From the NCBI GenBank assembly GCA_965277805.1, contig OZ255842.1, positions 672,001 to 736,000 on the forward strand: 64,000 bases of DNA, written 5' to 3'. Both the position numbers and the translations under genes were made by a program. The DNA comes from Candidatus Lustribacter sp. GTDB taxonomy: Bacteria; Vulcanimicrobiota; Vulcanimicrobiia; Vulcanimicrobiales; Vulcanimicrobiaceae. Below, piece after piece: positions 1 through 64,000 of the stretch (its first letter is position 1; each line of letters begins with the position of its first letter). Below the pieces are notes generated by a model. That model ran no database searches, had not been told where the DNA came from, and worked only from the letters and a program-made list of their open reading frames with translations.

Positions 1-758
1 AGAATCTCGAGAACGCACTCGACATGAGTCACGTTGCGTTCGTTCACGCCGACAACCGTGCGTCGTTCACGAACATCGGCGAGGGCTTGCGGCTCGATGC
101 AACCGAATCGACGTGGGGTGTCGCCTACACCTACGAGCGGCCCGACGGCGCGAAGCGCGTGCAGCAGTTCGGCATGCCGAACATCTTTTACATGACGGCG
201 TTGCCGACGGACCCGGAGATCGGCTGGCAAGAATCGGTGTTCTGGTGGGTGCCGATCGACGACGAACGCCACATGCAGTTCAGTCTGCACCGCGTTCCCG
301 CGACCGGCGAGGCCTCCGAGCGCATTCACGCGCGCCGGCAAGAACGGCGCCGTACGATCGACCAGCGCCACCAAGACGTGAGCGCGGCGATTCTCGACGG
401 CAAACTTTCGCTTAACGACGTCGACGTCGAGCGCGTCGACCTCGTGCGCCTGCAGGACGACTTGGCGCAAATCGGGCAGGGCGACATTGTCGACCGCCGC
501 GCCGAGCGCCTGGGACGCGGCGACGCGGGTGTGGTGGCGATTCGCAAGGCGTGGCATCGCGAACTGATCGCGCTGCATCGCAACCAGCCCTTGAAGCATT
601 GGACGCGCGATGCCGAACTGATCCCGCGCGCCTGGAGCTTGAAAGAAGGCGAACTCGACCGCAATGTCGTTGCCGATGCAACCGAGGCGCCGATCGTCGA
701 CGTGCGGCCGTTCGTCGAGATCGAAGAGCAGTTGAGCGAACTGCACCGGCGTCTGTGA
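1..758 (+). CDS. Rieske oxygenase alpha subunit, C-terminal catalytic part (phthalate 4,5-dioxygenase/LigX-like); 5' end outside window
   Basis: Frame is open from base 3 and reads NLENALDMSHVAFVH (mononuclear Fe motif), WWVPIDDE, and QDDLAQIGQG...ERLGRGDAGV. Confidence 0.85.
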   Translation, partial: NLENALDMSHVAFVHADNRASFTNIGEGLRLDATESTWGVAYTYERPDGAKRVQQFGMPNIFYMTALPTDPEIGWQESVFWWVPIDDERHMQFSLHRVPATGEASERIHARRQERRRTIDQRHQDVSAAILDGKLSLNDVDVERVDLVRLQDDLAQIGQGDIVDRRAERLGRGDAGVVAIRKAWHRELIALHRNQPLKHWTRDAELIPRAWSLKEGELDRNVVADATEAPIVDVRPFVEIEEQLSELHRRL

Positions 759-2032
759 CACCACGAATGCTGCAGCCGGAGCCCGGCCCGGTGCTCAGCC
801 TCGCCGAGCGCGACCGGCGCTGGAACGGTCTGCGCGCGATCATGCGCGAGCAAGGCATCGATGCGATCGTCGCCGGCAGTTTCAACGGCCGCGAACGGCT
901 CGAGTGTTACTTGATCGACGACTTCCTCGATTCGATCGTCGTGCTTCCGCGCGAACGCGATGCGATCGTGCTGACGTTCTCGGCGTCGCGGCTCTCGCGT
1001 GCATACGAGAGCGAACGGCGCGGCATCCAGCTGTGGGCGCGAGATTATCGCCTCGCCGCCGGCGGAACATCGACCGCCGAGGTCGTGGCGGAGGTCGTGC
1101 CGTCCGGCGGACGCGTCGGCATCGTCGGCTTCGGCCCCACTGCGCCGGGCGAGATGGAAGGGCTCTTGCCCTACGGTTTTCACCGCAAGCTGACCGATGC
1201 GCTGACCGGGATCGAGATCGTCGATTTCACGCAGCAGTTCACCGACTTCATGCTGGTCAAAAGCGAAGAAGAACTCGCGCTGCTGCGTTTCGCGGCCAAG
1301 GTCAGCGAACAGGCGTCGCTCGCGATGCTCGATGCGTGCCGGCCCGGCGTCAACGAAGCAGCAGTGTACGCCGCGATCATGAGCGAGATCTACCGTTGGG
1401 GCTGCGAGACGCGCTATCCAAACATGAGCTTGCAGTCCGGTTCCGACAACATCGGCTGGGGCGCGCCGCGCTGGGCGTTGCGGGCCGAACCCCCGCGCAT
1501 TTTGGAGGCAGGCGACGTCGTGCAAGCCGAGATCCACACGATGTACGGCGGTCAGGAATCGCAGGTGCAGATGTCGGTTGCGCTCGACCCGATCGACGAA
1601 GTGCTGGCAGCGTGCGCCGACATCGCGCGGGCCGCTTACGAGGCCGGCGTTGCCGCCGTCGCTCCGGGTATGACGTTCGCATCGGTCGTGCATGCGATGG
1701 AGGCGCCGCTGCGCGCCGCCGGCGCTTGGAGCAAGACGCCGCTCGTCCACACGCTCACGTTCGGCGCGACCGGCTTTACGCCGGTCAACCGCGAGCAGAT
1801 CGCCGGCACCCGCGAGGAGCAGACCGAAGGACGGATCACGGCCGGTATCCGGCGCGGCGATCTCGTGCTGCGGCCGGGCATGACGCTCGAGCTCGAGCCG
1901 AACGCCTGCATCGGGATGAAGCGCGTGAACATCGGCGGCGTCGTGCTGGTCACGGCAGGCGGTGTCGAGGAACTCAACGACGTCCCCACCCGCATGCGCC
2001 ACGTCGGTCAAATCGGAATGGTCGCGTCATGA
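755..2032 (+). CDS. M24 (aminopeptidase P/creatinase fold) hydrolase with degenerate metal ligands
   Basis: GTG overlaps the upstream TGA (alternative ATG 767). Contains LSLAERDRRW, VKSEEEL, RPGVNE and LRPGMTLELEPN. Confidence 0.8.
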   Translation: MTPRMLQPEPGPVLSLAERDRRWNGLRAIMREQGIDAIVAGSFNGRERLECYLIDDFLDSIVVLPRERDAIVLTFSASRLSRAYESERRGIQLWARDYRLAAGGTSTAEVVAEVVPSGGRVGIVGFGPTAPGEMEGLLPYGFHRKLTDALTGIEIVDFTQQFTDFMLVKSEEELALLRFAAKVSEQASLAMLDACRPGVNEAAVYAAIMSEIYRWGCETRYPNMSLQSGSDNIGWGAPRWALRAEPPRILEAGDVVQAEIHTMYGGQESQVQMSVALDPIDEVLAACADIARAAYEAGVAAVAPGMTFASVVHAMEAPLRAAGAWSKTPLVHTLTFGATGFTPVNREQIAGTREEQTEGRITAGIRRGDLVLRPGMTLELEPNACIGMKRVNIGGVVLVTAGGVEELNDVPTRMRHVGQIGMVAS

Positions 2033-2766
2033 ATTCGGATCTTCGCGAACGCTACGAAGAGCTCGCAATCGCCAACCGCATTCTCTTCGATCAGGAGATC
2101 CTCGACGGACTCGGACACGTCAGCTTTCGCGATCCCGAGAACCCGAACGTCTTCCACATGTCGCGTGCGCTGGCACCGGGGCGGGTGACGCCCGACGACA
2201 TCCTCGCCTTCGACATCAGCGGCGAGCCGCACGACGCCAAGGGCGCTTCCGTCTACCAAGAACGCTTCATCCACTCCGAATTGTACAAGGCGCGACCCGA
2301 CGTTGCGGCGGTCGTGCACAGCCAATCACCGACCGTGATTCCGTTCAGCGTCACGACGAAGCCGATGCGCCCGATTCGCGCGGCGTTCTTCTATCCTGAG
2401 GTGCCGAACTTCGAGATCCGCGAGGCGGCCGGCGGCTGGACGAACCTGCTCGTGAAGTCGCCCGAACTCGGCGCGGCGCTCGCGCGCACGCTCGGCGACA
2501 ACTCGGTCGCGCTGCTGCGCGGTCACGGCAACGTCGTTTCGGCGCGCGACGTCATCACGGTTGTTTCGCGCGCGATCAAGATGGAGCAGGACGCGCGGCT
2601 GCTGCTGCAAGCGACGATGCTCGGCGGACCGATTACCTATCTCGCGCCCGAGGAAGCAGCGCTGATCGAAGAAATGGCCGCACACGTGGTGCGCGGCTCG
2701 GAACAAGCGCACGACCGCACCTGGGGCATGTGGAAGGATCAGGCGTTACGCAACAACCCGTTCTAG
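2029..2766 (+). CDS. Class II aldolase/adducin-fold protein, resembling 3-hydroxy-2-methylpyridine-4,5-dicarboxylate decarboxylase
   Basis: ATGA overlap with the previous gene. Contains GHVSFRDP, ERFIHSELYKARPDV, VVHSQSP and LLRGHG. Confidence 0.85.
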   Translation: MNSDLRERYEELAIANRILFDQEILDGLGHVSFRDPENPNVFHMSRALAPGRVTPDDILAFDISGEPHDAKGASVYQERFIHSELYKARPDVAAVVHSQSPTVIPFSVTTKPMRPIRAAFFYPEVPNFEIREAAGGWTNLLVKSPELGAALARTLGDNSVALLRGHGNVVSARDVITVVSRAIKMEQDARLLLQATMLGGPITYLAPEEAALIEEMAAHVVRGSEQAHDRTWGMWKDQALRNNPF

Positions 2767-2767
2767 G

Positions 2768-3094
2768 CTACACGCTAACGTAGATCATCCCGTCTTCGAT
2801 CATCACCGGAAACGTGACGGCCGCCAGGTCGGGGTTGGTGACGCTCTTGCCGGTGGCGAGGTCGAAGCGAAAGCGGTGCCACGGGCAGATGATCTCGCGG
2901 CGACCTTCGTGCAGGCAGCCCTCGTCGAGCGGCGCGCCTTTGTGCGGGCACGCATTGGAGAACGCATACACGTCGTCGTCGACGCGCATCAGCGCGATCT
3001 TGCGCCGGCGTACGGTTTCCAAACGCAGGGCGCCTTTCGGCAATTCGTCCAGCCGGCAAACGGCTTCGCGGGTGGTGTCGGTCGTGCTCATCAT
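2768..3094 (-). CDS. Rieske [2Fe-2S] ferredoxin
   Basis: 108 aa with CPHKG...CPWH and FDLATG. Confidence 0.9.
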   Translation of the reverse strand: MMSTTDTTREAVCRLDELPKGALRLETVRRRKIALMRVDDDVYAFSNACPHKGAPLDEGCLHEGRREIICPWHRFRFDLATGKSVTNPDLAAVTFPVMIEDGMIYVSV

Positions 3095-3114
3095 GTATCC
3101 TATCGGCAGCGGCG

Positions 3115-4115
3115 CTACGTTTTGAGTAGTGCCTCAGCATTGCTATGGAAGACTGCGCGTAGCTGGTTTTCGGTGAAGCCGCTCGAGCTTAACCCCGCGA
3201 CGTCCCTGGCCGCGACGCTGTACGGGAAGTCGGTACCGAACAGGATGTGCGAGGCGGGCACCAGCTTGGAGAGGGCGGTCATGGCCTCGATGTTCGCCGA
3301 TTGGGCGGTGTCGTAATAATACCGCGCGACGGTGTCCGCGACCGTGCCGGGCAGCATGGCAGCCCACTCGGGTGAACTCGCCTTGCGTAAAAAGCGGCCG
3401 ATCAGATACGGCATGCTGCCGCCGGCGTGCGACCAGATGATGCGTACGTTCGGAAAGCGCTTAGCGGCACCGTTGAAGAGATAATTGGCGATGGCGCGGG
3501 TCGTATCGGTCTGATATTCGATCATCGAGTCTTCGATCGAAGCGCCGAGGAGATTCGTGCAGCACGCGTTTGACGTCGGTGAACGAACACGAGCGCGCGG
3601 CGCCGATCGAGTTCGGCGAAGAGCGGGTCTAGCCGCGCGTCGCCGAGCCAGAGGCGGCCGCCATAGCTCGAGAACAGGCCAACACCGTCAGCCTTTAGCG
3701 TGTCGAGGGCGTACGCAACCTCATCGAGACTCGCCTTAACATCGGGAAGCGGCAATGCCGCGAACATGCCGTACCGTGCGGGATAGCGCCGTACGACATC
3801 GGCGGCGTAGGTATTGCATTCGCGCGCCAGACGCTTCGTGCTATCCGGGAAGCCGAAATCGAGCCCGGGGGTCGTTATCGAGAGGTAGGCGCGCCGTACG
3901 CCGGCGCGATCCATATCGTCCATCGACTTCTCGAGGGTCCACCCGAGGATCGGCGGAGCCAACTCGGCGCTCCCGACCTCGCGCACGTAGGCCGGCGGGA
4001 CGTAATGATGATGAACGTCGATTTTATCGGCGGTTTGTGCCTTGGCCAAAGCGGGGATTCCGGCCGCTAGGGCGGCCGTCGCGGCGATGAAGTTCGTTCG
4101 CGTGAACTGCGGCAC
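3115..4115 (-). pseudogene. Amidohydrolase_2-family (decarboxylase/hydratase-like) protein with a signal peptide, split by a 1-nt deletion (real or sequencing error)
   Basis: IDVHHH in ORF 3522-4115 and WSHAGG, YYDTA, LFGTDFP in ORF 3115-3525. One extra base at 3578-3579 restores [14 protein letters not shown]...[11 protein letters not shown]. Confidence 0.8.
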
Positions 4116-4246
4116 CGCAATCGAATGTTGTGGCGCGGACGAAAGGTCCTTCGTGCGTATACTCGGCCGTAGCTACCGGCAGGCGCGCTGCCCGGATTTG
4201 AGAAAGTCTCCGTTCGTTACCGTCTGACCGGGGAGAATATTCTGCC

Positions 4247-5448
4247 GTGGAGCTCGACGAACGACCCGACACCAGCGACACCATTGCGACCGGCACTCAC
4301 TTTTACGATAAGTTGGTCCGGGAACGCCGGCCGGGGAGTACCTGCGCCGGTTCTGGATGCCGGTGGCGCTGCTCGATGACGTGAAAGCCGGTCGCGCCAA
4401 GACGATCAAAATTCTGAGCGAACTCTTCACCTACTATCGCGGTGAGAGCGGCGCCCCCCACTTAGTCGCGAACGAATGCGCGCATCGGCACACGCGGCTG
4501 GCGCCGCACGGTCGGGTTGAGGAAGACTGCATCCGCTGTTTCTATCACGGCTGGATGTACGACGCGACTGGTCAGTGCCTCGAGCAACCGGCCGAGGGGC
4601 GCGAGAGCTTCGCCCACAAAGTCCAGATCAAGGCTTATCCGGTCCGCGAATACCACGGAATCGTGTTTGCGTACTTCGGCGCCGGCGAGCCGCCCGAATT
4701 CCAGCATCTCGATCTGTTCGACGGTCCCGGCGTTCGTGAAGTTGGATCGTACGTCCGCCAGACGAACTTCTTCAACTCGCTCGACAACCAGGCCGACTGG
4801 GTGCACGCGAACTTCGTGCACTACCGCTCGGAGTTCACCAAGATCGGCATTAACCGCGCGATTCCGGTGGTCAGCGCCGAGGAAACCGAGTACGGTCTCA
4901 AGGGCTACCTCACGTACGACGACGGCGTCGTTGGGGTGAATTTCGTGCTAATGCCGATCGGCATGTACATCATCGGGTCTGGCTCGCGCATCAACGACGT
5001 GGATGGCCTGGTGTACATTCACCAGATGGCCTGGCGGACGCCGATCGACGACCACAGCCACCGCTCGTTTAACATTTACTACGCCGACGTCACCGGTGAG
5101 GCGGCCGAGCGGTTCTCCGCGGCGCGGGCTCACGCGCGTCAAGCCTCGACCGACATGCCCGGTCGCGCCGAGATCATGAACAAGATCTACAGCGGCGAGC
5201 TGCACGTCGACGAGGTTGACGAGTCGCGCCCCGACATCGTCGGCATCCAGGACACGGTCACGATGGAGATGCAACGGCCGATCAGCGAACGCGAACCCGA
5301 TCGGCTGGGCCGTTCCGATGCGGCCGTGATCGTGCTGCGCAAGATGTACATGCGTGAAATTCGCAAGATGCTCAACGGCGAGCCGATCAAGCCGTGGAAG
5401 TGGCCGCGCGAGCTGAAGGCCGAGCCGCAGTTTGTCGAGGTTCCATGA
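4247..5448 (+). pseudogene. Rieske oxygenase alpha subunit (phthalate 4,5-dioxygenase-like) with a 1-nt frameshift near the 5' end (real or sequencing error)
   Basis: GGGAG then GTG at 4247. The conserved VGPGTPAGEYLRRFWMPV lies right after an in-frame TAA at 4309. Contains CAH...CFYH and DNQADWVHANFVH. Confidence 0.75.
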
Positions 5449-6527
5449 CGCGGCTTTCACGCGGCCAGGTGCTGAGCGGGCTCGCCGCCGTCGCCGCCGT
5501 CGCGGCGACCCCGCGTCCGGCGCGAGCGGCCGCGCTGAACGATCTCGTTGCGGCTGCCAAGAGCGAAAAGGAACTCAGCTTCATCGCCGGCAGCGACACG
5601 TTTGGTGGCGCACCGGGCATGAGTGCGCTCAACGATGCCTTCAACCGCAAATTCGGGCTCAACGCGACGCTCACGCTAACGCCGGGGCCGGCGATGACCG
5701 TGATGGGCTCGCGTCTGTTGACCGAGTATCAGGGTAATCACACCGCCTCAACTGCGGCCTATATCGGGCCCTTCTCGCAGTTCGTTGCGCTCAGTCGCGC
5801 AGGCGCATTACAAAAGGTCGATTGGGTCGGAACCTTTCCTTGGGTCACCCGCGCGATGGTCGTCGACCCCGACAGCGTCGGGATCCTGATGCGTACGGGT
5901 CCCAACGGCATGCTCTACAATCCGAACGTGCTGCCGCCGAATCAGGCGCCGAAGAGTTACGAGGATCTCGTAAACCCCAAAGTCAACGGGCCGTGGAATA
6001 AGAAGCTCGCGCTGGCGCCGTATCCGGACTGGCTTGCGATGCTCTCGATCAGCTGGGGCCCCGAGCGCGCGAAGGCGCTCGCCACTAAAGTCGCCGCCGT
6101 GGCGGGCGGGGCGCTCCGGTACGGTGACGCGCAGCCGCTGATCGACGGGCAATTCGCGCTCATGGCAAACGAGGGTTCGTGCCTCGAGCTCAAGTGGGCG
6201 TGGGAGTCGAAAAACGTTCCTTTCAACGTCGTCTTCGGATCGAACCCGGTGGTGTGCGATTACTTCCAAATGGGCGTGCCGAAGAACTCGCCGGCGCCGC
6301 ACTTGGCGCAGTTGTTCGTCGGGTTCGGGACGACGCCCGAGGCCCAGGCGATCACCGATAAGTTCGGCGGCCAGGGTTCGCATCTCGTGCCCGGCACGCG
6401 CATCTACGCATTCATTCGCTCGCAGCGAATTACGTTGCAGGATCCGCGGCGCGTCTACGCTTTCTTTTCCGATCCGTCGACATCGGCGCTCTACGACGAG
6501 CTTGGCAAAATCATCCGGCTCTCATAG
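5445..6527 (+). CDS. ABC substrate-binding protein, Fe3+/thiamine/polyamine class
   Basis: ATGA overlap, signal peptide, AAKSEKEL, YNPN...PKSYEDL and PKNSPAPHLAQLF. Precedes a permease and an ATPase. Confidence 0.85.
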   Translation: MTRLSRGQVLSGLAAVAAVAATPRPARAAALNDLVAAAKSEKELSFIAGSDTFGGAPGMSALNDAFNRKFGLNATLTLTPGPAMTVMGSRLLTEYQGNHTASTAAYIGPFSQFVALSRAGALQKVDWVGTFPWVTRAMVVDPDSVGILMRTGPNGMLYNPNVLPPNQAPKSYEDLVNPKVNGPWNKKLALAPYPDWLAMLSISWGPERAKALATKVAAVAGGALRYGDAQPLIDGQFALMANEGSCLELKWAWESKNVPFNVVFGSNPVVCDYFQMGVPKNSPAPHLAQLFVGFGTTPEAQAITDKFGGQGSHLVPGTRIYAFIRSQRITLQDPRRVYAFFSDPSTSALYDELGKIIRLS

Positions 6528-6531
6528 CCGG

Positions 6532-8232
6532 ATGACGTTTGGAGAGGCTTTGCGCGGCCGCGGCACCATCATCGCGATCGCGGTAGTCGGCGTTGCTGCG
6601 ACCGCGCTCGCGCTCTTGATGACGATCCGCCTAGCCTTTCAGGGCGCTACCCCGGATTCGTTCACGTTGGCCAACCTCGGAACGGTGTTTGCGGATCCGT
6701 TCGTGGCGCATGCGTTGCTCAACACGCTCGGATTCGCAACGGTCACGGGTCTGACGGCGTTCGCGTTTGGCGTGCCGATCGCGTGGCTCGCCGAACGCAC
6801 CGATCTTCCCGGGCGCGCCATCGTCATGCCGCTAATGACGATCGGACTGCTCGTGCCGGGTTTTTTCAATGCGATTGGCTGGCTCTTGCTCTTGCACCCC
6901 CGGATGGGCATGATCAACGTTTGGCTGATGCAAGGCTTACATCTCGCGAGCGCACCGCTCAGCGTGGTGTCGGTTGCGGGGATGGGCGTCGTCCAGGGCC
7001 TCGGTCTGGCCGCGCTAATGTTCGTGATGTGTGCGGCGGCGTTTCGCGCCCAAGACGCCACCCTCGAGGAAAGCGCGCAAGTGCACGGCTTGCGTTTCTT
7101 CGACCGGCTCGTTCGCATCACGCTACCGTTGATGTGGCCGAGCCTGCTCGCGGCCGGGATCTACGTGTTCATGGTGGGGCTTGCGGTCTTCGACGTGCCG
7201 GCCGTCATCGGGCTCAGCAACCGCATCTACACGTACAGCACGTTCGTATACGACCTTACCAACCCGAGCGCCGGCGGCCGCCCGAATTACGGCGTTGCGG
7301 GGGCATCGAGCCTCATCGTCATCTTGCTGGCCGGACTGCTCGGAACGTGGTATTTCCGCGTCGTGCGCCGTTCGCGCCGTTACGCCGTGGTGACCGGCAA
7401 AGGCTATCGGCCCGCGCCGTTCAGGCTCGGGCGCCGCGCCGTCGCGGCGTGGGCGTTCATCGCCGCATACCTTACGCTGAGCCTCGGGTTGCCGGGCTGC
7501 GTCCTGCTGTGGGCCTCGTTCTTGCCCTACTTCGCGCCGTTCTCGGCTGATGCGCTGGCGCGCGTCTCGCTTGCGAATTACGCGACGATTCCCTGGGCTG
7601 CGTTCTGGCACGCCGCGCTCAATAGCGCGATCGTCATGATTAGCGTTCCAACGATCACTATAGCGCTCTCGCTGGCGATATCGTGGGTCGTCGTGCGCTC
7701 GGGACTGCGTGTGGCGCGCGTCTTCGACGTCCTGGCGTTTCTGCCGCTCGCGATCCCGAGCGTCGTGTTCGCGGTCGGCGCCGCGGCCATCGCAATTTTT
7801 TGGCTGCCCCCGTGGATCCCGTTCTACGGCACTGTCGGTATTCTCATCGCGGTGCAGGTGATCGTCCAGTTGAGCTTCGGCACGCGGGTGCTCAACAACG
7901 CCCTCTTGCAAATTCATCGCGACCTCGACGACGCCGGTGCCACGTTCGGTCTGCGCGCGGTGGACGTGATCTGGCACGTGCTGCGGCCGCTGGTCGGCCC
8001 GGCGCTGCTGTCCGCGTGGCTTTGGATGGGTCTGCTCGCCTATCGCGAGCTGACCGTCGCGATGATGCTCGTGACCGATAAGAACATCACGCTTCCGGTC
8101 TTCATCTGGGGCGTCTACAGCGAAGGTCAGATCGGGCAGGCTGCGGCGCTGACGATTTTGCTTGGATGCGCGATCGTGCCGCTGATCGTGGCGTATTTCG
8201 CGGTCGCGCGGCGTGGCACGGCACCGGCATGA
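6532..8232 (+). CDS. ABC permease, FbpB/ThiP type (duplicated domain)
   Basis: Many hydrophobic segments and two EAA-like loops (LEESAQVHG, LDDAGATFG). Confidence 0.9.
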   Translation: MTFGEALRGRGTIIAIAVVGVAATALALLMTIRLAFQGATPDSFTLANLGTVFADPFVAHALLNTLGFATVTGLTAFAFGVPIAWLAERTDLPGRAIVMPLMTIGLLVPGFFNAIGWLLLLHPRMGMINVWLMQGLHLASAPLSVVSVAGMGVVQGLGLAALMFVMCAAAFRAQDATLEESAQVHGLRFFDRLVRITLPLMWPSLLAAGIYVFMVGLAVFDVPAVIGLSNRIYTYSTFVYDLTNPSAGGRPNYGVAGASSLIVILLAGLLGTWYFRVVRRSRRYAVVTGKGYRPAPFRLGRRAVAAWAFIAAYLTLSLGLPGCVLLWASFLPYFAPFSADALARVSLANYATIPWAAFWHAALNSAIVMISVPTITIALSLAISWVVVRSGLRVARVFDVLAFLPLAIPSVVFAVGAAAIAIFWLPPWIPFYGTVGILIAVQVIVQLSFGTRVLNNALLQIHRDLDDAGATFGLRAVDVIWHVLRPLVGPALLSAWLWMGLLAYRELTVAMMLVTDKNITLPVFIWGVYSEGQIGQAAALTILLGCAIVPLIVAYFAVARRGTAPA

Positions 8233-9293
8233 TCGCGGCGCGTGGCATCGTCCGCGATTTTCGCACCGGCGACCGCGCCGCGGCAGCGCTGGGCGGCGTT
8301 GATTTGACGATCGCAACCGGCGAATTCCTCGTTCTGCTCGGCCCGAGCGGCTCGGGGAAAACGACGCTCTTGCGCTGTGTGGCCGGACTGGAACGTCCGG
8401 ATGCGGGCGAGATCGAGCTCGCCGGCGTGCCGGTGTTCTCGGCGGCGCGCAAGATCGACGTGCGCCCCGAGGATCGCCGGCTCGGCATGGTGTTCCAATC
8501 CTATGCCGTCTGGCCGCACCTAACGGTGGCGCAAAACGTCGCGCTGCCGCTGACGCGCGGCGTGAACCGGATCGCGCGCGCCGACATGATGGCGCGGGTC
8601 GCGCGCGCGCTCGCTGCCGTGCAACTCGCGGCGCTCGGCGATCGGCCGGCCACGCTGCTCAGCGGCGGTCAGCAGCAGCGCGTAGCGCTCGCGATCGAGC
8701 CGCGTGCGCTGCTGATGGACGAGCCCTTAAGCAATCTCGATGCGCGGCTGCGCGGGGAGATCCGCAGCGAAATCAAAGCGACGGTCGCGCAGATCGGGAT
8801 CACGGTGTTGTACGTCACCCACGATCAGGACGAGGCGATGGCGCTCGCCGATCGCATCGCCGTCATGGACGGCGGACGCATCGTGCAGAGCGGTACGGCC
8901 GAGGATCTCTATCGCCGCCCGCTGACGCCGCGCATCGCCGAGTTCTTCGGGTCGATCAACTGGATCGCGGGCACCGTGCGCGCTCGGGGCATGGTCGAGA
9001 CGGCACTCGGTGCGCTGGCGGTGCGGAGCGACGCCCCGAGCGGGGCCGTGATGGTGGGAATTCGACCCGAGGATGTCCAGATCGCTAAGGTTCGAAATGG
9101 AACGGTCAACATGTTCGAAGCCCAGGTCGTCGACGATCGTTATGTTGGCGACCACCGGATTTGCCGCATTCGCGCGGCCGATTCTGTAATCACTGCAAAG
9201 CTCTCGCCCGATCGCGAGTATTGCGCCGGAAGTTCGGTCTGGGTTGGGCTACCCGCGGACCGGCTCCACGCATTTCCCTCGCAAACCGATTAG
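8229..9293 (+). CDS. ABC ATPase, FbpC/PotA type with C-terminal TOBE-like domain
   Basis: GPSGSGKT, LSGGQQQR, LLMDEP and VTHD motifs. Four residues (ARAL) are missing after the signature motif. Confidence 0.9.
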   Translation: MIAARGIVRDFRTGDRAAAALGGVDLTIATGEFLVLLGPSGSGKTTLLRCVAGLERPDAGEIELAGVPVFSAARKIDVRPEDRRLGMVFQSYAVWPHLTVAQNVALPLTRGVNRIARADMMARVARALAAVQLAALGDRPATLLSGGQQQRVALAIEPRALLMDEPLSNLDARLRGEIRSEIKATVAQIGITVLYVTHDQDEAMALADRIAVMDGGRIVQSGTAEDLYRRPLTPRIAEFFGSINWIAGTVRARGMVETALGALAVRSDAPSGAVMVGIRPEDVQIAKVRNGTVNMFEAQVVDDRYVGDHRICRIRAADSVITAKLSPDREYCAGSSVWVGLPADRLHAFPSQTD

Positions 9294-9379
9294 TTGCGAA
9301 GCTGCGTGCCGCTCGGTGGCCGCGCGAACATGAGCAATTACAGGAGAAGGGCCGGCAGCCCTAGGATTTTTCCACGGTT

Positions 9380-10018
9380 ATGTACGCGGAACTGATGGTC
9401 GATCGCCCGGTTGCCGACTTGCTCGGCGATTGGGACATCCTGGACGATCTGGTGAGTAAGAAGTTCTCGCGGTTCAAGCGTGTCGGCGACGGCATTCTGG
9501 GCATCCGGCGGCGCATGCTCGAGGGCAATCAGGTCGTCGATCCGGTCAAGGGCGTTTTGCCGATGTCGCTCGAGCTCGGCCCCAACGGCATCCACGCCGT
9601 CGGGCACGACATCCTGACGCTGCGCATGACCACCGGCGGCACGCCGCATCGCGTGCCGCACAACTTCGGCTTCTGGCATATCAACGATATGGACGAGCTC
9701 TACCTCACGCTGCCCTCGCCGCGGCCGGGCGATCCGGCCTACATGATCGTGATCATGCAGCATCCCGAAGGTGCCGAGGGCGAGAGCTTCGCGGAGTACT
9801 GCGAGAAGTGCCTGACGCTGATGTTCGAGCGGCACTACAACACCGGCCGGCTGGGTTTCGAAGGCTTCTTCAAAGCCAACGATGAGGCGATCATCGAGTA
9901 CAATTCCGATCCGAAGTTCCGTACGTGTCCGCAGTGCGGCCATCTCAATCCGTTGGGTTACACGTGGAATCCGGGCCGCGATACGCCCGAGACGGCCGCC
10001 GCGCGCCTGCAGTGGTGA
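9380..10018 (+). CDS. Uncharacterised protein distantly related to 3-hydroxyanthranilate 3,4-dioxygenase (copy A)
   Basis: GGTPHR...WHINDMDELY (H-x5-E) and YCEKC...RTCPQCGH (rubredoxin-like site). Confidence 0.65.
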   Translation: MYAELMVDRPVADLLGDWDILDDLVSKKFSRFKRVGDGILGIRRRMLEGNQVVDPVKGVLPMSLELGPNGIHAVGHDILTLRMTTGGTPHRVPHNFGFWHINDMDELYLTLPSPRPGDPAYMIVIMQHPEGAEGESFAEYCEKCLTLMFERHYNTGRLGFEGFFKANDEAIIEYNSDPKFRTCPQCGHLNPLGYTWNPGRDTPETAAARLQW

Positions 10019-11208
10019 TCCGGCGGATCGCGGCATTCGCCGTCGCGGCGCTGCTGTGCGCGGTCGCTGCAGCCGGTGCCGCAACGCCGTCGTCCACGAC
10101 ACCGTTCACGATCGACGTCATCGCGTCGTCGACCGGTGCGGGTGCGTACTTCGGTCAGCAGATGGGCGACGCGGTCAAGAACTACGAACTCGCGGCCAAC
10201 GCGAGCGGCGGCATTCGCGGCGTGCCCGTGCACTTCGAGTTTCACGACGACGAATCGCAGCCCGAAATCGCCGTCCAGCTGGCTCACGAGATCCTCGCGA
10301 AGCATCCGGCGGCCTTCCTCGGCGGCAGCGTGCAAGCCACGTGCAACGCGCTCGCGGCGCTGGCGGCCGGCACCACAGTGATGTATTGCATGTCGCCGGG
10401 TCTGATTCCGGAGCCGCGCGGATACGTATTCGCATCGTCGGCTTCGCTTCAGCATCTCGTGCCGGCGCTATTTCGCTACGTGCGCACGAGCGGTCACGTG
10501 CGCGTCGGCTTGCTCGTCACGACCGACGCGACCGGCCAGCGTTCGGACAAGATGATCGACTACACGCTGCACTTGCCGGAGAACAAATCGCTGGTCGTCG
10601 CCGGCTACGAACACTTCAGCGATAGCGACATCAGCGTCGCGGCGCAGATCGCGCACATCAAAGCCAACAATCCGCAGTTCCTGTATGTGTCGGCAGCCGG
10701 CACGCCGTTTCAAACCGTGCTGCACGGTATCATGGACGGCGGGCTCGCGAACGTTCCGATCATCACCTCGGCCTCGAACATGACGGACAAGCTGCTCGCG
10801 CCGTGGGCGAAGACGCCGCCGGCGCAACTGGACTTCAACGGGACGCCGTTCTGGGGCGCTACCGATCCCGACCGCCGGTTGAAGGCCGCGATCGCGGAAT
10901 ATCATGCCGCCTACGCGCGCGCGGGAACCGCACCGACGCCCAACGACGACTACGGCTGGGATCCGGCGAAGATCACCGTCGCCGCCTTTCGCGCGCTCGG
11001 CACCGGCGCGACCGCCGCGCAGATTCACGACTACATCGAAAACTTGCACGACTTCCCCGGCATCGGCGGGCTGTACGATTTCCGCAGCGGGGATCAGCAC
11101 GGTCTCGGCGACGATGCCACGGTGATCTTGCAGTGGGATCCGGCGAAGATGATCTTTTATCCGGTGAGCGGCCCGGCGGGCGTCGCGAGTCCCAAGCGAG
11201 GTAACTGA
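10015..11208 (+). CDS. ABC substrate-binding protein, LivJ/branched-chain class
   Basis: GTGA overlap, signal peptide, NASGGIRG, DDESQP and YDFRSGDQHGL. Confidence 0.88.
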   Translation: MIRRIAAFAVAALLCAVAAAGAATPSSTTPFTIDVIASSTGAGAYFGQQMGDAVKNYELAANASGGIRGVPVHFEFHDDESQPEIAVQLAHEILAKHPAAFLGGSVQATCNALAALAAGTTVMYCMSPGLIPEPRGYVFASSASLQHLVPALFRYVRTSGHVRVGLLVTTDATGQRSDKMIDYTLHLPENKSLVVAGYEHFSDSDISVAAQIAHIKANNPQFLYVSAAGTPFQTVLHGIMDGGLANVPIITSASNMTDKLLAPWAKTPPAQLDFNGTPFWGATDPDRRLKAAIAEYHAAYARAGTAPTPNDDYGWDPAKITVAAFRALGTGATAAQIHDYIENLHDFPGIGGLYDFRSGDQHGLGDDATVILQWDPAKMIFYPVSGPAGVASPKRGN

Positions 11209-11209
11209 G

Positions 11210-11794
11210 ATGACCACGAAATCGGAACCGGTCACGAACCACCGGATTCCCCTCGTCGGACCGGAAGCGCCGGACCGCGCATGGCAAGAAGCCAGCCGCA
11301 ACTATATCTGGTCGGCGCGGCATCCACGCGGCGCGTCGCGCTACGGCATCGTCGAGCTGTTGCCAGAAGGCGTCGTGCGTTTGCCCGATCGCGGACGGAT
11401 GTTCCACGTCATCCCGGCCGGTCGCGCGTTTCGCATCGAACACGGCTTCGGCTTCTGGCGCACGTGCGGCGCGGACGCGCTCTACATCGCGAGCGACTAC
11501 GACGAGGGTGTCGCGTACATGATGGTGATCAGCACCGCGCCCGAGTCGTATTCGACCGACACGCTGCACTGGACGTGCCCCGGCTGTGGCGCCGCGCTGC
11601 ATTCGGTCGACGTCCCGACCCGGCGCATTCACCTGACCGGCTTGAACGAACGCGCGCTCGCCGCGGTACGCGCCTTCAACGCCGATACTGCGTTGCGTAC
11701 GTGCGCGAAGTGCGCCGCGGTGCACCCGCCTGCCTACGGCTTCGAACCCGGCGACGACAATGATGAGGAGCGCAGTGCCCGTGCAGGCTGGTAA
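11210..11794 (+). CDS. HAO-related protein (copy C) lacking the H-x5-E metal motif
   Basis: HGFGFW aligns with HNFGFW of copy A. Contains WTCPGC...RTCAKC and ends in ARAGW. Confidence 0.6.
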   Translation: MTTKSEPVTNHRIPLVGPEAPDRAWQEASRNYIWSARHPRGASRYGIVELLPEGVVRLPDRGRMFHVIPAGRAFRIEHGFGFWRTCGADALYIASDYDEGVAYMMVISTAPESYSTDTLHWTCPGCGAALHSVDVPTRRIHLTGLNERALAAVRAFNADTALRTCAKCAAVHPPAYGFEPGDDNDEERSARAGW

Positions 11795-11795
11795 C

Positions 11796-12449
11796 ATGTA
11801 CTACGCTGAGATCACCGTCCCCGAGCGCATCGACGCGCTGCTCGACGATTGGGATTTGCTCGACGATCGCGTGATCAAGAAGTTCACCACGTTCAAGGAT
11901 GTCGGCGAGAACGTCGTCGGCGTGCGGCGGCGGATGGTGACGAAAGATCCCGTCACGGTCCTCGATCCGGCCAAGGGGCTGTTGCCGGAATCGGTCGAGA
12001 TCGGACCCTCCGGCCTGATCACGCAGACGCACGAGATCCTCTCGCTGCGCATCACGGTCGGCGGCGCGCCGCATCGCGTACCGCACAGCATGGGCTTCTG
12101 GCACATCAACGACGTCGACGAACTCTATCTGACGTTGCCGCCGCCCGCGCCCGGCGAACCGGCGTATTTTCTCGTCATCATGGGCAACCCCATGCCGTCT
12201 AGCAACGAAGGCGAAAGCTGGGCGCAATACTGCCAAGAATGCCTGACGATGCTGCACGAGCACTACTACAAGACCGCGCAGTTGGGAATGGACGGCCATT
12301 GGCGCGCCAACCTCGCCGCGATTCGCGAATACAACAGCGATGTGAAGTTCCGCACGTGTCCCGAGTGCGGTCACGTGAACCCTCTGGCATACGTGTGGAA
12401 CACCACCAAGGATACGCCGGAAGAACGGTTGGCGCGCGAGCAGTGGTGA
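11796..12449 (+). CDS. HAO-related protein (copy B), close paralogue of 9380-10018
   Basis: ATG 11796 aligns with the start of copy A. Contains GGAPHRVPHSMGFWHINDVDELY and YCQEC...RTCPECGH. Confidence 0.65.
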   Translation: MYYAEITVPERIDALLDDWDLLDDRVIKKFTTFKDVGENVVGVRRRMVTKDPVTVLDPAKGLLPESVEIGPSGLITQTHEILSLRITVGGAPHRVPHSMGFWHINDVDELYLTLPPPAPGEPAYFLVIMGNPMPSSNEGESWAQYCQECLTMLHEHYYKTAQLGMDGHWRANLAAIREYNSDVKFRTCPECGHVNPLAYVWNTTKDTPEERLAREQW

Positions 12450-12542
12450 GCGCCGGCGCGCTTGCCGGAGCCTTGCCAATTCTATCAAATTCTTGCGGTC
12501 GACACGGGTGACGACTTCAATTCTCCGTAGTCAGGTTCCAGC

Positions 12543-13448
12543 ATGACGCACGCGCAGCAGAAAAATGACAGCCCGGCGGATTGGACCACGGCCATCGAGG
12601 AGCGCCGTGCGATTGCGCCTACGGCGGCCTTGCAAGGCGCGAATTTACGCGGCTTCGAGATCGAGTGGCTGCTGTTGCGGCCCTGCGTCTTCCCGGCCTC
12701 GATCGTGCGGGATCTGTCGGTCATCGCGACGCTCGGTTCGGGATTCGTCATCGAGACCGAAGCCGGCCGGCGCATCACCACCGAACACGGCGAGATCTAC
12801 TTGCTCTCGCCGTCGCTGCGCCGTCGCGCGTCGTTTCGCCAACGCGGCGAAGTCTTGCGCATCACGTACGGAAACGCGCTCGTGGGCCAAATCGCCGCGG
12901 AGATCGGCATGACCGGCGTGCTCGACGCGCTGACGTATCAGCGGCTCACCGATCCCGCGGTCTACGAGATCGTGCACATGCTGGCCGAGGAAGCGCGGCC
13001 GGGCGGTGCGCGCGCGCCGATCTATAGCGCCTCGCTCGGACTCGCCTTGCTCGGACACGTGCTGCGTGGCTGTCCGCCGGCGCAACAGCGCAATGCGGTC
13101 GTCGATGCCGGGCTCTCGCCGCAGCGTCTCGCGCGCAGCCGGCAGTATATCGAAAACCGGCTCGGCGGCGATCTGACCGTCGCCGAGATTGCCGGCGCGG
13201 TCGATATGAGCGTGTTTCACTTCGCGCGCGCGTTCAAACAGTCAACCGGGAAGACACCGCACGCCTACGTGCTCGAGCGGCGCATCGCCGCAGCCCAGAG
13301 CCTCGTGCTCAACACCACCCGCCCGCTCAACGAAATTTCGTCCGAGCTCGGCTTCAGCAATCCCAGTCACTTCAGCGCGGTCTTCGGACGCCTCACGGGC
13401 ACGTCGCCGTCGGCTTATCGTTCACACAAAGATGTAAGGAGCACATGA
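12543..13448 (+). CDS. AraC-family transcriptional regulator
   Basis: C-terminal double HTH: MSVFHFARAFKQSTG and LGFSNPSHFSAVFGRLTGTSPSAYR. Confidence 0.92.
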   Translation: MTHAQQKNDSPADWTTAIEERRAIAPTAALQGANLRGFEIEWLLLRPCVFPASIVRDLSVIATLGSGFVIETEAGRRITTEHGEIYLLSPSLRRRASFRQRGEVLRITYGNALVGQIAAEIGMTGVLDALTYQRLTDPAVYEIVHMLAEEARPGGARAPIYSASLGLALLGHVLRGCPPAQQRNAVVDAGLSPQRLARSRQYIENRLGGDLTVAEIAGAVDMSVFHFARAFKQSTGKTPHAYVLERRIAAAQSLVLNTTRPLNEISSELGFSNPSHFSAVFGRLTGTSPSAYRSHKDVRST

Positions 13449-14695
13449 CCGCATCATCTCAAGATCTTCAGGGCTCGCCGGACGAGAAGTGGGACCCCGC
13501 GTGGAGCAACGCGGTATTCTCGCTAGCCGAGCGCGACCGCCGCTGGGCGAAGGTACGGGCGCTGATGAAGCGCGACGGCATCGATTTGCTCGTGTGCATG
13601 CCGTGCACGAATTCGCACGACCGCGGCGCCGCCGACGCGCGCTACCTCACGCAACTTGGAGAGAACAGCGACGAACAATCGGTCGCGTTCCCGATCGAAG
13701 GCGACGTGCGGGCCTGGCACAGCCGGCCCGGCGTGTGGCCGTCCTCGAACTGGTTCTCGGATATCCGTTCGGCCGGCCGCGGCACGGGCGGTGCGACGAT
13801 TAGCAGCTACATCAACGAATTTCCGCAGTACAAGAAGGCGCGCATCGCGATCGCCGGGCTCACCTCCACGCCGATGACGCACTGCCGCGCGGCCGAGGGC
13901 GAGATCAATTGGCAGTCGGTGGAGATCCTCAAGAGCAATTTCCCGCAAGCCGAGTTCGTGAGCGCGTCGACCGTGCTCGGCGAAGCGCGCTGGGTCAAGA
14001 GCGATGAAGAGATCGAATTCCTGCGCAAAGGCGTCGAGATCGCCGAGCTGACGCTCGATGCGATCCGCGAAACCGCGCGCGAGGGCGTTCCGGAACGCGA
14101 TGTGTTCGCCGAGATGATGAAGGTCAATGCGAAGGCCGGCGGCAGCTTCACACCGATGTTCGGCTGGATCACGGGACCGCAGGGCCGGCCATACCACCGC
14201 CTCGAGCAGCCGTCGTTCCGCAAATTTCAGGACAAAGATATGCTCAGCGTGGAGATCGAGGGCCGGTGGGGCGGTTACATCGCGCAGATCGATCAGTCGG
14301 CAGTGATCAACGCGCCGATCGACGGCCTCGACGATGCGATGAAGCTGGCGTATGAAGCCTACGACCGCACGTTGGAATTACTCAAACCGGGCGTGACGAT
14401 GGGCGAACTGGCCGACACCGCGGTGATGACGGCGCTCGGCGGCCGGCTGCGTGCGGGTCTCGGCTTCCACGGCCGCGGCACCGGGGATGACGGTCCGCTC
14501 TTGATCGCAGGCGTGCCGCTGAAGCCGGAGATTCGCGATCTGGCGCTCGTTGAGAACTGCTGCTTTGCCGTGAAGCCGAGCGTGCATTTCGACGGCGTTG
14601 CCGAGTATTGCCGTTGGGGTGATTCGGCGGTCGTGGGCAAGAACGGCGGCGTGCGCCTCGGCACGCGCCCGCAAGAACTGATCGTCCTGAAGTGA
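13445..14695 (+). CDS. M24 (creatinase-like) hydrolase with degenerate metal ligands
   Basis: FSLAERDRRW, RWVKSDEEI, FHGRG, FAVKP and RWGDSAVV. Paralogue of 755-2032. Confidence 0.8.
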   Translation: MTASSQDLQGSPDEKWDPAWSNAVFSLAERDRRWAKVRALMKRDGIDLLVCMPCTNSHDRGAADARYLTQLGENSDEQSVAFPIEGDVRAWHSRPGVWPSSNWFSDIRSAGRGTGGATISSYINEFPQYKKARIAIAGLTSTPMTHCRAAEGEINWQSVEILKSNFPQAEFVSASTVLGEARWVKSDEEIEFLRKGVEIAELTLDAIRETAREGVPERDVFAEMMKVNAKAGGSFTPMFGWITGPQGRPYHRLEQPSFRKFQDKDMLSVEIEGRWGGYIAQIDQSAVINAPIDGLDDAMKLAYEAYDRTLELLKPGVTMGELADTAVMTALGGRLRAGLGFHGRGTGDDGPLLIAGVPLKPEIRDLALVENCCFAVKPSVHFDGVAEYCRWGDSAVVGKNGGVRLGTRPQELIVLK

Positions 14696-14703
14696 GGCAT
14701 ACG

Positions 14704-15891
14704 ATGAGCCGTGCATTCAAGTTTGCGTGCGCGACGCTGGTGGCCGCGCTCATCGGCGGCGCGACGCTGCCGGCGAGCGCGCAACCGGCGCCCTACACGT
14801 TCGAAGTCATTCTCCCGATGACCGGGCAGGCGGCGTTTTCGGGCCAAGCCGAAAGCCAGACGCTCTCTGCGTTCGAGAAGTACGTCAACGCCAACGGCGG
14901 CGTGCGCGGCGGCCCGATCCATTTCGACATCAAAGACGATCAGACGAGCCCCCAAGTCGCGCTGCAACTGACCAACGCGCTGGTCGCGCAGCGCGTGCCG
15001 GTGATCTTCGGCTCGGCCGTGGTGGCGACGTGCGCCTCGATCGGCGCCGCGGTGTCGGCAACGGGTCCGGTGCAGTTCTGCTTTTCGCCCGGCTATTCTC
15101 CGCCGAAGGATTCCTATTCGTTTGCAACCGGCGCAACGATCCTGGCGCTGACGAAGACGATTCTGACGTACGCGAAGCTGCGCGGCTTTCACCGTATCGC
15201 GTTCCTCGGCTCGACCGACGCGACCGGTATCGCATCGGCTGCGGTCAACGCCGAACTGTTCGCATCACCCGATCTGCGTGGCATCCAGCTGGTCGCCGAC
15301 GAGCGCGTCAGCACGGGTGACGTCTCCGCTGCCGCGCAGATGGCGAAAATCAAGGCCGCGAAGCCGGACGCCCTGTGGACATCGACCAGCGGCACCGTGT
15401 TCGGCACCGTGATCCACGCGATGTCCGACGTCGGGCTCGACGTGCCGGTGCTCACGACCACCGCCAATGCCAGCGCCGCGCAGCTCAAACCGATGGCCGC
15501 GCTACTGCCGCACGAACTCTACTTCAACGGCGTGCCCTTCCAGCTCGGCGATTTGCTCAAGGATGCCGACGTTCGCAAACAAGGCCGGACGTTCGCCGAC
15601 GCTTTCAAGCTGATCGGCGTCGAGCCGACGCCGCTGCACACGCTCTCGTGGGATTCGCTGCTGATCACGGTCGCGGCGCTGCGTCAATTCGGCCCGTCGA
15701 TGACCGCCGACCAGCTGAAAACCTACACGCTGGGGCTACGCCACTTCCCGGCACTGAACGGCAACTACAATTTCTCATCCGGCGATCAGCACGGCCTCGA
15801 TTCCAACGCGGTCGTCATCGTCGGGTGGGACCGTGACAAACAAGACTTCTTCCCCGCCAGCCAACTCGGAGGCATCCCGATCAAACGATAA
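14704..15891 (+). CDS. ABC substrate-binding protein, LivJ class
   Basis: Signal peptide, LPMTG, NANGGVRG, DDQTSP and GDQHGL. Confidence 0.88.
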   Translation: MSRAFKFACATLVAALIGGATLPASAQPAPYTFEVILPMTGQAAFSGQAESQTLSAFEKYVNANGGVRGGPIHFDIKDDQTSPQVALQLTNALVAQRVPVIFGSAVVATCASIGAAVSATGPVQFCFSPGYSPPKDSYSFATGATILALTKTILTYAKLRGFHRIAFLGSTDATGIASAAVNAELFASPDLRGIQLVADERVSTGDVSAAAQMAKIKAAKPDALWTSTSGTVFGTVIHAMSDVGLDVPVLTTTANASAAQLKPMAALLPHELYFNGVPFQLGDLLKDADVRKQGRTFADAFKLIGVEPTPLHTLSWDSLLITVAALRQFGPSMTADQLKTYTLGLRHFPALNGNYNFSSGDQHGLDSNAVVIVGWDRDKQDFFPASQLGGIPIKR

Positions 15892-15923
15892 GCAACGGAA
15901 GAAGTAGTGTTGTTGTTGCGGTT

Positions 15924-16057
15924 TCATTCCGAGCGGAGCGCGTAGCGCGTAGATGAGGAATGCGCCACAACCGAAGTTATCGAGTGCGGTCGCACTCGAT
16001 CGCCCGGAGTTTCTCTCGTTCCTCGTCTACGTGCCTTCGGCACTTCGCTCGGAATGA
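15924..16057. repeat. REP-like nested inverted repeat between convergent genes
   Basis: Arms TCATTCCGAGCG...GAGGAA (15924-15960) and TTCCTC...CGCTCGGAATGA (16019-16057). Central perfect stem ATCGAGTGCG-GT-CGCACTCGAT (15979-16000). Confidence 0.8.
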
Positions 16058-16074
16058 CGGCGGTTTATCGCGTG

Positions 16075-17058
16075 CTACTGGGATGCTTTCCAGCGGCTCG
16101 AGCGCAACTCGGCCTCGGCTGCGCGGAGCGGGTCGAAGTCGTAAATCGCGCCGGCCGGCGGCACCGCGTCACGCGGCATCGACATGATGACCGCGCGCAC
16201 GTCGAGATCGCCCCGGATATCATCGTTCGATACCATCAAGTCGGGACTCAGCCCGGCAATGAACGCATCGTAGTCGGCTGACTCGATCGCGGCATTCGAT
16301 GAAGGCAGCAGCTTCAACATCATCGCGATCGTCTGCTGTTTGTAGGCCCGCACGTAGGCCATGCCCTTGAGAATTGCGCGCAGCATCTTGTGCAGCAGCT
16401 CGGGACGATCGGTGACCGTCTTTTCCGAAACGGCGAGGCCGTCGATCGGAAGGTGGATGTTCTTGTAGTCCATCACGAGATGGGCTTTGCTCAGTTCGCC
16501 CGTGATGCGCAGCTGCGTCACGTCGGTCGAGGCGAGGACGAAGGCCGGCGTGAGGCCCGACATCGCGCTCGCGCCGTTCGCGGTGCCGAGCGGCGTGTAG
16601 CCGACGGAGTCGGGAGGAATGCCCGCGTGCTGCAGCGCGATGCGCGTCGCCACCTCGCCGGCGTCACCGCGCGTTTCGATACCGATCTGTTTGCCTTTCA
16701 CGTCGGCGAGCGTGCGGATTTCGGGGCGCGTCGACCAGAGCGAGTAGAGCCCGCGGTTCTGCAGCACGAGGACGATGCGCATCGCGCCGCCGCGCATGAT
16801 CGCGGCCAGGGCGCTGGCGCTCGAGGCACTTGCATCGATGCTGCCCGAAAGCAAGGCCGGCGTCGCAACGCCGCCGTTCGCGAGCGTGTACTTGAAATCG
16901 AGGCCTTCCTCGGCGAAGTAGCCTTTCTGCCACGCGACGAGATACGGCGACTCGAACATCTGGATCGAGGGCATCGTGAACGTCAGCGTTTGCCCGGCGG
17001 CGGCCGGCGACGCGCAAGCAATCCACACCGCCGCGAGTGCGAGCGCGATGCGCCGCAA
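16075..17058 (-). CDS. ABC substrate-binding protein, NMT1/SsuA class
   Basis: TTG start, signal peptide, KGYFAEEGLD and DVKGKQIG. Confidence 0.88.
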   Translation of the reverse strand: MRRIALALAAVWIACASPAAAGQTLTFTMPSIQMFESPYLVAWQKGYFAEEGLDFKYTLANGGVATPALLSGSIDASASSASALAAIMRGGAMRIVLVLQNRGLYSLWSTRPEIRTLADVKGKQIGIETRGDAGEVATRIALQHAGIPPDSVGYTPLGTANGASAMSGLTPAFVLASTDVTQLRITGELSKAHLVMDYKNIHLPIDGLAVSEKTVTDRPELLHKMLRAILKGMAYVRAYKQQTIAMMLKLLPSSNAAIESADYDAFIAGLSPDLMVSNDDIRGDLDVRAVIMSMPRDAVPPAGAIYDFDPLRAAEAELRSSRWKASQ

Positions 17059-17061
17059 GAG

Positions 17062-18021
17062 TTAGATTTTCACCGGCGTGAAGCGGGTGGTATAGAGCGT
17101 TTTCGGATCGGGCACGCTATCCATGATGCCGAGCTCCTTGAGCGACGATGCGACCGCCGCGACGGACTGGGTGTCGAAGGCGCCGTTGTTCGAGAGCCCG
17201 GGCAGTTCCTCATCATAGAGCCGCGCGGCGACGGCGGGCGATTGGTGCAGCGCAGCGACGGCGCTCGCGACCGTTTCGGGCTTGTGCGACCTCGCGTAGG
17301 CCACCGTCATGAACCAGCCGCGCAGAAAACGCTGGACGATGTCGGGGTGGTTGGCGATCATGCTGTCGCTCGCGAAAACGGCGTGCGTGATGAAGTGCTT
17401 GATCAATCCGAACGACATCAGCACGTGGCCTTCGTGCGTTTCTTCCACGCGATAGCCGACGCTCAGGTCGGCGACGGCGCCGGCCGTTTGGCCCGCGTTC
17501 ATCGCGATGATGCGCGGTTCGATCGCGCCCATCTCGAGCGAATTGATGCCGTCATTGCCCCAGCCTTGCTCGCGCGAGGTCTCGTGCACGAGCCAATCCG
17601 TCAGCGAGCCGGCCGAGGAGACGGTGATCGTCTTGCCCTTGAGATCGCGCGGCGTCTTGATCGTGCTGTTTTGCGCGACGATCACGCACATGTTCGACGG
17701 CGATCCGTACATCTCGGCCACGGCCATCGCCGGAATGCCTTTGGAGCGATAGCCCATCGCGGGGCCCGATCCCAGGGCGAAGTCGAGTTCGCCGGCCACG
17801 AACGCCTGTTGCTGCTGCGCGTCGGACTTGAACGCCGACATCACCGGGTTCAGGTTGACGCGGTCCCAAATGTGCGCGCTCGAGCCGAGATCGAGCAGCG
17901 CGAACAGGAACGAATCCGGGCTCGCGCGTCCGACGCGGATCGTGTCGGGCGCGGCGGCACGGGCCGGAATCGCCGAGACGAGAACGAGCAACGCGCTCAG
18001 AACTGCCGCGACGAGCCGCAT
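17062..18021 (-). CDS. ABC substrate-binding protein, NMT1/SsuA class
   Basis: Signal peptide, DLKGKTITVSSAGS and HPDIVQRFLRG. Confidence 0.88.
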   Translation of the reverse strand: MRLVAAVLSALLVLVSAIPARAAAPDTIRVGRASPDSFLFALLDLGSSAHIWDRVNLNPVMSAFKSDAQQQQAFVAGELDFALGSGPAMGYRSKGIPAMAVAEMYGSPSNMCVIVAQNSTIKTPRDLKGKTITVSSAGSLTDWLVHETSREQGWGNDGINSLEMGAIEPRIIAMNAGQTAGAVADLSVGYRVEETHEGHVLMSFGLIKHFITHAVFASDSMIANHPDIVQRFLRGWFMTVAYARSHKPETVASAVAALHQSPAVAARLYDEELPGLSNNGAFDTQSVAAVASSLKELGIMDSVPDPKTLYTTRFTPVKI

Positions 18022-19769
18022 TAGGGTTGACGCCGTTGCGCGCGCAACGCCGCGGTGGCCGCGTCGTCGACCGTTTTGTCGGCCTTGAAGACCACGCCAT
18101 AGTCGTCACGCGCAGCGTCGACGGTGATGAGCTCGTCGAGTACGTCGCTGCGCACGCTGGCCGGATCGCGGTCGAGCGGGTTGCCCCAGCCGCCGCCGCC
18201 GGCCGTTTCGACGACGACCGATGCGCCGGCGGGGAAGTTCGTGCGGTACGGGTCTTCGTTTGCGAACGGCTCGTCTTTGGTGCGCCGTGCGCGGTTGAGC
18301 GACGCCTCGCCGCTGCCGCCCCCGAAGACGCCCCACGGCGGCAGCTTGCGGCGGCCGTTGTTGCTGAGGCTCCAGCTGCCTTCGAGCAAATTGGTGAACT
18401 GTGTCGCCATGCCGAGGCCGCCGCGGAACTTGCCCGCGCCGCCCGAGCCTTCGCGCAGCGAACGCCGGTCGACGCGCACGGGCGACTTCAGCTCGATCGT
18501 TTCGATCGGCGTGTTGCGCACGTCGCCTTGGCAGACCGACACCGACGCCGATGGGCCGTCGGCATTGGGACGCGCACCCCAGCCGCCGCCCTCGATCGTT
18601 TGCAGCACGAAGGCGTTGCCGGTTTTCGGATCGCGGCCGAAAAACGCGACGCCGCCGCCGAGCGTGCCCAAATGCGCGGCGGGCGTGCGTTCGGGCATCG
18701 CGGGCGCAAGCGCTTTGACGATCGTGTCGACCATCGTCGGCAGCGCGCGGCTCCAGCCGGCCATCGGCGCGGGGAAGCGCGCCATCAGCATGTTGCCTTC
18801 TTGAATCTCGACTTTGAGCGCGCGGAACGAGCCTTCGTTGACCGGCTCGAGCGGCCCGGTGATGCCCTTGTAGGCGATGTACGGGGCCGCCAGCGTGCGC
18901 GCATTCATCCCGCCCTTGCGTTCGAGCGAGGACTTCGTGAGATCGATCGTCATGTCGGTGCCGCTCACCGTAACGATGACGCGTAAGGGAACGGTCGAGG
19001 TGCGATCGAAGCCGTCGTTGTCCATGTAGGACTCGGCTTCGTAGACGCCATCGGGGATCTCGCCGACGACGAGCCGGCACTTACGCTCGGTCTCATCGAA
19101 GATCGTCTCGATCGAACGCGAGATCGTGTCGCGCCCGTAGCGCGTGTAGAGCTCCTCGAGCCGGCGCTCGGCCAGCTTGCACGCGGCGATCTGCGAGCGC
19201 ATGTCGCCCATCGCGGCATCCGGATAGCGGATGTTGTCGCGGATGATCGCGAGCACTTTTTCGTCGGGCACGCCGCGCTCGTAGATCTTGATCTGATTGA
19301 ACTGCAGGCCTTCCATCCACGGGTCGGCGACGTTCTGCGCGCCGAAGCCCGTGCTCATGCCGCCGACGTCGCCCCAGTGCGCGCGCACGATCGCAAACGC
19401 GGTCAGGACGCCGTCGACGAAGAAGGGCGTATAGATGCAGACGTTGTTGAGGTGCTGACCCGAGACGCGCTGATGGTTCATCAAGAGCACGTCGCCCGGC
19501 GCGAAGCCGTCGCGCCCGTAGTGCTCGATGCCGTCTTTGATCACGACGCCGAGATCGGCTACGAAGTGCGACACGCCGCCGATGTTCTGCGAGATCAAAC
19601 GCCCGTCGGTGTCGAGCAGCGCGCAGCAGTAATCGCGGATCTCGTAGATCATCATGTTGTACGAGGTGCGCTGCAGGTCGACCGACATCTCGTCGGCGAT
19701 CGCCGGAAACGCGTTGCGCAGCACCTCGAGCGTGACCGGATCGAGGCGCGCGGGTTGTTCGGCGATCAT
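18021..19769 (-). CDS. Hydantoinase B/oxoprolinase-family subunit
   Basis: LDPVTLEV, HLNN, AHWGDVGG, GGAGKFRGG and TAGGGGWGNPLDR. ATGA overlap with the A subunit. Confidence 0.92.
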   Translation of the reverse strand: MIAEQPARLDPVTLEVLRNAFPAIADEMSVDLQRTSYNMMIYEIRDYCCALLDTDGRLISQNIGGVSHFVADLGVVIKDGIEHYGRDGFAPGDVLLMNHQRVSGQHLNNVCIYTPFFVDGVLTAFAIVRAHWGDVGGMSTGFGAQNVADPWMEGLQFNQIKIYERGVPDEKVLAIIRDNIRYPDAAMGDMRSQIAACKLAERRLEELYTRYGRDTISRSIETIFDETERKCRLVVGEIPDGVYEAESYMDNDGFDRTSTVPLRVIVTVSGTDMTIDLTKSSLERKGGMNARTLAAPYIAYKGITGPLEPVNEGSFRALKVEIQEGNMLMARFPAPMAGWSRALPTMVDTIVKALAPAMPERTPAAHLGTLGGGVAFFGRDPKTGNAFVLQTIEGGGWGARPNADGPSASVSVCQGDVRNTPIETIELKSPVRVDRRSLREGSGGAGKFRGGLGMATQFTNLLEGSWSLSNNGRRKLPPWGVFGGGSGEASLNRARRTKDEPFANEDPYRTNFPAGASVVVETAGGGGWGNPLDRDPASVRSDVLDELITVDAARDDYGVVFKADKTVDDAATAALRAQRRQP

Positions 19770-21820
19770 GCGTTTGCTCCAATGGTTACGATCATTTCGC
19801 CGCCGTCGGCGACCGTCATCGCATCGCCCGCCAATAGCACGGTCGTCGATGCGTATTCCCAAATGATGGCGGGGCCGGCGACCTTCGATCCCGGCGGCAG
19901 TTTGTCGCGGTCGTAAACCGGACACTCCACCGGATGTTCGGGATCGTCGAGCACGACCGGGTTGCGCGCGAAGAGCGCATCGCCCGCGCCGCTCTCGATA
20001 CGCGGAAAGCTGAGCCGTTCGCGGCGCCCGTTGACGGTGAGGCGCAAGTTCACCACCTCGACCGGTTCGTTCACCGCTTGATGACCGTAACGGCGATCGT
20101 GCAGCTCGTCGAACGACCGCCGGATGCGCTCCGGATCGCCGCTGCGCAGGTCCTCATCGCTGACCGGCGTTTGGATCGGGAACTCCTGGCCCACGTAACG
20201 CACGTCGAGGAAACGCTGCACGGCCATCGCTTCGGGAGCGGTGCCCTCGTCGGCGAGCAGCGCTTTACCGTCGGCGATCATCTCATCGAAGACGCGCGTC
20301 ATGTCGGCGAAATCGGCGGAGAGCAGCGGCTTGTAGTACGTGCGCACGTAGTCGTGACGCAGATCGGCCATCAGCATACCGAAGGCGGAGAAGTGTCCCG
20401 GGACGCGCGGCACGATCAGCGTCGGAATGTGCAGTTCGCGCGCGATCTCGGCCGCGTGCAGCCCGCCGGCGCCGCCGAAGCCGAGCAGCGCGAAATCGCG
20501 CGGATCGTAGCCGCGCGCGACCGAGACGCCGCGCACGGCGAGCGACATCTCCGCGATCGCGATCTTGATGATGCCGAGCGCGGCTTCGTTGACGGAGATC
20601 CCGAGCGGCTCGGCGATCTTCCGGCGAATACTCTCGCGCGCCGCTTGGACGTTCAGCGGCATCTCGCCGCCGAGAAAGCGTTCGGCAATCACGCGCCCGA
20701 GCGCGACGTTGGCATCGGTGACGGTCGGTTCCGTGCCGCCTTGACCGTAGGCGACGGGACCCGGATGACCGCCCGCACTGCGCGGCCCGACTTTCAGCGC
20801 CCCGACCTGATCGATCCAGGCGATGCTGCCGCCGCCGGCGCCGACCTCGATGATGTCGACGACCGGCAGCATCACCGGATGCCCGCTCGCGATGCCGCCG
20901 ATAAAGTACCCTTGCGCGATATCCGGTTCGCTGTTTTGCACGAGGCTGACTTTGGCGGTTGTGCCGCCCATGTCGAACGCGATCACGTTGGCATAGCCGA
21001 GCCGGCTGCCGACTTCGGCCGCGGCGATGATGCCGCCGACCGGGCCCGATTCCATCATCGCGACCGGAATGCGCTTCGCGGTTGCCGGCGACATCGTGCC
21101 GCCGTTCGACTGCATGATCAAGAGGCGTCCGCCGAACGAAAACGATTCGAGCAGACCTTCGAGATCGGAGAGATACTTGCTGACGCGCGGCCCGACGTAG
21201 GAGTTCAGGACCGTCGTCGAGGTGCGTTCGTACTCGCGGTATTCGCGCAGGATGTCGTGCGAGAGCGAGCGGTACACGTCCGGCGCGAGATCGGCGAAGA
21301 TTTCGCCGACGGCAACTTCGTGATCGGGGTTCGCCCACGAGTGCAGGAAGCAGACGGCCACCGACTCGATGTCCTCAGCATTCAAGCGCTTGGCGAGCGC
21401 GCGCGCGCCGTCGCGTTCGAGTACGGTAACGACGTCGCCCGACGCGTTGAGGCGTTCGACGATTTCGTGGGTGTCGCGACGCGGGACGTAAGGCGTCGGG
21501 CGTTCGAAGAAGAGGTTGTAGGCTTCGGGGCGGTTGCCGCGTCCGATGCTGTAGACGTCGCGCGTGCCTTCGGTGACGACCAGTGCCGTGCGCGCCCCGG
21601 TACGTTCGATCGCGGTGTTGATTGCTACGGTCGAACCGTGAATGAACGTTTCCGCATCTTGCATCGGCAGGCCGCTCTTCGCAAGCGTCTCGCGGATGCC
21701 GACGGCAAGGTCGTACGGAGTCGTGGAGCTCTTGGCGTGATGAATCGAGCCGTTCATCAGGTCGAACGCGACCAAATCGGTGAATGTGCCGCCGATATCG
21801 AGTGCAATGACCAACGACAA
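19766..21820 (-). CDS. Hydantoinase A/oxoprolinase-family ATP-binding subunit
   Basis: DIGGTFTD, ESGPVGG, DMGGTT and GAGGGSIA. TTG start at 21820 follows a GGAG. Confidence 0.92.
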   Translation of the reverse strand: MSLVIALDIGGTFTDLVAFDLMNGSIHHAKSSTTPYDLAVGIRETLAKSGLPMQDAETFIHGSTVAINTAIERTGARTALVVTEGTRDVYSIGRGNRPEAYNLFFERPTPYVPRRDTHEIVERLNASGDVVTVLERDGARALAKRLNAEDIESVAVCFLHSWANPDHEVAVGEIFADLAPDVYRSLSHDILREYREYERTSTTVLNSYVGPRVSKYLSDLEGLLESFSFGGRLLIMQSNGGTMSPATAKRIPVAMMESGPVGGIIAAAEVGSRLGYANVIAFDMGGTTAKVSLVQNSEPDIAQGYFIGGIASGHPVMLPVVDIIEVGAGGGSIAWIDQVGALKVGPRSAGGHPGPVAYGQGGTEPTVTDANVALGRVIAERFLGGEMPLNVQAARESIRRKIAEPLGISVNEAALGIIKIAIAEMSLAVRGVSVARGYDPRDFALLGFGGAGGLHAAEIARELHIPTLIVPRVPGHFSAFGMLMADLRHDYVRTYYKPLLSADFADMTRVFDEMIADGKALLADEGTAPEAMAVQRFLDVRYVGQEFPIQTPVSDEDLRSGDPERIRRSFDELHDRRYGHQAVNEPVEVVNLRLTVNGRRERLSFPRIESGAGDALFARNPVVLDDPEHPVECPVYDRDKLPPGSKVAGPAIIWEYASTTVLLAGDAMTVADGGEMIVTIGANA

Positions 21821-21915
21821 AGAAGTTCTCCGCACGGGCGCCAAAAAGGGAGTATCTTTCTTCTAGTGTCGCTAAAAGGAGCCTCCCGCATACCGCTCGC
21901 CCGGGGCCCGCAAAC

Positions 21916-23202
21916 ATGAGTTCTACAACGTCGCAAGACTACGCGTCGCAGCTCTGCGCGGCGCTCATGGAAGTCCTCGCGACAGATCACACACTGAAAC
22001 ATGTCTTGCAACGTTTGAACGCAAGCGGTCTTCGGCCGCCGTCGGGCGCCGCGTGGGACGAACGCGAACTGACCGCGACGCTCGCAGCGCTCGCTCCGGT
22101 ACCGGAAAAGACCGCCGCCGGACCGGTCTTTACGGCCGATTGGGACCCGCAGCGGGCGCAGCCTTCAACGTCTTCGCAAAAACTGAAAGCGCCGTCGCCG
22201 GCAGCGCGCGCCGAGTTCTTGCTCAAATACGGGTTGCGCAACAAGTGGTACGTCGTCGCGTCGTCCGATGAGGTGACGGCGGCGCCGCTCGGCGTGAAGC
22301 GTTTGGGCGAGAACCTCGTGCTGTGGCGCGATACGGCCGGACGCGTGCATGCGCTCGAAGACCGCTGCCCGCATCGCGGCATCGCCTTGTCAATCGGCGA
22401 GCTGCGCGACGGTTTGCTCACCTGCGCGTATCACGGCGTGCAGGTCGACGATTACGGTAAGGTCGCGCGCGTTCCGGCTCTGCCCGGCTGTGCGCTCGAA
22501 GGCAAGACATTGATCAAGAGCTATCCGGTCATCGAGCACTATCAAGCCGTCTGGGCGTACTTCGGCGACGAACGGCATCCCGAGCCGCTGCCGCTCGAAC
22601 TTCCCGACGAACTGATCTCACCCGAATGGACCGGCGTGATCCACACCGACGTGTGGAACGGCGACTACCGTTACGTATGGGACAACCTCGTCGATCCGAT
22701 GCATGGGCCGTATCTGCACAGCCAAACCTACACGCAATCGCGCGGGCCGAAGAACGACGACGTCGCGGTAAAAGAAACCGGTCACGGCTTTCAGATCTAT
22801 CGCGAAGGCCAGCGCGGCGTGAACCTCGACTGGATCGAGTTCGTCGACGCGGGCACGGCGATGTATTCGCGCGTTGAAATCCCGATGCCGCCGAATGCCG
22901 GGCCGGGCGGGTTCATGGGCATCATCTTTTTCCCCACTCCGATCGACGAAGGCCACACGCGCGTCAACGTCTGGCGTTTACGCAAGGTATCGGGCTGGGA
23001 GCGCAACTTGTGGCACTTCCTGTTCAAGTACCGCATCCTCGGTTTCGTGAACGCGGTGCTCGAACAGGACAAGAACGCGCTGGCCTTCATGCCGGCGTGG
23101 CCGGCGCCCGAACGTCTGTATCTGCACGACGTGGGCATCACGAAGCTGCGTAAACTGATGCGCGAAGAAGCCAAAATCCAAGCCAAGGAGTTCGCTCGAT
23201 GA
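21916..23202 (+). CDS. Rieske oxygenase alpha subunit with an N-terminal recombinase-like HTH domain fusion
   Basis: Residues ~1-60 read LQRLNASGLRPPSGAAWDE, followed by a linker, then GLRNKWY, CPHRG...CAYHG and DNLVDPMHGPYLH. Confidence 0.85.
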   Translation: MSSTTSQDYASQLCAALMEVLATDHTLKHVLQRLNASGLRPPSGAAWDERELTATLAALAPVPEKTAAGPVFTADWDPQRAQPSTSSQKLKAPSPAARAEFLLKYGLRNKWYVVASSDEVTAAPLGVKRLGENLVLWRDTAGRVHALEDRCPHRGIALSIGELRDGLLTCAYHGVQVDDYGKVARVPALPGCALEGKTLIKSYPVIEHYQAVWAYFGDERHPEPLPLELPDELISPEWTGVIHTDVWNGDYRYVWDNLVDPMHGPYLHSQTYTQSRGPKNDDVAVKETGHGFQIYREGQRGVNLDWIEFVDAGTAMYSRVEIPMPPNAGPGGFMGIIFFPTPIDEGHTRVNVWRLRKVSGWERNLWHFLFKYRILGFVNAVLEQDKNALAFMPAWPAPERLYLHDVGITKLRKLMREEAKIQAKEFAR

Positions 23203-24305
23203 GTTCGCTGGACGCGCTGAAGGCCAATCTTCACGATCGCCTGAGCACGCACAAGGCGCCGTTTCACGGCGTCGACGTCACCGCATCGGCGGCGGCGATC
23301 GATGCGCTGACGAATACCGAGCCCGATCATTGGGCCGACGTATGGTTGCGTGCGGCGATGCCGTTTGAAGAAGAAGCGCGCAAACGCCAGCAGGCCGGTG
23401 ACCACGCCGCCGCGCGCGCGGCATTTCTTAATGCGTACGGTCTGCTGCACGCGGGTCGCTTTCCGTCGCCGACGCATCCGGCGAAGTGGGCGAACTACCA
23501 GCGTTCGGTGCAGAACTTCCGCGCGGCCGGTGCGTACTTCGATCCGCCGCTCGAAGTGATCACGATTCCCTTCGCCGGCCGGGCCGATGAAGGCAAGCAG
23601 ATCACGTTCTACATTCGCCGCCGGACAGGCACGAAGCAGCCGGTCGTCATCCGCTGGGGCGGCGTCGACACATGGAAAGAAGAGCGCACCGACTACAACG
23701 AGGCGATGCTCGACGCCGGGTTCGCGTCGATCAACATCGACATGCCCGGCGTGGGCGAATCGCCGGTGATGGGTTCCGTCGATGCCGAGCGCCAGTATGC
23801 GCCGCTCTTCGATTGGATCGCGACGCAGAGCGATCTCGATGCGGAGCGCGTCGTGGTGGTCGGGATGTCGTACGGCGGCTACTGGGCGACCAAGATCGCG
23901 CACACCTATCCCGATCGCGTCGCCGGGGTGGTCAATTGGGGCGGCGGCATCGATCGTTTCTTCAGCCGCGACTGGAATCTCAAGTCGGCTTCGGCGCCGA
24001 GCTATCTGATGGATCTGAGCCTCACGCGCGCGCGCACCGTCGGCGCGAAGTCGTACGATGAGTACATCGAACGCGTCAAAGATTTTTCGCTCGTCGCGCA
24101 GGGCGTGCTCGACCGGCCGCACGCGCCGATGCTGATCGTCAACGGCCGCGACGATCAGCAAGTGCCCTTTGACGATATGCTGGTGCTGCTCGAACACGGC
24201 TCGCCCAAGGCCGCGCGCTTTTTCCCGGGCGGTCACATGGGCTACGGCCCGCAAACCTTCCCCACGGTGCTCGCTTGGATCAAGCGTCAGGCGCGTATCG
24301 CATGA
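23199..24305 (+). CDS. Alpha/beta hydrolase, FrsA/2,6-dihydroxy-pseudo-oxynicotine hydrolase-like
   Basis: GGVDTWKE, DMPGVGES, GMSYGG nucleophile elbow, GRDD and GGHMG. Confidence 0.85.
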   Translation: MSSLDALKANLHDRLSTHKAPFHGVDVTASAAAIDALTNTEPDHWADVWLRAAMPFEEEARKRQQAGDHAAARAAFLNAYGLLHAGRFPSPTHPAKWANYQRSVQNFRAAGAYFDPPLEVITIPFAGRADEGKQITFYIRRRTGTKQPVVIRWGGVDTWKEERTDYNEAMLDAGFASINIDMPGVGESPVMGSVDAERQYAPLFDWIATQSDLDAERVVVVGMSYGGYWATKIAHTYPDRVAGVVNWGGGIDRFFSRDWNLKSASAPSYLMDLSLTRARTVGAKSYDEYIERVKDFSLVAQGVLDRPHAPMLIVNGRDDQQVPFDDMLVLLEHGSPKAARFFPGGHMGYGPQTFPTVLAWIKRQARIA

Positions 24306-24556
24306 GCACCTACACGCTGCAAAAACTATTGCGCGACGTCAACCGGAATCCGGTCCTGCGCGACCGGTATTTCACGGAGAGAGACGCGTTCGTTGCGGAC
24401 TACGCGCTCACGCCGGAAGAGCGCAGCGCCGTGCTGGCGTTCGACGTTCAAAAACTCTACGCGCTGGGCGTGCACGGTCTGCTCTTGCGCCCGTTCACGA
24501 TCATTCACAAGATGAGCGAGCCGGATTATCTGCGCGCGATCCGGGGAGAAGCCTGA
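24302..24556 (+). CDS. Extradiol dioxygenase small subunit, LigA-like
   Basis: 84 aa with YALTPEERSAV...LYALGVHGLLL. Overlaps the start of the LigB-like gene. Confidence 0.8.
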   Translation: MSTYTLQKLLRDVNRNPVLRDRYFTERDAFVADYALTPEERSAVLAFDVQKLYALGVHGLLLRPFTIIHKMSEPDYLRAIRGEA

Positions 24557-25371
24557 TGCCGATCGTCTTTGCCGCCGCCGTGAGTCACGCGCCGGGGATC
24601 ACCGCGTGGCCCGAAGCTGCACCGGCCGAGCAACGCGAGAACCTCTACGCCGGCTTCGGCCGGCTTGCCGCCGATCTCCGCTCAGCGCGCGCGGATGCGG
24701 TCGTGCTGCTGACCTCGGAGCACTGGGTGAACTTTTTCCTCGATCACGTCGGCGCGTTTTGCGTCGGCCGGGCCGAGGCGTATAGCGGGCCGGTCGAACC
24801 GTTTCTGCGCATCGATCGCCGCGTGCAGGCGGGTGCGGGCGAACTCGGCGGACGCATCGTTTCCGCCGCTTACGAAAACGGGTTCGAACCAAGCTACTCG
24901 TTCGATCTCGAGTTCGATCACGGCTCGATCGTGCCGCTGCACCTGCTCGAGATCGGCAAGGACGTGCCGGTCGTGCCGATTTTCTTCAACACGCTGGTAG
25001 CGCCGCAGCCGTCGGCCGCGCGCTCCTACGATTTCGGCCGCGTGATCGGTCAAGCGCTGGGGCGGGAACCGCAGCGCATCGCGCTGATCGCGAGCGGCGG
25101 TCTCTCGCACGATCCGGGTGAGTTGCGCCACGGTATCATCGACTCGTCGTTCGACGATCTGTTCATGCAGCGCATGGCACGCGGCGACGCCGCCGGTTTG
25201 CGCGGTTACAGCAATGCCGATTTCGCGGCGGCCGGCGCGGGCGCGTATGAACTCTTGGCTTGGATCGCGCTGCAAGGCGCGCTCGAGGGCGCGCGCGGAC
25301 AGAAGCTCGCCTACGAGGCGGTTGTCCCGTGGGCCACGGGCATGGGGCTTATGGAATTCGAGATCGCATGA
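24556..25371 (+). CDS. Class III extradiol ring-cleavage dioxygenase, LigB-like
   Basis: SHAP, SEHWVNFF, FDHG, SGGLSH and YELLAW; the metal and catalytic residues are all present. Confidence 0.88.
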   Translation: MPIVFAAAVSHAPGITAWPEAAPAEQRENLYAGFGRLAADLRSARADAVVLLTSEHWVNFFLDHVGAFCVGRAEAYSGPVEPFLRIDRRVQAGAGELGGRIVSAAYENGFEPSYSFDLEFDHGSIVPLHLLEIGKDVPVVPIFFNTLVAPQPSAARSYDFGRVIGQALGREPQRIALIASGGLSHDPGELRHGIIDSSFDDLFMQRMARGDAAGLRGYSNADFAAAGAGAYELLAWIALQGALEGARGQKLAYEAVVPWATGMGLMEFEIA

Positions 25372-25408
25372 GCAGGACGCGTTCGCAGCGACCGCGATTG
25401 GATTCATT

Positions 25409-26350
25409 ATGAATCGTCGAACCGCACTTGGCCTGACCGCGGCGGCGGTCGCCGGCCCGTCGTTCGCGGGCGCGCAAACGCTGATCTCGCTGCACATCGC
25501 CGGGGTTCCGGAGGATTCGATCACGCCGGCCGTTTGGGCGGCGCAGAACGGAATCTTCCGCAAGCACGGTCTCGATGTGCAGCTCGAAGCGCAGCACAGC
25601 GGATCGGCCGTGACGGCCGGCGTTGCCGGCGGCAGCTACCAGTTCGGCAAGTCGAGCATGATCTCGATGCTGGTCGCGCACGCGCACAACATCCCGGTCG
25701 TGATCGTCGCGCCGGGCGGCTTGTATCAAGCGAGCGATGCGAACGAAGCGATCATCGTCAAGTCCGATTCGCCGATCCGGACCGGCGCCGACCTCAACGG
25801 CAAGATCGTGGCGTGTTCCGCAATCAACGATCTCTACATGATCGGGACGCGCGCTTGGGCCGACTCGCACGGCGGCGACTCATCGACGATCAAGTTCGTC
25901 GAGCTGCCGATCTCGGCCGTCGCGGCGGCGCTCGACACCGGCCGCATCGATGCCGGCGCCACGATCGACCCCGATCTGCAGCAGGCCCTGAATACCGGCA
26001 AAGTGCGCGCCCTGCTCGATCCCAACGGAGCGATCGCACCGCGTTTCATGTATACTGGATGGATGGCAACTACCGATTACGTGCGCGCGAATGCATCGAC
26101 GGTCGCGAAATTCCGGGAGGCGCTGATCGAATCGGCGCGCTACGTCAACGGGCATTTCCCGCAGACGTCTGAGATGATGTCGAAGTTCACCGACGTGCCG
26201 GCGGCCGTGTTCAACTCGATGCCGCGCGTGCTCGGCGCGCTGAGCGTCGATGCGAAGCTGCTTCAGCCGCTGATCGACACGTGCGCGAAGTACAAGGCGA
26301 TCCCCGCGCCGTTCGATGCGCGCGAGCTGATCGATCCGGCGCTCCGATGA
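25409..26350 (+). CDS. ABC substrate-binding protein, NMT1/SsuA class, Tat-type signal
   Basis: MNRRTALG, GIFRKHGLDV, DLNGK and GRIDA. Confidence 0.88.
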   Translation: MNRRTALGLTAAAVAGPSFAGAQTLISLHIAGVPEDSITPAVWAAQNGIFRKHGLDVQLEAQHSGSAVTAGVAGGSYQFGKSSMISMLVAHAHNIPVVIVAPGGLYQASDANEAIIVKSDSPIRTGADLNGKIVACSAINDLYMIGTRAWADSHGGDSSTIKFVELPISAVAAALDTGRIDAGATIDPDLQQALNTGKVRALLDPNGAIAPRFMYTGWMATTDYVRANASTVAKFREALIESARYVNGHFPQTSEMMSKFTDVPAAVFNSMPRVLGALSVDAKLLQPLIDTCAKYKAIPAPFDARELIDPALR

Positions 26351-27303
26351 GCGCGACGCGACGGACGTTTCTGGCCGGCGGCGCCGCGTTTGCGGCAAGC
26401 TCGCAGCTCGCGCGGGCGCAGGGTCTGCCGAAGGTCGTCGTGGGCTCATCGACGATCGACGCGGCGTCGGCCCTGATCTCCGCCCAGCACAACGGGTACT
26501 TCACGAAGAACGGCCTCGACGTCGAGATCATCACCGGCAGCGGTGCGGCGAGTGCGGCCGCCATCGCCGGCGGCACGATGCAGTTCGCCGCCTCGAATAT
26601 CGTCACGCTGATCAAAGCGCACTTGCAAGGCATCCCGTTCCTGATGGTTGCGCCGAGCAGCATGTACATCAGCACGAGCCCGACGCAAGTGCTCTGCACG
26701 CGCACTGACAGCGGTTTCAAGACCGCGGCCGATCTCAACGGCAAGACGATCGCGGTGACCGCGATCGGCGATTTGCTCTCGACGTCGACGATCGCCTGGA
26801 TCAACAAGAACGGCGGTGACGCGAGCACCGTGAAGCTGGTGGAATTTCCGCCCGCGGCGCAAGCAACCGCACTCGAGGCCGGGCGCGTCCAAGGCGCGAC
26901 GCTGGCGGAACCGTTTCTCTCGCAGGCGATCGATACCGGTACCGTGCGGATCTTCGGCAACATCTTCGAGGCGATCGCGCCGAGCTTTTTGGTCGCCGCG
27001 TATTTCGGTAATGCCGACTGGATGAAGGCCAACCCCGATCTCGTCCGCCGGTTTGCCCAATCGATGCTGCAAGGCAGCGCCTTCGCCAATGCACATCCCG
27101 ATCAAACGCTGCCGTGGCTGGTCGAGTTCGCAAAGCTCGATCCCAATGTGATCAAGCACGCCCGCCGCGAACACTTCGGCACCTCGATGGATCCGGGGCC
27201 GATCCAAACGGAAATCGACGCGCTCGCGCGCATCAAGATGATCGATCATAGCTTCGACGCCCGGGACATGATCAGCCCGGCCGTCTTGAACCTGCGAGCA
27301 TGA
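26347..27303 (+). CDS. ABC substrate-binding protein, NMT1/SsuA class, Tat-type signal
   Basis: TRRTFL, GYFTKNGLDV and DLNGKTIA. Confidence 0.88.
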   Translation: MSATRRTFLAGGAAFAASSQLARAQGLPKVVVGSSTIDAASALISAQHNGYFTKNGLDVEIITGSGAASAAAIAGGTMQFAASNIVTLIKAHLQGIPFLMVAPSSMYISTSPTQVLCTRTDSGFKTAADLNGKTIAVTAIGDLLSTSTIAWINKNGGDASTVKLVEFPPAAQATALEAGRVQGATLAEPFLSQAIDTGTVRIFGNIFEAIAPSFLVAAYFGNADWMKANPDLVRRFAQSMLQGSAFANAHPDQTLPWLVEFAKLDPNVIKHARREHFGTSMDPGPIQTEIDALARIKMIDHSFDARDMISPAVLNLRA

Positions 27304-28172
27304 TCGAGGTCGTTGCGTTCGACGAGGTACCGTGGGGTTCGCTCGGAACCCACCGCGAGTATCACATCGAGATCAAGACGCCGATCTTCGGAACGGAAGG
27401 CGCGCCCGACAACTTCCGCGTGACGTTCAATCGCGGCCTCGGCGGCACCGAACACCAGCCGCGCCATCGCCACAACTTCGATCAGATCCGGATGCCGCTC
27501 AGCGGGCGCGTGAGCATCGGTCCGCGCCGCTGGATCGAAGCGGGCCAGATCGGATACTTTCCGGAGGGCCTGCACTACGGTCCGACCGAGGATCATCGCG
27601 ACGTCGGCACGAGCGGCTTCACGCTGCAGTTCGGCGGCGCGAGCGGTCTCGGCTTTATCAGCTCCGCGCAGATGAAGGCGGCGACCCGCGCGCTCGAAGG
27701 GCTCGGTACGTTTGAGAAGGGCTTGTTCTGGCATAAGACCGGCGGGCCGAAACCAAAACCGCAAGATGCGTTCGAAGCGATGTGGGAATACCTCAACGGC
27801 CGTAAGATCGAATATCCCAAACCGCGTTACAGCGATCAGATCATCATGCGGCCCGAGAACGCGGAGTGGCAACCGGTCGCGGGCACGCCGGGCGTGCTGA
27901 TCAAGTCGCTCGGGGATTTCACCGAACGGCACGTGTCGGTCACGATGCTGCGCGTTGAGCCGGGCGGCGTTGCGGCGATCGGCCCGCGTGCGGGCACGCA
28001 GGCCGGTATGGTGCTCAACGGCGCGGGGACGATTGACGGAAAGGCAGCGAGTGTGAATACGTTCGTGAAGATCGGGGCGGGCGCCGTTGCGAACGTCGCG
28101 ACGAGCGCGGGTCTCGAGATCGTGATCTTCGGTTTGCCGATCTTCGGCGCGGAGCGGAGCGTGGCAGCGTAA
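27300..28172 (+). CDS. Uncharacterised (bi)cupin-like protein
   Basis: PRHRHNFDQIR and GYFPEGLHYGP, with a second beta-rich half. Confidence 0.6.
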   Translation: MIEVVAFDEVPWGSLGTHREYHIEIKTPIFGTEGAPDNFRVTFNRGLGGTEHQPRHRHNFDQIRMPLSGRVSIGPRRWIEAGQIGYFPEGLHYGPTEDHRDVGTSGFTLQFGGASGLGFISSAQMKAATRALEGLGTFEKGLFWHKTGGPKPKPQDAFEAMWEYLNGRKIEYPKPRYSDQIIMRPENAEWQPVAGTPGVLIKSLGDFTERHVSVTMLRVEPGGVAAIGPRAGTQAGMVLNGAGTIDGKAASVNTFVKIGAGAVANVATSAGLEIVIFGLPIFGAERSVAA

Positions 28173-29344
28173 TGGTGCGCATGTTGCGCCTTCCGGCGCT
28201 CTTGGCGGCGCTGCTGATATTTGCAAACGGCCCGGTGACGGCGATCGAACCGTACGATATCTACGCGGTCTTGCCGCTTACGGGCGCCAATGCGTTCGTC
28301 GGCAACGAACAGCGGCAATCGTTCGAGATTTTAGCAGCCGACGTGAACCGCGGCGGTGGCGTGCACGGACGGGCGATCCGTTTCGTCATCTCCGATTCGC
28401 AGTCCAACCCGCAGATCGCGGTTCAGCTGACCGGGCAAATTCTGGCTCAGCACCCGCCGCTCGTGATCGGTGATTCGGCCCTCTCGACGTGCGCGGCGAT
28501 GGCGCCGTTGCTGGCCGGCGGTCCGCTGCAGTTTTGCCTCTCGCCCGGGTTCACGCCGCCGCCCGGCAGCACGTCGTACTCGATCGGAACGTCGCCGCCG
28601 AAGCAGGCTGAAGCGATCATGCGCTATGCTCGCGCGCGCGGCTGGACGCGCTTGGCCATGCTCAACCAGAACGATGCAACCGGCGATTCTTCGCAAAAGT
28701 CGATGCTCGATGCGATCGCCAAACCGGAGAACGCCTCGATTCACGTCGTCGCAACCGAGCGGTTCAGCCCCGGCGACATCAGCATCGCCGCGCAGTTATC
28801 GCGCATCCGGGCCGCCGGTGCACAGTTCATCGTGAGCTATAACAGCGGCGCCCCATTCGGAATCGTTACCCGCGGCCTGCGCGATGCCGGTGTCGATTTG
28901 CCCGTGTTCACGAGCCCGGGGAACCTATCGTACGTGGAGCTCAAACAATACGGCGACACGTTGCCGCGGCAATTGTTCTTCGTTTCGGGCCCGCTGCCGC
29001 CGGATGGTCCGAACATCGAAAACGGTCCGCTGAAAGCGACCGACTTGGCGTTTTTGGATGCGTTCCGCCGGCAAGGCCTGCGTCCCGACTGGGGCAACGC
29101 TACGGGGTGGGATAGCGGTTCGATCGTGATCGCCGCGCTGCGCGCGCGCGGTCTAAGCGCCGGGCCCGCCGAACTGCGCAGCTACGTCAACGGCTTGCAC
29201 GATTTTCCAGCCATCCAGGGTATGGCCGATTTCCGCACCGGCGAGTACGGACGCGGCGTCTCCGACGCGCGCATCCTCGCGTGGGACCAAGCCCGGAACA
29301 CGTGGGAGATCGCATCGGGGCCCGGCGGCGTGCCGAAGAAGTAA
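28172..29344 (+). CDS. ABC substrate-binding protein, LivJ class
   Basis: Signal peptide, LPLTG, NRGGGVHGR and DSQSNP. Confidence 0.88.
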   Translation: MVRMLRLPALLAALLIFANGPVTAIEPYDIYAVLPLTGANAFVGNEQRQSFEILAADVNRGGGVHGRAIRFVISDSQSNPQIAVQLTGQILAQHPPLVIGDSALSTCAAMAPLLAGGPLQFCLSPGFTPPPGSTSYSIGTSPPKQAEAIMRYARARGWTRLAMLNQNDATGDSSQKSMLDAIAKPENASIHVVATERFSPGDISIAAQLSRIRAAGAQFIVSYNSGAPFGIVTRGLRDAGVDLPVFTSPGNLSYVELKQYGDTLPRQLFFVSGPLPPDGPNIENGPLKATDLAFLDAFRRQGLRPDWGNATGWDSGSIVIAALRARGLSAGPAELRSYVNGLHDFPAIQGMADFRTGEYGRGVSDARILAWDQARNTWEIASGPGGVPKK

Positions 29345-29349
29345 CGCGT

Positions 29350-30657
29350 CTAGACGCCCGGCACCAGCTCGTACATGTGCGCCGCAGCGAGTTCGTTGCA
29401 ATAGGCATGGATGTCCGCGTCGACCGGTAGCCGTTGCGTGACGACGACGATGTCGTCGAACGCGTTGCCGGCCGGATCGCGCACGACGCCGCGCGGATCG
29501 CCGCCGGCCTCCATCGTGCGAATCGCTTCGGCCAGTAAGCGGCGCTCGCGGGCAATTGCGACATCGGAGCTCGCCAAATGTTCGTCGGCCTGTTCGTGGA
29601 TCGAGCCTTGCGACTCCGTCACGAAGAGGTCGTGCGCCGGGAAGCATTTCCCCATGCCGAGATAACTCGTCGACATCGATTCGCGATCTTGCAAGTAGCG
29701 GTTCTCGGGGTTGCGGATGGGCCGGTCGCCGGCCTGTTTCTCCGACGCGTACTGCGCAGCCATCGCCTCTTTCGGCAGCGGTCCTTTGGCGTGGAAGATG
29801 AACTCGAAGCGCCAGTGATGCTCGTCGTCGATCGGGACGTGCCAAAACATACTGCATCCCCCGGGACCGAGCGACACTTCGTTGCCGCCGATCGCGCATG
29901 CGTTCGGAATGACGAAGTTCGTGATGCGTAAGATGCGCTCGCTGGTGTTGGGAATCCGGCGGTCGGTGTAGACGCGCAGGCCGAAGCGCGTGTCTTCGAT
30001 GCTCAGCTGCGGCGCGTTGTCGACGTGGAAGGCGCTCAGCCGCGCCTTCTCGACCGCTTCTTCCAGTTCGAACCAATGCAGATACGACGTGTGGATCGGA
30101 TCGATGTTGCCTTCATTGGCTTGCATCCAATTGCAACTGACCAGCCAGCGCGCGTTGAAACGATACGCTTCCGGGGCGGCGATCGCCGGATAGTTGGGGA
30201 ATAGCGGGGGTTCGCCCGGACCGAAGTAGGCCCAGATCGCGCCGCCGGCTTCGTGGCACGGGTAGGATGCTTGGTGTACTTTGTCTTTGAACGTGCTCGT
30301 GGGCGGCTCGCCGGGTTGCTCTAAGCACCGCCCGTCGACGTCGTAGAGCCAGCCGTGATAGATGCAGCGCAGGCCGCCGTTTTCGACGCGTCCGTAGCTG
30401 AGGTCGGCGCAGCGGTGGGTGCATTTGCGCGCGAGCAGACCGGGGCGGCCGCGATCGTCGCGATACAAAACGAGGTCTTCGCTGAGAATGCGTATCGCGC
30501 GCGGCGGACCGTTCGGCGTCACATCGCTGCTATAGCCGATCGGCTGCCAGTAGCGTCGTAGCAGCTCGCCCGACGGCGTACCCCGGCTCGTTTGCGTGAG
30601 ATGCTGGTAGGTGGTGCGCCGCTCTTCGCGCGGCGTGCCGTTCGTCAAAGCGCTCAT
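29350..30657 (-). CDS. Rieske oxygenase alpha subunit, phthalate 4,5-dioxygenase (OphA2/Pht3)-like
   Basis: GTPSGELLRRYWQP, CTHR...CIYHGW, EGNIDPIHTSYLH and WHVPIDD. Confidence 0.9.
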   Translation of the reverse strand: MSALTNGTPREERRTTYQHLTQTSRGTPSGELLRRYWQPIGYSSDVTPNGPPRAIRILSEDLVLYRDDRGRPGLLARKCTHRCADLSYGRVENGGLRCIYHGWLYDVDGRCLEQPGEPPTSTFKDKVHQASYPCHEAGGAIWAYFGPGEPPLFPNYPAIAAPEAYRFNARWLVSCNWMQANEGNIDPIHTSYLHWFELEEAVEKARLSAFHVDNAPQLSIEDTRFGLRVYTDRRIPNTSERILRITNFVIPNACAIGGNEVSLGPGGCSMFWHVPIDDEHHWRFEFIFHAKGPLPKEAMAAQYASEKQAGDRPIRNPENRYLQDRESMSTSYLGMGKCFPAHDLFVTESQGSIHEQADEHLASSDVAIARERRLLAEAIRTMEAGGDPRGVVRDPAGNAFDDIVVVTQRLPVDADIHAYCNELAAAHMYELVPGV

Positions 30658-30703
30658 TCTTGGGAGGGGTCCTTCACGAGCTCGATGCGCTCCTTGTCGG
30701 ATG

Positions 30704-31426
30704 CTAGCGCAGCGGAATTTCGGGCCGGAGCAGCGGGCTGAGCTCCGCGGCGGCAGCTTGCAGTTGCGCGACGATCGCGGGCATTTGCCGCTCGGGCATG
30801 CGAAAGGCGAGACCGTGCACGCCCAGCGTCGCCACCAGCGTGCCGGCGGCGACATAGAGCGGAACGTAGATCGCGACGGCGCCTGGGAAGAGCGCTCCGC
30901 GCGATACCGCGTAGCCCGACGCACGGACGCGTTCCAAAAGCGATGCATCGTTTTCGTCCCGCCAGCCCGCAGCGAACGCGCGCAAGACGGTCCCGGCCGC
31001 GCCACGGCGCACCGGGTAGCGCGCCGCCTCCGTGATCTCCAGCCGGATCGGTTGGAGGCTCGGAATCTCCACGACGCAATAGCGCACGTTGCCTTGGCGT
31101 ACTTGCACTGCCGCGGTCTCGCCCGTTGCGTCCCGCAACCGTTCGAGTACCGGCCGGGCGATGGCGCCGAGCGTCGTTTCACCGTAGGCGGAGACGAGCC
31201 GGCCGGCGCCGGGACCGAGCCGGTAGAGCCGCTTCGTCCGATCGAACCCGAGGTATTCGTGCAAGACGAGTGTTTGCAAGAGCCGGTGCGCGCTCGAGGG
31301 CCGCAGGCCGATCGCCCGGGCGATCGCCGTGAGGTTGAGGGCCGGCGTTTGGGCGGTGAAACAGTCGAAGACGCGGCACACGTTGGCGGCCGTCCCGACC
31401 ACCCGTTTTGGCACTATATTCGCCAT
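30704..31426 (-). CDS. IclR-family transcriptional regulator
   Basis: LTAIARAIGLRPSSAHRLLQTL, YRLGP, LRDATGETA and RASGYA. Alternative start at 31447. Confidence 0.88.
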   Translation of the reverse strand: MANIVPKRVVGTAANVCRVFDCFTAQTPALNLTAIARAIGLRPSSAHRLLQTLVLHEYLGFDRTKRLYRLGPGAGRLVSAYGETTLGAIARPVLERLRDATGETAAVQVRQGNVRYCVVEIPSLQPIRLEITEAARYPVRRGAAGTVLRAFAAGWRDENDASLLERVRASGYAVSRGALFPGAVAIYVPLYVAAGTLVATLGVHGLAFRMPERQMPAIVAQLQAAAAELSPLLRPEIPLR

Positions 31427-31427
31427 A

Positions 31428-31445
31428 GGCAAACATATTTTTGCC
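31428..31445. promoter_or_regulatory. Near-perfect 18-bp palindrome, candidate IclR operator
   Basis: GGCAAACATATTTTTGCC lies directly upstream of the iclR ATG in a divergent spacer. Confidence 0.45.
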
Positions 31446-31557
31446 ATTTGATGCGCCGGCCCCGCCGTTTTCGCCCAAGAAAAGGGCCGGTAATACGAGG
31501 CTGCTAACGGCGCGGCATCAGCTTCAAATTTCGCTGGACGCTAAAAAAGGTGGAGAT

Positions 31558-32739
31558 ATGAATCGACCGCGGTGGGCGGCTCCGTGGCTTGTCCTCGTGC
31601 TGTTGGCGACGCTGAGTCTTCGAAGCATGGCGGCCGAGCCTCCCTATACCATCAATATGGTGCTTTCGCAGACCGGCAGCGGAGCGTTTCTCGGGACCCA
31701 CGAGGCCGCGGCGATCGGCGTCCTCGAAAAGGTGGTCAACGCGCGCGGCGGGATCAGCGGCCGGCCGGTCCACTTCACGTTCCAGGATGACCAGACCACG
31801 CCGGTGGTCGCCGTGCAGCTCACGAACGGGCTCATCGCCAAGGGCGTTCCGGTGATCATGGGATCTTCGCTTGCAGCAACGTGTTCTGCGATGGCCTCGC
31901 TGGTCGAGAAGACGGGGCCGGTGCAGTATTGCGTTTCGCCCATCATCCGTGGTGCGCCGGGAAGTTACGTCTACTCGGCGAGCGCCGGCAGCGATTCGAT
32001 TGCGGCCGTGCTCGCGCGGTTCTACCGCGAACACGACTGGACGCGTATCGCGCTGATTACGTCGACGGATGCGAGCGGATCCGATTTCGAGAAGCAGTTC
32101 GATGCGGCGATGGCGCTGCCCGAAAACAAGTCGATGCGGTTGCTCGATCGCGAACACTTCAACGCGGCGGACCTCAGCGTCGCAGCGCAGATGGCGCGCA
32201 TCAAGGCCTCAGGGGCGCAAGCGCTCGTCACGTTCGCTACCGGAACGCCGCTTGGAACGCTCTTGCATGGCGTGCACGACGCCGCGCTCGACATTCCCGT
32301 CTCGGCTTCGGGTGGAAACATGATCTACGAGCAGATGGCGGGCTACAAAGGCTTCACGCCGCGTCAACTCTTTTTCGCTGCCACGCGCGGCGTGGCGCCG
32401 GACCCTCTCTTGCGCCCGGGTCCAATCCAGGACGCGCAGAAAGTCTACTTCGCGGCGTTTAAGGCGGCCGGCATTCGACCCGATTTCGCCTCGAGTCTGG
32501 TGTGGGATCCGGGCATGATCATCGTGAGCGCGTTGCGCGCGATCGGCCCCGATGCAACCGCGGCGCAGTTGCACGATTGGATTCAGAAGTTGCACAGTTG
32601 GGCCGGCATCGACGGGATTTACGATTTCCGTGACGATTCACAGCGCGGAATCGGCCAAAACGCGATGATCGTCTATCGCTGGGACGACGCGAACCAGACG
32701 TTCGCCGTCGCCAGTCACGCTGCGGGGCATCTCAAATGA
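31558..32739 (+). CDS. ABC substrate-binding protein, LivJ class
   Basis: GGAG-ATG start, signal peptide, NARGGISGR and DDQTTP. Confidence 0.88.
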   Translation: MNRPRWAAPWLVLVLLATLSLRSMAAEPPYTINMVLSQTGSGAFLGTHEAAAIGVLEKVVNARGGISGRPVHFTFQDDQTTPVVAVQLTNGLIAKGVPVIMGSSLAATCSAMASLVEKTGPVQYCVSPIIRGAPGSYVYSASAGSDSIAAVLARFYREHDWTRIALITSTDASGSDFEKQFDAAMALPENKSMRLLDREHFNAADLSVAAQMARIKASGAQALVTFATGTPLGTLLHGVHDAALDIPVSASGGNMIYEQMAGYKGFTPRQLFFAATRGVAPDPLLRPGPIQDAQKVYFAAFKAAGIRPDFASSLVWDPGMIIVSALRAIGPDATAAQLHDWIQKLHSWAGIDGIYDFRDDSQRGIGQNAMIVYRWDDANQTFAVASHAAGHLK

Positions 32740-34082
32740 GCCGCTACGACGAATGGGTCGACCCGGTGAAGGGAACGGTGAGCCGCGATGTTTTCGTCAG
32801 CGATGAAGCACACCGTGACGAACTCGAGCATCTGTTCAGCCGGGCCTGGCTCTTCGTCGGTCACGAGTGTCAAATTCCGAAGCCGGGCGATTTTTTCCAA
32901 TCGCGTATGGGCGAGGAATCGGTGCTGCTCTGCCGCGATCGCGCCGGCGCGATTCACGTCTTCCTCAATACGTGCCGTCATCGCGGGATGAAAGTTTGCC
33001 GCTACGACGAGGGCAACACGCCGGTGTTCACTTGCCCCTACCATGCGTGGAGCTATTCGCTCGACGGGAAACTCGTCGGCGTGCCGATGTCGAATCCGCT
33101 CTACGATGGCGTACTCGACCGTTCGCAATGGGGGCTGATCGAGGTCGCGCAACTGGCGAACTACAAGGGCGCCATCTTTGCGACCTGGGATCCGCGTGCG
33201 CCGTCATTTGAGACCTACCTCGGTGAAGCGCGCACGCAACTCGACATTCTGCTCGACTGCCGTGACGGCCGGCCCGGTGGTTCCGAGGTGATCGGTGGGA
33301 TTCAGAAGTGGGTCGTGCCGTCGAATTGGAAGTTCGGCACCGAGAACTTCATGGGCGACACGTATCACAACGTCAGCCATCGTTCCGTCGATCTCGTCGG
33401 CATCAGTCCGAACGCCCGGTCGGGCATCAAGGGCCGGCGGAGTGACGAGATCGCCGGAACGCAGCACGTGTGGTTTGCGTATCCCGAAGGGCATGGGATC
33501 CACTCGATGATTCTGCCCGAGGAGAATTGGTACGTCGAAGCGTTTCGCGACAGTCCCGTCGTCGAAGAGTACTTCCGGCACTGTTACGAAGAACGCAAGA
33601 AACGATTGGGCCCGGAGAAATCGCGCTGGGTTGGGCTCGTGGGTTCGATCTTCCCCAACACATCGTTCCACGCGCGCCAGCCGCGCGCGCTCTTCGTGTG
33701 GCATCCGCATGGGCCGCGCTCGATGGAAATTTGGCGCTTCTATCTGGTCGACGCGGACGCACCCGCGGAGGTCAAAGATTTCCTGCGCCACTACTACATG
33801 CGCTATTCAGGACCGGCCGGCATGACCGAACAGGACGACATGGAGAACTGGAACTACGCAACGGCTGCCAGCTCGGGTACCATCGCGCGCCGGTACGCAT
33901 ACAATTACCAGCAGTCGATGAACGCGACGCACGCCGGCGTCTTCGGAACCGCGCCGGAGTCGACGCAGATGACGGAGCAGAACTCGCGCAACTTCTACGC
34001 GCGCTGGGCCGACTACGTGAGTAATCGCAATTGGCCGGTTCTTCTCGGCAACGGCGGCGCGCCGGTCGTTCGGGGCGCCTGA
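32736..34082 (+). CDS. Ring-hydroxylating dioxygenase alpha subunit (biphenyl/naphthalene/HcaE type)
   Basis: CRHRG...CPYH, NWKFGTENFMGDTYHNVSH and EQDDMENW. Confidence 0.92.
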   Translation: MSRYDEWVDPVKGTVSRDVFVSDEAHRDELEHLFSRAWLFVGHECQIPKPGDFFQSRMGEESVLLCRDRAGAIHVFLNTCRHRGMKVCRYDEGNTPVFTCPYHAWSYSLDGKLVGVPMSNPLYDGVLDRSQWGLIEVAQLANYKGAIFATWDPRAPSFETYLGEARTQLDILLDCRDGRPGGSEVIGGIQKWVVPSNWKFGTENFMGDTYHNVSHRSVDLVGISPNARSGIKGRRSDEIAGTQHVWFAYPEGHGIHSMILPEENWYVEAFRDSPVVEEYFRHCYEERKKRLGPEKSRWVGLVGSIFPNTSFHARQPRALFVWHPHGPRSMEIWRFYLVDADAPAEVKDFLRHYYMRYSGPAGMTEQDDMENWNYATAASSGTIARRYAYNYQQSMNATHAGVFGTAPESTQMTEQNSRNFYARWADYVSNRNWPVLLGNGGAPVVRGA

Positions 34083-34083
34083 C

Positions 34084-34869
34084 ATGGCCGTGATCGTTAC
34101 CGGAGGCACGTGGGGCATCGGCCAAGCGATCTCGCTCGAGCTCGCCGCGCGAGGTCACGACGTCGTCGCCTTCGGCCTCGACGCGCCGCAAGTTTCGAGC
34201 ATTGCTCGCAATGGCACGAATGCGACCCGCGAGGCAGCGGCGGCGCGCGAGCTTCACGTCGACGCGCTCGACGCCGATGTCACCGATGCCGGCGCCGTCT
34301 CACGCGTCGTGGCCCACACGCTCGAACGGTACGGACACATCGACGCGCTCGTAAACAATGCCGCGATCGGACCCCTGGGAACGATTTTGGACACGAGCGA
34401 AGAGCTGTGGGATCGCATCATGGCGGTCAATCTGAAGGGTCCGTACCTCTGTTGCCGGGCCGTGCTGCCGCACATGATTGAACGCGGCGGCGGCCGCATC
34501 GTGAACATCGGCTCAGGTTCGGGCTGGGGCAAGCCCAACATGTTTGCCTATAGTGCGAGTAAGGGTGGAATATTCGCGTTCAGTGCCGCGCTGGCGTACG
34601 ATTACTTTCACCAGCATATTCGCGTCAACACGGTCGTTCCGGGTGGCGGCGGGATGCCGACCGGCATGAGCCTCGGCCGTGTCGGCGGGGATCCGGCGAA
34701 GCTCACGGGCCCGGGCACGGTGGCGGGACGTCCGGCCGACGGCGTTGACATCGCAAACGCCGTGGCCTTTCTGCTTTCGCCGGAAGCCGACACGATCTCG
34801 GGGACCGTCATCGATGTCGGCTGCTTTTCGCATCAGGGCGGTCCGATTCTCCAGGGAGCGCGCGCATGA
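34084..34869 (+). CDS. SDR oxidoreductase (candidate cis-dihydrodiol dehydrogenase)
   Basis: TGGTWGIG, NNAA and YSASK. Lies between the alpha and beta subunit genes. Confidence 0.85.
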   Translation: MAVIVTGGTWGIGQAISLELAARGHDVVAFGLDAPQVSSIARNGTNATREAAAARELHVDALDADVTDAGAVSRVVAHTLERYGHIDALVNNAAIGPLGTILDTSEELWDRIMAVNLKGPYLCCRAVLPHMIERGGGRIVNIGSGSGWGKPNMFAYSASKGGIFAFSAALAYDYFHQHIRVNTVVPGGGGMPTGMSLGRVGGDPAKLTGPGTVAGRPADGVDIANAVAFLLSPEADTISGTVIDVGCFSHQGGPILQGARA

Positions 34870-35390
34870 ACCGCTATGAACTTCGTTCGGACATCGAGAA
34901 CTTCTTATATACCGAAGCGGAACTGCTCGACGAACGCCGCTTTACGGAATGGCTCGATCTGCTCGCTGAGGACCTCACGTATTTCATGCCGATCCAACGC
35001 AACGTCAGGTTTGGCGACGACGAACGCCGGCAGACCCGCGCCGGCGTCGACATCAGTTGGGTCGACGAGGACAAGTGGACGCTTTCCAAACGCGTCGAGC
35101 AACTCATGACGGGACTGCACTGGGCTGAGGAACCGGCGTCTCGTGTTTCGCATTTAGTCACCAACGTGCAGGTTAAGGATGTCCAGCCGTCCCTCGATGC
35201 GCCGGAGCGCGCGCTCGTTGCGTCACGCTTTCTGATCTATCAAAACCGCGTCGACCACGAGACCGCATTGTTTGCCGGCAAGCGGCTCGATTCGTTGCGA
35301 CGCGTTGAGGGTGAATGGAAACTTGCGCGCCGCGAGATCACGCTCGACCAGAGCGTGCTGCTGGCGAAGAACCTGACGGTGTTCTTCTGA
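34866..35390 (+). CDS. Ring-hydroxylating dioxygenase beta subunit
   Basis: FLYTEAELLDERRFTEWL, WAEEPASR and LARREITLDQSVLLAKNL. Confidence 0.92.
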   Translation: MNRYELRSDIENFLYTEAELLDERRFTEWLDLLAEDLTYFMPIQRNVRFGDDERRQTRAGVDISWVDEDKWTLSKRVEQLMTGLHWAEEPASRVSHLVTNVQVKDVQPSLDAPERALVASRFLIYQNRVDHETALFAGKRLDSLRRVEGEWKLARREITLDQSVLLAKNLTVFF

Positions 35391-35614
35391 TGTCGGATAA
35401 GATTCTGGCCGGCGGCGGCGACGACTACCTTGCGATTCGCGAGCTCAATCCCGGCGATCGCATCCACCTCAGAGGCAACATTCTCGCCGAAGTCGTCGAC
35501 AATCCGCGCGACGGCATGTGGATCATCGTACGTTATCTGGAGACGCCGGCCGGTCCGGTTACGGGGAGCGATCCTGAAATGGTCATGGCCGACGAGGTCA
35601 TCGCGCGCGCATGA
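35390..35614 (+). CDS. Small hypothetical protein (74 aa, beta-rich)
   Basis: Overlaps both neighbours (TGATG, ATGA). Contains LNPGDRIHL...AEVVDNPRDGMWIIVRY. Confidence 0.65.
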   Translation: MSDKILAGGGDDYLAIRELNPGDRIHLRGNILAEVVDNPRDGMWIIVRYLETPAGPVTGSDPEMVMADEVIARA

Positions 35615-36561
35615 AACGTTCTGCATTTCTGGGAACGGCGGTGGGCGTTCTAGGCGCGCCGGGAGCGCTGGTGACAACGGCGCTGGCCGCTGCCGAAGCA
35701 CCGTTCGTCGTCGGGTCGTTGTCAAGCGCGATGGACGCGGCGATCTACTATCCGCTCCAGCAGGGCTGGTTCAAGGCGGCCGGACTCGACGTCACCGTCG
35801 AACCAATCACGGCGGGGCCTTCCGCGATGGCCGGTGTCGTCGGCGGCAGCATGCAGACCGCGGATGGGAACGTGTTATCGCTGGCCGTCGCACACAGCAA
35901 AGGGATCCCGGTCGTCCTCATCGCGCCCGGCGCGAGCTGGACCTCAGCGTCCGAGACGTCGGTTGGGATCGTCGCCGGACCGGCGGTGCAATCGCTCAAG
36001 GATCTCGTCGGCGGTACCATCGCGGTCCCGAGCCTTCAAGACCTGCTCACCGTCTCGACCAAAGGATTCCTCGACAAAAACGGCGTCGACTCTGCCTCCG
36101 TGCACTTCACCGAGATGCCCCCGGCGAGCATGCCCGCGGCACTGCAAGCGCAGCGCGTCACCGCGGTCGCCGTCTACGATCCGTTTCGCAGCCAGTCAAT
36201 TTCGCAGGGCGGACACATGATCGGTTCCCCCTACTCCTCGATCGCGCCGAGCTTCTTGGTGACCGCGTTCTTCGCGTACCGGCCGTGGGTCGACGCGCAC
36301 CGGCAGGCGACCGCCGCGTTCGGTTCGGTGTACGCGCGCGGCGCGGCGTACACGAACCTCCACCACGAGGAGTTGCTGCCGTTGGTTTCGAGCTTCTCGC
36401 ATGTGCCGCTCGAGGTGCTGCAGCGCGGGATCTATTCGCCGGTCCCCTCCAACGGGCTCGATCCCGCGATCATTCAGCCGGTGATCGATGCGGCTGCGAA
36501 ATACCACGTGATTCCGCGGTCGTTTCCGGCAAAGGAATTCATCTTCTCCGGCGGCGCCTAA
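35611..36561 (+). CDS. ABC substrate-binding protein, NMT1/SsuA class
   Basis: MKRSAFL signal and GWFKAAGLDV. Confidence 0.88.
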   Translation: MKRSAFLGTAVGVLGAPGALVTTALAAAEAPFVVGSLSSAMDAAIYYPLQQGWFKAAGLDVTVEPITAGPSAMAGVVGGSMQTADGNVLSLAVAHSKGIPVVLIAPGASWTSASETSVGIVAGPAVQSLKDLVGGTIAVPSLQDLLTVSTKGFLDKNGVDSASVHFTEMPPASMPAALQAQRVTAVAVYDPFRSQSISQGGHMIGSPYSSIAPSFLVTAFFAYRPWVDAHRQATAAFGSVYARGAAYTNLHHEELLPLVSSFSHVPLEVLQRGIYSPVPSNGLDPAIIQPVIDAAAKYHVIPRSFPAKEFIFSGGA

Positions 36562-36565
36562 GTCA

Positions 36566-37498
36566 TCAGACCGTAAACATCACCTCGTCGGCTCGCACGG
36601 GGCGGCTGATGAGACCGTGACGCATCGCAACCGCCAGCGGCGGGTCGATGAGCTTCGCGTCGAGCGACGTCGCGAATGTATTGCGTGCCATCACGTTCAC
36701 GATATCGATCGGGATCTTGGTGTAACGGCTTTCGATGGCCGCGCTCTCCGCACGCTGCGTGTTGGCCCAGCGGGCCACCTGATAGATCACGGGCAGCAGC
36801 CGGGCGGCGAGCGCTCTGTTCTTGGTGAGCCAATCGCGCGAAGCGACGAAGCCGTTGATGTAGAACAACGGCGCGATCGCGGTGTACGGAACACCGAGCA
36901 CGCGCTGGTCGGCCCTCGCTTCGGAGAGGAACGGCTCACCTTGCAGCGCAGCCGCGACGGTGCCGCGCTGGAGAGCGGCGTTCATCTCGGGAAGTCCCAG
37001 TTCGAAGAGCTTGACTTTGGCCGGGTCGGCGCCGTTCGCACGCAGCCATTCTTTGGTTCCGGCCGCACTGAGTGAGTTCAAGCTCGAAACGCCGACCGAG
37101 CCGCCTTCCAGGTCGCGCGCGCCGCGGTACGGGCTCGATTTCGCCGTTACGAGCACCAGCGTACCGGTACTGGACGTAAAGAGCGCGCCGCCCGCGAAGA
37201 ACGCGAGCGGGATTCCGTGAATGACGGCATTCGCAACCTGGAGTGCGTCAATGACGCCGACGTCGAGTGCGCCGCCCACGATCGCTTGCGTGATCAGACC
37301 GTTGTTGTTGAACGTCTGGATGTCGAACGCGATGCCGGCCGGCTGCAGCAGCCCGAGCTCTTGCGCGTACACGGGGAGCAAGCCCGAATCGTTCAGACCG
37401 ATTCCGATGCGTATCGTCGCGAGCGTTTGCGCTGAGGCTTGCGACGGCCGTGAAAGCGCGGTCGCAGCACCGGCCAGGAGGAGCGTCCGGCGATCCAT
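36566..37498 (-). CDS. ABC substrate-binding protein, NMT1/SsuA class, Tat-type signal
   Basis: MDRRTLL, VGGALDVG and NGADPAKVK. Confidence 0.88.
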   Translation of the reverse strand: MDRRTLLLAGAATALSRPSQASAQTLATIRIGIGLNDSGLLPVYAQELGLLQPAGIAFDIQTFNNNGLITQAIVGGALDVGVIDALQVANAVIHGIPLAFFAGGALFTSSTGTLVLVTAKSSPYRGARDLEGGSVGVSSLNSLSAAGTKEWLRANGADPAKVKLFELGLPEMNAALQRGTVAAALQGEPFLSEARADQRVLGVPYTAIAPLFYINGFVASRDWLTKNRALAARLLPVIYQVARWANTQRAESAAIESRYTKIPIDIVNVMARNTFATSLDAKLIDPPLAVAMRHGLISRPVRADEVMFTV

Positions 37499-38814
37499 TA
37501 GCGCCGTCCGGCCATGGCGAGGTTCGGCTTATTGCCGTCGAAATACGCTTTCCACCAGTCGCCCGAAAGATCGGCATCCGCCGGCGCTTCGACCGAAAGC
37601 GTGGCCAGCTCCGCCAGCGGATCGGGTTCGGAGGGGCGGTGCACCATCCGCGGATCCCGCCCGGCGGCCTTGGCAGCAATTGCTTCCAGCAGCTGCTTGC
37701 GCATCATGATCACGGCGCGATCCGTATAGCCTAAGTGCTCTCGCGATCGATCCATAATGACCCCTTGCGCTTCGGTCGCACACTTGTCGTGAATGTAAAA
37801 ACTCGGGCCCAGGCCGGCGAAGCTCTTGGCTTTCATGTCGGCCCGGTTTTGCTTGAAGCGATTCTCCCGATTGAGGGGTAGAAAGTAGTCCGCCGTCACC
37901 TCGCGGAAATTCGTCATCATGAACTCGGCGTCGACGTCCCCGTCGAAGCGGTGGCAGACGACGTACTTCCAGTGGTTCGCGTCGTCGATCGGCACGTGCC
38001 AGTTCATCTGATAGCCGCAGTTTTCCGAAATCGGGTCGGTCCGCGGATTCGTTAACGGGCTGCCATGGATCGCGCACGTGTTCGGCATGATAAAATTGCT
38101 GATTCGCACCCAGCGCCGGCCGGGCGCGTTCTCGCGCGCCGTTGTGATGCGCAGCCCGTAGGGCGTCTCGATGACCTGGATTTCCGGCTGCGGATCGCCG
38201 GCGAAGATCTCGTTGAGGCCCCCGGAGATGTTTCTGATTTGCTGCGTGCCCTCGGGAAAGAAGCGGTGGAGATACGAGAGATGCTGCGGGTCGATGTTCC
38301 CTTCACTCGCCTGCAGGTAGTTGCACTCTTGATGCACCTTCATCGTAAACGTCTGCGTCGACGGCGCGGACAAGAAATGGAATGCGGGCAGTTCGGGCGG
38401 CTCGCCGCTGCCCATATACGCAAGAATCAGGCCGCCGGCTTCGTGACAGGGATAGGCCACCGTCCGGACTTTGTCTTTGAAGGCCGATCCCGGCGGTTCG
38501 CCCGGCTGATGGATACAACGTCCTCGGCCGTCTACGAGCCAACCGTGATAGATGCAGCGCAGGCCGCCGTCTTCGACGCGCCCGTACGCGAGATCGACCG
38601 AGCGGTGAGGACACCGCCGGTCGATGAGCTGCGGCTTCCCCGCCTGGTCGCGAAACATCACCAGCTCTTCGCCGAGGATCTCGACGGGAAGCGGCTCGTC
38701 GGCGTTCAACTCGCGCGATAGCGCGGCCGGTTGCCAATACGACCGCATCATTTCACCGCCCGGCGTCCCGGGGCCGGTGCGCGTAAGCAACTCGTTGTCC
38801 GAAGTTTTCAGCAT
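37498..38814 (-). CDS. Rieske oxygenase alpha subunit, phthalate 4,5-dioxygenase-like
   Basis: MLKTSDNELLTRTGPGTP, CPHR...CIYHGW and EGNIDPQHLSYLH. Confidence 0.92.
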   Translation of the reverse strand: MLKTSDNELLTRTGPGTPGGEMMRSYWQPAALSRELNADEPLPVEILGEELVMFRDQAGKPQLIDRRCPHRSVDLAYGRVEDGGLRCIYHGWLVDGRGRCIHQPGEPPGSAFKDKVRTVAYPCHEAGGLILAYMGSGEPPELPAFHFLSAPSTQTFTMKVHQECNYLQASEGNIDPQHLSYLHRFFPEGTQQIRNISGGLNEIFAGDPQPEIQVIETPYGLRITTARENAPGRRWVRISNFIMPNTCAIHGSPLTNPRTDPISENCGYQMNWHVPIDDANHWKYVVCHRFDGDVDAEFMMTNFREVTADYFLPLNRENRFKQNRADMKAKSFAGLGPSFYIHDKCATEAQGVIMDRSREHLGYTDRAVIMMRKQLLEAIAAKAAGRDPRMVHRPSEPDPLAELATLSVEAPADADLSGDWWKAYFDGNKPNLAMAGRR

Positions 38815-38920
38815 CGTAAATTTCCTGCAGTCCTCGAGTCGATATGATGACGTTGTCGCGCGCGGCTGGGATATCCTAGAACGCCCGGCGTAGATCGATC
38901 CGACCGTGTGAAGGAGAAGC

Positions 38921-39892
38921 ATGAACGAGCGGACGTTTCCCCGTTTGCGCCGGGCCCTTTTCTTGAGCAGTTGCGCGGCGTTCGCAGCCGCGCCGCGCCC
39001 GGCGCGAGCGCAATCCTTGACGAAGCTCAGCATCGGGTCCACCGCGTCGGGCGACGTCGTCGTGGCCTTGTGGGCCCAGCAGAGCGGGATCTTCCAGAAG
39101 TACGGCCTCGACGCCGACATCCAGCGCCTCAACAGCAGCTCGGCCGTCGTCGCCGCAGTGCTCGGCGGCTCGCTGGGCCTTGGCCGGGCGAGCCTGTTCT
39201 CGCTCGTGGTGGCGCGTGGGAAAGGCCTGCCGATCGCGCTCGAAGCTCCGTCGGCGTTGTACCGGGTGACGTCGCCCGACGCTGCGCTGGTCGTAGCGGC
39301 CGACTCGCCGATCCGCAACGCGCGCGATTTGAACGGCAAGCTGCTCGCGTCGGCATCGCTCGGCGATCTGTTCACGACCATGAACTCGGCCTGGATCGAT
39401 GCCAACGGCGGCGATTCGCACAGCGTCAAATATGTCGAGCTGCCCGGTTCGGCGACGGCCAATGCGATCGTCGCCGGCCGCGTCGATGCGGCGATGCTCG
39501 CCGATCCGGCGCTCAGCGAAGCCGTGCGCAGCGGCAAGTGCCGCGTCCTCGGCCATCCCGAAGACGTGCTCGGTAAGGTCTCGATGGCAACGGCATATTT
39601 CTGTTCGGCTGACTTTGCCGCAAAGGACCCCGCCTTGATGGCGCGCATCCGCAAAGCCCTGGATGAGTCAGCGGCCTATGCGATCGCCCACCCGGCCGAG
39701 ATGATCCCGGTCATCGCCAAATTCAGCGGCGTCGATCCGAAACTCGTCGTACCGGCGCAGCTCGGACGAGCGTCTGACCTGGTGGATGCGCGTTTGACGC
39801 AACCGACGATCGACGTGTGCGCGAAGTACAATACGATCCCGAAAGGTTTCCCGGTGCGCGAGATGATCGACCCGAGCGTGTTCGGGCCGTAG
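38921..39892 (+). CDS. ABC substrate-binding protein, NMT1/SsuA class
   Basis: AAGGAG-ATG start, LRRALFL signal, GIFQKYGLD and GRVDA. Confidence 0.88.
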   Translation: MNERTFPRLRRALFLSSCAAFAAAPRPARAQSLTKLSIGSTASGDVVVALWAQQSGIFQKYGLDADIQRLNSSSAVVAAVLGGSLGLGRASLFSLVVARGKGLPIALEAPSALYRVTSPDAALVVAADSPIRNARDLNGKLLASASLGDLFTTMNSAWIDANGGDSHSVKYVELPGSATANAIVAGRVDAAMLADPALSEAVRSGKCRVLGHPEDVLGKVSMATAYFCSADFAAKDPALMARIRKALDESAAYAIAHPAEMIPVIAKFSGVDPKLVVPAQLGRASDLVDARLTQPTIDVCAKYNTIPKGFPVREMIDPSVFGP

Positions 39893-39897
39893 ACCCT

Positions 39898-40944
39898 CTA
39901 CGAAAACTCAGGCGCGATCTGCTCTGCGAACCGGTGCATCTGCTCTTTGACCATCCCGTCCGGTTTGCAGCCGTAGTTGAAGTAGAGAATCACTTCGCCG
40001 ATGCCGCTCGCTTCGACGCGCTTGAGGTCCTCGGTAATCGAGTCGGCAGAGCCGATCAAAATCGACTTGGCATTCAAACCTTCCGGCGTCGCTTTCTTTA
40101 GGCGGTCAACCATGTCGATAAAATACCGCAAACTCGGCGGTACGGTCGCCGGGTCGCTCGGCAGCGACGGCAAGACCGCCGTAAAATAGTCGATCATCGC
40201 TTTCCGGCCGTACGCCTCTTCGGCGGCGTTGTCGGCGATGTGAATGAAATAGCTGCAACTCGTGCGCTGCGGCGCTCGATCGTACTTCGCGCACTCCTCG
40301 CGGTAGCGTTCGATCGCGCCGGCCAAGCTGCCGTAGACCATCGCAGCTGCGAAAGGCGCATAGATGATGTTCCAATCCTTACGCGCCGCCATTTGCATCG
40401 ATGGTGGCGAGAAGCTTGCGATGAAGGGCCGCATCGGCTGCTGCATCGGTTTTGGACGAACATCCAAGTTATCGAAGCTATAGTAGCGGCCGTGATGCGA
40501 AATCGGCCCGGTTTCCGTCCAGGCCCGCCACAACACGTCCATGCCCTCTTCAAAGATGTCCGCCGAATCGCCAAAAGATATACCGAACGGAACGTACTCC
40601 TTCTGGTCGTAACCGCGACCGGCCGCGAAATCGACCCGGCCCCCCGAAAGGAGGTCGAGCGTCGCCCATTCTTCGGCGACGTCGAGCGGATGATGGACGG
40701 GCAGCAATACGACTGCCGGAGCAAGGCGAATGCGCTTCGTCGCACCGGCCAATTGCGCGAGGATCATGTGCGGCGCCGCATTCACGCCCAGCAGGTTGAA
40801 GTGATGCTCGCCGATCCACGCCGAATGGTAACCCAGATCTTCGGCTAGGAGCGCCTGATCGTAGATCTCACGGATGAACGCTTCAGGTGTCCGCGCGTTG
40901 TTCGGATACCGGTTGTCGCTCAGCGTGAAGTAGCCGAAATTCAT
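39898..40944 (-). CDS. Luciferase-like (LLM) flavin-dependent monooxygenase
   Basis: WIGEHHF, HHPLDVAEEWATLDLLSGGR, GRGY and PKPMQQP. Confidence 0.92.
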   Translation of the reverse strand: MNFGYFTLSDNRYPNNARTPEAFIREIYDQALLAEDLGYHSAWIGEHHFNLLGVNAAPHMILAQLAGATKRIRLAPAVVLLPVHHPLDVAEEWATLDLLSGGRVDFAAGRGYDQKEYVPFGISFGDSADIFEEGMDVLWRAWTETGPISHHGRYYSFDNLDVRPKPMQQPMRPFIASFSPPSMQMAARKDWNIIYAPFAAAMVYGSLAGAIERYREECAKYDRAPQRTSCSYFIHIADNAAEEAYGRKAMIDYFTAVLPSLPSDPATVPPSLRYFIDMVDRLKKATPEGLNAKSILIGSADSITEDLKRVEASGIGEVILYFNYGCKPDGMVKEQMHRFAEQIAPEFS

Positions 40945-40950
40945 TCGGTT

Positions 40951-42135
40951 CTAGCGGCGCTCCGCTGCAATCGGGATCGCTCCGGGCCGGCTAACCGGGA
41001 TGCCGCTGCCGTGGGCGGGATCCCATCGCACGATGACTTGAGACTCCGCGGTCAATCCATGCTGATCGCCCGAGCTGAAATCGTAGCGTCCGTTGATTCC
41101 GACGAAGTTGCGGATGGCCAACAGGTAGTCGCGCACTTGGCTAGCGGATGCGTTCGGGCCGAGCTTGCGCAACGCGGCGATCGCCATCATCCCGGGATCC
41201 CAAACGTAAGGTGCGGCGCCGGGCGACGGGGTGATACCGGCCGCCCGGAAGAGGTCGAGGAACAACTTGATTGCCGCTTTGTGCGGCGGTGATTCGATCA
41301 GGTCCGGGACCAGAAACGGATAGCCCGGTAAGAACAGGTCATGCGGCATGAACGACGTGTACTGTGCCAACTGCACGGGGCTGTAATTGCCCCCGGTCGT
41401 CATCACCGGCAGCGTCACGTTCGCATCGTTGAGCGAACGCAGCACGGTGCCGAACGGCGTGCCCACGCACCACACGACGACGACGTCCGCATCGGAGTTC
41501 TTGATCTTCGCCGCCTGTGCCGCGATGCTCACGTCGGTCGGCGCAAAGTGCTCGCGGTCCACCACCCGGACTGCGCTGTTTTCCGGCTGGGCGATTGCGG
41601 CGTCGGCAGCCTTCTCGTTGACCGCACCGGAGGCGTCGTTCGAGACGACGAACGCAAAGCGCCGGAAGCCGCGCAGGCGCAAGTATTTGAGCATCGATCC
41701 GTCGGCGACGACAGCCGGCATGCTCGCGGCGAACACGTAAGAGTTCGCTGGCGGTGCGATCGGCGGGGAGAGGCAGTACTCGACCGGTCCGTGGTCGAGC
41801 GCGATTGCGGCAACGGCCTGGCAGGGTCCCGTGACGGCCGGTCCCAGCATCAGCGGTGCGTTCGTCGCTGCGATCTGATTGGCCAGCTGCACGGCAACCT
41901 GCGGGCTCGAGGTATCGTCGTGAAAAACGAACTGCAGCGGCCGCCCGCCGATGCCGCCGGTCTTATTCGTATAAGCTTCGAGCACGTGCAGCGCGTCGAC
42001 CTGATCCTTGCCGGTGAAGCTCGTGCTCCCGGTGAGCGAGAGGATCACGTCGATCTTCACCGGCGCGGGCTGCGCGGAGCCCGGAGCAACGAGTGCCGCC
42101 GCGATGAGCAGCACCGCAATAGTCCGCGCGATCAT
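40951..42135 (-). CDS. ABC substrate-binding protein, LivJ class
   Basis: Signal peptide MIARTIAVLL, NKTGGIGGR and YDFSSGDQHGL. Confidence 0.88.
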   Translation of the reverse strand: MIARTIAVLLIAAALVAPGSAQPAPVKIDVILSLTGSTSFTGKDQVDALHVLEAYTNKTGGIGGRPLQFVFHDDTSSPQVAVQLANQIAATNAPLMLGPAVTGPCQAVAAIALDHGPVEYCLSPPIAPPANSYVFAASMPAVVADGSMLKYLRLRGFRRFAFVVSNDASGAVNEKAADAAIAQPENSAVRVVDREHFAPTDVSIAAQAAKIKNSDADVVVVWCVGTPFGTVLRSLNDANVTLPVMTTGGNYSPVQLAQYTSFMPHDLFLPGYPFLVPDLIESPPHKAAIKLFLDLFRAAGITPSPGAAPYVWDPGMMAIAALRKLGPNASASQVRDYLLAIRNFVGINGRYDFSSGDQHGLTAESQVIVRWDPAHGSGIPVSRPGAIPIAAERR

Positions 42136-43355
42136 GCGAATTGTCTGCGGGTCGGGACCTGGCGTTTCATGACGATCTGTTCTCCAGTGCGGGACGATTC
42201 GAGGATGCCGAAGCAGACTTCCAGCGTCGCGAGCCCCCACGCGCCGTCGTGCAGCGGTTGCTCGTTCGAGACGAAGGCCCGGTGCATTTCGGCCAGCTCG
42301 GCGATCCGTCCGCCCACGGTTTGCTCGACCGGAACCTCGTAGCGCCCCTCGGGACCATACACGTAGAGGCCGGCCGGTGATTGGCGCATGGTCGCGTTCT
42401 CGCAGCTGACGACAACGAGACCGAAAAACTTTTGCATCGTCTTGCCGGCCGCCTCGCCTCCGTGGCGCGGCTCGTACTGTGCCGCACCGTAGCGGCCCTG
42501 TTCTTTTTGCGATTCGAGCAGCGTGTCGCGCGCGTCCGGCGCGGCGCCGGTGAGCGCCATGAACGCCTGCCGGCGGCGGGCATTGGTCAACGGGTCGCGG
42601 TATTCGCCGCCTTCGCTGCGCCACTCGAAGAACTCGGCGGTGTCGAGCAAACTGCGGCCGTCGTAGACGAGCGTCGCCGGCACGCCGGTCTCGAACTCGA
42701 AATGACATACGTAGCCGCCCTCAACACCGGTGAGGCCGTCGGGAAAAGTGGTGCCGCGCACCGTGCGCACCTTGCCGCCCGCGATTTGGCGGATGATGTC
42801 GACGTGGTGCGGACCTTGGTTCAGTACCGGACCGTGGGTGTCGATCAGTTCCGAGCGCAGCCGCGGGCGATGGTTGAACTCGTTGAAGTTCCAGCAATTG
42901 ATCGCGCGCAGCGCCCCGAACTCGCCGGACTCGACCAGCGCTTGCATCTTTTGAATCGGGGCATCGAAACTGTGGGTGTGGCCGGCGAGCAATTTGATGC
43001 CGGTTTCCTCGGCAATGGCGACCATGCGCGCGGCTTCGTCGAGGTCGAGCGTCAACGGCTTCTCGACGATCGCATGTTTGCCGTTGCGGGCCGCATGCGT
43101 CGCGTGTTCGAGGTGAAAGGCCGGCGGCGTGGCGATGTAGACGACGTCGACGTTCGCGTCGCGGACCAGCTCGGCGGCATCGGCATAGACGTTGCAATCG
43201 AATTCGCCGGCAAACGCGTCGCGCGCGTGGGCGCGCGGATCGGCGCCCGCAACCACGCGCCAACGCGGATCCTGCGCTTTGCGGATGTCCTCGAGAATGA
43301 GCGCGCCGGCCTGTCCCAGCCCGATCAGGCCGAGTCGCATTTGCTGTTGCTGCAT
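42132..43355 (-). CDS. Gfo/Idh/MocA oxidoreductase, phthalate cis-4,5-dihydrodiol dehydrogenase (OphB/Pht4)-like
   Basis: GLIGLG, ADPR, EKP, GHTHSFD, RPR...NQGPHHVD and HDGAWGLATLE. Confidence 0.85.
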   Translation of the reverse strand: MQQQQMRLGLIGLGQAGALILEDIRKAQDPRWRVVAGADPRAHARDAFAGEFDCNVYADAAELVRDANVDVVYIATPPAFHLEHATHAARNGKHAIVEKPLTLDLDEAARMVAIAEETGIKLLAGHTHSFDAPIQKMQALVESGEFGALRAINCWNFNEFNHRPRLRSELIDTHGPVLNQGPHHVDIIRQIAGGKVRTVRGTTFPDGLTGVEGGYVCHFEFETGVPATLVYDGRSLLDTAEFFEWRSEGGEYRDPLTNARRRQAFMALTGAAPDARDTLLESQKEQGRYGAAQYEPRHGGEAAGKTMQKFFGLVVVSCENATMRQSPAGLYVYGPEGRYEVPVEQTVGGRIAELAEMHRAFVSNEQPLHDGAWGLATLEVCFGILESSRTGEQIVMKRQVPTRRQFA

Positions 43356-43360
43356 GCGCC

Positions 43361-44524
43361 TTACGGTTTCGCCGTGCCGCCGAGACCGCTAACGGCATCA
43401 AAGCCGTCCTCGGCCGCGTTGAAATGCAGCATCACGACACCGTTCGGACCCAGACCCTGGCCGGGATGCGCCGCGAAGTCGTAGACACCGTTGATCCCGT
43501 TGAAGTGGCTGTTCACGATGTAATTGCGCAGCTGCTCGGCGGTCGCGTTCGTACCGAGCTTGCGGAACGCACTGACAACCATCATAATCTGATCGTAACC
43601 GTACCCGCTGCTGATGTCAGGGTGCATGCCTGCGGCGACAAACGCCGCTTTGAAATCTTCGGCGGCGCGGCGCGTCGGACCGGAAGGGAGCGAACGCGGA
43701 TCGAGCGCTGGTGCGCCCGGAAACGAGCAATCGCTGGGCATCAGCGTCGCATAGGCTTTCATCTCGCCGTAGCTGAGGTTACCCGAGCCGCCGACGAACG
43801 GCATCTTCAAGCCGGCGTCGTTGTAGCCGTGCAGGATCGTTCCGAGACTGTTGCCGGTCGTCCAACCGACGAGCGCCTGTGCTCCGGACGCCGTGATCTG
43901 TGAGATCTGCGCCGAGACGCTCACGTCCGCCACGCCGAAGTGCTGGTGGCTGACGATCGTGACCCCGCGGAAGTCGGGTTGCGCGAGCACGGAATCGATG
44001 ATGCGGTCGGCGTCGGTGCCGGTCGCGTCGTTTGAGGTGAGGATCGCGATGCGTCTCAAGCCGCGGTTACGCAGATAGCGTAAGCCCACGGTGATCTGAT
44101 CGACCGTCGAAACCGGACCGGAAAACGAGAGCGATCCTTCGGCCGGATGGTAGCCGGTCGAGAAACAGTACATCAGCAGATCTTTCGAGACCGGAAACAT
44201 CGCGTTGCAGACCGCGACGAGCGCCGAGCCGAACACGAACGGCACGTGCTTTGCGGTCAACGCCGTCATGAGCTGCACGCCGACTTGCGGGCTCGACGCA
44301 TCGTCTTGCACGTCGAAGTGCACCGGTTGCCCGCTGATGCCGCCGCCGCGATTGACGATCGCCTCCATCACGCCCAGCGTCTGCGCTTCGGCTTTGCCGA
44401 GGAATGCGCCCGAACCGGATAGCGGGAACACCGCCTCGATTACGAACGGATCGGCCGCGCGCGCCGGCGCCGATCCCGCCAGTATGGCGGCAACGAATAT
44501 CCAAACGAGCCATGATTTCATCAT
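43361..44524 (-). CDS. ABC substrate-binding protein, LivJ class
   Basis: Signal peptide, GSGAFLG, NRGGGISG and DDASSP. Confidence 0.88.
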   Translation of the reverse strand: MMKSWLVWIFVAAILAGSAPARAADPFVIEAVFPLSGSGAFLGKAEAQTLGVMEAIVNRGGGISGQPVHFDVQDDASSPQVGVQLMTALTAKHVPFVFGSALVAVCNAMFPVSKDLLMYCFSTGYHPAEGSLSFSGPVSTVDQITVGLRYLRNRGLRRIAILTSNDATGTDADRIIDSVLAQPDFRGVTIVSHQHFGVADVSVSAQISQITASGAQALVGWTTGNSLGTILHGYNDAGLKMPFVGGSGNLSYGEMKAYATLMPSDCSFPGAPALDPRSLPSGPTRRAAEDFKAAFVAAGMHPDISSGYGYDQIMMVVSAFRKLGTNATAEQLRNYIVNSHFNGINGVYDFAAHPGQGLGPNGVVMLHFNAAEDGFDAVSGLGGTAKP

Positions 44525-44543
44525 GTCACCTCTTGGCGGCCGC

Positions 44544-44601
44544 TTCGTCACGCGCCGAGACGCCCCCGCCGGACGCAGGCAAGGTATTCGCGGCGGCGTA
44601 A
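44544..44601. promoter_or_regulatory. Back-to-back RGG-N18-GWA promoter-like motifs
   Basis: Plus strand AGG(44577)-N18-GTAA and minus strand GGG(44567)-N18-GAA, each just upstream of a divergent start. Confidence 0.4.
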
Positions 44602-44610
44602 GCGACCTGC

Positions 44611-45561
44611 ATGCAGCTAATTGCGCGCCGTACGCTCCTCGCTCAGCTTGCCGCCGCCGGTGCGGTTGCGGTGGCGCCGCGCGCGCGGGCGGCGGATCTG
44701 CAAACGGTGCGCGTCGCCTCAGCCCTCTCGGACGACATCGCGCCGGTGCTCTACGGAATCTCGAGCGGCATCTTCACGCGGCTCGGCCTCGACATTCAGC
44801 TCCAAGCCGCGAACAGCGGGGCGGCAGCCGCCGCAGCCGTGCTCGGCGGTTCGCTCGAGATCGCGAAGTCGGGCACGATGGCGATCGTGACCGGTCACGT
44901 GCGCGGCGTGCCGTTGACGGCGATTTGGCCCGCGGCGATCTCGACCGCGGCCGCGCCGATGTGCGGGCTCGTCGTGCGCAAGTCGGCCGGCATCACGACC
45001 GCCAAGGATTGCAACGGGAAAACGTTCACCGGCGCGTCGCTCCAAGACCTCAACCAACTCGCGGCGATGGCATGGGTCGACGCCAACGGCGGCGACTCCA
45101 AAACGATGAAGTTCGCCGAGATCACGTCATCGGCCACGATTCCCGCGCTCGAGGCCGGCCGCATCGACGGCGCGACGGTGCTCAATCCGATCTTGCAAGT
45201 GGCGATGCGGACGCCGAGCGTGAAGTTGCTGGCCAACCCGTTCGACACGATCTCGAAGCACTTCTGTTCGAGCACGTGGTTTACGACCACCGACTACGCC
45301 GCGAAGAATCCCGACGTCGTGCGCCGGTTCGTGACGGGCCTGCAAGAAGCGACGCGCTACGAATACGCGCACCAGTCGCAGATGGCGCACTATCTGGCGC
45401 CGTTTCTGCACGTCGACGAAGCGTCGCTGGCCGCGTTCCCACGCACGACCGACGGCCTCACCCTCGACCCGAACGACTACCAGCCCGTCATCGACATCGC
45501 CGTCCGCTACGCCCTAATCCCCAAGTCGTTCAACGCAAGCGAGATGCTAACCGCATCGTAA
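44611..45561 (+). CDS. ABC substrate-binding protein, NMT1/SsuA class, Tat-type signal
   Basis: ARRTLL, GIFTRLGLDI and NGGDSK. Confidence 0.88.
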   Translation: MQLIARRTLLAQLAAAGAVAVAPRARAADLQTVRVASALSDDIAPVLYGISSGIFTRLGLDIQLQAANSGAAAAAAVLGGSLEIAKSGTMAIVTGHVRGVPLTAIWPAAISTAAAPMCGLVVRKSAGITTAKDCNGKTFTGASLQDLNQLAAMAWVDANGGDSKTMKFAEITSSATIPALEAGRIDGATVLNPILQVAMRTPSVKLLANPFDTISKHFCSSTWFTTTDYAAKNPDVVRRFVTGLQEATRYEYAHQSQMAHYLAPFLHVDEASLAAFPRTTDGLTLDPNDYQPVIDIAVRYALIPKSFNASEMLTAS

Positions 45562-45617
45562 CCTGCGCTGGGGCATTGCTTGCGGCAGCGTCGCCCACAG
45601 CAGCTGTCCTTCCGAGG

Positions 45618-46886
45618 CTACGGCGTGACTAGCTCTACTCCGCCGCGCCAGAAGCCTTGCACCGGGTCGCCGGGTGCGATGATCGCCGAGCGCGTGATCA
45701 GCTCGTCGAACGGGTTCGCGCCGTCCTTGCGAAGGATCAGCGGATCGCGCCCCTCTTGCACGTCTTGGATGCCTTGGAAGATGATCTTGCGCTGTTCGAT
45801 CATCGGCTTATCCGCAACGCCGAGGTGTTCGAGGCTGCGATCGTAGATCGGTCCTTGCGATTCCACCGCCATGCGGTCCTGATCTTGGAAGCTGTTGCCG
45901 ACGCCCGAATACGTGCGCGTCTTCATTTCTTGGCGGTCCTGTAAGTAACGGTTTTCGGCCGTACGCACCGGGCGCAGTTGATTGTCGACTTCGAATGCTT
46001 GAATGGAGTCTTGGTATTCGTGGTCGATCGGGCCGACCGCGCTGTAATGGATCACGTACTTCCAGTGATGTTCGTCGTCGATCGGCACGTGCCAGTGCAG
46101 CGAGTAGCCGTCATCGTCGTTGGGGCGACGTTCGCGCGGGTTGAAGATCGGAGCGCCGACGAACGCTTGCATGTTCGGCATGATGAAGTTCGTGAGCCGC
46201 ACGTACTTCGAGCCGTCTTTGAGCGTGCGCACCGAATAGGCGCGCAAGCCGAACGGGGTTTCCTCGCACATCGTCTCGGGCGAAGAGTCTTGCGAATTGT
46301 ACTGATTGCTCGGGCCGTTGACGAGTTTCGAATCGAACAGCAGGTGCAAGAACGAGAGATGCGAGGGATCGATGTCGTTCGCTTGCACGAAATTGCACTC
46401 GTGGTAGCGCTTGGTTACGCTCGAGTTCGCGGCGTCGGCCAGCAAGAACGGGATCTTCGGAATCGGCGGCGCTTCGCCCGTCCCCATGTAGGCGAGCACG
46501 AGTCCGCCGGCTTCAACGCACGGATAGCCTTTGTGCCGGATGCGGTCCTTGAACGTACTGGCCGCGGGCTCGTTCGGCTGTTCGAGGCACTGACCGGTCT
46601 TCGAGAAGAGCCAGCCGTGATAGAGGCAGCGCAGGCCGCCGGGTTCGAGCCGTCCGTAGCTCAGGTCCATCCCGCGATGCGGGCAACGGCGTTCGATCAA
46701 CGCCGGCTTCCCGTCGGCGTCGCGGAAGAGCACGAGATTTTCGCTCATCACGCGCACGGGCATCGGCGTATCGATGTCGAGTTCCGCCGAGAGCGCCACC
46801 GGCTGCCAGTAGCGGCGCATGAAATCGCCGCAGGCGGTGCCGGGGCTCGTTTCCGTGAGCAATTTGTTTTGAGCAACAGTGAGCAT
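45618..46886 (-). CDS. Rieske oxygenase alpha subunit, phthalate 4,5-dioxygenase-like (2-aa deletion in the Fe-site motif)
   Basis: AGGAG-ATG start, MRRYWQP, CPHRG...CLYHGW and QANDIDPSHLSFLH. Confidence 0.88.
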   Translation of the reverse strand: MLTVAQNKLLTETSPGTACGDFMRRYWQPVALSAELDIDTPMPVRVMSENLVLFRDADGKPALIERRCPHRGMDLSYGRLEPGGLRCLYHGWLFSKTGQCLEQPNEPAASTFKDRIRHKGYPCVEAGGLVLAYMGTGEAPPIPKIPFLLADAANSSVTKRYHECNFVQANDIDPSHLSFLHLLFDSKLVNGPSNQYNSQDSSPETMCEETPFGLRAYSVRTLKDGSKYVRLTNFIMPNMQAFVGAPIFNPRERRPNDDDGYSLHWHVPIDDEHHWKYVIHYSAVGPIDHEYQDSIQAFEVDNQLRPVRTAENRYLQDRQEMKTRTYSGVGNSFQDQDRMAVESQGPIYDRSLEHLGVADKPMIEQRKIIFQGIQDVQEGRDPLILRKDGANPFDELITRSAIIAPGDPVQGFWRGGVELVTP

Positions 46887-46935
46887 CGAATCTCCTAACG
46901 ACCGAGCCGGAGGGTACCGCAATATTCGAACCCGT

Positions 46936-47773
46936 ATGGGCAAACTCATGTACCCTCTCGGCCGGGCCCGGTGGCTAGCCGGCATGGCCGTCGCCGCGAC
47001 GGCCGGCATGCTGCCGCGCAGCGCATATGCCGACGACGCCGGCGCGCCCGTCGCCGTGCATTTTGCTTCGGCCGCCGACGACGACGTGACGCCGGTGCTC
47101 TACGCCGATCAAGCCGGCTGGTTTCGCGACGCGGGCTTGGCCGTCCATATCGATCGGCTCAACAGCGGCACCGCGGTCTCGGCGGCCGTGGCCGGCGGTG
47201 CGATCGACGTGGGCAAAGCGAGTATGCTCAGCCTCGTGCTCGCGCACGCGCGCGCCGTCCCGTTGACGATCATCGCGCCGGGCAGTCTCTCGCTGCCCAA
47301 CATCATGAACAGCGGATTGATCGTGCGTAAAGAATCGCCGATTCATACGGCCGCCGACTTGAGCGGAAAGATCGTTTCGGTTCCGGCGCTCAGTCAGGAT
47401 CGCCACCGGCAAGTACCGGATGATCGGGCGGCCGATCGAAGGCATCGCGCCGCGTTTGATGATCTCGGCCTGGGTGAGCAACGGTGACTGGGCTGCCAAG
47501 AACGCGGCCGTCGTGCGCAAGGTCGGCCAGATCCTGATGCGCGCCGGCGCCTTCGCCAACGGTCACCACGATCAAACCGCCGATCTCGTCGCAGCGTTTT
47601 CCGGCATCGAGCCGGCGACGGTGCGCACGATGGCGCGAGCGGTGTTCGCCGATAAGCTCGATCCGGCGGACATTCAGCCGCTGATCAACGTCGCGGTCCG
47701 GTACGGCGCGATCAAGCAACGCTTCCCGGCAACGGAATTGTTCAACTCCGGCGCATACGGGCTTTCACGCTAG
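46936..47773 (+). pseudogene. NMT1/SsuA-class substrate-binding protein with an internal deletion and a frameshift
   Basis: The N-half runs to GKIVSVPAL and the C-half IATGKYRMIGRP is in another frame. About 50 codons present in paralogues are missing at ~47395. Confidence 0.75.
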
Positions 47774-47791
47774 TCAGAGGGAGACCGCACT

Positions 47792-48841
47792 ATGGATACT
47801 CACCGTCGCGACTTTCTCGCGCTGACTGCCGCCGGTGCGTTGGCTCTGCCGCTGCTCGCCAAACCCGCCCTGGCCGAAACGGCGCCCGGACTCTCGTACG
47901 ACTCGCGCCTGATGGGCACGCCGAAGTTCATCGATGTCGACGGCATCCGCACGCGCTACTATGATGCCGGACGTGGTCCGGCGCTCGTGCTCATCCACGG
48001 CGGCCAGTGGCCCGCGACCGCGTCGGCCGACGGCTTCGCCGCGATCTTTGATCATCTCGCCACGACCTATCACGTGTACGCCTTCGACAAGCTCGGCATG
48101 GGCTATACCGATCTGCCGAAGACGCTCGCGGGCTACTCGATGGACGCGATCATCGCCCACGCCTACGGGTTCATTCAAGCCGTCGGCCTCAAGCGTGCCA
48201 TCGTCGCCGGCCATTCGCGCGGTGCGTTGCCGGCTGCGCGCATCGCCGCCGACCATCCGGAACTCGTCTCGCACTTGATCATCTTCGACACCAACGCGCT
48301 CGCCGGCGATGACGCGACGCTCACAGCGCGGCCCGACCGTTCGCTCGAAACGCAGATTCCGACGCGCGAGCAGATTCGCGCCGCCGACATGGCGAGCATT
48401 CTTTCGGTCAATAAAGCGATCGTTACCGATGCGTGGGTCGATTCGGAATTCCGCATCGCGCACTTGGCGAAAACACAGGAAGCCGCGCGGCAATTCGCGG
48501 CCGCTAAGGCGCAGTGGATTCAGAATAACCCCGAGCGTGCGAAGGCCGAGCCGGGACTGCTCGGCGACGACGGACCGCTGGTCTGGTGGCTGGCCGATGC
48601 GAAACATGCCACGCTCGATTTGATCCGGGCCGGTCACTTGAAGATGCCGGTCGCGATCATCTGGGGCTGGAATGACAACTTCGCCCCGCTGCGCTTCGGC
48701 TTGAGTGCGATGGACACGATCGCGAAAGCTAACGACAACACCGAAATGCACATCGTCAATCACGCCTCGCACTTCGTCTTCGCCGAACAGCCCCTCGAAG
48801 TGACACGGCTGATCAACAGCTTCATCCGCGCCTACTCGTAG
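47792..48841 (+). CDS. Alpha/beta hydrolase (meta-cleavage-product hydrolase-like) with a Tat signal
   Basis: HRRDFLAL...ALA signal, LIHGG, DKLGMG, GHSRGA, WGWND and ASHF. Confidence 0.85.
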   Translation: MDTHRRDFLALTAAGALALPLLAKPALAETAPGLSYDSRLMGTPKFIDVDGIRTRYYDAGRGPALVLIHGGQWPATASADGFAAIFDHLATTYHVYAFDKLGMGYTDLPKTLAGYSMDAIIAHAYGFIQAVGLKRAIVAGHSRGALPAARIAADHPELVSHLIIFDTNALAGDDATLTARPDRSLETQIPTREQIRAADMASILSVNKAIVTDAWVDSEFRIAHLAKTQEAARQFAAAKAQWIQNNPERAKAEPGLLGDDGPLVWWLADAKHATLDLIRAGHLKMPVAIIWGWNDNFAPLRFGLSAMDTIAKANDNTEMHIVNHASHFVFAEQPLEVTRLINSFIRAYS

Positions 48842-48855
48842 TTACTTGATCGTCG

Positions 48856-50046
48856 TTACTTGACCGGGGCGCCGCCGAATTTGGAAATCGCCACCCAGGT
48901 GTCACGTCCGGCATCCCAGCGCACCATGATGCCGTTTTTCTCGGTCAGCCCGCGCTGGCTGCCGTCGCGGAAGTCGTATGTGCCGTTGGCTCCCGAAAAG
49001 CCGTGCAGGTCGGAGAGGTAGTCGCGCAATTGCGCCGGCGTGGCGGAGAGGCCGAGCTTCTTATACGCGCCGAGCAAAATGAGCGGCGGATCCCAGCCGA
49101 TGGCTTGCGCAACGTCGGCGTGAACGCCGACCGCTTTGAACGCGTCGACGAATTGCCGCACGGCGGTCGCCAAGTCGCCGGGTGGGATCGACTCGGGCGC
49201 GACGCACGGAAGGCCGGCCGACATAAATCCGGACGGCATGATGGCGGCGAACTGCTTCATCTCCGAGTAAATCAAATTCGAGGCCGACACACCGATCGGC
49301 AGATCCAGTCCGACGTCGGCGTAGCCGTGGAAGACCGTCCCGATCGGGCTGCCGGTGCCCCACGCGACGATCGCTTGAGCGCCGGACGCTTTGATGTGCG
49401 ATAACTGGGCCGTTACGGTCGGGTCGGAAACGGCATAATGTTCGCGATCGACGAGCGTCATATCTTTGAATTCCGGCCGGGCGAGGGCCGCGTCCAACCC
49501 CGTTTCGCCGTCTTGGCCGCTCGCATCCGTCGACGTGATCAGCGCGATTTTCTTCCAGCCGCGCTGTTGAAAATAGCGAATGTTGACGGCGATCAGGTCG
49601 CCGGTCGAGACGCCGTAAGTATAGCCGTACGAACCCTTCGGCGGATGGAAGCCGGCCGACAGACAATAGAGCAACGGTCCATCGGCTTTGAGCAGCGCCT
49701 GGATCGCGTTGCAGCCGCCGGCCAATGACGGCCCGACGATCGATGAGACATGCTTGCTGATCAGCGCATTCGCGAGCTGGACGTCGACTTGCGGGCTCGA
49801 CTCATCATCGGCGACCACGAACTTGATCGGGCGGCCGCCGATGCCGCCGCTTTTGTTGACGCGATCTTCGACCAGCGCGATCGCGCTCTGCTCGGCCTTG
49901 CCGAGAAACGCTCCGGGCCCGGTGAGCGAGAGGATGACGTTGATCTCGAACGGGTCGGCCGCACCCGCGCGCGGCATGTTCGCAGCGAGCAGAACGGCGG
50001 CAGCGCATGCCGCTGCGGCAAAGCGGAGAATATGCGATCGGGTCAT
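48856..50046 (-). CDS. ABC substrate-binding protein, LivJ class
   Basis: AAGGAGG-ATG start, GPGAFLG, NKSGGIGGR and YDFRDGSQRGL. Confidence 0.88.
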   Translation of the reverse strand: MTRSHILRFAAAACAAAVLLAANMPRAGAADPFEINVILSLTGPGAFLGKAEQSAIALVEDRVNKSGGIGGRPIKFVVADDESSPQVDVQLANALISKHVSSIVGPSLAGGCNAIQALLKADGPLLYCLSAGFHPPKGSYGYTYGVSTGDLIAVNIRYFQQRGWKKIALITSTDASGQDGETGLDAALARPEFKDMTLVDREHYAVSDPTVTAQLSHIKASGAQAIVAWGTGSPIGTVFHGYADVGLDLPIGVSASNLIYSEMKQFAAIMPSGFMSAGLPCVAPESIPPGDLATAVRQFVDAFKAVGVHADVAQAIGWDPPLILLGAYKKLGLSATPAQLRDYLSDLHGFSGANGTYDFRDGSQRGLTEKNGIMVRWDAGRDTWVAISKFGGAPVK

Positions 50047-50055
50047 AGCCTCTCC

Positions 50056-50598
50056 TTAGGATTCGCTATCGAATCCGGCGCTGATGCGTAACAGTAACGA
50101 TGCAAGTTGCGCGCGCTCGTCCAGGCTCAAGACGCCCATGCCGATTTCCGTATCGTCGTAGCGCAGCGGAACGGCAGCCTCGACGCGCTTGCGGCCGCGG
50201 GCGGTGAGCCGCACGACCATGCTCCGCCGATCGTTGGGGTTGGGCGTCCGCTTGACCAAGCCGTCGCGTTCGAGACCATCGATCGTCGCCGACACCGATG
50301 CGTTCGTCGTATGGATCAAGTCGCTGATTTCGCTGGGGGTCAGCATCTGGGTAGGCGTCATGTAGAGCACGACGAGATGGTTGTATTTCGCCGCGTTGAG
50401 GCCGAGGGGCGCCAGCGCCGCGTTGGTGCGGTCGTTGATCCGCTGCGCCAGCGCCCGCAGCGCGAATAAGGCCACGACCGTATTGGGTTCGGAGTGATCC
50501 GGGAACCGCTCTTGCTGGCGTACCATCAGCTCGGGCGGCAGGCGCACGATGGCCTTGCGCTGCGAGCGCGGCCCGGCCGCTTCCGGCTTGACCGTCAC
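50056..50598 (-). CDS. MarR-family transcriptional regulator
   Basis: IDGLERDGLVKRTPNPNDRRSMVVRLTARG. Confidence 0.9.
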   Translation of the reverse strand: MTVKPEAAGPRSQRKAIVRLPPELMVRQQERFPDHSEPNTVVALFALRALAQRINDRTNAALAPLGLNAAKYNHLVVLYMTPTQMLTPSEISDLIHTTNASVSATIDGLERDGLVKRTPNPNDRRSMVVRLTARGRKRVEAAVPLRYDDTEIGMGVLSLDERAQLASLLLRISAGFDSES

Positions 50599-50630
50599 GG
50601 CGTTCCGGAGTATTGTGGCATCTAAACAAC

Positions 50631-51962
50631 ATGCTTACTGAAGAACAGAACGTCCTCCTCACGCGGGTCGGTCCCGGGACGCCGATGGGCGACCTCTTGC
50701 GGCGCTACTGGATGCCGGTTGCCGGCGTCAGCGAGTTTGAGAAGCTGACGATCAAACCGCTGCGGTTATTCGGCGAGGATCTCGTTCTCTATCGCGATAT
50801 GAGCGGCACGTTCGGCCTCGTCGACCGGCATTGTCCGCACCGGCGCGCCGACTTATCGTACGGCTTCGTCGAAGATTGCGGCATCCGGTGCAACTATCAC
50901 GGCTGGCGCTTCGATGAAGCCGGCAACTGCCTCGAGCAGCCGTTCGAAGACGTTGCGAATCCCGATGCGAACTTTAAAGCTAAGGTGCACGTTACGGCCT
51001 ATCCGGTCGAAACGAAGGGTGGTCTCGTGTGGGCGTACATGGGTCCGCAGCCGGCGCCGCTGCTGCCCGACTGGGAACCGTTCTCATGGCCGAACGGCTT
51101 CGTGCAGATCATCACCTCGGTGATTCCGTGCAATTGGCTGCAATGCCAAGAGAACTCGATCGACCCCGTTCACTTCGAGTGGATGCACCGCAACTGGTCG
51201 GTGCGGCTCAAGGGCGAGACCGGACCGTACGGCAAGAAGCACACGCGGATCGATTTCAAAGAGTTCGAGTACGGCTTCACCTATCACCGCCTGGTCGAAG
51301 ACATGCCCGAAGACCACGAGCGCTGGACGGTCGGGCGAATCGCGCTCTGGCCGAATTGTCTCGGACCGAATCAGCATTTCGAATGGCGCGTTCCGATCGA
51401 TGACGAGAACACGCTCTTCGTGCAATGGCACTTCACGCGCGTGCCGCGCGAACGCGAGCCCTACGTTCAGGAAAGTATTCCGACGTGGGAAGGGCCGGTA
51501 ACCGATCCGTTCACCGGGCGCTTTATCAGCAGCCACATCGCGAATCAGGATTTCATCGCATGGGCGGGTCAGGGCCGCATCACCGACCGCACGAAAGAGG
51601 CGCTCGGCATCAGCGACCGCGGCGTCATCTTGATGCGCAAGCAGTTCTTCGATGATCTCAAACGGATCGAACGCGGTGAGGATCCCAAGGGCATCATCCG
51701 CGATCCGAGCATCAACCACCGCATCGAGCTGCCGATCGTCAGCCGCGAACTGCTGACCGAAGGCGTGTCGCTCGCGGAGATGCTCGACGATCCTTCGCTC
51801 GATCCGCGCAACGGCTTTCCGAACCAGTACGGACAGCCTGAAGCAGTGCGCGTCGCGTTCCTGGAAGCGATGGGCCTCGATCCCAACGGCGAGATCGCCG
51901 ACGGTTCGGAGTTTCTCGCAACGGCGAGCGCCGCACCGAAAAAGCGGATGGTCTGGAGCTAG
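50631..51962 (+). CDS. Rieske oxygenase alpha subunit (phthalate/LigX-like) with a C-terminal extension
   Basis: LLTRVGPGTPMGDLLRRYWMP, CPHR...CNYHGW and ENSIDPVHFEWMH. Confidence 0.92.
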   Translation: MLTEEQNVLLTRVGPGTPMGDLLRRYWMPVAGVSEFEKLTIKPLRLFGEDLVLYRDMSGTFGLVDRHCPHRRADLSYGFVEDCGIRCNYHGWRFDEAGNCLEQPFEDVANPDANFKAKVHVTAYPVETKGGLVWAYMGPQPAPLLPDWEPFSWPNGFVQIITSVIPCNWLQCQENSIDPVHFEWMHRNWSVRLKGETGPYGKKHTRIDFKEFEYGFTYHRLVEDMPEDHERWTVGRIALWPNCLGPNQHFEWRVPIDDENTLFVQWHFTRVPREREPYVQESIPTWEGPVTDPFTGRFISSHIANQDFIAWAGQGRITDRTKEALGISDRGVILMRKQFFDDLKRIERGEDPKGIIRDPSINHRIELPIVSRELLTEGVSLAEMLDDPSLDPRNGFPNQYGQPEAVRVAFLEAMGLDPNGEIADGSEFLATASAAPKKRMVWS

Positions 51963-51964
51963 CC

Positions 51965-52708
51965 CTAGCGCATCCGCGTCGTGATCAGCTGGCCGGTCAT
52001 GAAGCGCGCTGCGGGACCGGCGAGGAAGAGGACTTCTTCGGCGATGTCCTCGGATTCGCTCAGCTTGCCGAGCGGGTCGTTTTTGATCCGCGATTCGCGC
52101 AGCGCGGGCGGCATCGAATTGCGCACGGCGGGCGTATCGGTCGTGCCGGGATTGAGGGCGTTGACCGTGATGCCGCGCGACCCGAGTTCGAGCGCCAGGG
52201 TCTTCGTATAAGCGATCACGCCGCCTTTGGAGGCAGCGTAGGCCGCGCGTGACTTGTCGCCCAGTAAGCCGCGATCGGAGGCGATGAGCACCATCGTGCC
52301 GGTGGCGCGCGGGATAATCGTGCGAGCGACGGCGCGCGTCACGAACATCGTGCCGTTGAGGTTCATGCCGATCACGGCATGCCAGGCATCGTCGGCGAGG
52401 TCGACGACGTCGGCGCGTCCGCCGGCGCCCCCCGCGCAGTGCACCAGGATGTCGATCGCGCGGAAGCGCGCGATCGTGCGGTCGACCATCTGCTGCGCGG
52501 CCGGCGCCGATGCAACGTCGACCTCCAACGCGACGGCTTCGTGTCCGGCGGCGACGATCTCGCCGGCCGCCTGTTCGGCGCCCGTGAGGTTCTTGTCGGC
52601 GAGTGCGACCGCCGCACCGCTTTGTGCGAGCCGGATCGCGCACGCGCGTCCGATGCCGCTGGCGGCGCCGGTAACGAGCGCGACGCGGCCGCGCAGGTCG
52701 ACCGTCAT
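51965..52708 (-). CDS. SDR oxidoreductase
   Basis: TGAASGIG, YAASK and PG. The start could be 52744. Confidence 0.9.
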   Translation of the reverse strand: MTVDLRGRVALVTGAASGIGRACAIRLAQSGAAVALADKNLTGAEQAAGEIVAAGHEAVALEVDVASAPAAQQMVDRTIARFRAIDILVHCAGGAGGRADVVDLADDAWHAVIGMNLNGTMFVTRAVARTIIPRATGTMVLIASDRGLLGDKSRAAYAASKGGVIAYTKTLALELGSRGITVNALNPGTTDTPAVRNSMPPALRESRIKNDPLGKLSESEDIAEEVLFLAGPAARFMTGQLITTRMR

Positions 52709-52794
52709 CGGCGCGCCGTTGGGCAGTGGGGTTCCGTCAGTCATGTGATATGGTCTCCAGGCAAACAAGCCGAGTGCGGCGCATCGAGTTACTT

Positions 52795-53229
52795 ATGCAA
52801 GCTTTGGCGTTTTCGCTCCCCGTCAATCCGCCCGGGACGACCGAGCCGCTGACCCGCCGAATGGTGTGGGCCGGGCTCGTCATGAAAGCGGAGAACGCGG
52901 TGCCGTTCGTTCCCGGCATGCAAGAGTGCGCGGTCGTGGAGCGCTTCGAGGGCGGCTTCATTCGCAACATCCTCATCAACGGCCGGCACTTGACCGAACG
53001 CATCACGCTGACGCCCGAAGCGCAAGTCCTGTTCGAACGCGCCGATGCGGCCGGCAAGCCTACCGGTGGCTGGATTGCCAACGTGCTGAGCGAGGGTGAG
53101 GATGGATTGCTCCTCACCTTCGTGCTCAACGTGCCGTCGGAACCGGGGCGAGATTTGAAACAGAGTTACACTGCCGCCATCGCCGCGACGCTCAAGGCGA
53201 CGCGCGAACTGGTTGCGGTGAAGAGCTAG
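52795..53229 (+). CDS. AtaL-like/DUF1857 SRPBCC-fold protein
   Basis: PVNPP...LTRRMVWAGLVMKAENAVPFVP. Confidence 0.7.
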   Translation: MQALAFSLPVNPPGTTEPLTRRMVWAGLVMKAENAVPFVPGMQECAVVERFEGGFIRNILINGRHLTERITLTPEAQVLFERADAAGKPTGGWIANVLSEGEDGLLLTFVLNVPSEPGRDLKQSYTAAIAATLKATRELVAVKS

Positions 53230-54167
53230 AAGTACATTTCCTTGGCCGGGAACGAGTTCGAGATCAGCTTGTATTTCGCCGCGGCATCGATGAACGGCTG
53301 AAGCAGCGCGGGGTCGGAGCTCGTGGCACCTTCGACGCGCGCGCTCTTTTGAAAGACCTCGAGCGGCACTTTGCTGAACTGCGACATCAGCACGGCCGTT
53401 TCGGCGTGATGCGTATTCGTATACTGTGCGGCCTGATAGGTGATCCGGGCAAAGTCGCGCATCGCCTGCGGGTGCGCCGCGGCCCAATCTTTGTTGGCGA
53501 AGTACACGCCGAAGACGAAGTGCGTCGAAATCGCGCTGTAGGGCTCGGTGATCGACTTCACGCCGCCGGCGGCAAGCGCGTTCTCCAGCTCCGGCGCTTG
53601 AACGGCGTCGGCATCGACTCGGTGGGCGATGAGAGCGGGGCCCGCGAGCGTGTTCGGAATCTCGATGAACTTGAGCGTCTTCGAGTCGCCGCCGGTTTTG
53701 TCGACCCAGGCGCTGACCACGAGCGTATTGAGATCGTTGAGCGCCGGAACGCCGATCGTTTTTCCGTTGAGCTCCGCGCCCGTCTTGACGTTTGAATCGG
53801 ACGGAACGAGCAGCTCGTTGAACGGAACGGCCGGGTTCCAAATGGCACCGTTCGCGGCCAGCACGAGCGGCAGGTTCTTCAAATGCGCGACGAACGACGC
53901 GACCGCGCTGCCCTTGCCCATCTCGTAGGCGCCGGTGACGGCGGCGGTCGTGGCCGCGGTTCCGCTCGAGGTCGGAATCACTTGCACGTCGAGTCCGGCC
54001 TTCTTATAAAGGGCGGCGTTCACCGCGTAGATCACGGGCGTCAGGTCGTCGGTCGGAACGCCGCCAAGGCGGATCGTGAGCAACGGCGCCTGCGCGCTCG
54101 AGGGCGGCACGGCAAGCGAAAGGAGCGCGAGCACCGCGAGTGCCGCAATGAGTCGAAGATTCCGCAT
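53226..54167 (-). CDS. ABC substrate-binding protein, NMT1/SsuA class
   Basis: Signal peptide, YKKAGLDV and LNGKTIGVPAL. Confidence 0.88.
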   Translation of the reverse strand: MRNLRLIAALAVLALLSLAVPPSSAQAPLLTIRLGGVPTDDLTPVIYAVNAALYKKAGLDVQVIPTSSGTAATTAAVTGAYEMGKGSAVASFVAHLKNLPLVLAANGAIWNPAVPFNELLVPSDSNVKTGAELNGKTIGVPALNDLNTLVVSAWVDKTGGDSKTLKFIEIPNTLAGPALIAHRVDADAVQAPELENALAAGGVKSITEPYSAISTHFVFGVYFANKDWAAAHPQAMRDFARITYQAAQYTNTHHAETAVLMSQFSKVPLEVFQKSARVEGATSSDPALLQPFIDAAAKYKLISNSFPAKEMYF

Positions 54168-54171
54168 CAAG

Positions 54172-54663
54172 TTAGGCTTTCCCGGACTGCGCCGTTTCGT
54201 AGACCTGTAATTGGGCATCGGTCATCCACTCTTTGTGCGCGTCGACGTTGACGCGTTCCGGCGTGCCGCCCGAACTGTCGAACGAGACACACTGCAAGAG
54301 CTCGAGATCGACCGGTCCCGATTTCTCGAACCAGTAACGCGCGCCGCCCGGAATGGCGATCATCTCTTCGGGCCCGAGTTCCGCGATCAGCACGTCGCCC
54401 GGACCGTAGAACTTGACCCGCCCGCGCAACACGAACCACGTCGTGTCCGAGTTGTTGTGATAGTGGAGGTTGTTCTCGCCGCCCTCGTGGACGATTTGCA
54501 TCGCCAACCGTCCGAGACGCGTTTTCGTGAGCGGGATGATGTCTTTCGGCTTGCCGGAGAGCTCCGAGCGCTCGTACTTGACGATCTTGACCTTCGACTC
54601 GCACTCGCGGTGAAACGCCTCTTTTTCTTCGGGGCTCATCTTGGCTAGGGTCTCAGCTCTCAC
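54172..54663 (-). CDS. Cupin-domain protein
   Basis: GGENNLHYHNNSD, WFVLRGRVKFYG and IPGGARYWF. Confidence 0.8.
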   Translation of the reverse strand: MRAETLAKMSPEEKEAFHRECESKVKIVKYERSELSGKPKDIIPLTKTRLGRLAMQIVHEGGENNLHYHNNSDTTWFVLRGRVKFYGPGDVLIAELGPEEMIAIPGGARYWFEKSGPVDLELLQCVSFDSSGGTPERVNVDAHKEWMTDAQLQVYETAQSGKA

Positions 54664-55822
54664 GTTCGGATCCTTTCGGGGCCCGCAGGCCGGCTTTCTC
54701 TAATCGCGGGATGATCTCGGCACGCAGGTACGGCAGTTCATCGAGGTAGTTCACGATGGTCATCCCGATTCCATCGAGGCCGACGTCGCTCAGGGTTTGG
54801 AAGAGGCCGGCGACGGTGTCGGGGTCGCCGATGAAGGGGAATTGCCGGATCGCGCGCTGGCGATGGGCGAGGTAGGTGGGCGAAGTCAGATCGCGCGCGA
54901 TGCCCTGCTGCAGCAGTTGCGCGTCGACCGCATCCCAATCGGCGTGTTCGTCGAGAACGTAACGGTAGTACTCGATCGCTTCCTTTTGCGTCGGCCGGCA
55001 GATGACGTTGACGTTCGTGTACACGCCCATCGTGCGCCCGACGGCAGCCGCGCGTCCGCGCAAGCTGTCGACGATCTTCTTGACGCCGGCGACGTCGGGC
55101 GTGACGACCCCGCTCTTCTCGTCGAACTCCGATGCGCGCACGGCCGTGAAGAACGCGTCGCAATTGCGCACGCCGAAATCCTGACCGATCTCGGAGAGGC
55201 CGGCGTTGAGCAAGAGCGGTTGGGTTCCGCCGTACGGCTTCGGCTTGGAGAGCACGTCGGTGAGTTGGAAGTACGTGCCGTTGAAGTCGAAGTTCTCGGG
55301 CTCCGTCCACAAGCGCCGGACGATGTCGAGCCACTCCTGGCCGTGGGCGTAACGTTCGTCGTGCTCGAGCAGCGAAACGCCGAACATGCCGAACTCTTCG
55401 TCTTTGTTGCCCACGACGAGGTTGAGCCCGAAGCGTCCGTGCCCGGCGTGATCCGCCGTTACCATTTGCTTCGCCGCGACGACCGGGTGAAAGATCGGCG
55501 TGTGCACCGTTCCGAAAATCGTGATACGTTTCGTCAGGGCCAAAAGCGCAGCCGCCCACGTGAGCGTTTCGAAACTCGATTCCTGATAGTGCGTGGCGCC
55601 GCCCCACCCGCGCCAGCGGCCGAGGGGCAGAAAGAATTCCAGGCCGTAGTCATCGGCCATTTGCGCGAGCCGGACGTTATCGTCCCACGAGCCGCTCCAG
55701 CGTTCGGGAACCAGCGTCGCGTTTTTCCCGGAATTGAGGTTGCAGCCGAAAATTCCAAGCTTGAGCTTGTTGGTGCTTCCCATCGCCGACCGGTTCACCA
55801 CCGGAATCATTTGCTCGAGCAT
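54653..55822 (-). CDS. LLM flavin-dependent monooxygenase (RutA/SfnG-like subgroup)
   Basis: NKLKLGIF, RWRGWGG, HPVVAAKQ, GRFGLN, PKP and NAG. Start uncertain (55783-55822). Confidence 0.88.
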   Translation of the reverse strand: MLEQMIPVVNRSAMGSTNKLKLGIFGCNLNSGKNATLVPERWSGSWDDNVRLAQMADDYGLEFFLPLGRWRGWGGATHYQESSFETLTWAAALLALTKRITIFGTVHTPIFHPVVAAKQMVTADHAGHGRFGLNLVVGNKDEEFGMFGVSLLEHDERYAHGQEWLDIVRRLWTEPENFDFNGTYFQLTDVLSKPKPYGGTQPLLLNAGLSEIGQDFGVRNCDAFFTAVRASEFDEKSGVVTPDVAGVKKIVDSLRGRAAAVGRTMGVYTNVNVICRPTQKEAIEYYRYVLDEHADWDAVDAQLLQQGIARDLTSPTYLAHRQRAIRQFPFIGDPDTVAGLFQTLSDVGLDGIGMTIVNYLDELPYLRAEIIPRLEKAGLRAPKGSERES

Positions 55823-55833
55823 GCGCTGGCGAA

Positions 55834-55862
55834 AGGCGTTCGGCTGCTGCGCCCGTATCCCC
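55834..55862. promoter_or_regulatory. Overlapping divergent RGG-N18-GWA promoter-like motifs
   Basis: Plus strand AGG(55834)-N18-GTAT and minus strand GGG(55862)-N18-GAAC. Confidence 0.4.
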
Positions 55863-55879
55863 CGGCGGGGGGACGCAAA

Positions 55880-56836
55880 ATGACATTTCGCCGGTATTCG
55901 ACCGCCGCATTGGGTGCTGTGCTCGTTGCTCTGTGGGGCTGCCCGCTTGCGATCGACGCGCAACAGGCTCCAACCGCGCCGCTGATCCATATCGCGGCAT
56001 CGGCTGCTGAAACGTACGCGCAGGCGTTCTTTGCGCAAGACATCGGCCTCTACCAAAAAGCGGGGCTGAACGTCGAGGTCGACACGCTCGGCACCGGCGC
56101 AGCCGTGTCCTCGGCGGTCGCCGGCGGCGGCGTCGAGATCGGCGTTGCGACGATGCTCAATCTGGCGAACGCGATCGCGCGTAACGTGCCGTTCGTCGTC
56201 ATCGCGCCGGCCGCGTTGGAAACCACCAAGCAGCCGACCGGTTTGCTCTGCGTTGCCAAAACGTCGGCCTACAAGACGGCCAAGGACTTCGACGGACAAA
56301 CGATCGCCATTCCGGCGCTGAAGCAAACCGTCGATCTCGCCGTGCGTGAGTGGCTGCAGCAGGGCGGCGAAGATCCGACGCGCGTCCACATCATCGAGGC
56401 GCCGTTCTCCGAAATGGGTCCGGCGGTCGAACGCGGCACGTACGCTGCGGCGGCGATCTCCGAACCCTCGCTCTCACAAGCGCAACGTGCCGGCGGCATC
56501 CGCTGCATCGGCGATCCGTACTCCGCCATCGCACCGACGTACATGCTCGGCGCGTGGTTTACGACGAAAGACTACGCGGCGAAGAATCCGGACGTCGTGC
56601 GCAAAGTCGCGGCGGCGCTCACGGAAGCGGGGAAGTGGGCGAACGCGCATCACTTCGAATCGGCGGCGATCGTCTCGAAAGTCAACAAGGTCGACGTCGA
56701 AACCATTCGCAACGAAGTGCGGCCGCGGTACGCCGAAGAGCTGAAGCTGAGCGACATCCAGCCGCAACTCGATGCCGGATTCAAGTTCGGCTTCTTGACC
56801 CGCCAGATGAACGCGGCGGAGCTGCTCGCGAAGTGA
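55880..56836 (+). CDS. ABC substrate-binding protein, NMT1/SsuA class
   Basis: Signal peptide, GLYQKAGLNV and AAKNPDVV. Confidence 0.88.
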   Translation: MTFRRYSTAALGAVLVALWGCPLAIDAQQAPTAPLIHIAASAAETYAQAFFAQDIGLYQKAGLNVEVDTLGTGAAVSSAVAGGGVEIGVATMLNLANAIARNVPFVVIAPAALETTKQPTGLLCVAKTSAYKTAKDFDGQTIAIPALKQTVDLAVREWLQQGGEDPTRVHIIEAPFSEMGPAVERGTYAAAAISEPSLSQAQRAGGIRCIGDPYSAIAPTYMLGAWFTTKDYAAKNPDVVRKVAAALTEAGKWANAHHFESAAIVSKVNKVDVETIRNEVRPRYAEELKLSDIQPQLDAGFKFGFLTRQMNAAELLAK

Positions 56837-56846
56837 ACCGCCGGGC

Positions 56847-58250
56847 GTGACCCTCGCCGCGCGGACGCTGGTGGAGAAGATCTGGGACGATCATCTCGTC
56901 GGCCGGCGTGAGGACGGCCGTGACCTGCTCTACGTCGATCGCGTGATGATGGACGACGTGCGCGCTCCCGATGCGATCCGCATGCTCGAAGCGAGCGGAC
57001 GTCCGATGCGCCGGCCCGACCTTGCGTTCGCGGCGATCGATCATACGATCGGGACCCATCCCGGACGCGATGCGCAGCTCTCGCCCGCGGTCGCGGCGAT
57101 GGTCGACGCCGTGCGTGCCGGCGCGGCTAGGCATGCGTTCCGCTTCTTCGACGTCGGCGCGCCGGAACAAGGCATCTCGCACGTCGTCGCGCCGGAGATG
57201 GGGCTGGTCTTGCCCGGTGCCACGCACGTGTGTTCCGACAGTCACGCCGCCACGGTGGGCGCGCTCGGAGCGCTCGCGTTCGGCTGCAGCTCGACGGACC
57301 TTGCGCACGTGCTCGCGAGCCAGACGATCGCGCTCGAACGCCCGCGCACGATGCGCGTTCAACTCAACGGAAGATTGCAAGCCGGCGTCGATGCGAAGGA
57401 CGTTGCCCTCTCGTTGATCGGCGCGTTCGGCATCCACGCCGCGCGCGGCTACGCGATCGAGTACGCCGGACCCATCGTAGCTGCGATGCCGGTCGAGCAG
57501 CGCTTCACGCTTTGCAACATGGCGATCGAAATGGGCGCGCGCAGCGCACTGATCGCGCCCGATGCGACGACGATTGCGTGGCTGGCCGAGCGGCCGTGGC
57601 GGCTCGACGAGGGCGCGCGCGCTGCGGCCCACGCGCAGTGGCAAACGCTCAAGAGCGATGACGGCGCGCGCTTTGACCGCACGCTCGAGGTCGACTGCGA
57701 CGGGATCGAACCGCAGATCACGTGGGGGACCGATCCGAGCATGGTGATTCCGATCTCGGGAGTGGTGCCCGACCCCTCGAATGCCGAACCCGCGCGGCGG
57801 ATCGCGCTCGAACGCGCGCTCGCCTACATGGATCTGGTCCCGGGCGATACGCTCGCCGGACGTCCGCTCGAGCGCGTCTTCATCGGTTCGTGCACGAACG
57901 CGCGGCTCGACGACCTGCGCGCGGCGGCGCAGCAAGTGCGCGGTGCGCACGTCGCGCCGGGCGTGCGCGCGATCGTCGTGCCGGGTTCGAGCGCCGTCAA
58001 ACGGCAAGCAGAAGCGCTCGGCTTCGATGCGGTCTTTCGCGACGCGGGCTTCGAGTGGCACGAATCGGGCTGCTCGATGTGTTCGGCCGGCAGCGCCGAT
58101 TCCGGCTTGCCGGGCGAACGCTGCGCGTCGACGAGCAACCGTAACTTCGAAGACCGCCAAGGACGCGGCGTGCGCACGCACTTGGTGAGCCCGCGTACCG
58201 CCGCGGCATCGGCGCTCGCCGGCCATTTCGTCGCCGCGCGGACGGCCTGA
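56847..58250 (+). CDS. leuC: LeuC-like [4Fe-4S] hydratase/isomerase large subunit
   Basis: TLVEKIWDDH, DSH, CNMAIEMG, GSCTN, GCSMC and STSNRNF. Substrate-site residues differ from biosynthetic LeuC. Confidence 0.8.
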   Translation: MTLAARTLVEKIWDDHLVGRREDGRDLLYVDRVMMDDVRAPDAIRMLEASGRPMRRPDLAFAAIDHTIGTHPGRDAQLSPAVAAMVDAVRAGAARHAFRFFDVGAPEQGISHVVAPEMGLVLPGATHVCSDSHAATVGALGALAFGCSSTDLAHVLASQTIALERPRTMRVQLNGRLQAGVDAKDVALSLIGAFGIHAARGYAIEYAGPIVAAMPVEQRFTLCNMAIEMGARSALIAPDATTIAWLAERPWRLDEGARAAAHAQWQTLKSDDGARFDRTLEVDCDGIEPQITWGTDPSMVIPISGVVPDPSNAEPARRIALERALAYMDLVPGDTLAGRPLERVFIGSCTNARLDDLRAAAQQVRGAHVAPGVRAIVVPGSSAVKRQAEALGFDAVFRDAGFEWHESGCSMCSAGSADSGLPGERCASTSNRNFEDRQGRGVRTHLVSPRTAAASALAGHFVAARTA

Positions 58251-58251
58251 C

Positions 58252-58893
58252 GTGAAGCCGTTTCGCGCGTTTGCCGGAATCGCCGCGCCGCTGCTCGTCG
58301 ACGACATCGACACCGACCAAATCGCACCGGCGTCGGTGCACTCGCGCCGGCTCGACCCGGATTACGGCGCGCTGTTCTTCGCCCGCAAACGCCTGCACGC
58401 CGACGGCAGCGAGGATCCGGCCTTCGTGCTCAATCGCGGCGCCTACCGGAACGCGAGCATTCTCGTTACCGGAACGCGGTTCGGCTGCGGGAGCGCGCGC
58501 GAGAGCGCGATCTGGGCCTTGATGGGCTTCGGCATCCGGGCGATCGTGGCGCGCAGCTTTGCCGAGATGTATCGCGAGAACTGTTTGCGCAACGGGGTGC
58601 TCACGATCGTGCTGGACCCCTCCGAGCAGGCGGCATTCGAAGCACAGGTCGTGGCCGTCGAGGGTGCGGCGCCGTTTACGGTCGACTTGCGCGATCCGCA
58701 CATCGCGGCGCCCGGCGGCCGCCGCTATGACTTCGCGATCGCTCCGGCGGAGCGGATCGTGCTGCTCGAGGGCACCGACTTGGTCGACCTGACGCTGCGT
58801 CAGTCGCCCGCGATCGATGCGTGGGAAGCCGGCATGCGCCGCTCGCGGCCTTGGCTGCAGGATGTGGGCCGCAGTGAAGGTATGGGCCGATGA
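58252..58893 (+). CDS. leuD: LeuD-like small subunit
   Basis: IDTDQIAP, FGCGSARE and SFAEMYRENCLRNG. Confidence 0.8.
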   Translation: MKPFRAFAGIAAPLLVDDIDTDQIAPASVHSRRLDPDYGALFFARKRLHADGSEDPAFVLNRGAYRNASILVTGTRFGCGSARESAIWALMGFGIRAIVARSFAEMYRENCLRNGVLTIVLDPSEQAAFEAQVVAVEGAAPFTVDLRDPHIAAPGGRRYDFAIAPAERIVLLEGTDLVDLTLRQSPAIDAWEAGMRRSRPWLQDVGRSEGMGR

Positions 58894-59942
58894 TGCGGAT
58901 TGCGTTGCGGCTCCTTGTCCTGGCGTTGGTCGCGGCTCTCGGCGCTGCGACGCCGCCGGCCGTCCGCGCTGCCGATTTGCTGCCGGTCGTCATCGGCAAC
59001 ATTCCGTCGTTTACGGCCGCGCCGCTTTACATCGCGATCGACAAGGGGTACTACACGGCGGCCGGACTCGACGTGCAGTTGACCAGTACCGGTTCGCCCG
59101 CCGACCAAGCCGCGATGTTGTCGACCAACCGTTTGCAACTCGTGGGCGGCGCGGTGACCGCGGGATTCTTCAACGCGTTCGCCCGGAAGCTGCCGGTATC
59201 GCTCGTGCTCTCGCGCGCCGTGTCGCCGATCAACCATTACCTGATGGCACGCATGGGGCTCAAAGGCGAGCTCAAAGGGCCGGCCGATCTCAAGGGCAAG
59301 ATCATCGCGATCGATCAGAACGGCACCGATCTGTCATATGAGTTGCTGAAGACCTTGCAGTCGGCCGGCATGACGCTGGCCGACGTGCAGGTGAAGTTTT
59401 TGCCGTTTTCGGAGCAGCCCGCGGCGCTCGCGACCGGTGCGGTCGATCTGGCGCTGATGGTCTCGCCGCTGCAAGACGCGACCGCCGATAAGGGCATCGC
59501 CTTCAAGTTTCTCAATACCGATTCGTACATCAAGCTGCGTCCGATGGCGGGATCCGTGCTCGAAATGAATCGCGATTGGGCGGCCGCGCATCCCGATGCC
59601 GCCAAGGCGTTCGTCGCCGCCACGTTGCGCGCCACGCAGTACTATTGCGAAGCGTATCACCACGGGGCGAACCGGCCCGACGTCGTGCGCATCCTGGCCA
59701 AGTATTCGAACGTGCAGGATCCCGCGCTGATCGAGAAGATCGACTGGACCGCAATGGACATCGGCGGGCGCATCTCGATGCCGAGCATCATGGACATCCA
59801 GAACTTCTACGTGCAGGAGAAGCTCGTGAACGTGCCCGTTCCCGAGTCGGATCTGACGCCGCCCGCCTGGGTTGATCAAGCGCGCGCGACCCTACCGCCG
59901 TTCAAGCTGGCGCACGACGATCACCGACCGGGATGCCGGTAG
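58890..59942 (+). CDS. ABC substrate-binding protein, NMT1/SsuA class
   Basis: Signal peptide, DKGYYTAAGLDV and DLKGK. Precedes an ATPase and a permease. Confidence 0.9.
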   Translation: MMRIALRLLVLALVAALGAATPPAVRAADLLPVVIGNIPSFTAAPLYIAIDKGYYTAAGLDVQLTSTGSPADQAAMLSTNRLQLVGGAVTAGFFNAFARKLPVSLVLSRAVSPINHYLMARMGLKGELKGPADLKGKIIAIDQNGTDLSYELLKTLQSAGMTLADVQVKFLPFSEQPAALATGAVDLALMVSPLQDATADKGIAFKFLNTDSYIKLRPMAGSVLEMNRDWAAAHPDAAKAFVAATLRATQYYCEAYHHGANRPDVVRILAKYSNVQDPALIEKIDWTAMDIGGRISMPSIMDIQNFYVQEKLVNVPVPESDLTPPAWVDQARATLPPFKLAHDDHRPGCR

Positions 59943-60736
59943 CGGCGCGCCGCGGCGCGGCCATCGAGATATCGCACCTCCGCAAGACGTTTGAATCCGG
60001 CAAGAACTCGATCGTGGCGATCGACGATCTGAGCATCTCGATCGCCGGCGGCGAATTCGTGTGTTTCGTCGGCCCGTCGGGCTGCGGCAAGTCGACGCTG
60101 CTGCGGATCCTGGCCGGACTGGAAACCGCGGATTCGGGCGAGGTGCGGATGGACGCCGGCGACGCCGCCGTCCAGAATGCGATGGTGTTCCAAGAGGCCA
60201 GCATCTTTCCGTGGAAGACCGTCGGCGACAACATCGCCTTCGGCTTGCGCGCGCTGGGCGTCGGCCGCGAGGAGTGTGCGACGCGCGTCGACGCCGCGCT
60301 GCGCATGGTCGGCTTGACGCGCTTCCGCGACCACTACCCGAGCCAGATCTCGGGCGGCATGAAGCAGCGCGCGGCGATCGCGCGCGCCTTGGTGATGAAT
60401 CCTGCGGTGCTGTTGATGGACGAACCCTTTGCCGCACTCGACGCGCAGAACCGCGCGATCCTCCAAGCGGAACTGGCGAACATCTGCGAGCAAGCCGGCA
60501 CGACGGTCGTCTACATCACGCATTCGCTCGAAGAAGCGTTGATGCTCGGCGACCGCACCGTCGTGCTGACGGCGCAGCCCGCGCGCATCAAGGACGTGGT
60601 CGTGGTGCCGTTCGCGCGCCCGCGCGACACGATCGAGGTCAGCGCTACGCCGGAATTCGGCGAACTGAAGCTGCGGATGTGGAACGTGCTCGAGGCGGAA
60701 GTGCTGGCGGCTCGGCGCGAGCACGAAGGCATTTGA
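59933..60736 (+). CDS. ABC ATPase, TauB/SsuB type
   Basis: GPSGCGKS, ISGGMKQR and LMDEPFAALD. Confidence 0.93.
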   Translation: MPVAARRGAAIEISHLRKTFESGKNSIVAIDDLSISIAGGEFVCFVGPSGCGKSTLLRILAGLETADSGEVRMDAGDAAVQNAMVFQEASIFPWKTVGDNIAFGLRALGVGREECATRVDAALRMVGLTRFRDHYPSQISGGMKQRAAIARALVMNPAVLLMDEPFAALDAQNRAILQAELANICEQAGTTVVYITHSLEEALMLGDRTVVLTAQPARIKDVVVVPFARPRDTIEVSATPEFGELKLRMWNVLEAEVLAARREHEGI

Positions 60737-61503
60737 CTCGCGCGCAGGCGGAGCGGCGGCGGCAGCGGATCCTCGAGATCGCCTCGCCGGTCGTGTTCTT
60801 GCTGGTGTGGGAAAGCGTCGTCCGGCTGGGCTGGGTCGATGCGCGCTTCGTGCCGCCGCCGAGCGCGGTCGTGGTACGCTTCTTCGATTTGGCCGGTTCG
60901 GGCGTCTTGTGGACCGACGTTTCGATCACGCTCTTCCGGATCGCGTGCGGGTTCACGATCGGCGTGATTCCCGGCGTCGCAATCGGTCTCTTGATGGCGA
61001 TGTTCAAGCCGTTGCGCTACGTGCTCGACCCGCTGGTCGCCGCGATTTATCCGATTCCGAAGATCGCGCTGATGCCGCTCCTGATGCTGGCGTTCGGGAT
61101 CGGTGAGTTGTCGAAGATCGCGCTGGTCGCGATCGGCACGTTTTTCCCGGTGCTGATCAGTACGTATGCGGGCGCCGCGAACATCGAGACGATCTATCTC
61201 GATGCGGCGAAGAACTTTCGCGCCGGCGCGGGCATGATGTTCCGCGAGGTGATCTTCTTCGGCGCGCTGCCGCAGATCTTCGCCGGGCTGCGGCTCGCGC
61301 TCGGCACATCGTTTCTCGTGATCGTCGCGGCGGAGTTCGTGTCGGCGGATACGGGGATCGGCCAGTTGATCTGGTCGTCGTGGCAGGTCTTGCAAGTCGA
61401 CCGGATGTTCGTCGGCATCGTGCTGATCGGCGTGCTCGGGGTGGCGTCGACCGCCATTCTGCAAGAGATCGAATATCGCTTGATGCCGTGGCGGAAGCGG
61501 TGA
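60733..61503 (+). CDS. ABC permease, TauC/SsuC type
   Basis: TTGA overlap, PPPSAV, PIPKIAL and IVAAEF. Confidence 0.9.
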   Translation: MTRAQAERRRQRILEIASPVVFLLVWESVVRLGWVDARFVPPPSAVVVRFFDLAGSGVLWTDVSITLFRIACGFTIGVIPGVAIGLLMAMFKPLRYVLDPLVAAIYPIPKIALMPLLMLAFGIGELSKIALVAIGTFFPVLISTYAGAANIETIYLDAAKNFRAGAGMMFREVIFFGALPQIFAGLRLALGTSFLVIVAAEFVSADTGIGQLIWSSWQVLQVDRMFVGIVLIGVLGVASTAILQEIEYRLMPWRKR

Positions 61504-62978
61504 ACGCGCAACGGTGCGACGTCCTCGTCATCGGCGGCGGGATCGCGGGGCTTACGGCGGCACTGGCTGCTCGCGACGCCGGTGCATCGGTGCAGCTGCT
61601 CGAACGGGCGCCACGTGCGGAACGCGGCGGCAACACGCGTTTCTCCAACGGTGCGCTGCGCGCGGCTTACCGGAACGTCGACGAGGTCCGGCGTCTCATT
61701 CCCGATCTCAGCGACGAACAAGTCGCCTGCACCGACTTCGGCACGTACACGCGCGAACGGTACCTCACCGATCTGATGCGCGTGACCGAAGGACGCAGCG
61801 ATCCGATGCTGGGCGGGATCCTGGCCGGCGAGAGCTTCGACGTGCTGTGCTGGATGATGGAACGCGGCGTGCGTTACGACCCGCTGTGGTCGGCCCAAGC
61901 GCCGCCGGCGAACGGCCGCGTGAGTTTCTACGGCGGCAGCGCGTTCGAGGCGCGCGGTTTGGGCGCTGGCTTGATCGATGCGCTCTACGATGCGTTAGAG
62001 CAGCGCGGCGGCCGCGTGACGTATGGTGCGCGGGCACTGACGCTCGCGCGCGAAGGTGCCGGCGTGGGTGGTGCGAGCGTGCGCTTTGCGGACGGCAGCA
62101 TGCACGATCTCGCCGCGCGCGCCGTGATCGTTGCCTGCGGCGGCTTCGAATCAGACGTCGAATGGCGCACGCGCTACCTCGGTCCGGGTTGGGATCTCGC
62201 CAAAGTGCGGGGCACGCGCTTCAACACCGGCGACGGCTTGCGCATGGCGCTCGACGCGGGCGCGCAACCCTACGGACAGTGGTCGGGGTGTCACGCGGCG
62301 AGTTGGGCCGCGCATGCGCCGGTGGCCGGCGACGTGACGATCGAGGAGAAGTTCAAACGCGACGACTTCATGCACGGGATCTTCGTCAACGCGAACGGCA
62401 GACGGTTCGTCGACGAGGGCGCCGATCTGCGCGCCCTCACCTACGCGAAATACGGCCGCGCGGTGATGGAGCAGCCGGGTTCGGTCGCGTGGCAGATCTT
62501 CGATGCAAAGACGGTGCCGCTGCTGAGCGAGGATTACCGCGAACCGAGCGTGGCGCCCATCCGCGCGAACACGCTCGAGGAGCTGGCAACGGCGTTGAGC
62601 GGGGTTAACGGTCGCGCGTTGCTCGAGACGATCGCGGAATATAATCGTGCCGTGCGCGACGACGTGCCGCACGATCCAAGCCGGAAAGACGGCCGCGGCA
62701 CGAGCGGGCTCGCGATTCCCAAGTCGAATTGGGCCACGACGATCGACGCCCCGCCGTTCGAAGCGCATCCGGTATCGTTCGGGATTACGTTCACGTTCGG
62801 CGGCGTGCGCATCGACGAGCGTTGCCGCGTGCTCGACGCCGAGGGCACGGCGATCCCCGGGCTCTTTGCCGCCGGCGAAATGATCGGCGGTTTGTTCTAC
62901 TTCAATTATCCGGGCGGCTCGGGACTGGTATCGGCGGCCGTGTTCGGGCGCCTCGCAGGACGTTCGGCCGCGCTATAA
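61500..62978 (+). CDS. tcuA: FAD-dependent tricarballylate dehydrogenase TcuA-like
   Basis: GGGIAG, RGGNTRF, GGFES, RGTRFNTGDG, GITFTFGG and FNYPGGSGL. Confidence 0.8.
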   Translation: MNAQRCDVLVIGGGIAGLTAALAARDAGASVQLLERAPRAERGGNTRFSNGALRAAYRNVDEVRRLIPDLSDEQVACTDFGTYTRERYLTDLMRVTEGRSDPMLGGILAGESFDVLCWMMERGVRYDPLWSAQAPPANGRVSFYGGSAFEARGLGAGLIDALYDALEQRGGRVTYGARALTLAREGAGVGGASVRFADGSMHDLAARAVIVACGGFESDVEWRTRYLGPGWDLAKVRGTRFNTGDGLRMALDAGAQPYGQWSGCHAASWAAHAPVAGDVTIEEKFKRDDFMHGIFVNANGRRFVDEGADLRALTYAKYGRAVMEQPGSVAWQIFDAKTVPLLSEDYREPSVAPIRANTLEELATALSGVNGRALLETIAEYNRAVRDDVPHDPSRKDGRGTSGLAIPKSNWATTIDAPPFEAHPVSFGITFTFGGVRIDERCRVLDAEGTAIPGLFAAGEMIGGLFYFNYPGGSGLVSAAVFGRLAGRSAAL

Positions 62979-64000
62979 CGCGTACGGTGCGCGCGGCATC
63001 ACCCAGCGCCGCAACATCCCGCCGACGGCTGCCGGATCGATCGGTTTGGGAATGTGATCGTTCATACCGGCATCGAGGCACTGGCGGCGGTCGTCTTCCA
63101 TAGCGTGTGCCGTCATCGCGATGATCGGCAGCTGCGTCGCGTCGAGCCGGCGCCGGATGAGACGGGTGGCTTCCATGCCGTCCATCTCCGGCATCTGCAC
63201 GTCCATCAGCACGGCGTCAAAATGCGCGTCCGGCGCGAGTGCCTTGTCGACCGCTTCACGCCCGTTGGATGCCGACTCGATCGTGACGCCGTACCGGCGC
63301 AGGATGCGCTCGATGATCTGGAGGTTGATCTGGTTGTCTTCGGCGACCAGGAGGTGTGCGCCGGCATATTCGACAGCTTCGCTTGCCGCATCGGTTTCGC
63401 GTTTGGCCCCGCGCGCATCGGTGGCCGCGGTGAACGTGGCCGTAAACGTAAACGCGCTGCCGGCCCCGGGACTGCTGGTGAACGAGATCCGACCTCCGAG
63501 ATGCTCGGCGAGCGCCTTGCTGATCGTGAGGCCGAGGCCGGTGCCGCCGAAACGGCGCGTGATCGAGTTATCACCTTGCGTGAACGGTTGAAAGACGCGC
63601 GATTGCGCTTCGGCGTCCATGCCCATGCCCGTGTCGCGAACGGTCGTCGTCAACTCGACACGGTCGCCGGTGAACTGCGTCGCCTCGATCGTGACGAGAA
63701 CCGCTCCCGCCGCGGTGAACTTGATGCCGTTCGAGATGAGGTTCAAGAGGATCTGTCCGTAACGCGCTGCGTCGCCGACAAGGACCGGCGGCACGCTCGC
63801 GCCGGCGCGTATCTCGAACTGCAAGCCTTTTTCCGCCGCGCGGAGGGCTGAGATCCCGCCGATGTTTTCCAGCACCGATGCAACCTCGAAGCGAACCTCT
63901 TCGAGCTCGAGCTTGCCGGCCTCGATTTTCGAAAAATCCAAGATGTCGTTGATGACGTTGAGCAGCGACTTCGCGGAATAGTCGATTTTGCTGATGTAGT
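62973..64000 (-). CDS. Hybrid sensor histidine kinase (HATPase + receiver); 5' end outside window
   Basis: INDILDFSKIEAG, NLISNGIKF, DTGMG, GGTGLGL, AEDN, LMDVQMPEMDG and KP. Confidence 0.93.
   Translation of the reverse strand, partial: YISKIDYSAKSLLNVINDILDFSKIEAGKLELEEVRFEVASVLENIGGISALRAAEKGLQFEIRAGASVPPVLVGDAARYGQILLNLISNGIKFTAAGAVLVTIEATQFTGDRVELTTTVRDTGMGMDAEAQSRVFQPFTQGDNSITRRFGGTGLGLTISKALAEHLGGRISFTSSPGAGSAFTFTATFTAATDARGAKRETDAASEAVEYAGAHLLVAEDNQINLQIIERILRRYGVTIESASNGREAVDKALAPDAHFDAVLMDVQMPEMDGMEATRLIRRRLDATQLPIIAMTAHAMEDDRRQCLDAGMNDHIPKPIDPAAVGGMLRRWVMPRAPYAL

Follow-up and report, generated by a model that had tools for sequence, protein, structure and literature searches.

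The locus at 9380..12449 of the window, a stretch of 64,000 nucleotides from Candidatus Lustribacter sp., raised the question of whether three neighbouring genes related to 3-hydroxyanthranilate dioxygenase (HAO) encode three equivalent enzymes, as proposed in a preliminary description, or the parts of a single one. Our analysis pointed to the parts of a single enzyme. An architecture composed of subunits A and B and a ferredoxin, in which A and B are rewired cupins derived from HAO, is very probably correct, and the reaction is proposed more tentatively.

Two Subunit Types at the Locus

The three open reading frames were confirmed on the forward strand at 9380..10018, 11210..11794 and 11796..12449, and encode proteins of 212, 194 and 217 aa, respectively. 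A LivJ-class periplasmic binding protein (PF13458; 10015..11208, forward strand) was found between the first two, as previously described, with its start overlapping the stop of 9380. The start of 11796 was located 1 nt past the stop of 11210. Promoter and terminator scans gave results no better than chance.

GFW, two CxxC pairs and a terminal AR-x-x-W were common to all three proteins, in agreement with the preliminary description. The sequence identity between 9380 and 11796 was 58% (E 3e-88), whereas 11210 shared 29–31% identity with 9380 and 11796 (E 2e-20 and 2e-21). These similarities are far beyond chance. H90, H100, N102 and E106 of 9380 and its four cysteines were invariant in 98 of 98 aligned proteins of the same type, and 11796 carried H93, H103, N105 and E109. 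The corresponding positions of 11210 read F for H90, R for H100 and A for E106, that is, two to three residues of the triad were gone. GG-x-PHR and WHINDxDE did occur in two copies, as had been noted, and the carriers were the first and third genes rather than 11210, which had GRAFRIEH..FWRTCGADA. All four cysteines were retained in both types (C141/C144/C183/C186 in 9380; C123/C126/C165/C168 in 11210). The triad was kept in 173 of 285 family rows and was lost in the B clade. Judged by these features, the genes 9380, 11210 and 11796 are A, B and A', two subunit types instead of three equivalent paralogues, with a putative catalytic type A and a putative non-catalytic type B. The Rieske domain (PF00355) was absent from A and B of the locus, and rare ferredoxin fusions were observed in other family members. 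Moreover, A genes outnumbered B genes (45 vs 31), paralogues clustered in groups of up to five or more family copies, and certain bacteria from soil and peat carried five or more A copies (Eremiobacterota/Vulcanimicrobiota, Stellaceae and Chloroflexota).

HAO Ancestry and Relocation of the Motif-1 Hairpin

The three proteins matched PRK13264 (NCBIfam) with E values of 9e-5 to 4e-8 and scores of 22.5–33.6 bits, against a family cut-off of 220 bits. The scores for TIGR03037 were 18.4–24.7, below its cut-off of 146, and no match to PF06052 (HAO) was found at E 0.1. The A/B family escapes Pfam and NCBIfam annotation. No full-length match to a characterised family was present in the libraries searched, in keeping with the preliminary description; the ESM Atlas returned only unnamed matches, all under 0.9. 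A literature search of titles and abstracts, with most subscription papers outside its scope, returned nothing on the A/B family.

The predicted structures were compared with known folds via Foldseek, and the cupin fold expected earlier was recovered for both types, together with the Cys4 tail. The type A model matched HAO with a Foldseek E of 6e-5 (VIA Z 9.2, rmsd 4.2, 138 aligned), and the type B model with an E of 1e-4 (VIA Z 9.4, rmsd 3.0, 141 aligned). HAO was the top and sole clear structural match for both, and the Z values of HAO (5v26) for these predicted models were well above those of unrelated rows. A and B are cupins of HAO descent with a rubredoxin-like Cys4 tail, and their C-terminal halves run collinear with HAO.

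The two cupin motifs are defined in PMC3765361. In HAO, motif 1 (H51..E57) precedes motif 2 (H95). The order in A is inverted, with the motif-2 segment G-T-P-H90-R-V-P-H94 (9638..9661, forward strand), which corresponds to HAO VPHSPQR and His95, lying upstream of motif 1 (WHINDxDE, H-x5-E). The preliminary description had placed the motifs in the same order as in HAO and taken GG-x-PHR for the HAO GGPNxR loop; this assignment was rejected because the segment aligns to HAO VPHS instead. According to the profile alignment, A67–93 aligned on HAO 73–97 and was followed by a 20-residue insert, after which the sequences were collinear. This alignment and a swap scan delimited the relocated hairpin as residues 94–113 of 9380, FWH100INDMDE106LY (9659..9718, forward strand). 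When the hairpin was moved back, the HAO profile score of A increased from 127 to 150, and the highest score of 40 control swaps was 129.4. The 12 best of 653 scanned swaps all broke between residues 91 and 97. The gain for B was modest against HAO (108 to 112), and with the X1 family as reference the score rose from 139 to 150. The model of A had strands at 99–102 and 106–111. Coevolution, underpowered at 98–171 effective sequences, gave the pair 110–122 and a few plausible strand pairs among noise.

In the modelled folds, strands C-D, which form the motif-1 hairpin, would have left their place between B and E and lie between H and I instead, so that both A and B have the strand order B-E-F-G-H-C-D-I. 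The rewired barrel is predicted to survive the relocation, as is a 2-His-1-Glu site in A (H90, H100 and E106, with N102 nearby), because all three new junctions lie at one barrel end. We infer the metal and the ligand geometry of this putative site. If true, this would be a clear natural example of a rewired fold, with the cupin barrel rearranged in a non-circular way and its metal site retained.

Pairing of A and B

An A gene was the immediate same-strand neighbour of 24 of the 31 B genes, and the scripted neighbour check found no adjacent A for the other 7. The A'-B dimer model scored 0.89 versus 0.01 for the best control, in a control set without A-A or B-B pairs. The runs shared at least 88% of contacts, and the partner pLDDT was at least 90. 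Of 157 solved pairs, 116 attained the same mark, as did 2 of 215 mismatched pairs. The CxxC of B (122–127) fell within the modelled interface. The model supports the packing of A' and B as a heterodimer, in which the ligand triad belongs to A and has been lost from B. The pass of the A'-B dimer may stem from its resemblance to HAO dimers.

Other Neighbours of A and B

An M24/creatinase-fold protein is encoded downstream (13445..14695, forward strand), and its stop is overlapped by a second LivJ-class gene (14692..15891, forward strand). The M24 clade was present at 24 of 27 loci of the first set and at 0 of 8 loci of the second set, three of which are contigs of 8–13 kb. An obligatory partnership with A/B was rejected on these counts, which make the M24 protein an accessory that often occurs with the family. 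The five dinuclear M24 ligands, which we take to be D, D, H, E and E, and their positions on prolidase 1pv9 were used as the reference. These positions read E270, Q281, T346, K377 and G392 in the M24 protein, with four of the five changed, and the clade conserved Q281 (35/35), K377 (33/35) and G392 (35/35).

The membership of the module was otherwise partly as suggested earlier. Close relatives of the LivJ-class protein at 10015..11208 occurred at other A/B loci, and equally close ones elsewhere in the genome. The AraC regulator (12543..13448, forward strand) was encountered at this locus and otherwise in a single relative, 95% identical, and was rejected as a module gene. The scanned neighbours of A/B included flavin and Rieske hydroxylases, hydrolases and binding proteins, and no aldehyde dehydrogenase, the semialdehyde type included, was seen among them. 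Near the four host loci, neither NMT1 binding proteins (6 vs 5.6 expected) nor luciferase-like monooxygenases (0 vs 0.7 expected) were enriched. A canonical HAO is also encoded in the host genome, where its neighbours include amidohydrolase and RidA genes.

The Rieske Ferredoxin and the Proposed Reaction

An A-B-Rieske ferredoxin tricistron, with the ferredoxin directly after B, was found in 8 of 8 further genomes, which had been selected solely for two family matches. The ferredoxin adjoined 12 of the 31 B genes, and was fused to A in P0163 and to B in P0239. This HcaC/AndAb-like Rieske ferredoxin forms a dedicated clade and is the most constant partner of A/B. In the window, its probable representative lies 6 kb upstream on the reverse strand (2768..3094), and scored 134.5 bits, whereas the next unlinked ferredoxin in this genome reached 80. 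Within the stretches fetched, a ferredoxin of this clade was absent near two of the four host-genome A/B loci. A Fer2-type ferredoxin preceded the early-branching single-gene form in 2 of 3 loci. Neither the alpha/beta pairing nor the dedicated ferredoxin had been part of the preliminary description.

The changes in the HAO substrate residues bear on the reaction. These residues are presumably R47, R99 and E110 (1yfu numbering), Glu110 being the catalytic base. The aligned positions of A were 96 (F75/M11/L6 of 98), 94 (H in 93/98) and 126 (Met in 85/98, Gln in 13/98). With all three replaced, the substrate of A/B is probably not 3-hydroxyanthranilate.

We tentatively propose a three-component non-heme iron oxygenase made of a catalytic A, a homologous non-catalytic B and the dedicated Rieske ferredoxin. 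A hydroxylated (hetero)aromatic, supplied by a flavin or Rieske hydroxylase encoded nearby, would be bound by A, O2 would be activated at its Fe(II), and the ring would then be opened. The ferredoxin would re-reduce iron oxidised in turnover, possibly via a Cys4 site. The open-chain product would be processed by a hydrolase, a role that would fall to the M24 protein at this locus. In the window, A' would partner B, and the extra A may share B or serve a related substrate. The opening of an aminophenol or N-heterocycle ring is a plausible candidate reaction. As a whole, this statement, in which we infer the reaction type, the role of the ferredoxin and the substrate class, falls just short of an even chance. 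The loss of Glu110 and the lack of an aldehyde dehydrogenase among the neighbours scanned count against ring cleavage. Ferredoxins are known to restore extradiol dioxygenases (PMC3318906); those documented are chloroplast-type and not Rieske-type, which also weakens the proposal.

The same architecture may instead be fed with electrons in every turnover. The Rieske ferredoxin would be served by a reductase encoded elsewhere, electrons would reach the catalytic iron via the Cys4 iron of either B or A, and the substrate would be hydroxylated, dealkylated or otherwise oxygenated, as by Rieske oxygenases. The near-constant ferredoxin linkage and the fusions fit this supply and the rescue equally well. 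The dedicated clade, the Fer2-type ferredoxin of the early-branching form, the interface position of the B CxxC, the changes at the HAO E110 and R99 positions and the missing semialdehyde dehydrogenase are all consistent with electron feeding. However, no ferredoxin reductase was present among the scanned neighbours, two of the four host loci had no clade ferredoxin, and separate hydroxylases already stand beside many loci. The Rieske oxygenases within the window were also without a ferredoxin reductase. We know of no cupin oxygenase fed by a ferredoxin, and regard this alternative as a real possibility but a doubtful one. A further-reaching version would be a multicomponent oxygenase of a new class, in which the Cys4 iron relays ferredoxin electrons to the 2-His-1-Glu iron in a rewired alpha/beta cupin dimer, the rewired fold having arisen from a tandem fusion of ligand-less and catalytic HAO-like domains via deletions. 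This version is rather unlikely to hold in full; if the relay is true, the Cys4 site, non-catalytic in HAO, would have gained a relay function.

A and B may also not be an oxygenase at all. They could have another metal-dependent activity, as an isomerase, lyase or decarboxylase, or serve the neighbouring oxygenases as an iron or redox accessory protein, with Zn in the Cys4 sites. Cupins with His/Glu sites perform many chemistries, as described in PMC3765361, and the lost HAO substrate residues and the clusters of five or more paralogues would suit such a role. It is improbable, given that the closest relatives in sequence and fold are O2-using HAOs, that the ferredoxin partner implies redox chemistry, and that binding-protein genes lie interspersed with the pair, as is the case for enzymes that have substrates of their own. 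Three HAO-like dioxygenases, collinear and independent of one another, with 3-hydroxyanthranilate or a closely similar aminophenol as substrate, would fit the collinear C-terminal halves and the H-x5-E match, but are very improbable in view of the inverted motif order, the ligand-less B, the changed R47, R99 and E110 positions and the canonical HAO of the same genome.

The ferredoxin link offers a direct handle on the role of the rubredoxin-like site in HAO-type enzymes. Furthermore, the expansion of A copies in soil and peat bacteria points to an unrecognised catabolism of aromatics or N-heterocycles.

Comparison With Known Systems

HAO/NbaC (PF06052, TIGR03037, PRK13264; PDB 1yfu, 1zvf and 5v26) shares with A/B the cupin barrel and the CxxC...CxxC tail, and with A the Pro-His and His-x5-Glu motifs, the latter matching HAO H51–E57. 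In contrast to HAO, A/B is made of two gene products, with B lacking the iron ligands, and has a dedicated Rieske ferredoxin. The hydroquinone dioxygenase PnpCD/HapCD is a cupin of two subunits, one of them catalytic, and has an H-x-N-x3-E motif. In the fold and sequence searches with A and B, PnpCD (4zxa) was not listed. Multicomponent Rieske oxygenases, consisting of alpha, beta, a Rieske ferredoxin and a reductase, share their component logic with A/B, namely a catalytic subunit, a structural subunit and an HcaC/AndAb-like ferredoxin, whereas A and B belong to the cupins and have Cys4 sites, without a Rieske domain and with no linked reductase seen. The fold of catechol 2,3-dioxygenase differs from the A/B cupin fold. 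Its XylT-type ferredoxin provides the parallel of an Fe(II) ring-cleaving enzyme restored after oxidation, as reported in PMC3318906.

A further parallel is the pair X1/X2 (P0424/P0423 at L069, and fused at L005), which is HAO-like and collinear with normal motif order, and resembles A/B in having catalytic-looking and ligand-less partners with Cys4 tails. In the host genome, X1/X2 lay beside a Rieske ferredoxin and a member of the M24 clade that accompanies A/B; among metagenome loci of at least 5 kb, M24 was beside 2 of 30 and the ferredoxin beside 1 of 30. An identity of X1/X2 with PnpCD was unsupported, the match of X1 to the PnpCD small subunit being at chance level (E 0.24). The best match of A60–93 was X1 and that of A94–113 was X2, and with the fused X1-X2 protein as a candidate parent in the same genomes, the route of rewiring becomes testable.

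Gene Arrangement and Family Extent

Three related open reading frames, proposed in the preliminary description to flank the gene of a LivJ-class binding protein (10015–11208), were confirmed on the + strand at 9380–10018, 11210–11794 and 11796–12449. The genes were tightly packed. The binding-protein start overlapped the stop of the first frame, and gaps of 1 base separated the binding-protein gene from the second frame and the second frame from the third. GFW, both CxxC pairs and AR-x-x-W were indeed shared by all three proteins, but G-x-PHR and WHINDxDE were found in the first and third only. Judged by motif content, the proteins are of two types, namely, type A (A and A', the first and third), the putative catalytic subunit, and type B (the middle one), the putative non-catalytic subunit. 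The identity of A and A' was 58%, and that of B with each of them was 29–31%. The start of A was directly preceded by a small hairpin with a T-rich tail (9348–9372, +); in this region, terminator-like sites were no more frequent than expected by chance.

The window forms an island dense in aromatic-catabolism genes, with seven or more genes for Rieske oxygenase alpha subunits as well as LigAB, a hydantoinase pair and luciferase-like genes. An amidohydrolase gene (PF04909; 3118–4115, −) was broken into two frames and had 1 base fewer near 3578 than L007, a locus of 95% identity with a single gene call at this place; the split represents a frameshift or an assembly error. An ABC ATPase gene (8229–9293, +) had 12 bases fewer than L007 near 8685, directly past the signature motif, and may be impaired. 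By seed-profile counts, the 5.5 Mb host genome held 322 NMT1-like and 94 LivJ-like frames.

The Pfam search of A, B and A' gave nothing above the cut-off. In NCBIfam, 3-hydroxyanthranilate 3,4-dioxygenase (HAO) was the sole match, covering the C-terminal half at 22–34 bits against a cut-off of 220. No Pfam label was carried by the 107 relatives of A (among 663 candidates) or the 47 relatives of B (among 236). When 1.84 billion representative sequences were searched by profile, 166 matched at E 0.001. The host genome contained four A/B loci and one canonical HAO, which aligned without gaps to the HAO structure 1yfu. The distribution of the family is patchy: of 301 genomes from the host phylum, 2 carried it, four more matches there being HAO-type genes, and it was found in 12 of 151 genomes sampled from the Stellaceae. 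Related loci were named for Eremiobacterota/Vulcanimicrobiota, Alphaproteobacteria and Chloroflexota. No earlier description of the family was found in the literature searched, which covered few subscription journals. A divergent HAO subfamily (L004:6517–7047; PF06052, 77 bits; 1762 relatives), with ARGREY replacing GGPNxR, adjoined a RidA gene.

Fold and Motif Order

The AlphaFold models of A and B were confident (pLDDT 87.5 and 92.6), and each had HAO as its best fold match. Foldseek gave E 6e-5 for A and 1e-4 for B, and the TM-scores were low (0.3–0.46). By VIA, HAO gave Z 9.2 for A (rmsd 4.2, 138 aligned) and 9.4 for B (rmsd 3.0, 141 aligned), and cupins other than HAO gave Z below 4. Such a clear yet partial match would be expected from a rearranged barrel under sequential aligners.

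Cupin domains are defined by two motifs, of which motif 1 precedes motif 2 (PMC3765361). Against an HAO profile built from 19 sequences, A67–93 aligned to HAO 73–97, placing GTPH on VPHS, and A114–193 was collinear with HAO. Between them, A94–113 formed a 20-residue insert carrying WHINDxDE. When shifted ahead of residue 60, the insert aligned to RseFHinp.dE.fYql of the profile, and the score was 150 (E 1e-23), compared with 127 (E 7e-20) for the native order. Two related swaps scored 144 and 141, and the maximum of 40 control swaps was 129.4. In an independent scan of 653 swaps in 12 sequences, the native order scored 36.1 bits, the median was 36.3 and the best was 42.9; the 12 best swaps all broke at 91–97. 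B had the same insert, with a small relocation gain against HAO (108 to 112) and a larger one against X1 (139 to 150). The usual jelly-roll strand order is B-C-D-E-F-G-H-I. In these letters the A/B order is B-E-F-G-H-C-D-I, which is a hairpin relocation and not a circular permutation; strands 89–91, 99–102, 106–111 and 120–127 of the A model fitted this order.

X1 (lacking the motif-1 ligands, with PAGTPHR) and X2 (H-x-N-x3-E) are collinear HAO-like proteins encoded in the same genomes, either by two genes (L069:8966–10236; G000:C1, about 2.16 Mb) or fused (L005:7002–8255; 14 fused frames among the loci examined). They were present at 79 metagenome loci and annotated only as weak HAO. A60–93 scored 29.6 with X1, 22.1 with HAO and 9 with X2, and A94–113 scored 27.9 with X2, 19.9 with HAO and 9 with X1; the compared segments were short. 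Fused X1-X2 is a candidate parent of A, and deletions in it could yield the rewired order, because GTPHR already lies upstream of H-x-N-x3-E.

Predicted Metal Site

H90, H100, N102, E106 and the four Cys did not vary among the 98 A proteins aligned. The first four matched HAO H95, H51, D53 and E57 (1yfu numbering), of which H95, H51 and E57 are the iron ligands. H90, H100 and E106 form a putative triad, the counterpart of the HAO site; 2-His-1-Glu coordination is described in PMC10306065. Among the 285 family rows whose core was complete, 173 retained the triad and 112 did not. Of the latter, 93 had Arg at position 100, none had the majority residue Glu at position 106, and 110–111 kept the Cys. 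A FastTree of 94 sequences gave a midpoint split of ligand-less from ligand-bearing proteins (supports 0.89 and 0.998), with two poorly aligned ligand-less rows on the A side. The positions of HAO R47, R99 and E110 were F/M/L, H and M/Q in A, so that 3-hydroxyanthranilate is an unlikely substrate. Glu was kept at the E110 position in an early-branching single-gene form (L101:2708–3400, L107:5536–6186, L113:1487–2140), which lay near X1/X2 genes.

A-B Pairing and Neighboring Genes

The first set of 27 loci comprised the window, three other host loci and 23 GTDB loci, several being close kin or overlapping. A directly adjoined 24 of 31 B genes on the same strand, and one further A had been missed by the gene caller. 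The set contained 45 A genes; therefore, some A lacked an adjacent B. The A'-B dimer model scored 0.89 against 0.01 for the best control, with at least 88% of contacts agreeing between runs and partner pLDDT of at least 90. The mark used, which 116 of the 157 solved pairs and 2 of the 215 mismatched ones attained, was only roughly valid here, and the score may reflect likeness to HAO dimers. The first CxxC of B (122–127) was in the modeled interface, and that of A' was not among the listed interface residues.

The second set consisted of eight genomes, each with two family matches and no more, and was taken blind to gene context; A, B and a Rieske ferredoxin stood in a row in all eight. In the first set, a ferredoxin adjoined 12 of 31 B genes and was present in 14 of 27 loci. 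Ferredoxin was fused to A in protein P0163 and to B in P0239. With a profile from other-phyla ferredoxins, the top two host ferredoxins scored 134.9 and 134.5 bits and the next 80; one was encoded at a different locus, with B and A on either side, and the other was at 2771–3094 of the window. The ferredoxin domains of both fusions picked the same two. In the early branch, a Fer2 ferredoxin lay directly upstream in two of three loci. In view of the near-constant linkage, the fusions, the occurrence of two ferredoxin types unrelated to each other and the lost HAO E110 position, A/B may instead be an electron-fed oxygenase, which is plausible but somewhat less likely than the reading preferred below. 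No ferredoxin reductase was found among the window and host-genome genes scanned, and neither this enzyme nor an aldehyde dehydrogenase among the A/B-locus neighbors scanned.

Further neighbors were flavin and Rieske hydroxylases, hydrolases and binding proteins. An M24-fold (creatinase-fold) clade lay no more than 3 kb from each of the four A/B loci of the host genome and occurred in 24 of 27 first-set loci and 0 of 8 second-set genomes. It lacked the prolidase metal ligands, as do creatinase-type hydrolases. E270, Q281, H342, R344 and K377 were near-invariant, and the chemistry of the clade is possibly undescribed so far. Ten members were in the host genome (13445–14695 of the window and nine others), with luciferase-like, glyoxalase-fold and aldolase genes among their further neighbors. 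The AraC gene (12543–13448), earlier assigned to the module, was present only in the window and a 95%-identical relative, and this assignment was dropped.

Proposed Reaction and Comparison With Known Systems

In the proposed route, a hydroxylase would act first, A/B would then open the ring and a hydrolase would follow, with no semialdehyde dehydrogenase. This succession is like that of dihydroxypyridine routes in which the opened ring becomes an N-formyl amide. Rescue of extradiol enzymes by ferredoxins is documented, as reported in PMC3318906. Owing to this rescue, the HAO ancestry and the likeness to dihydroxypyridine routes, A/B is tentatively preferred as a ring-cleaving enzyme with ferredoxin rescue. 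Non-oxygenase roles are unlikely, and the collinear HAO picture of the preliminary description is highly improbable. Compared with HAO, the family differs in family score, motif order and substrate residues; on these sequence features, A/B is not a member of HAO. The metal site of A would nevertheless work as that of HAO does.
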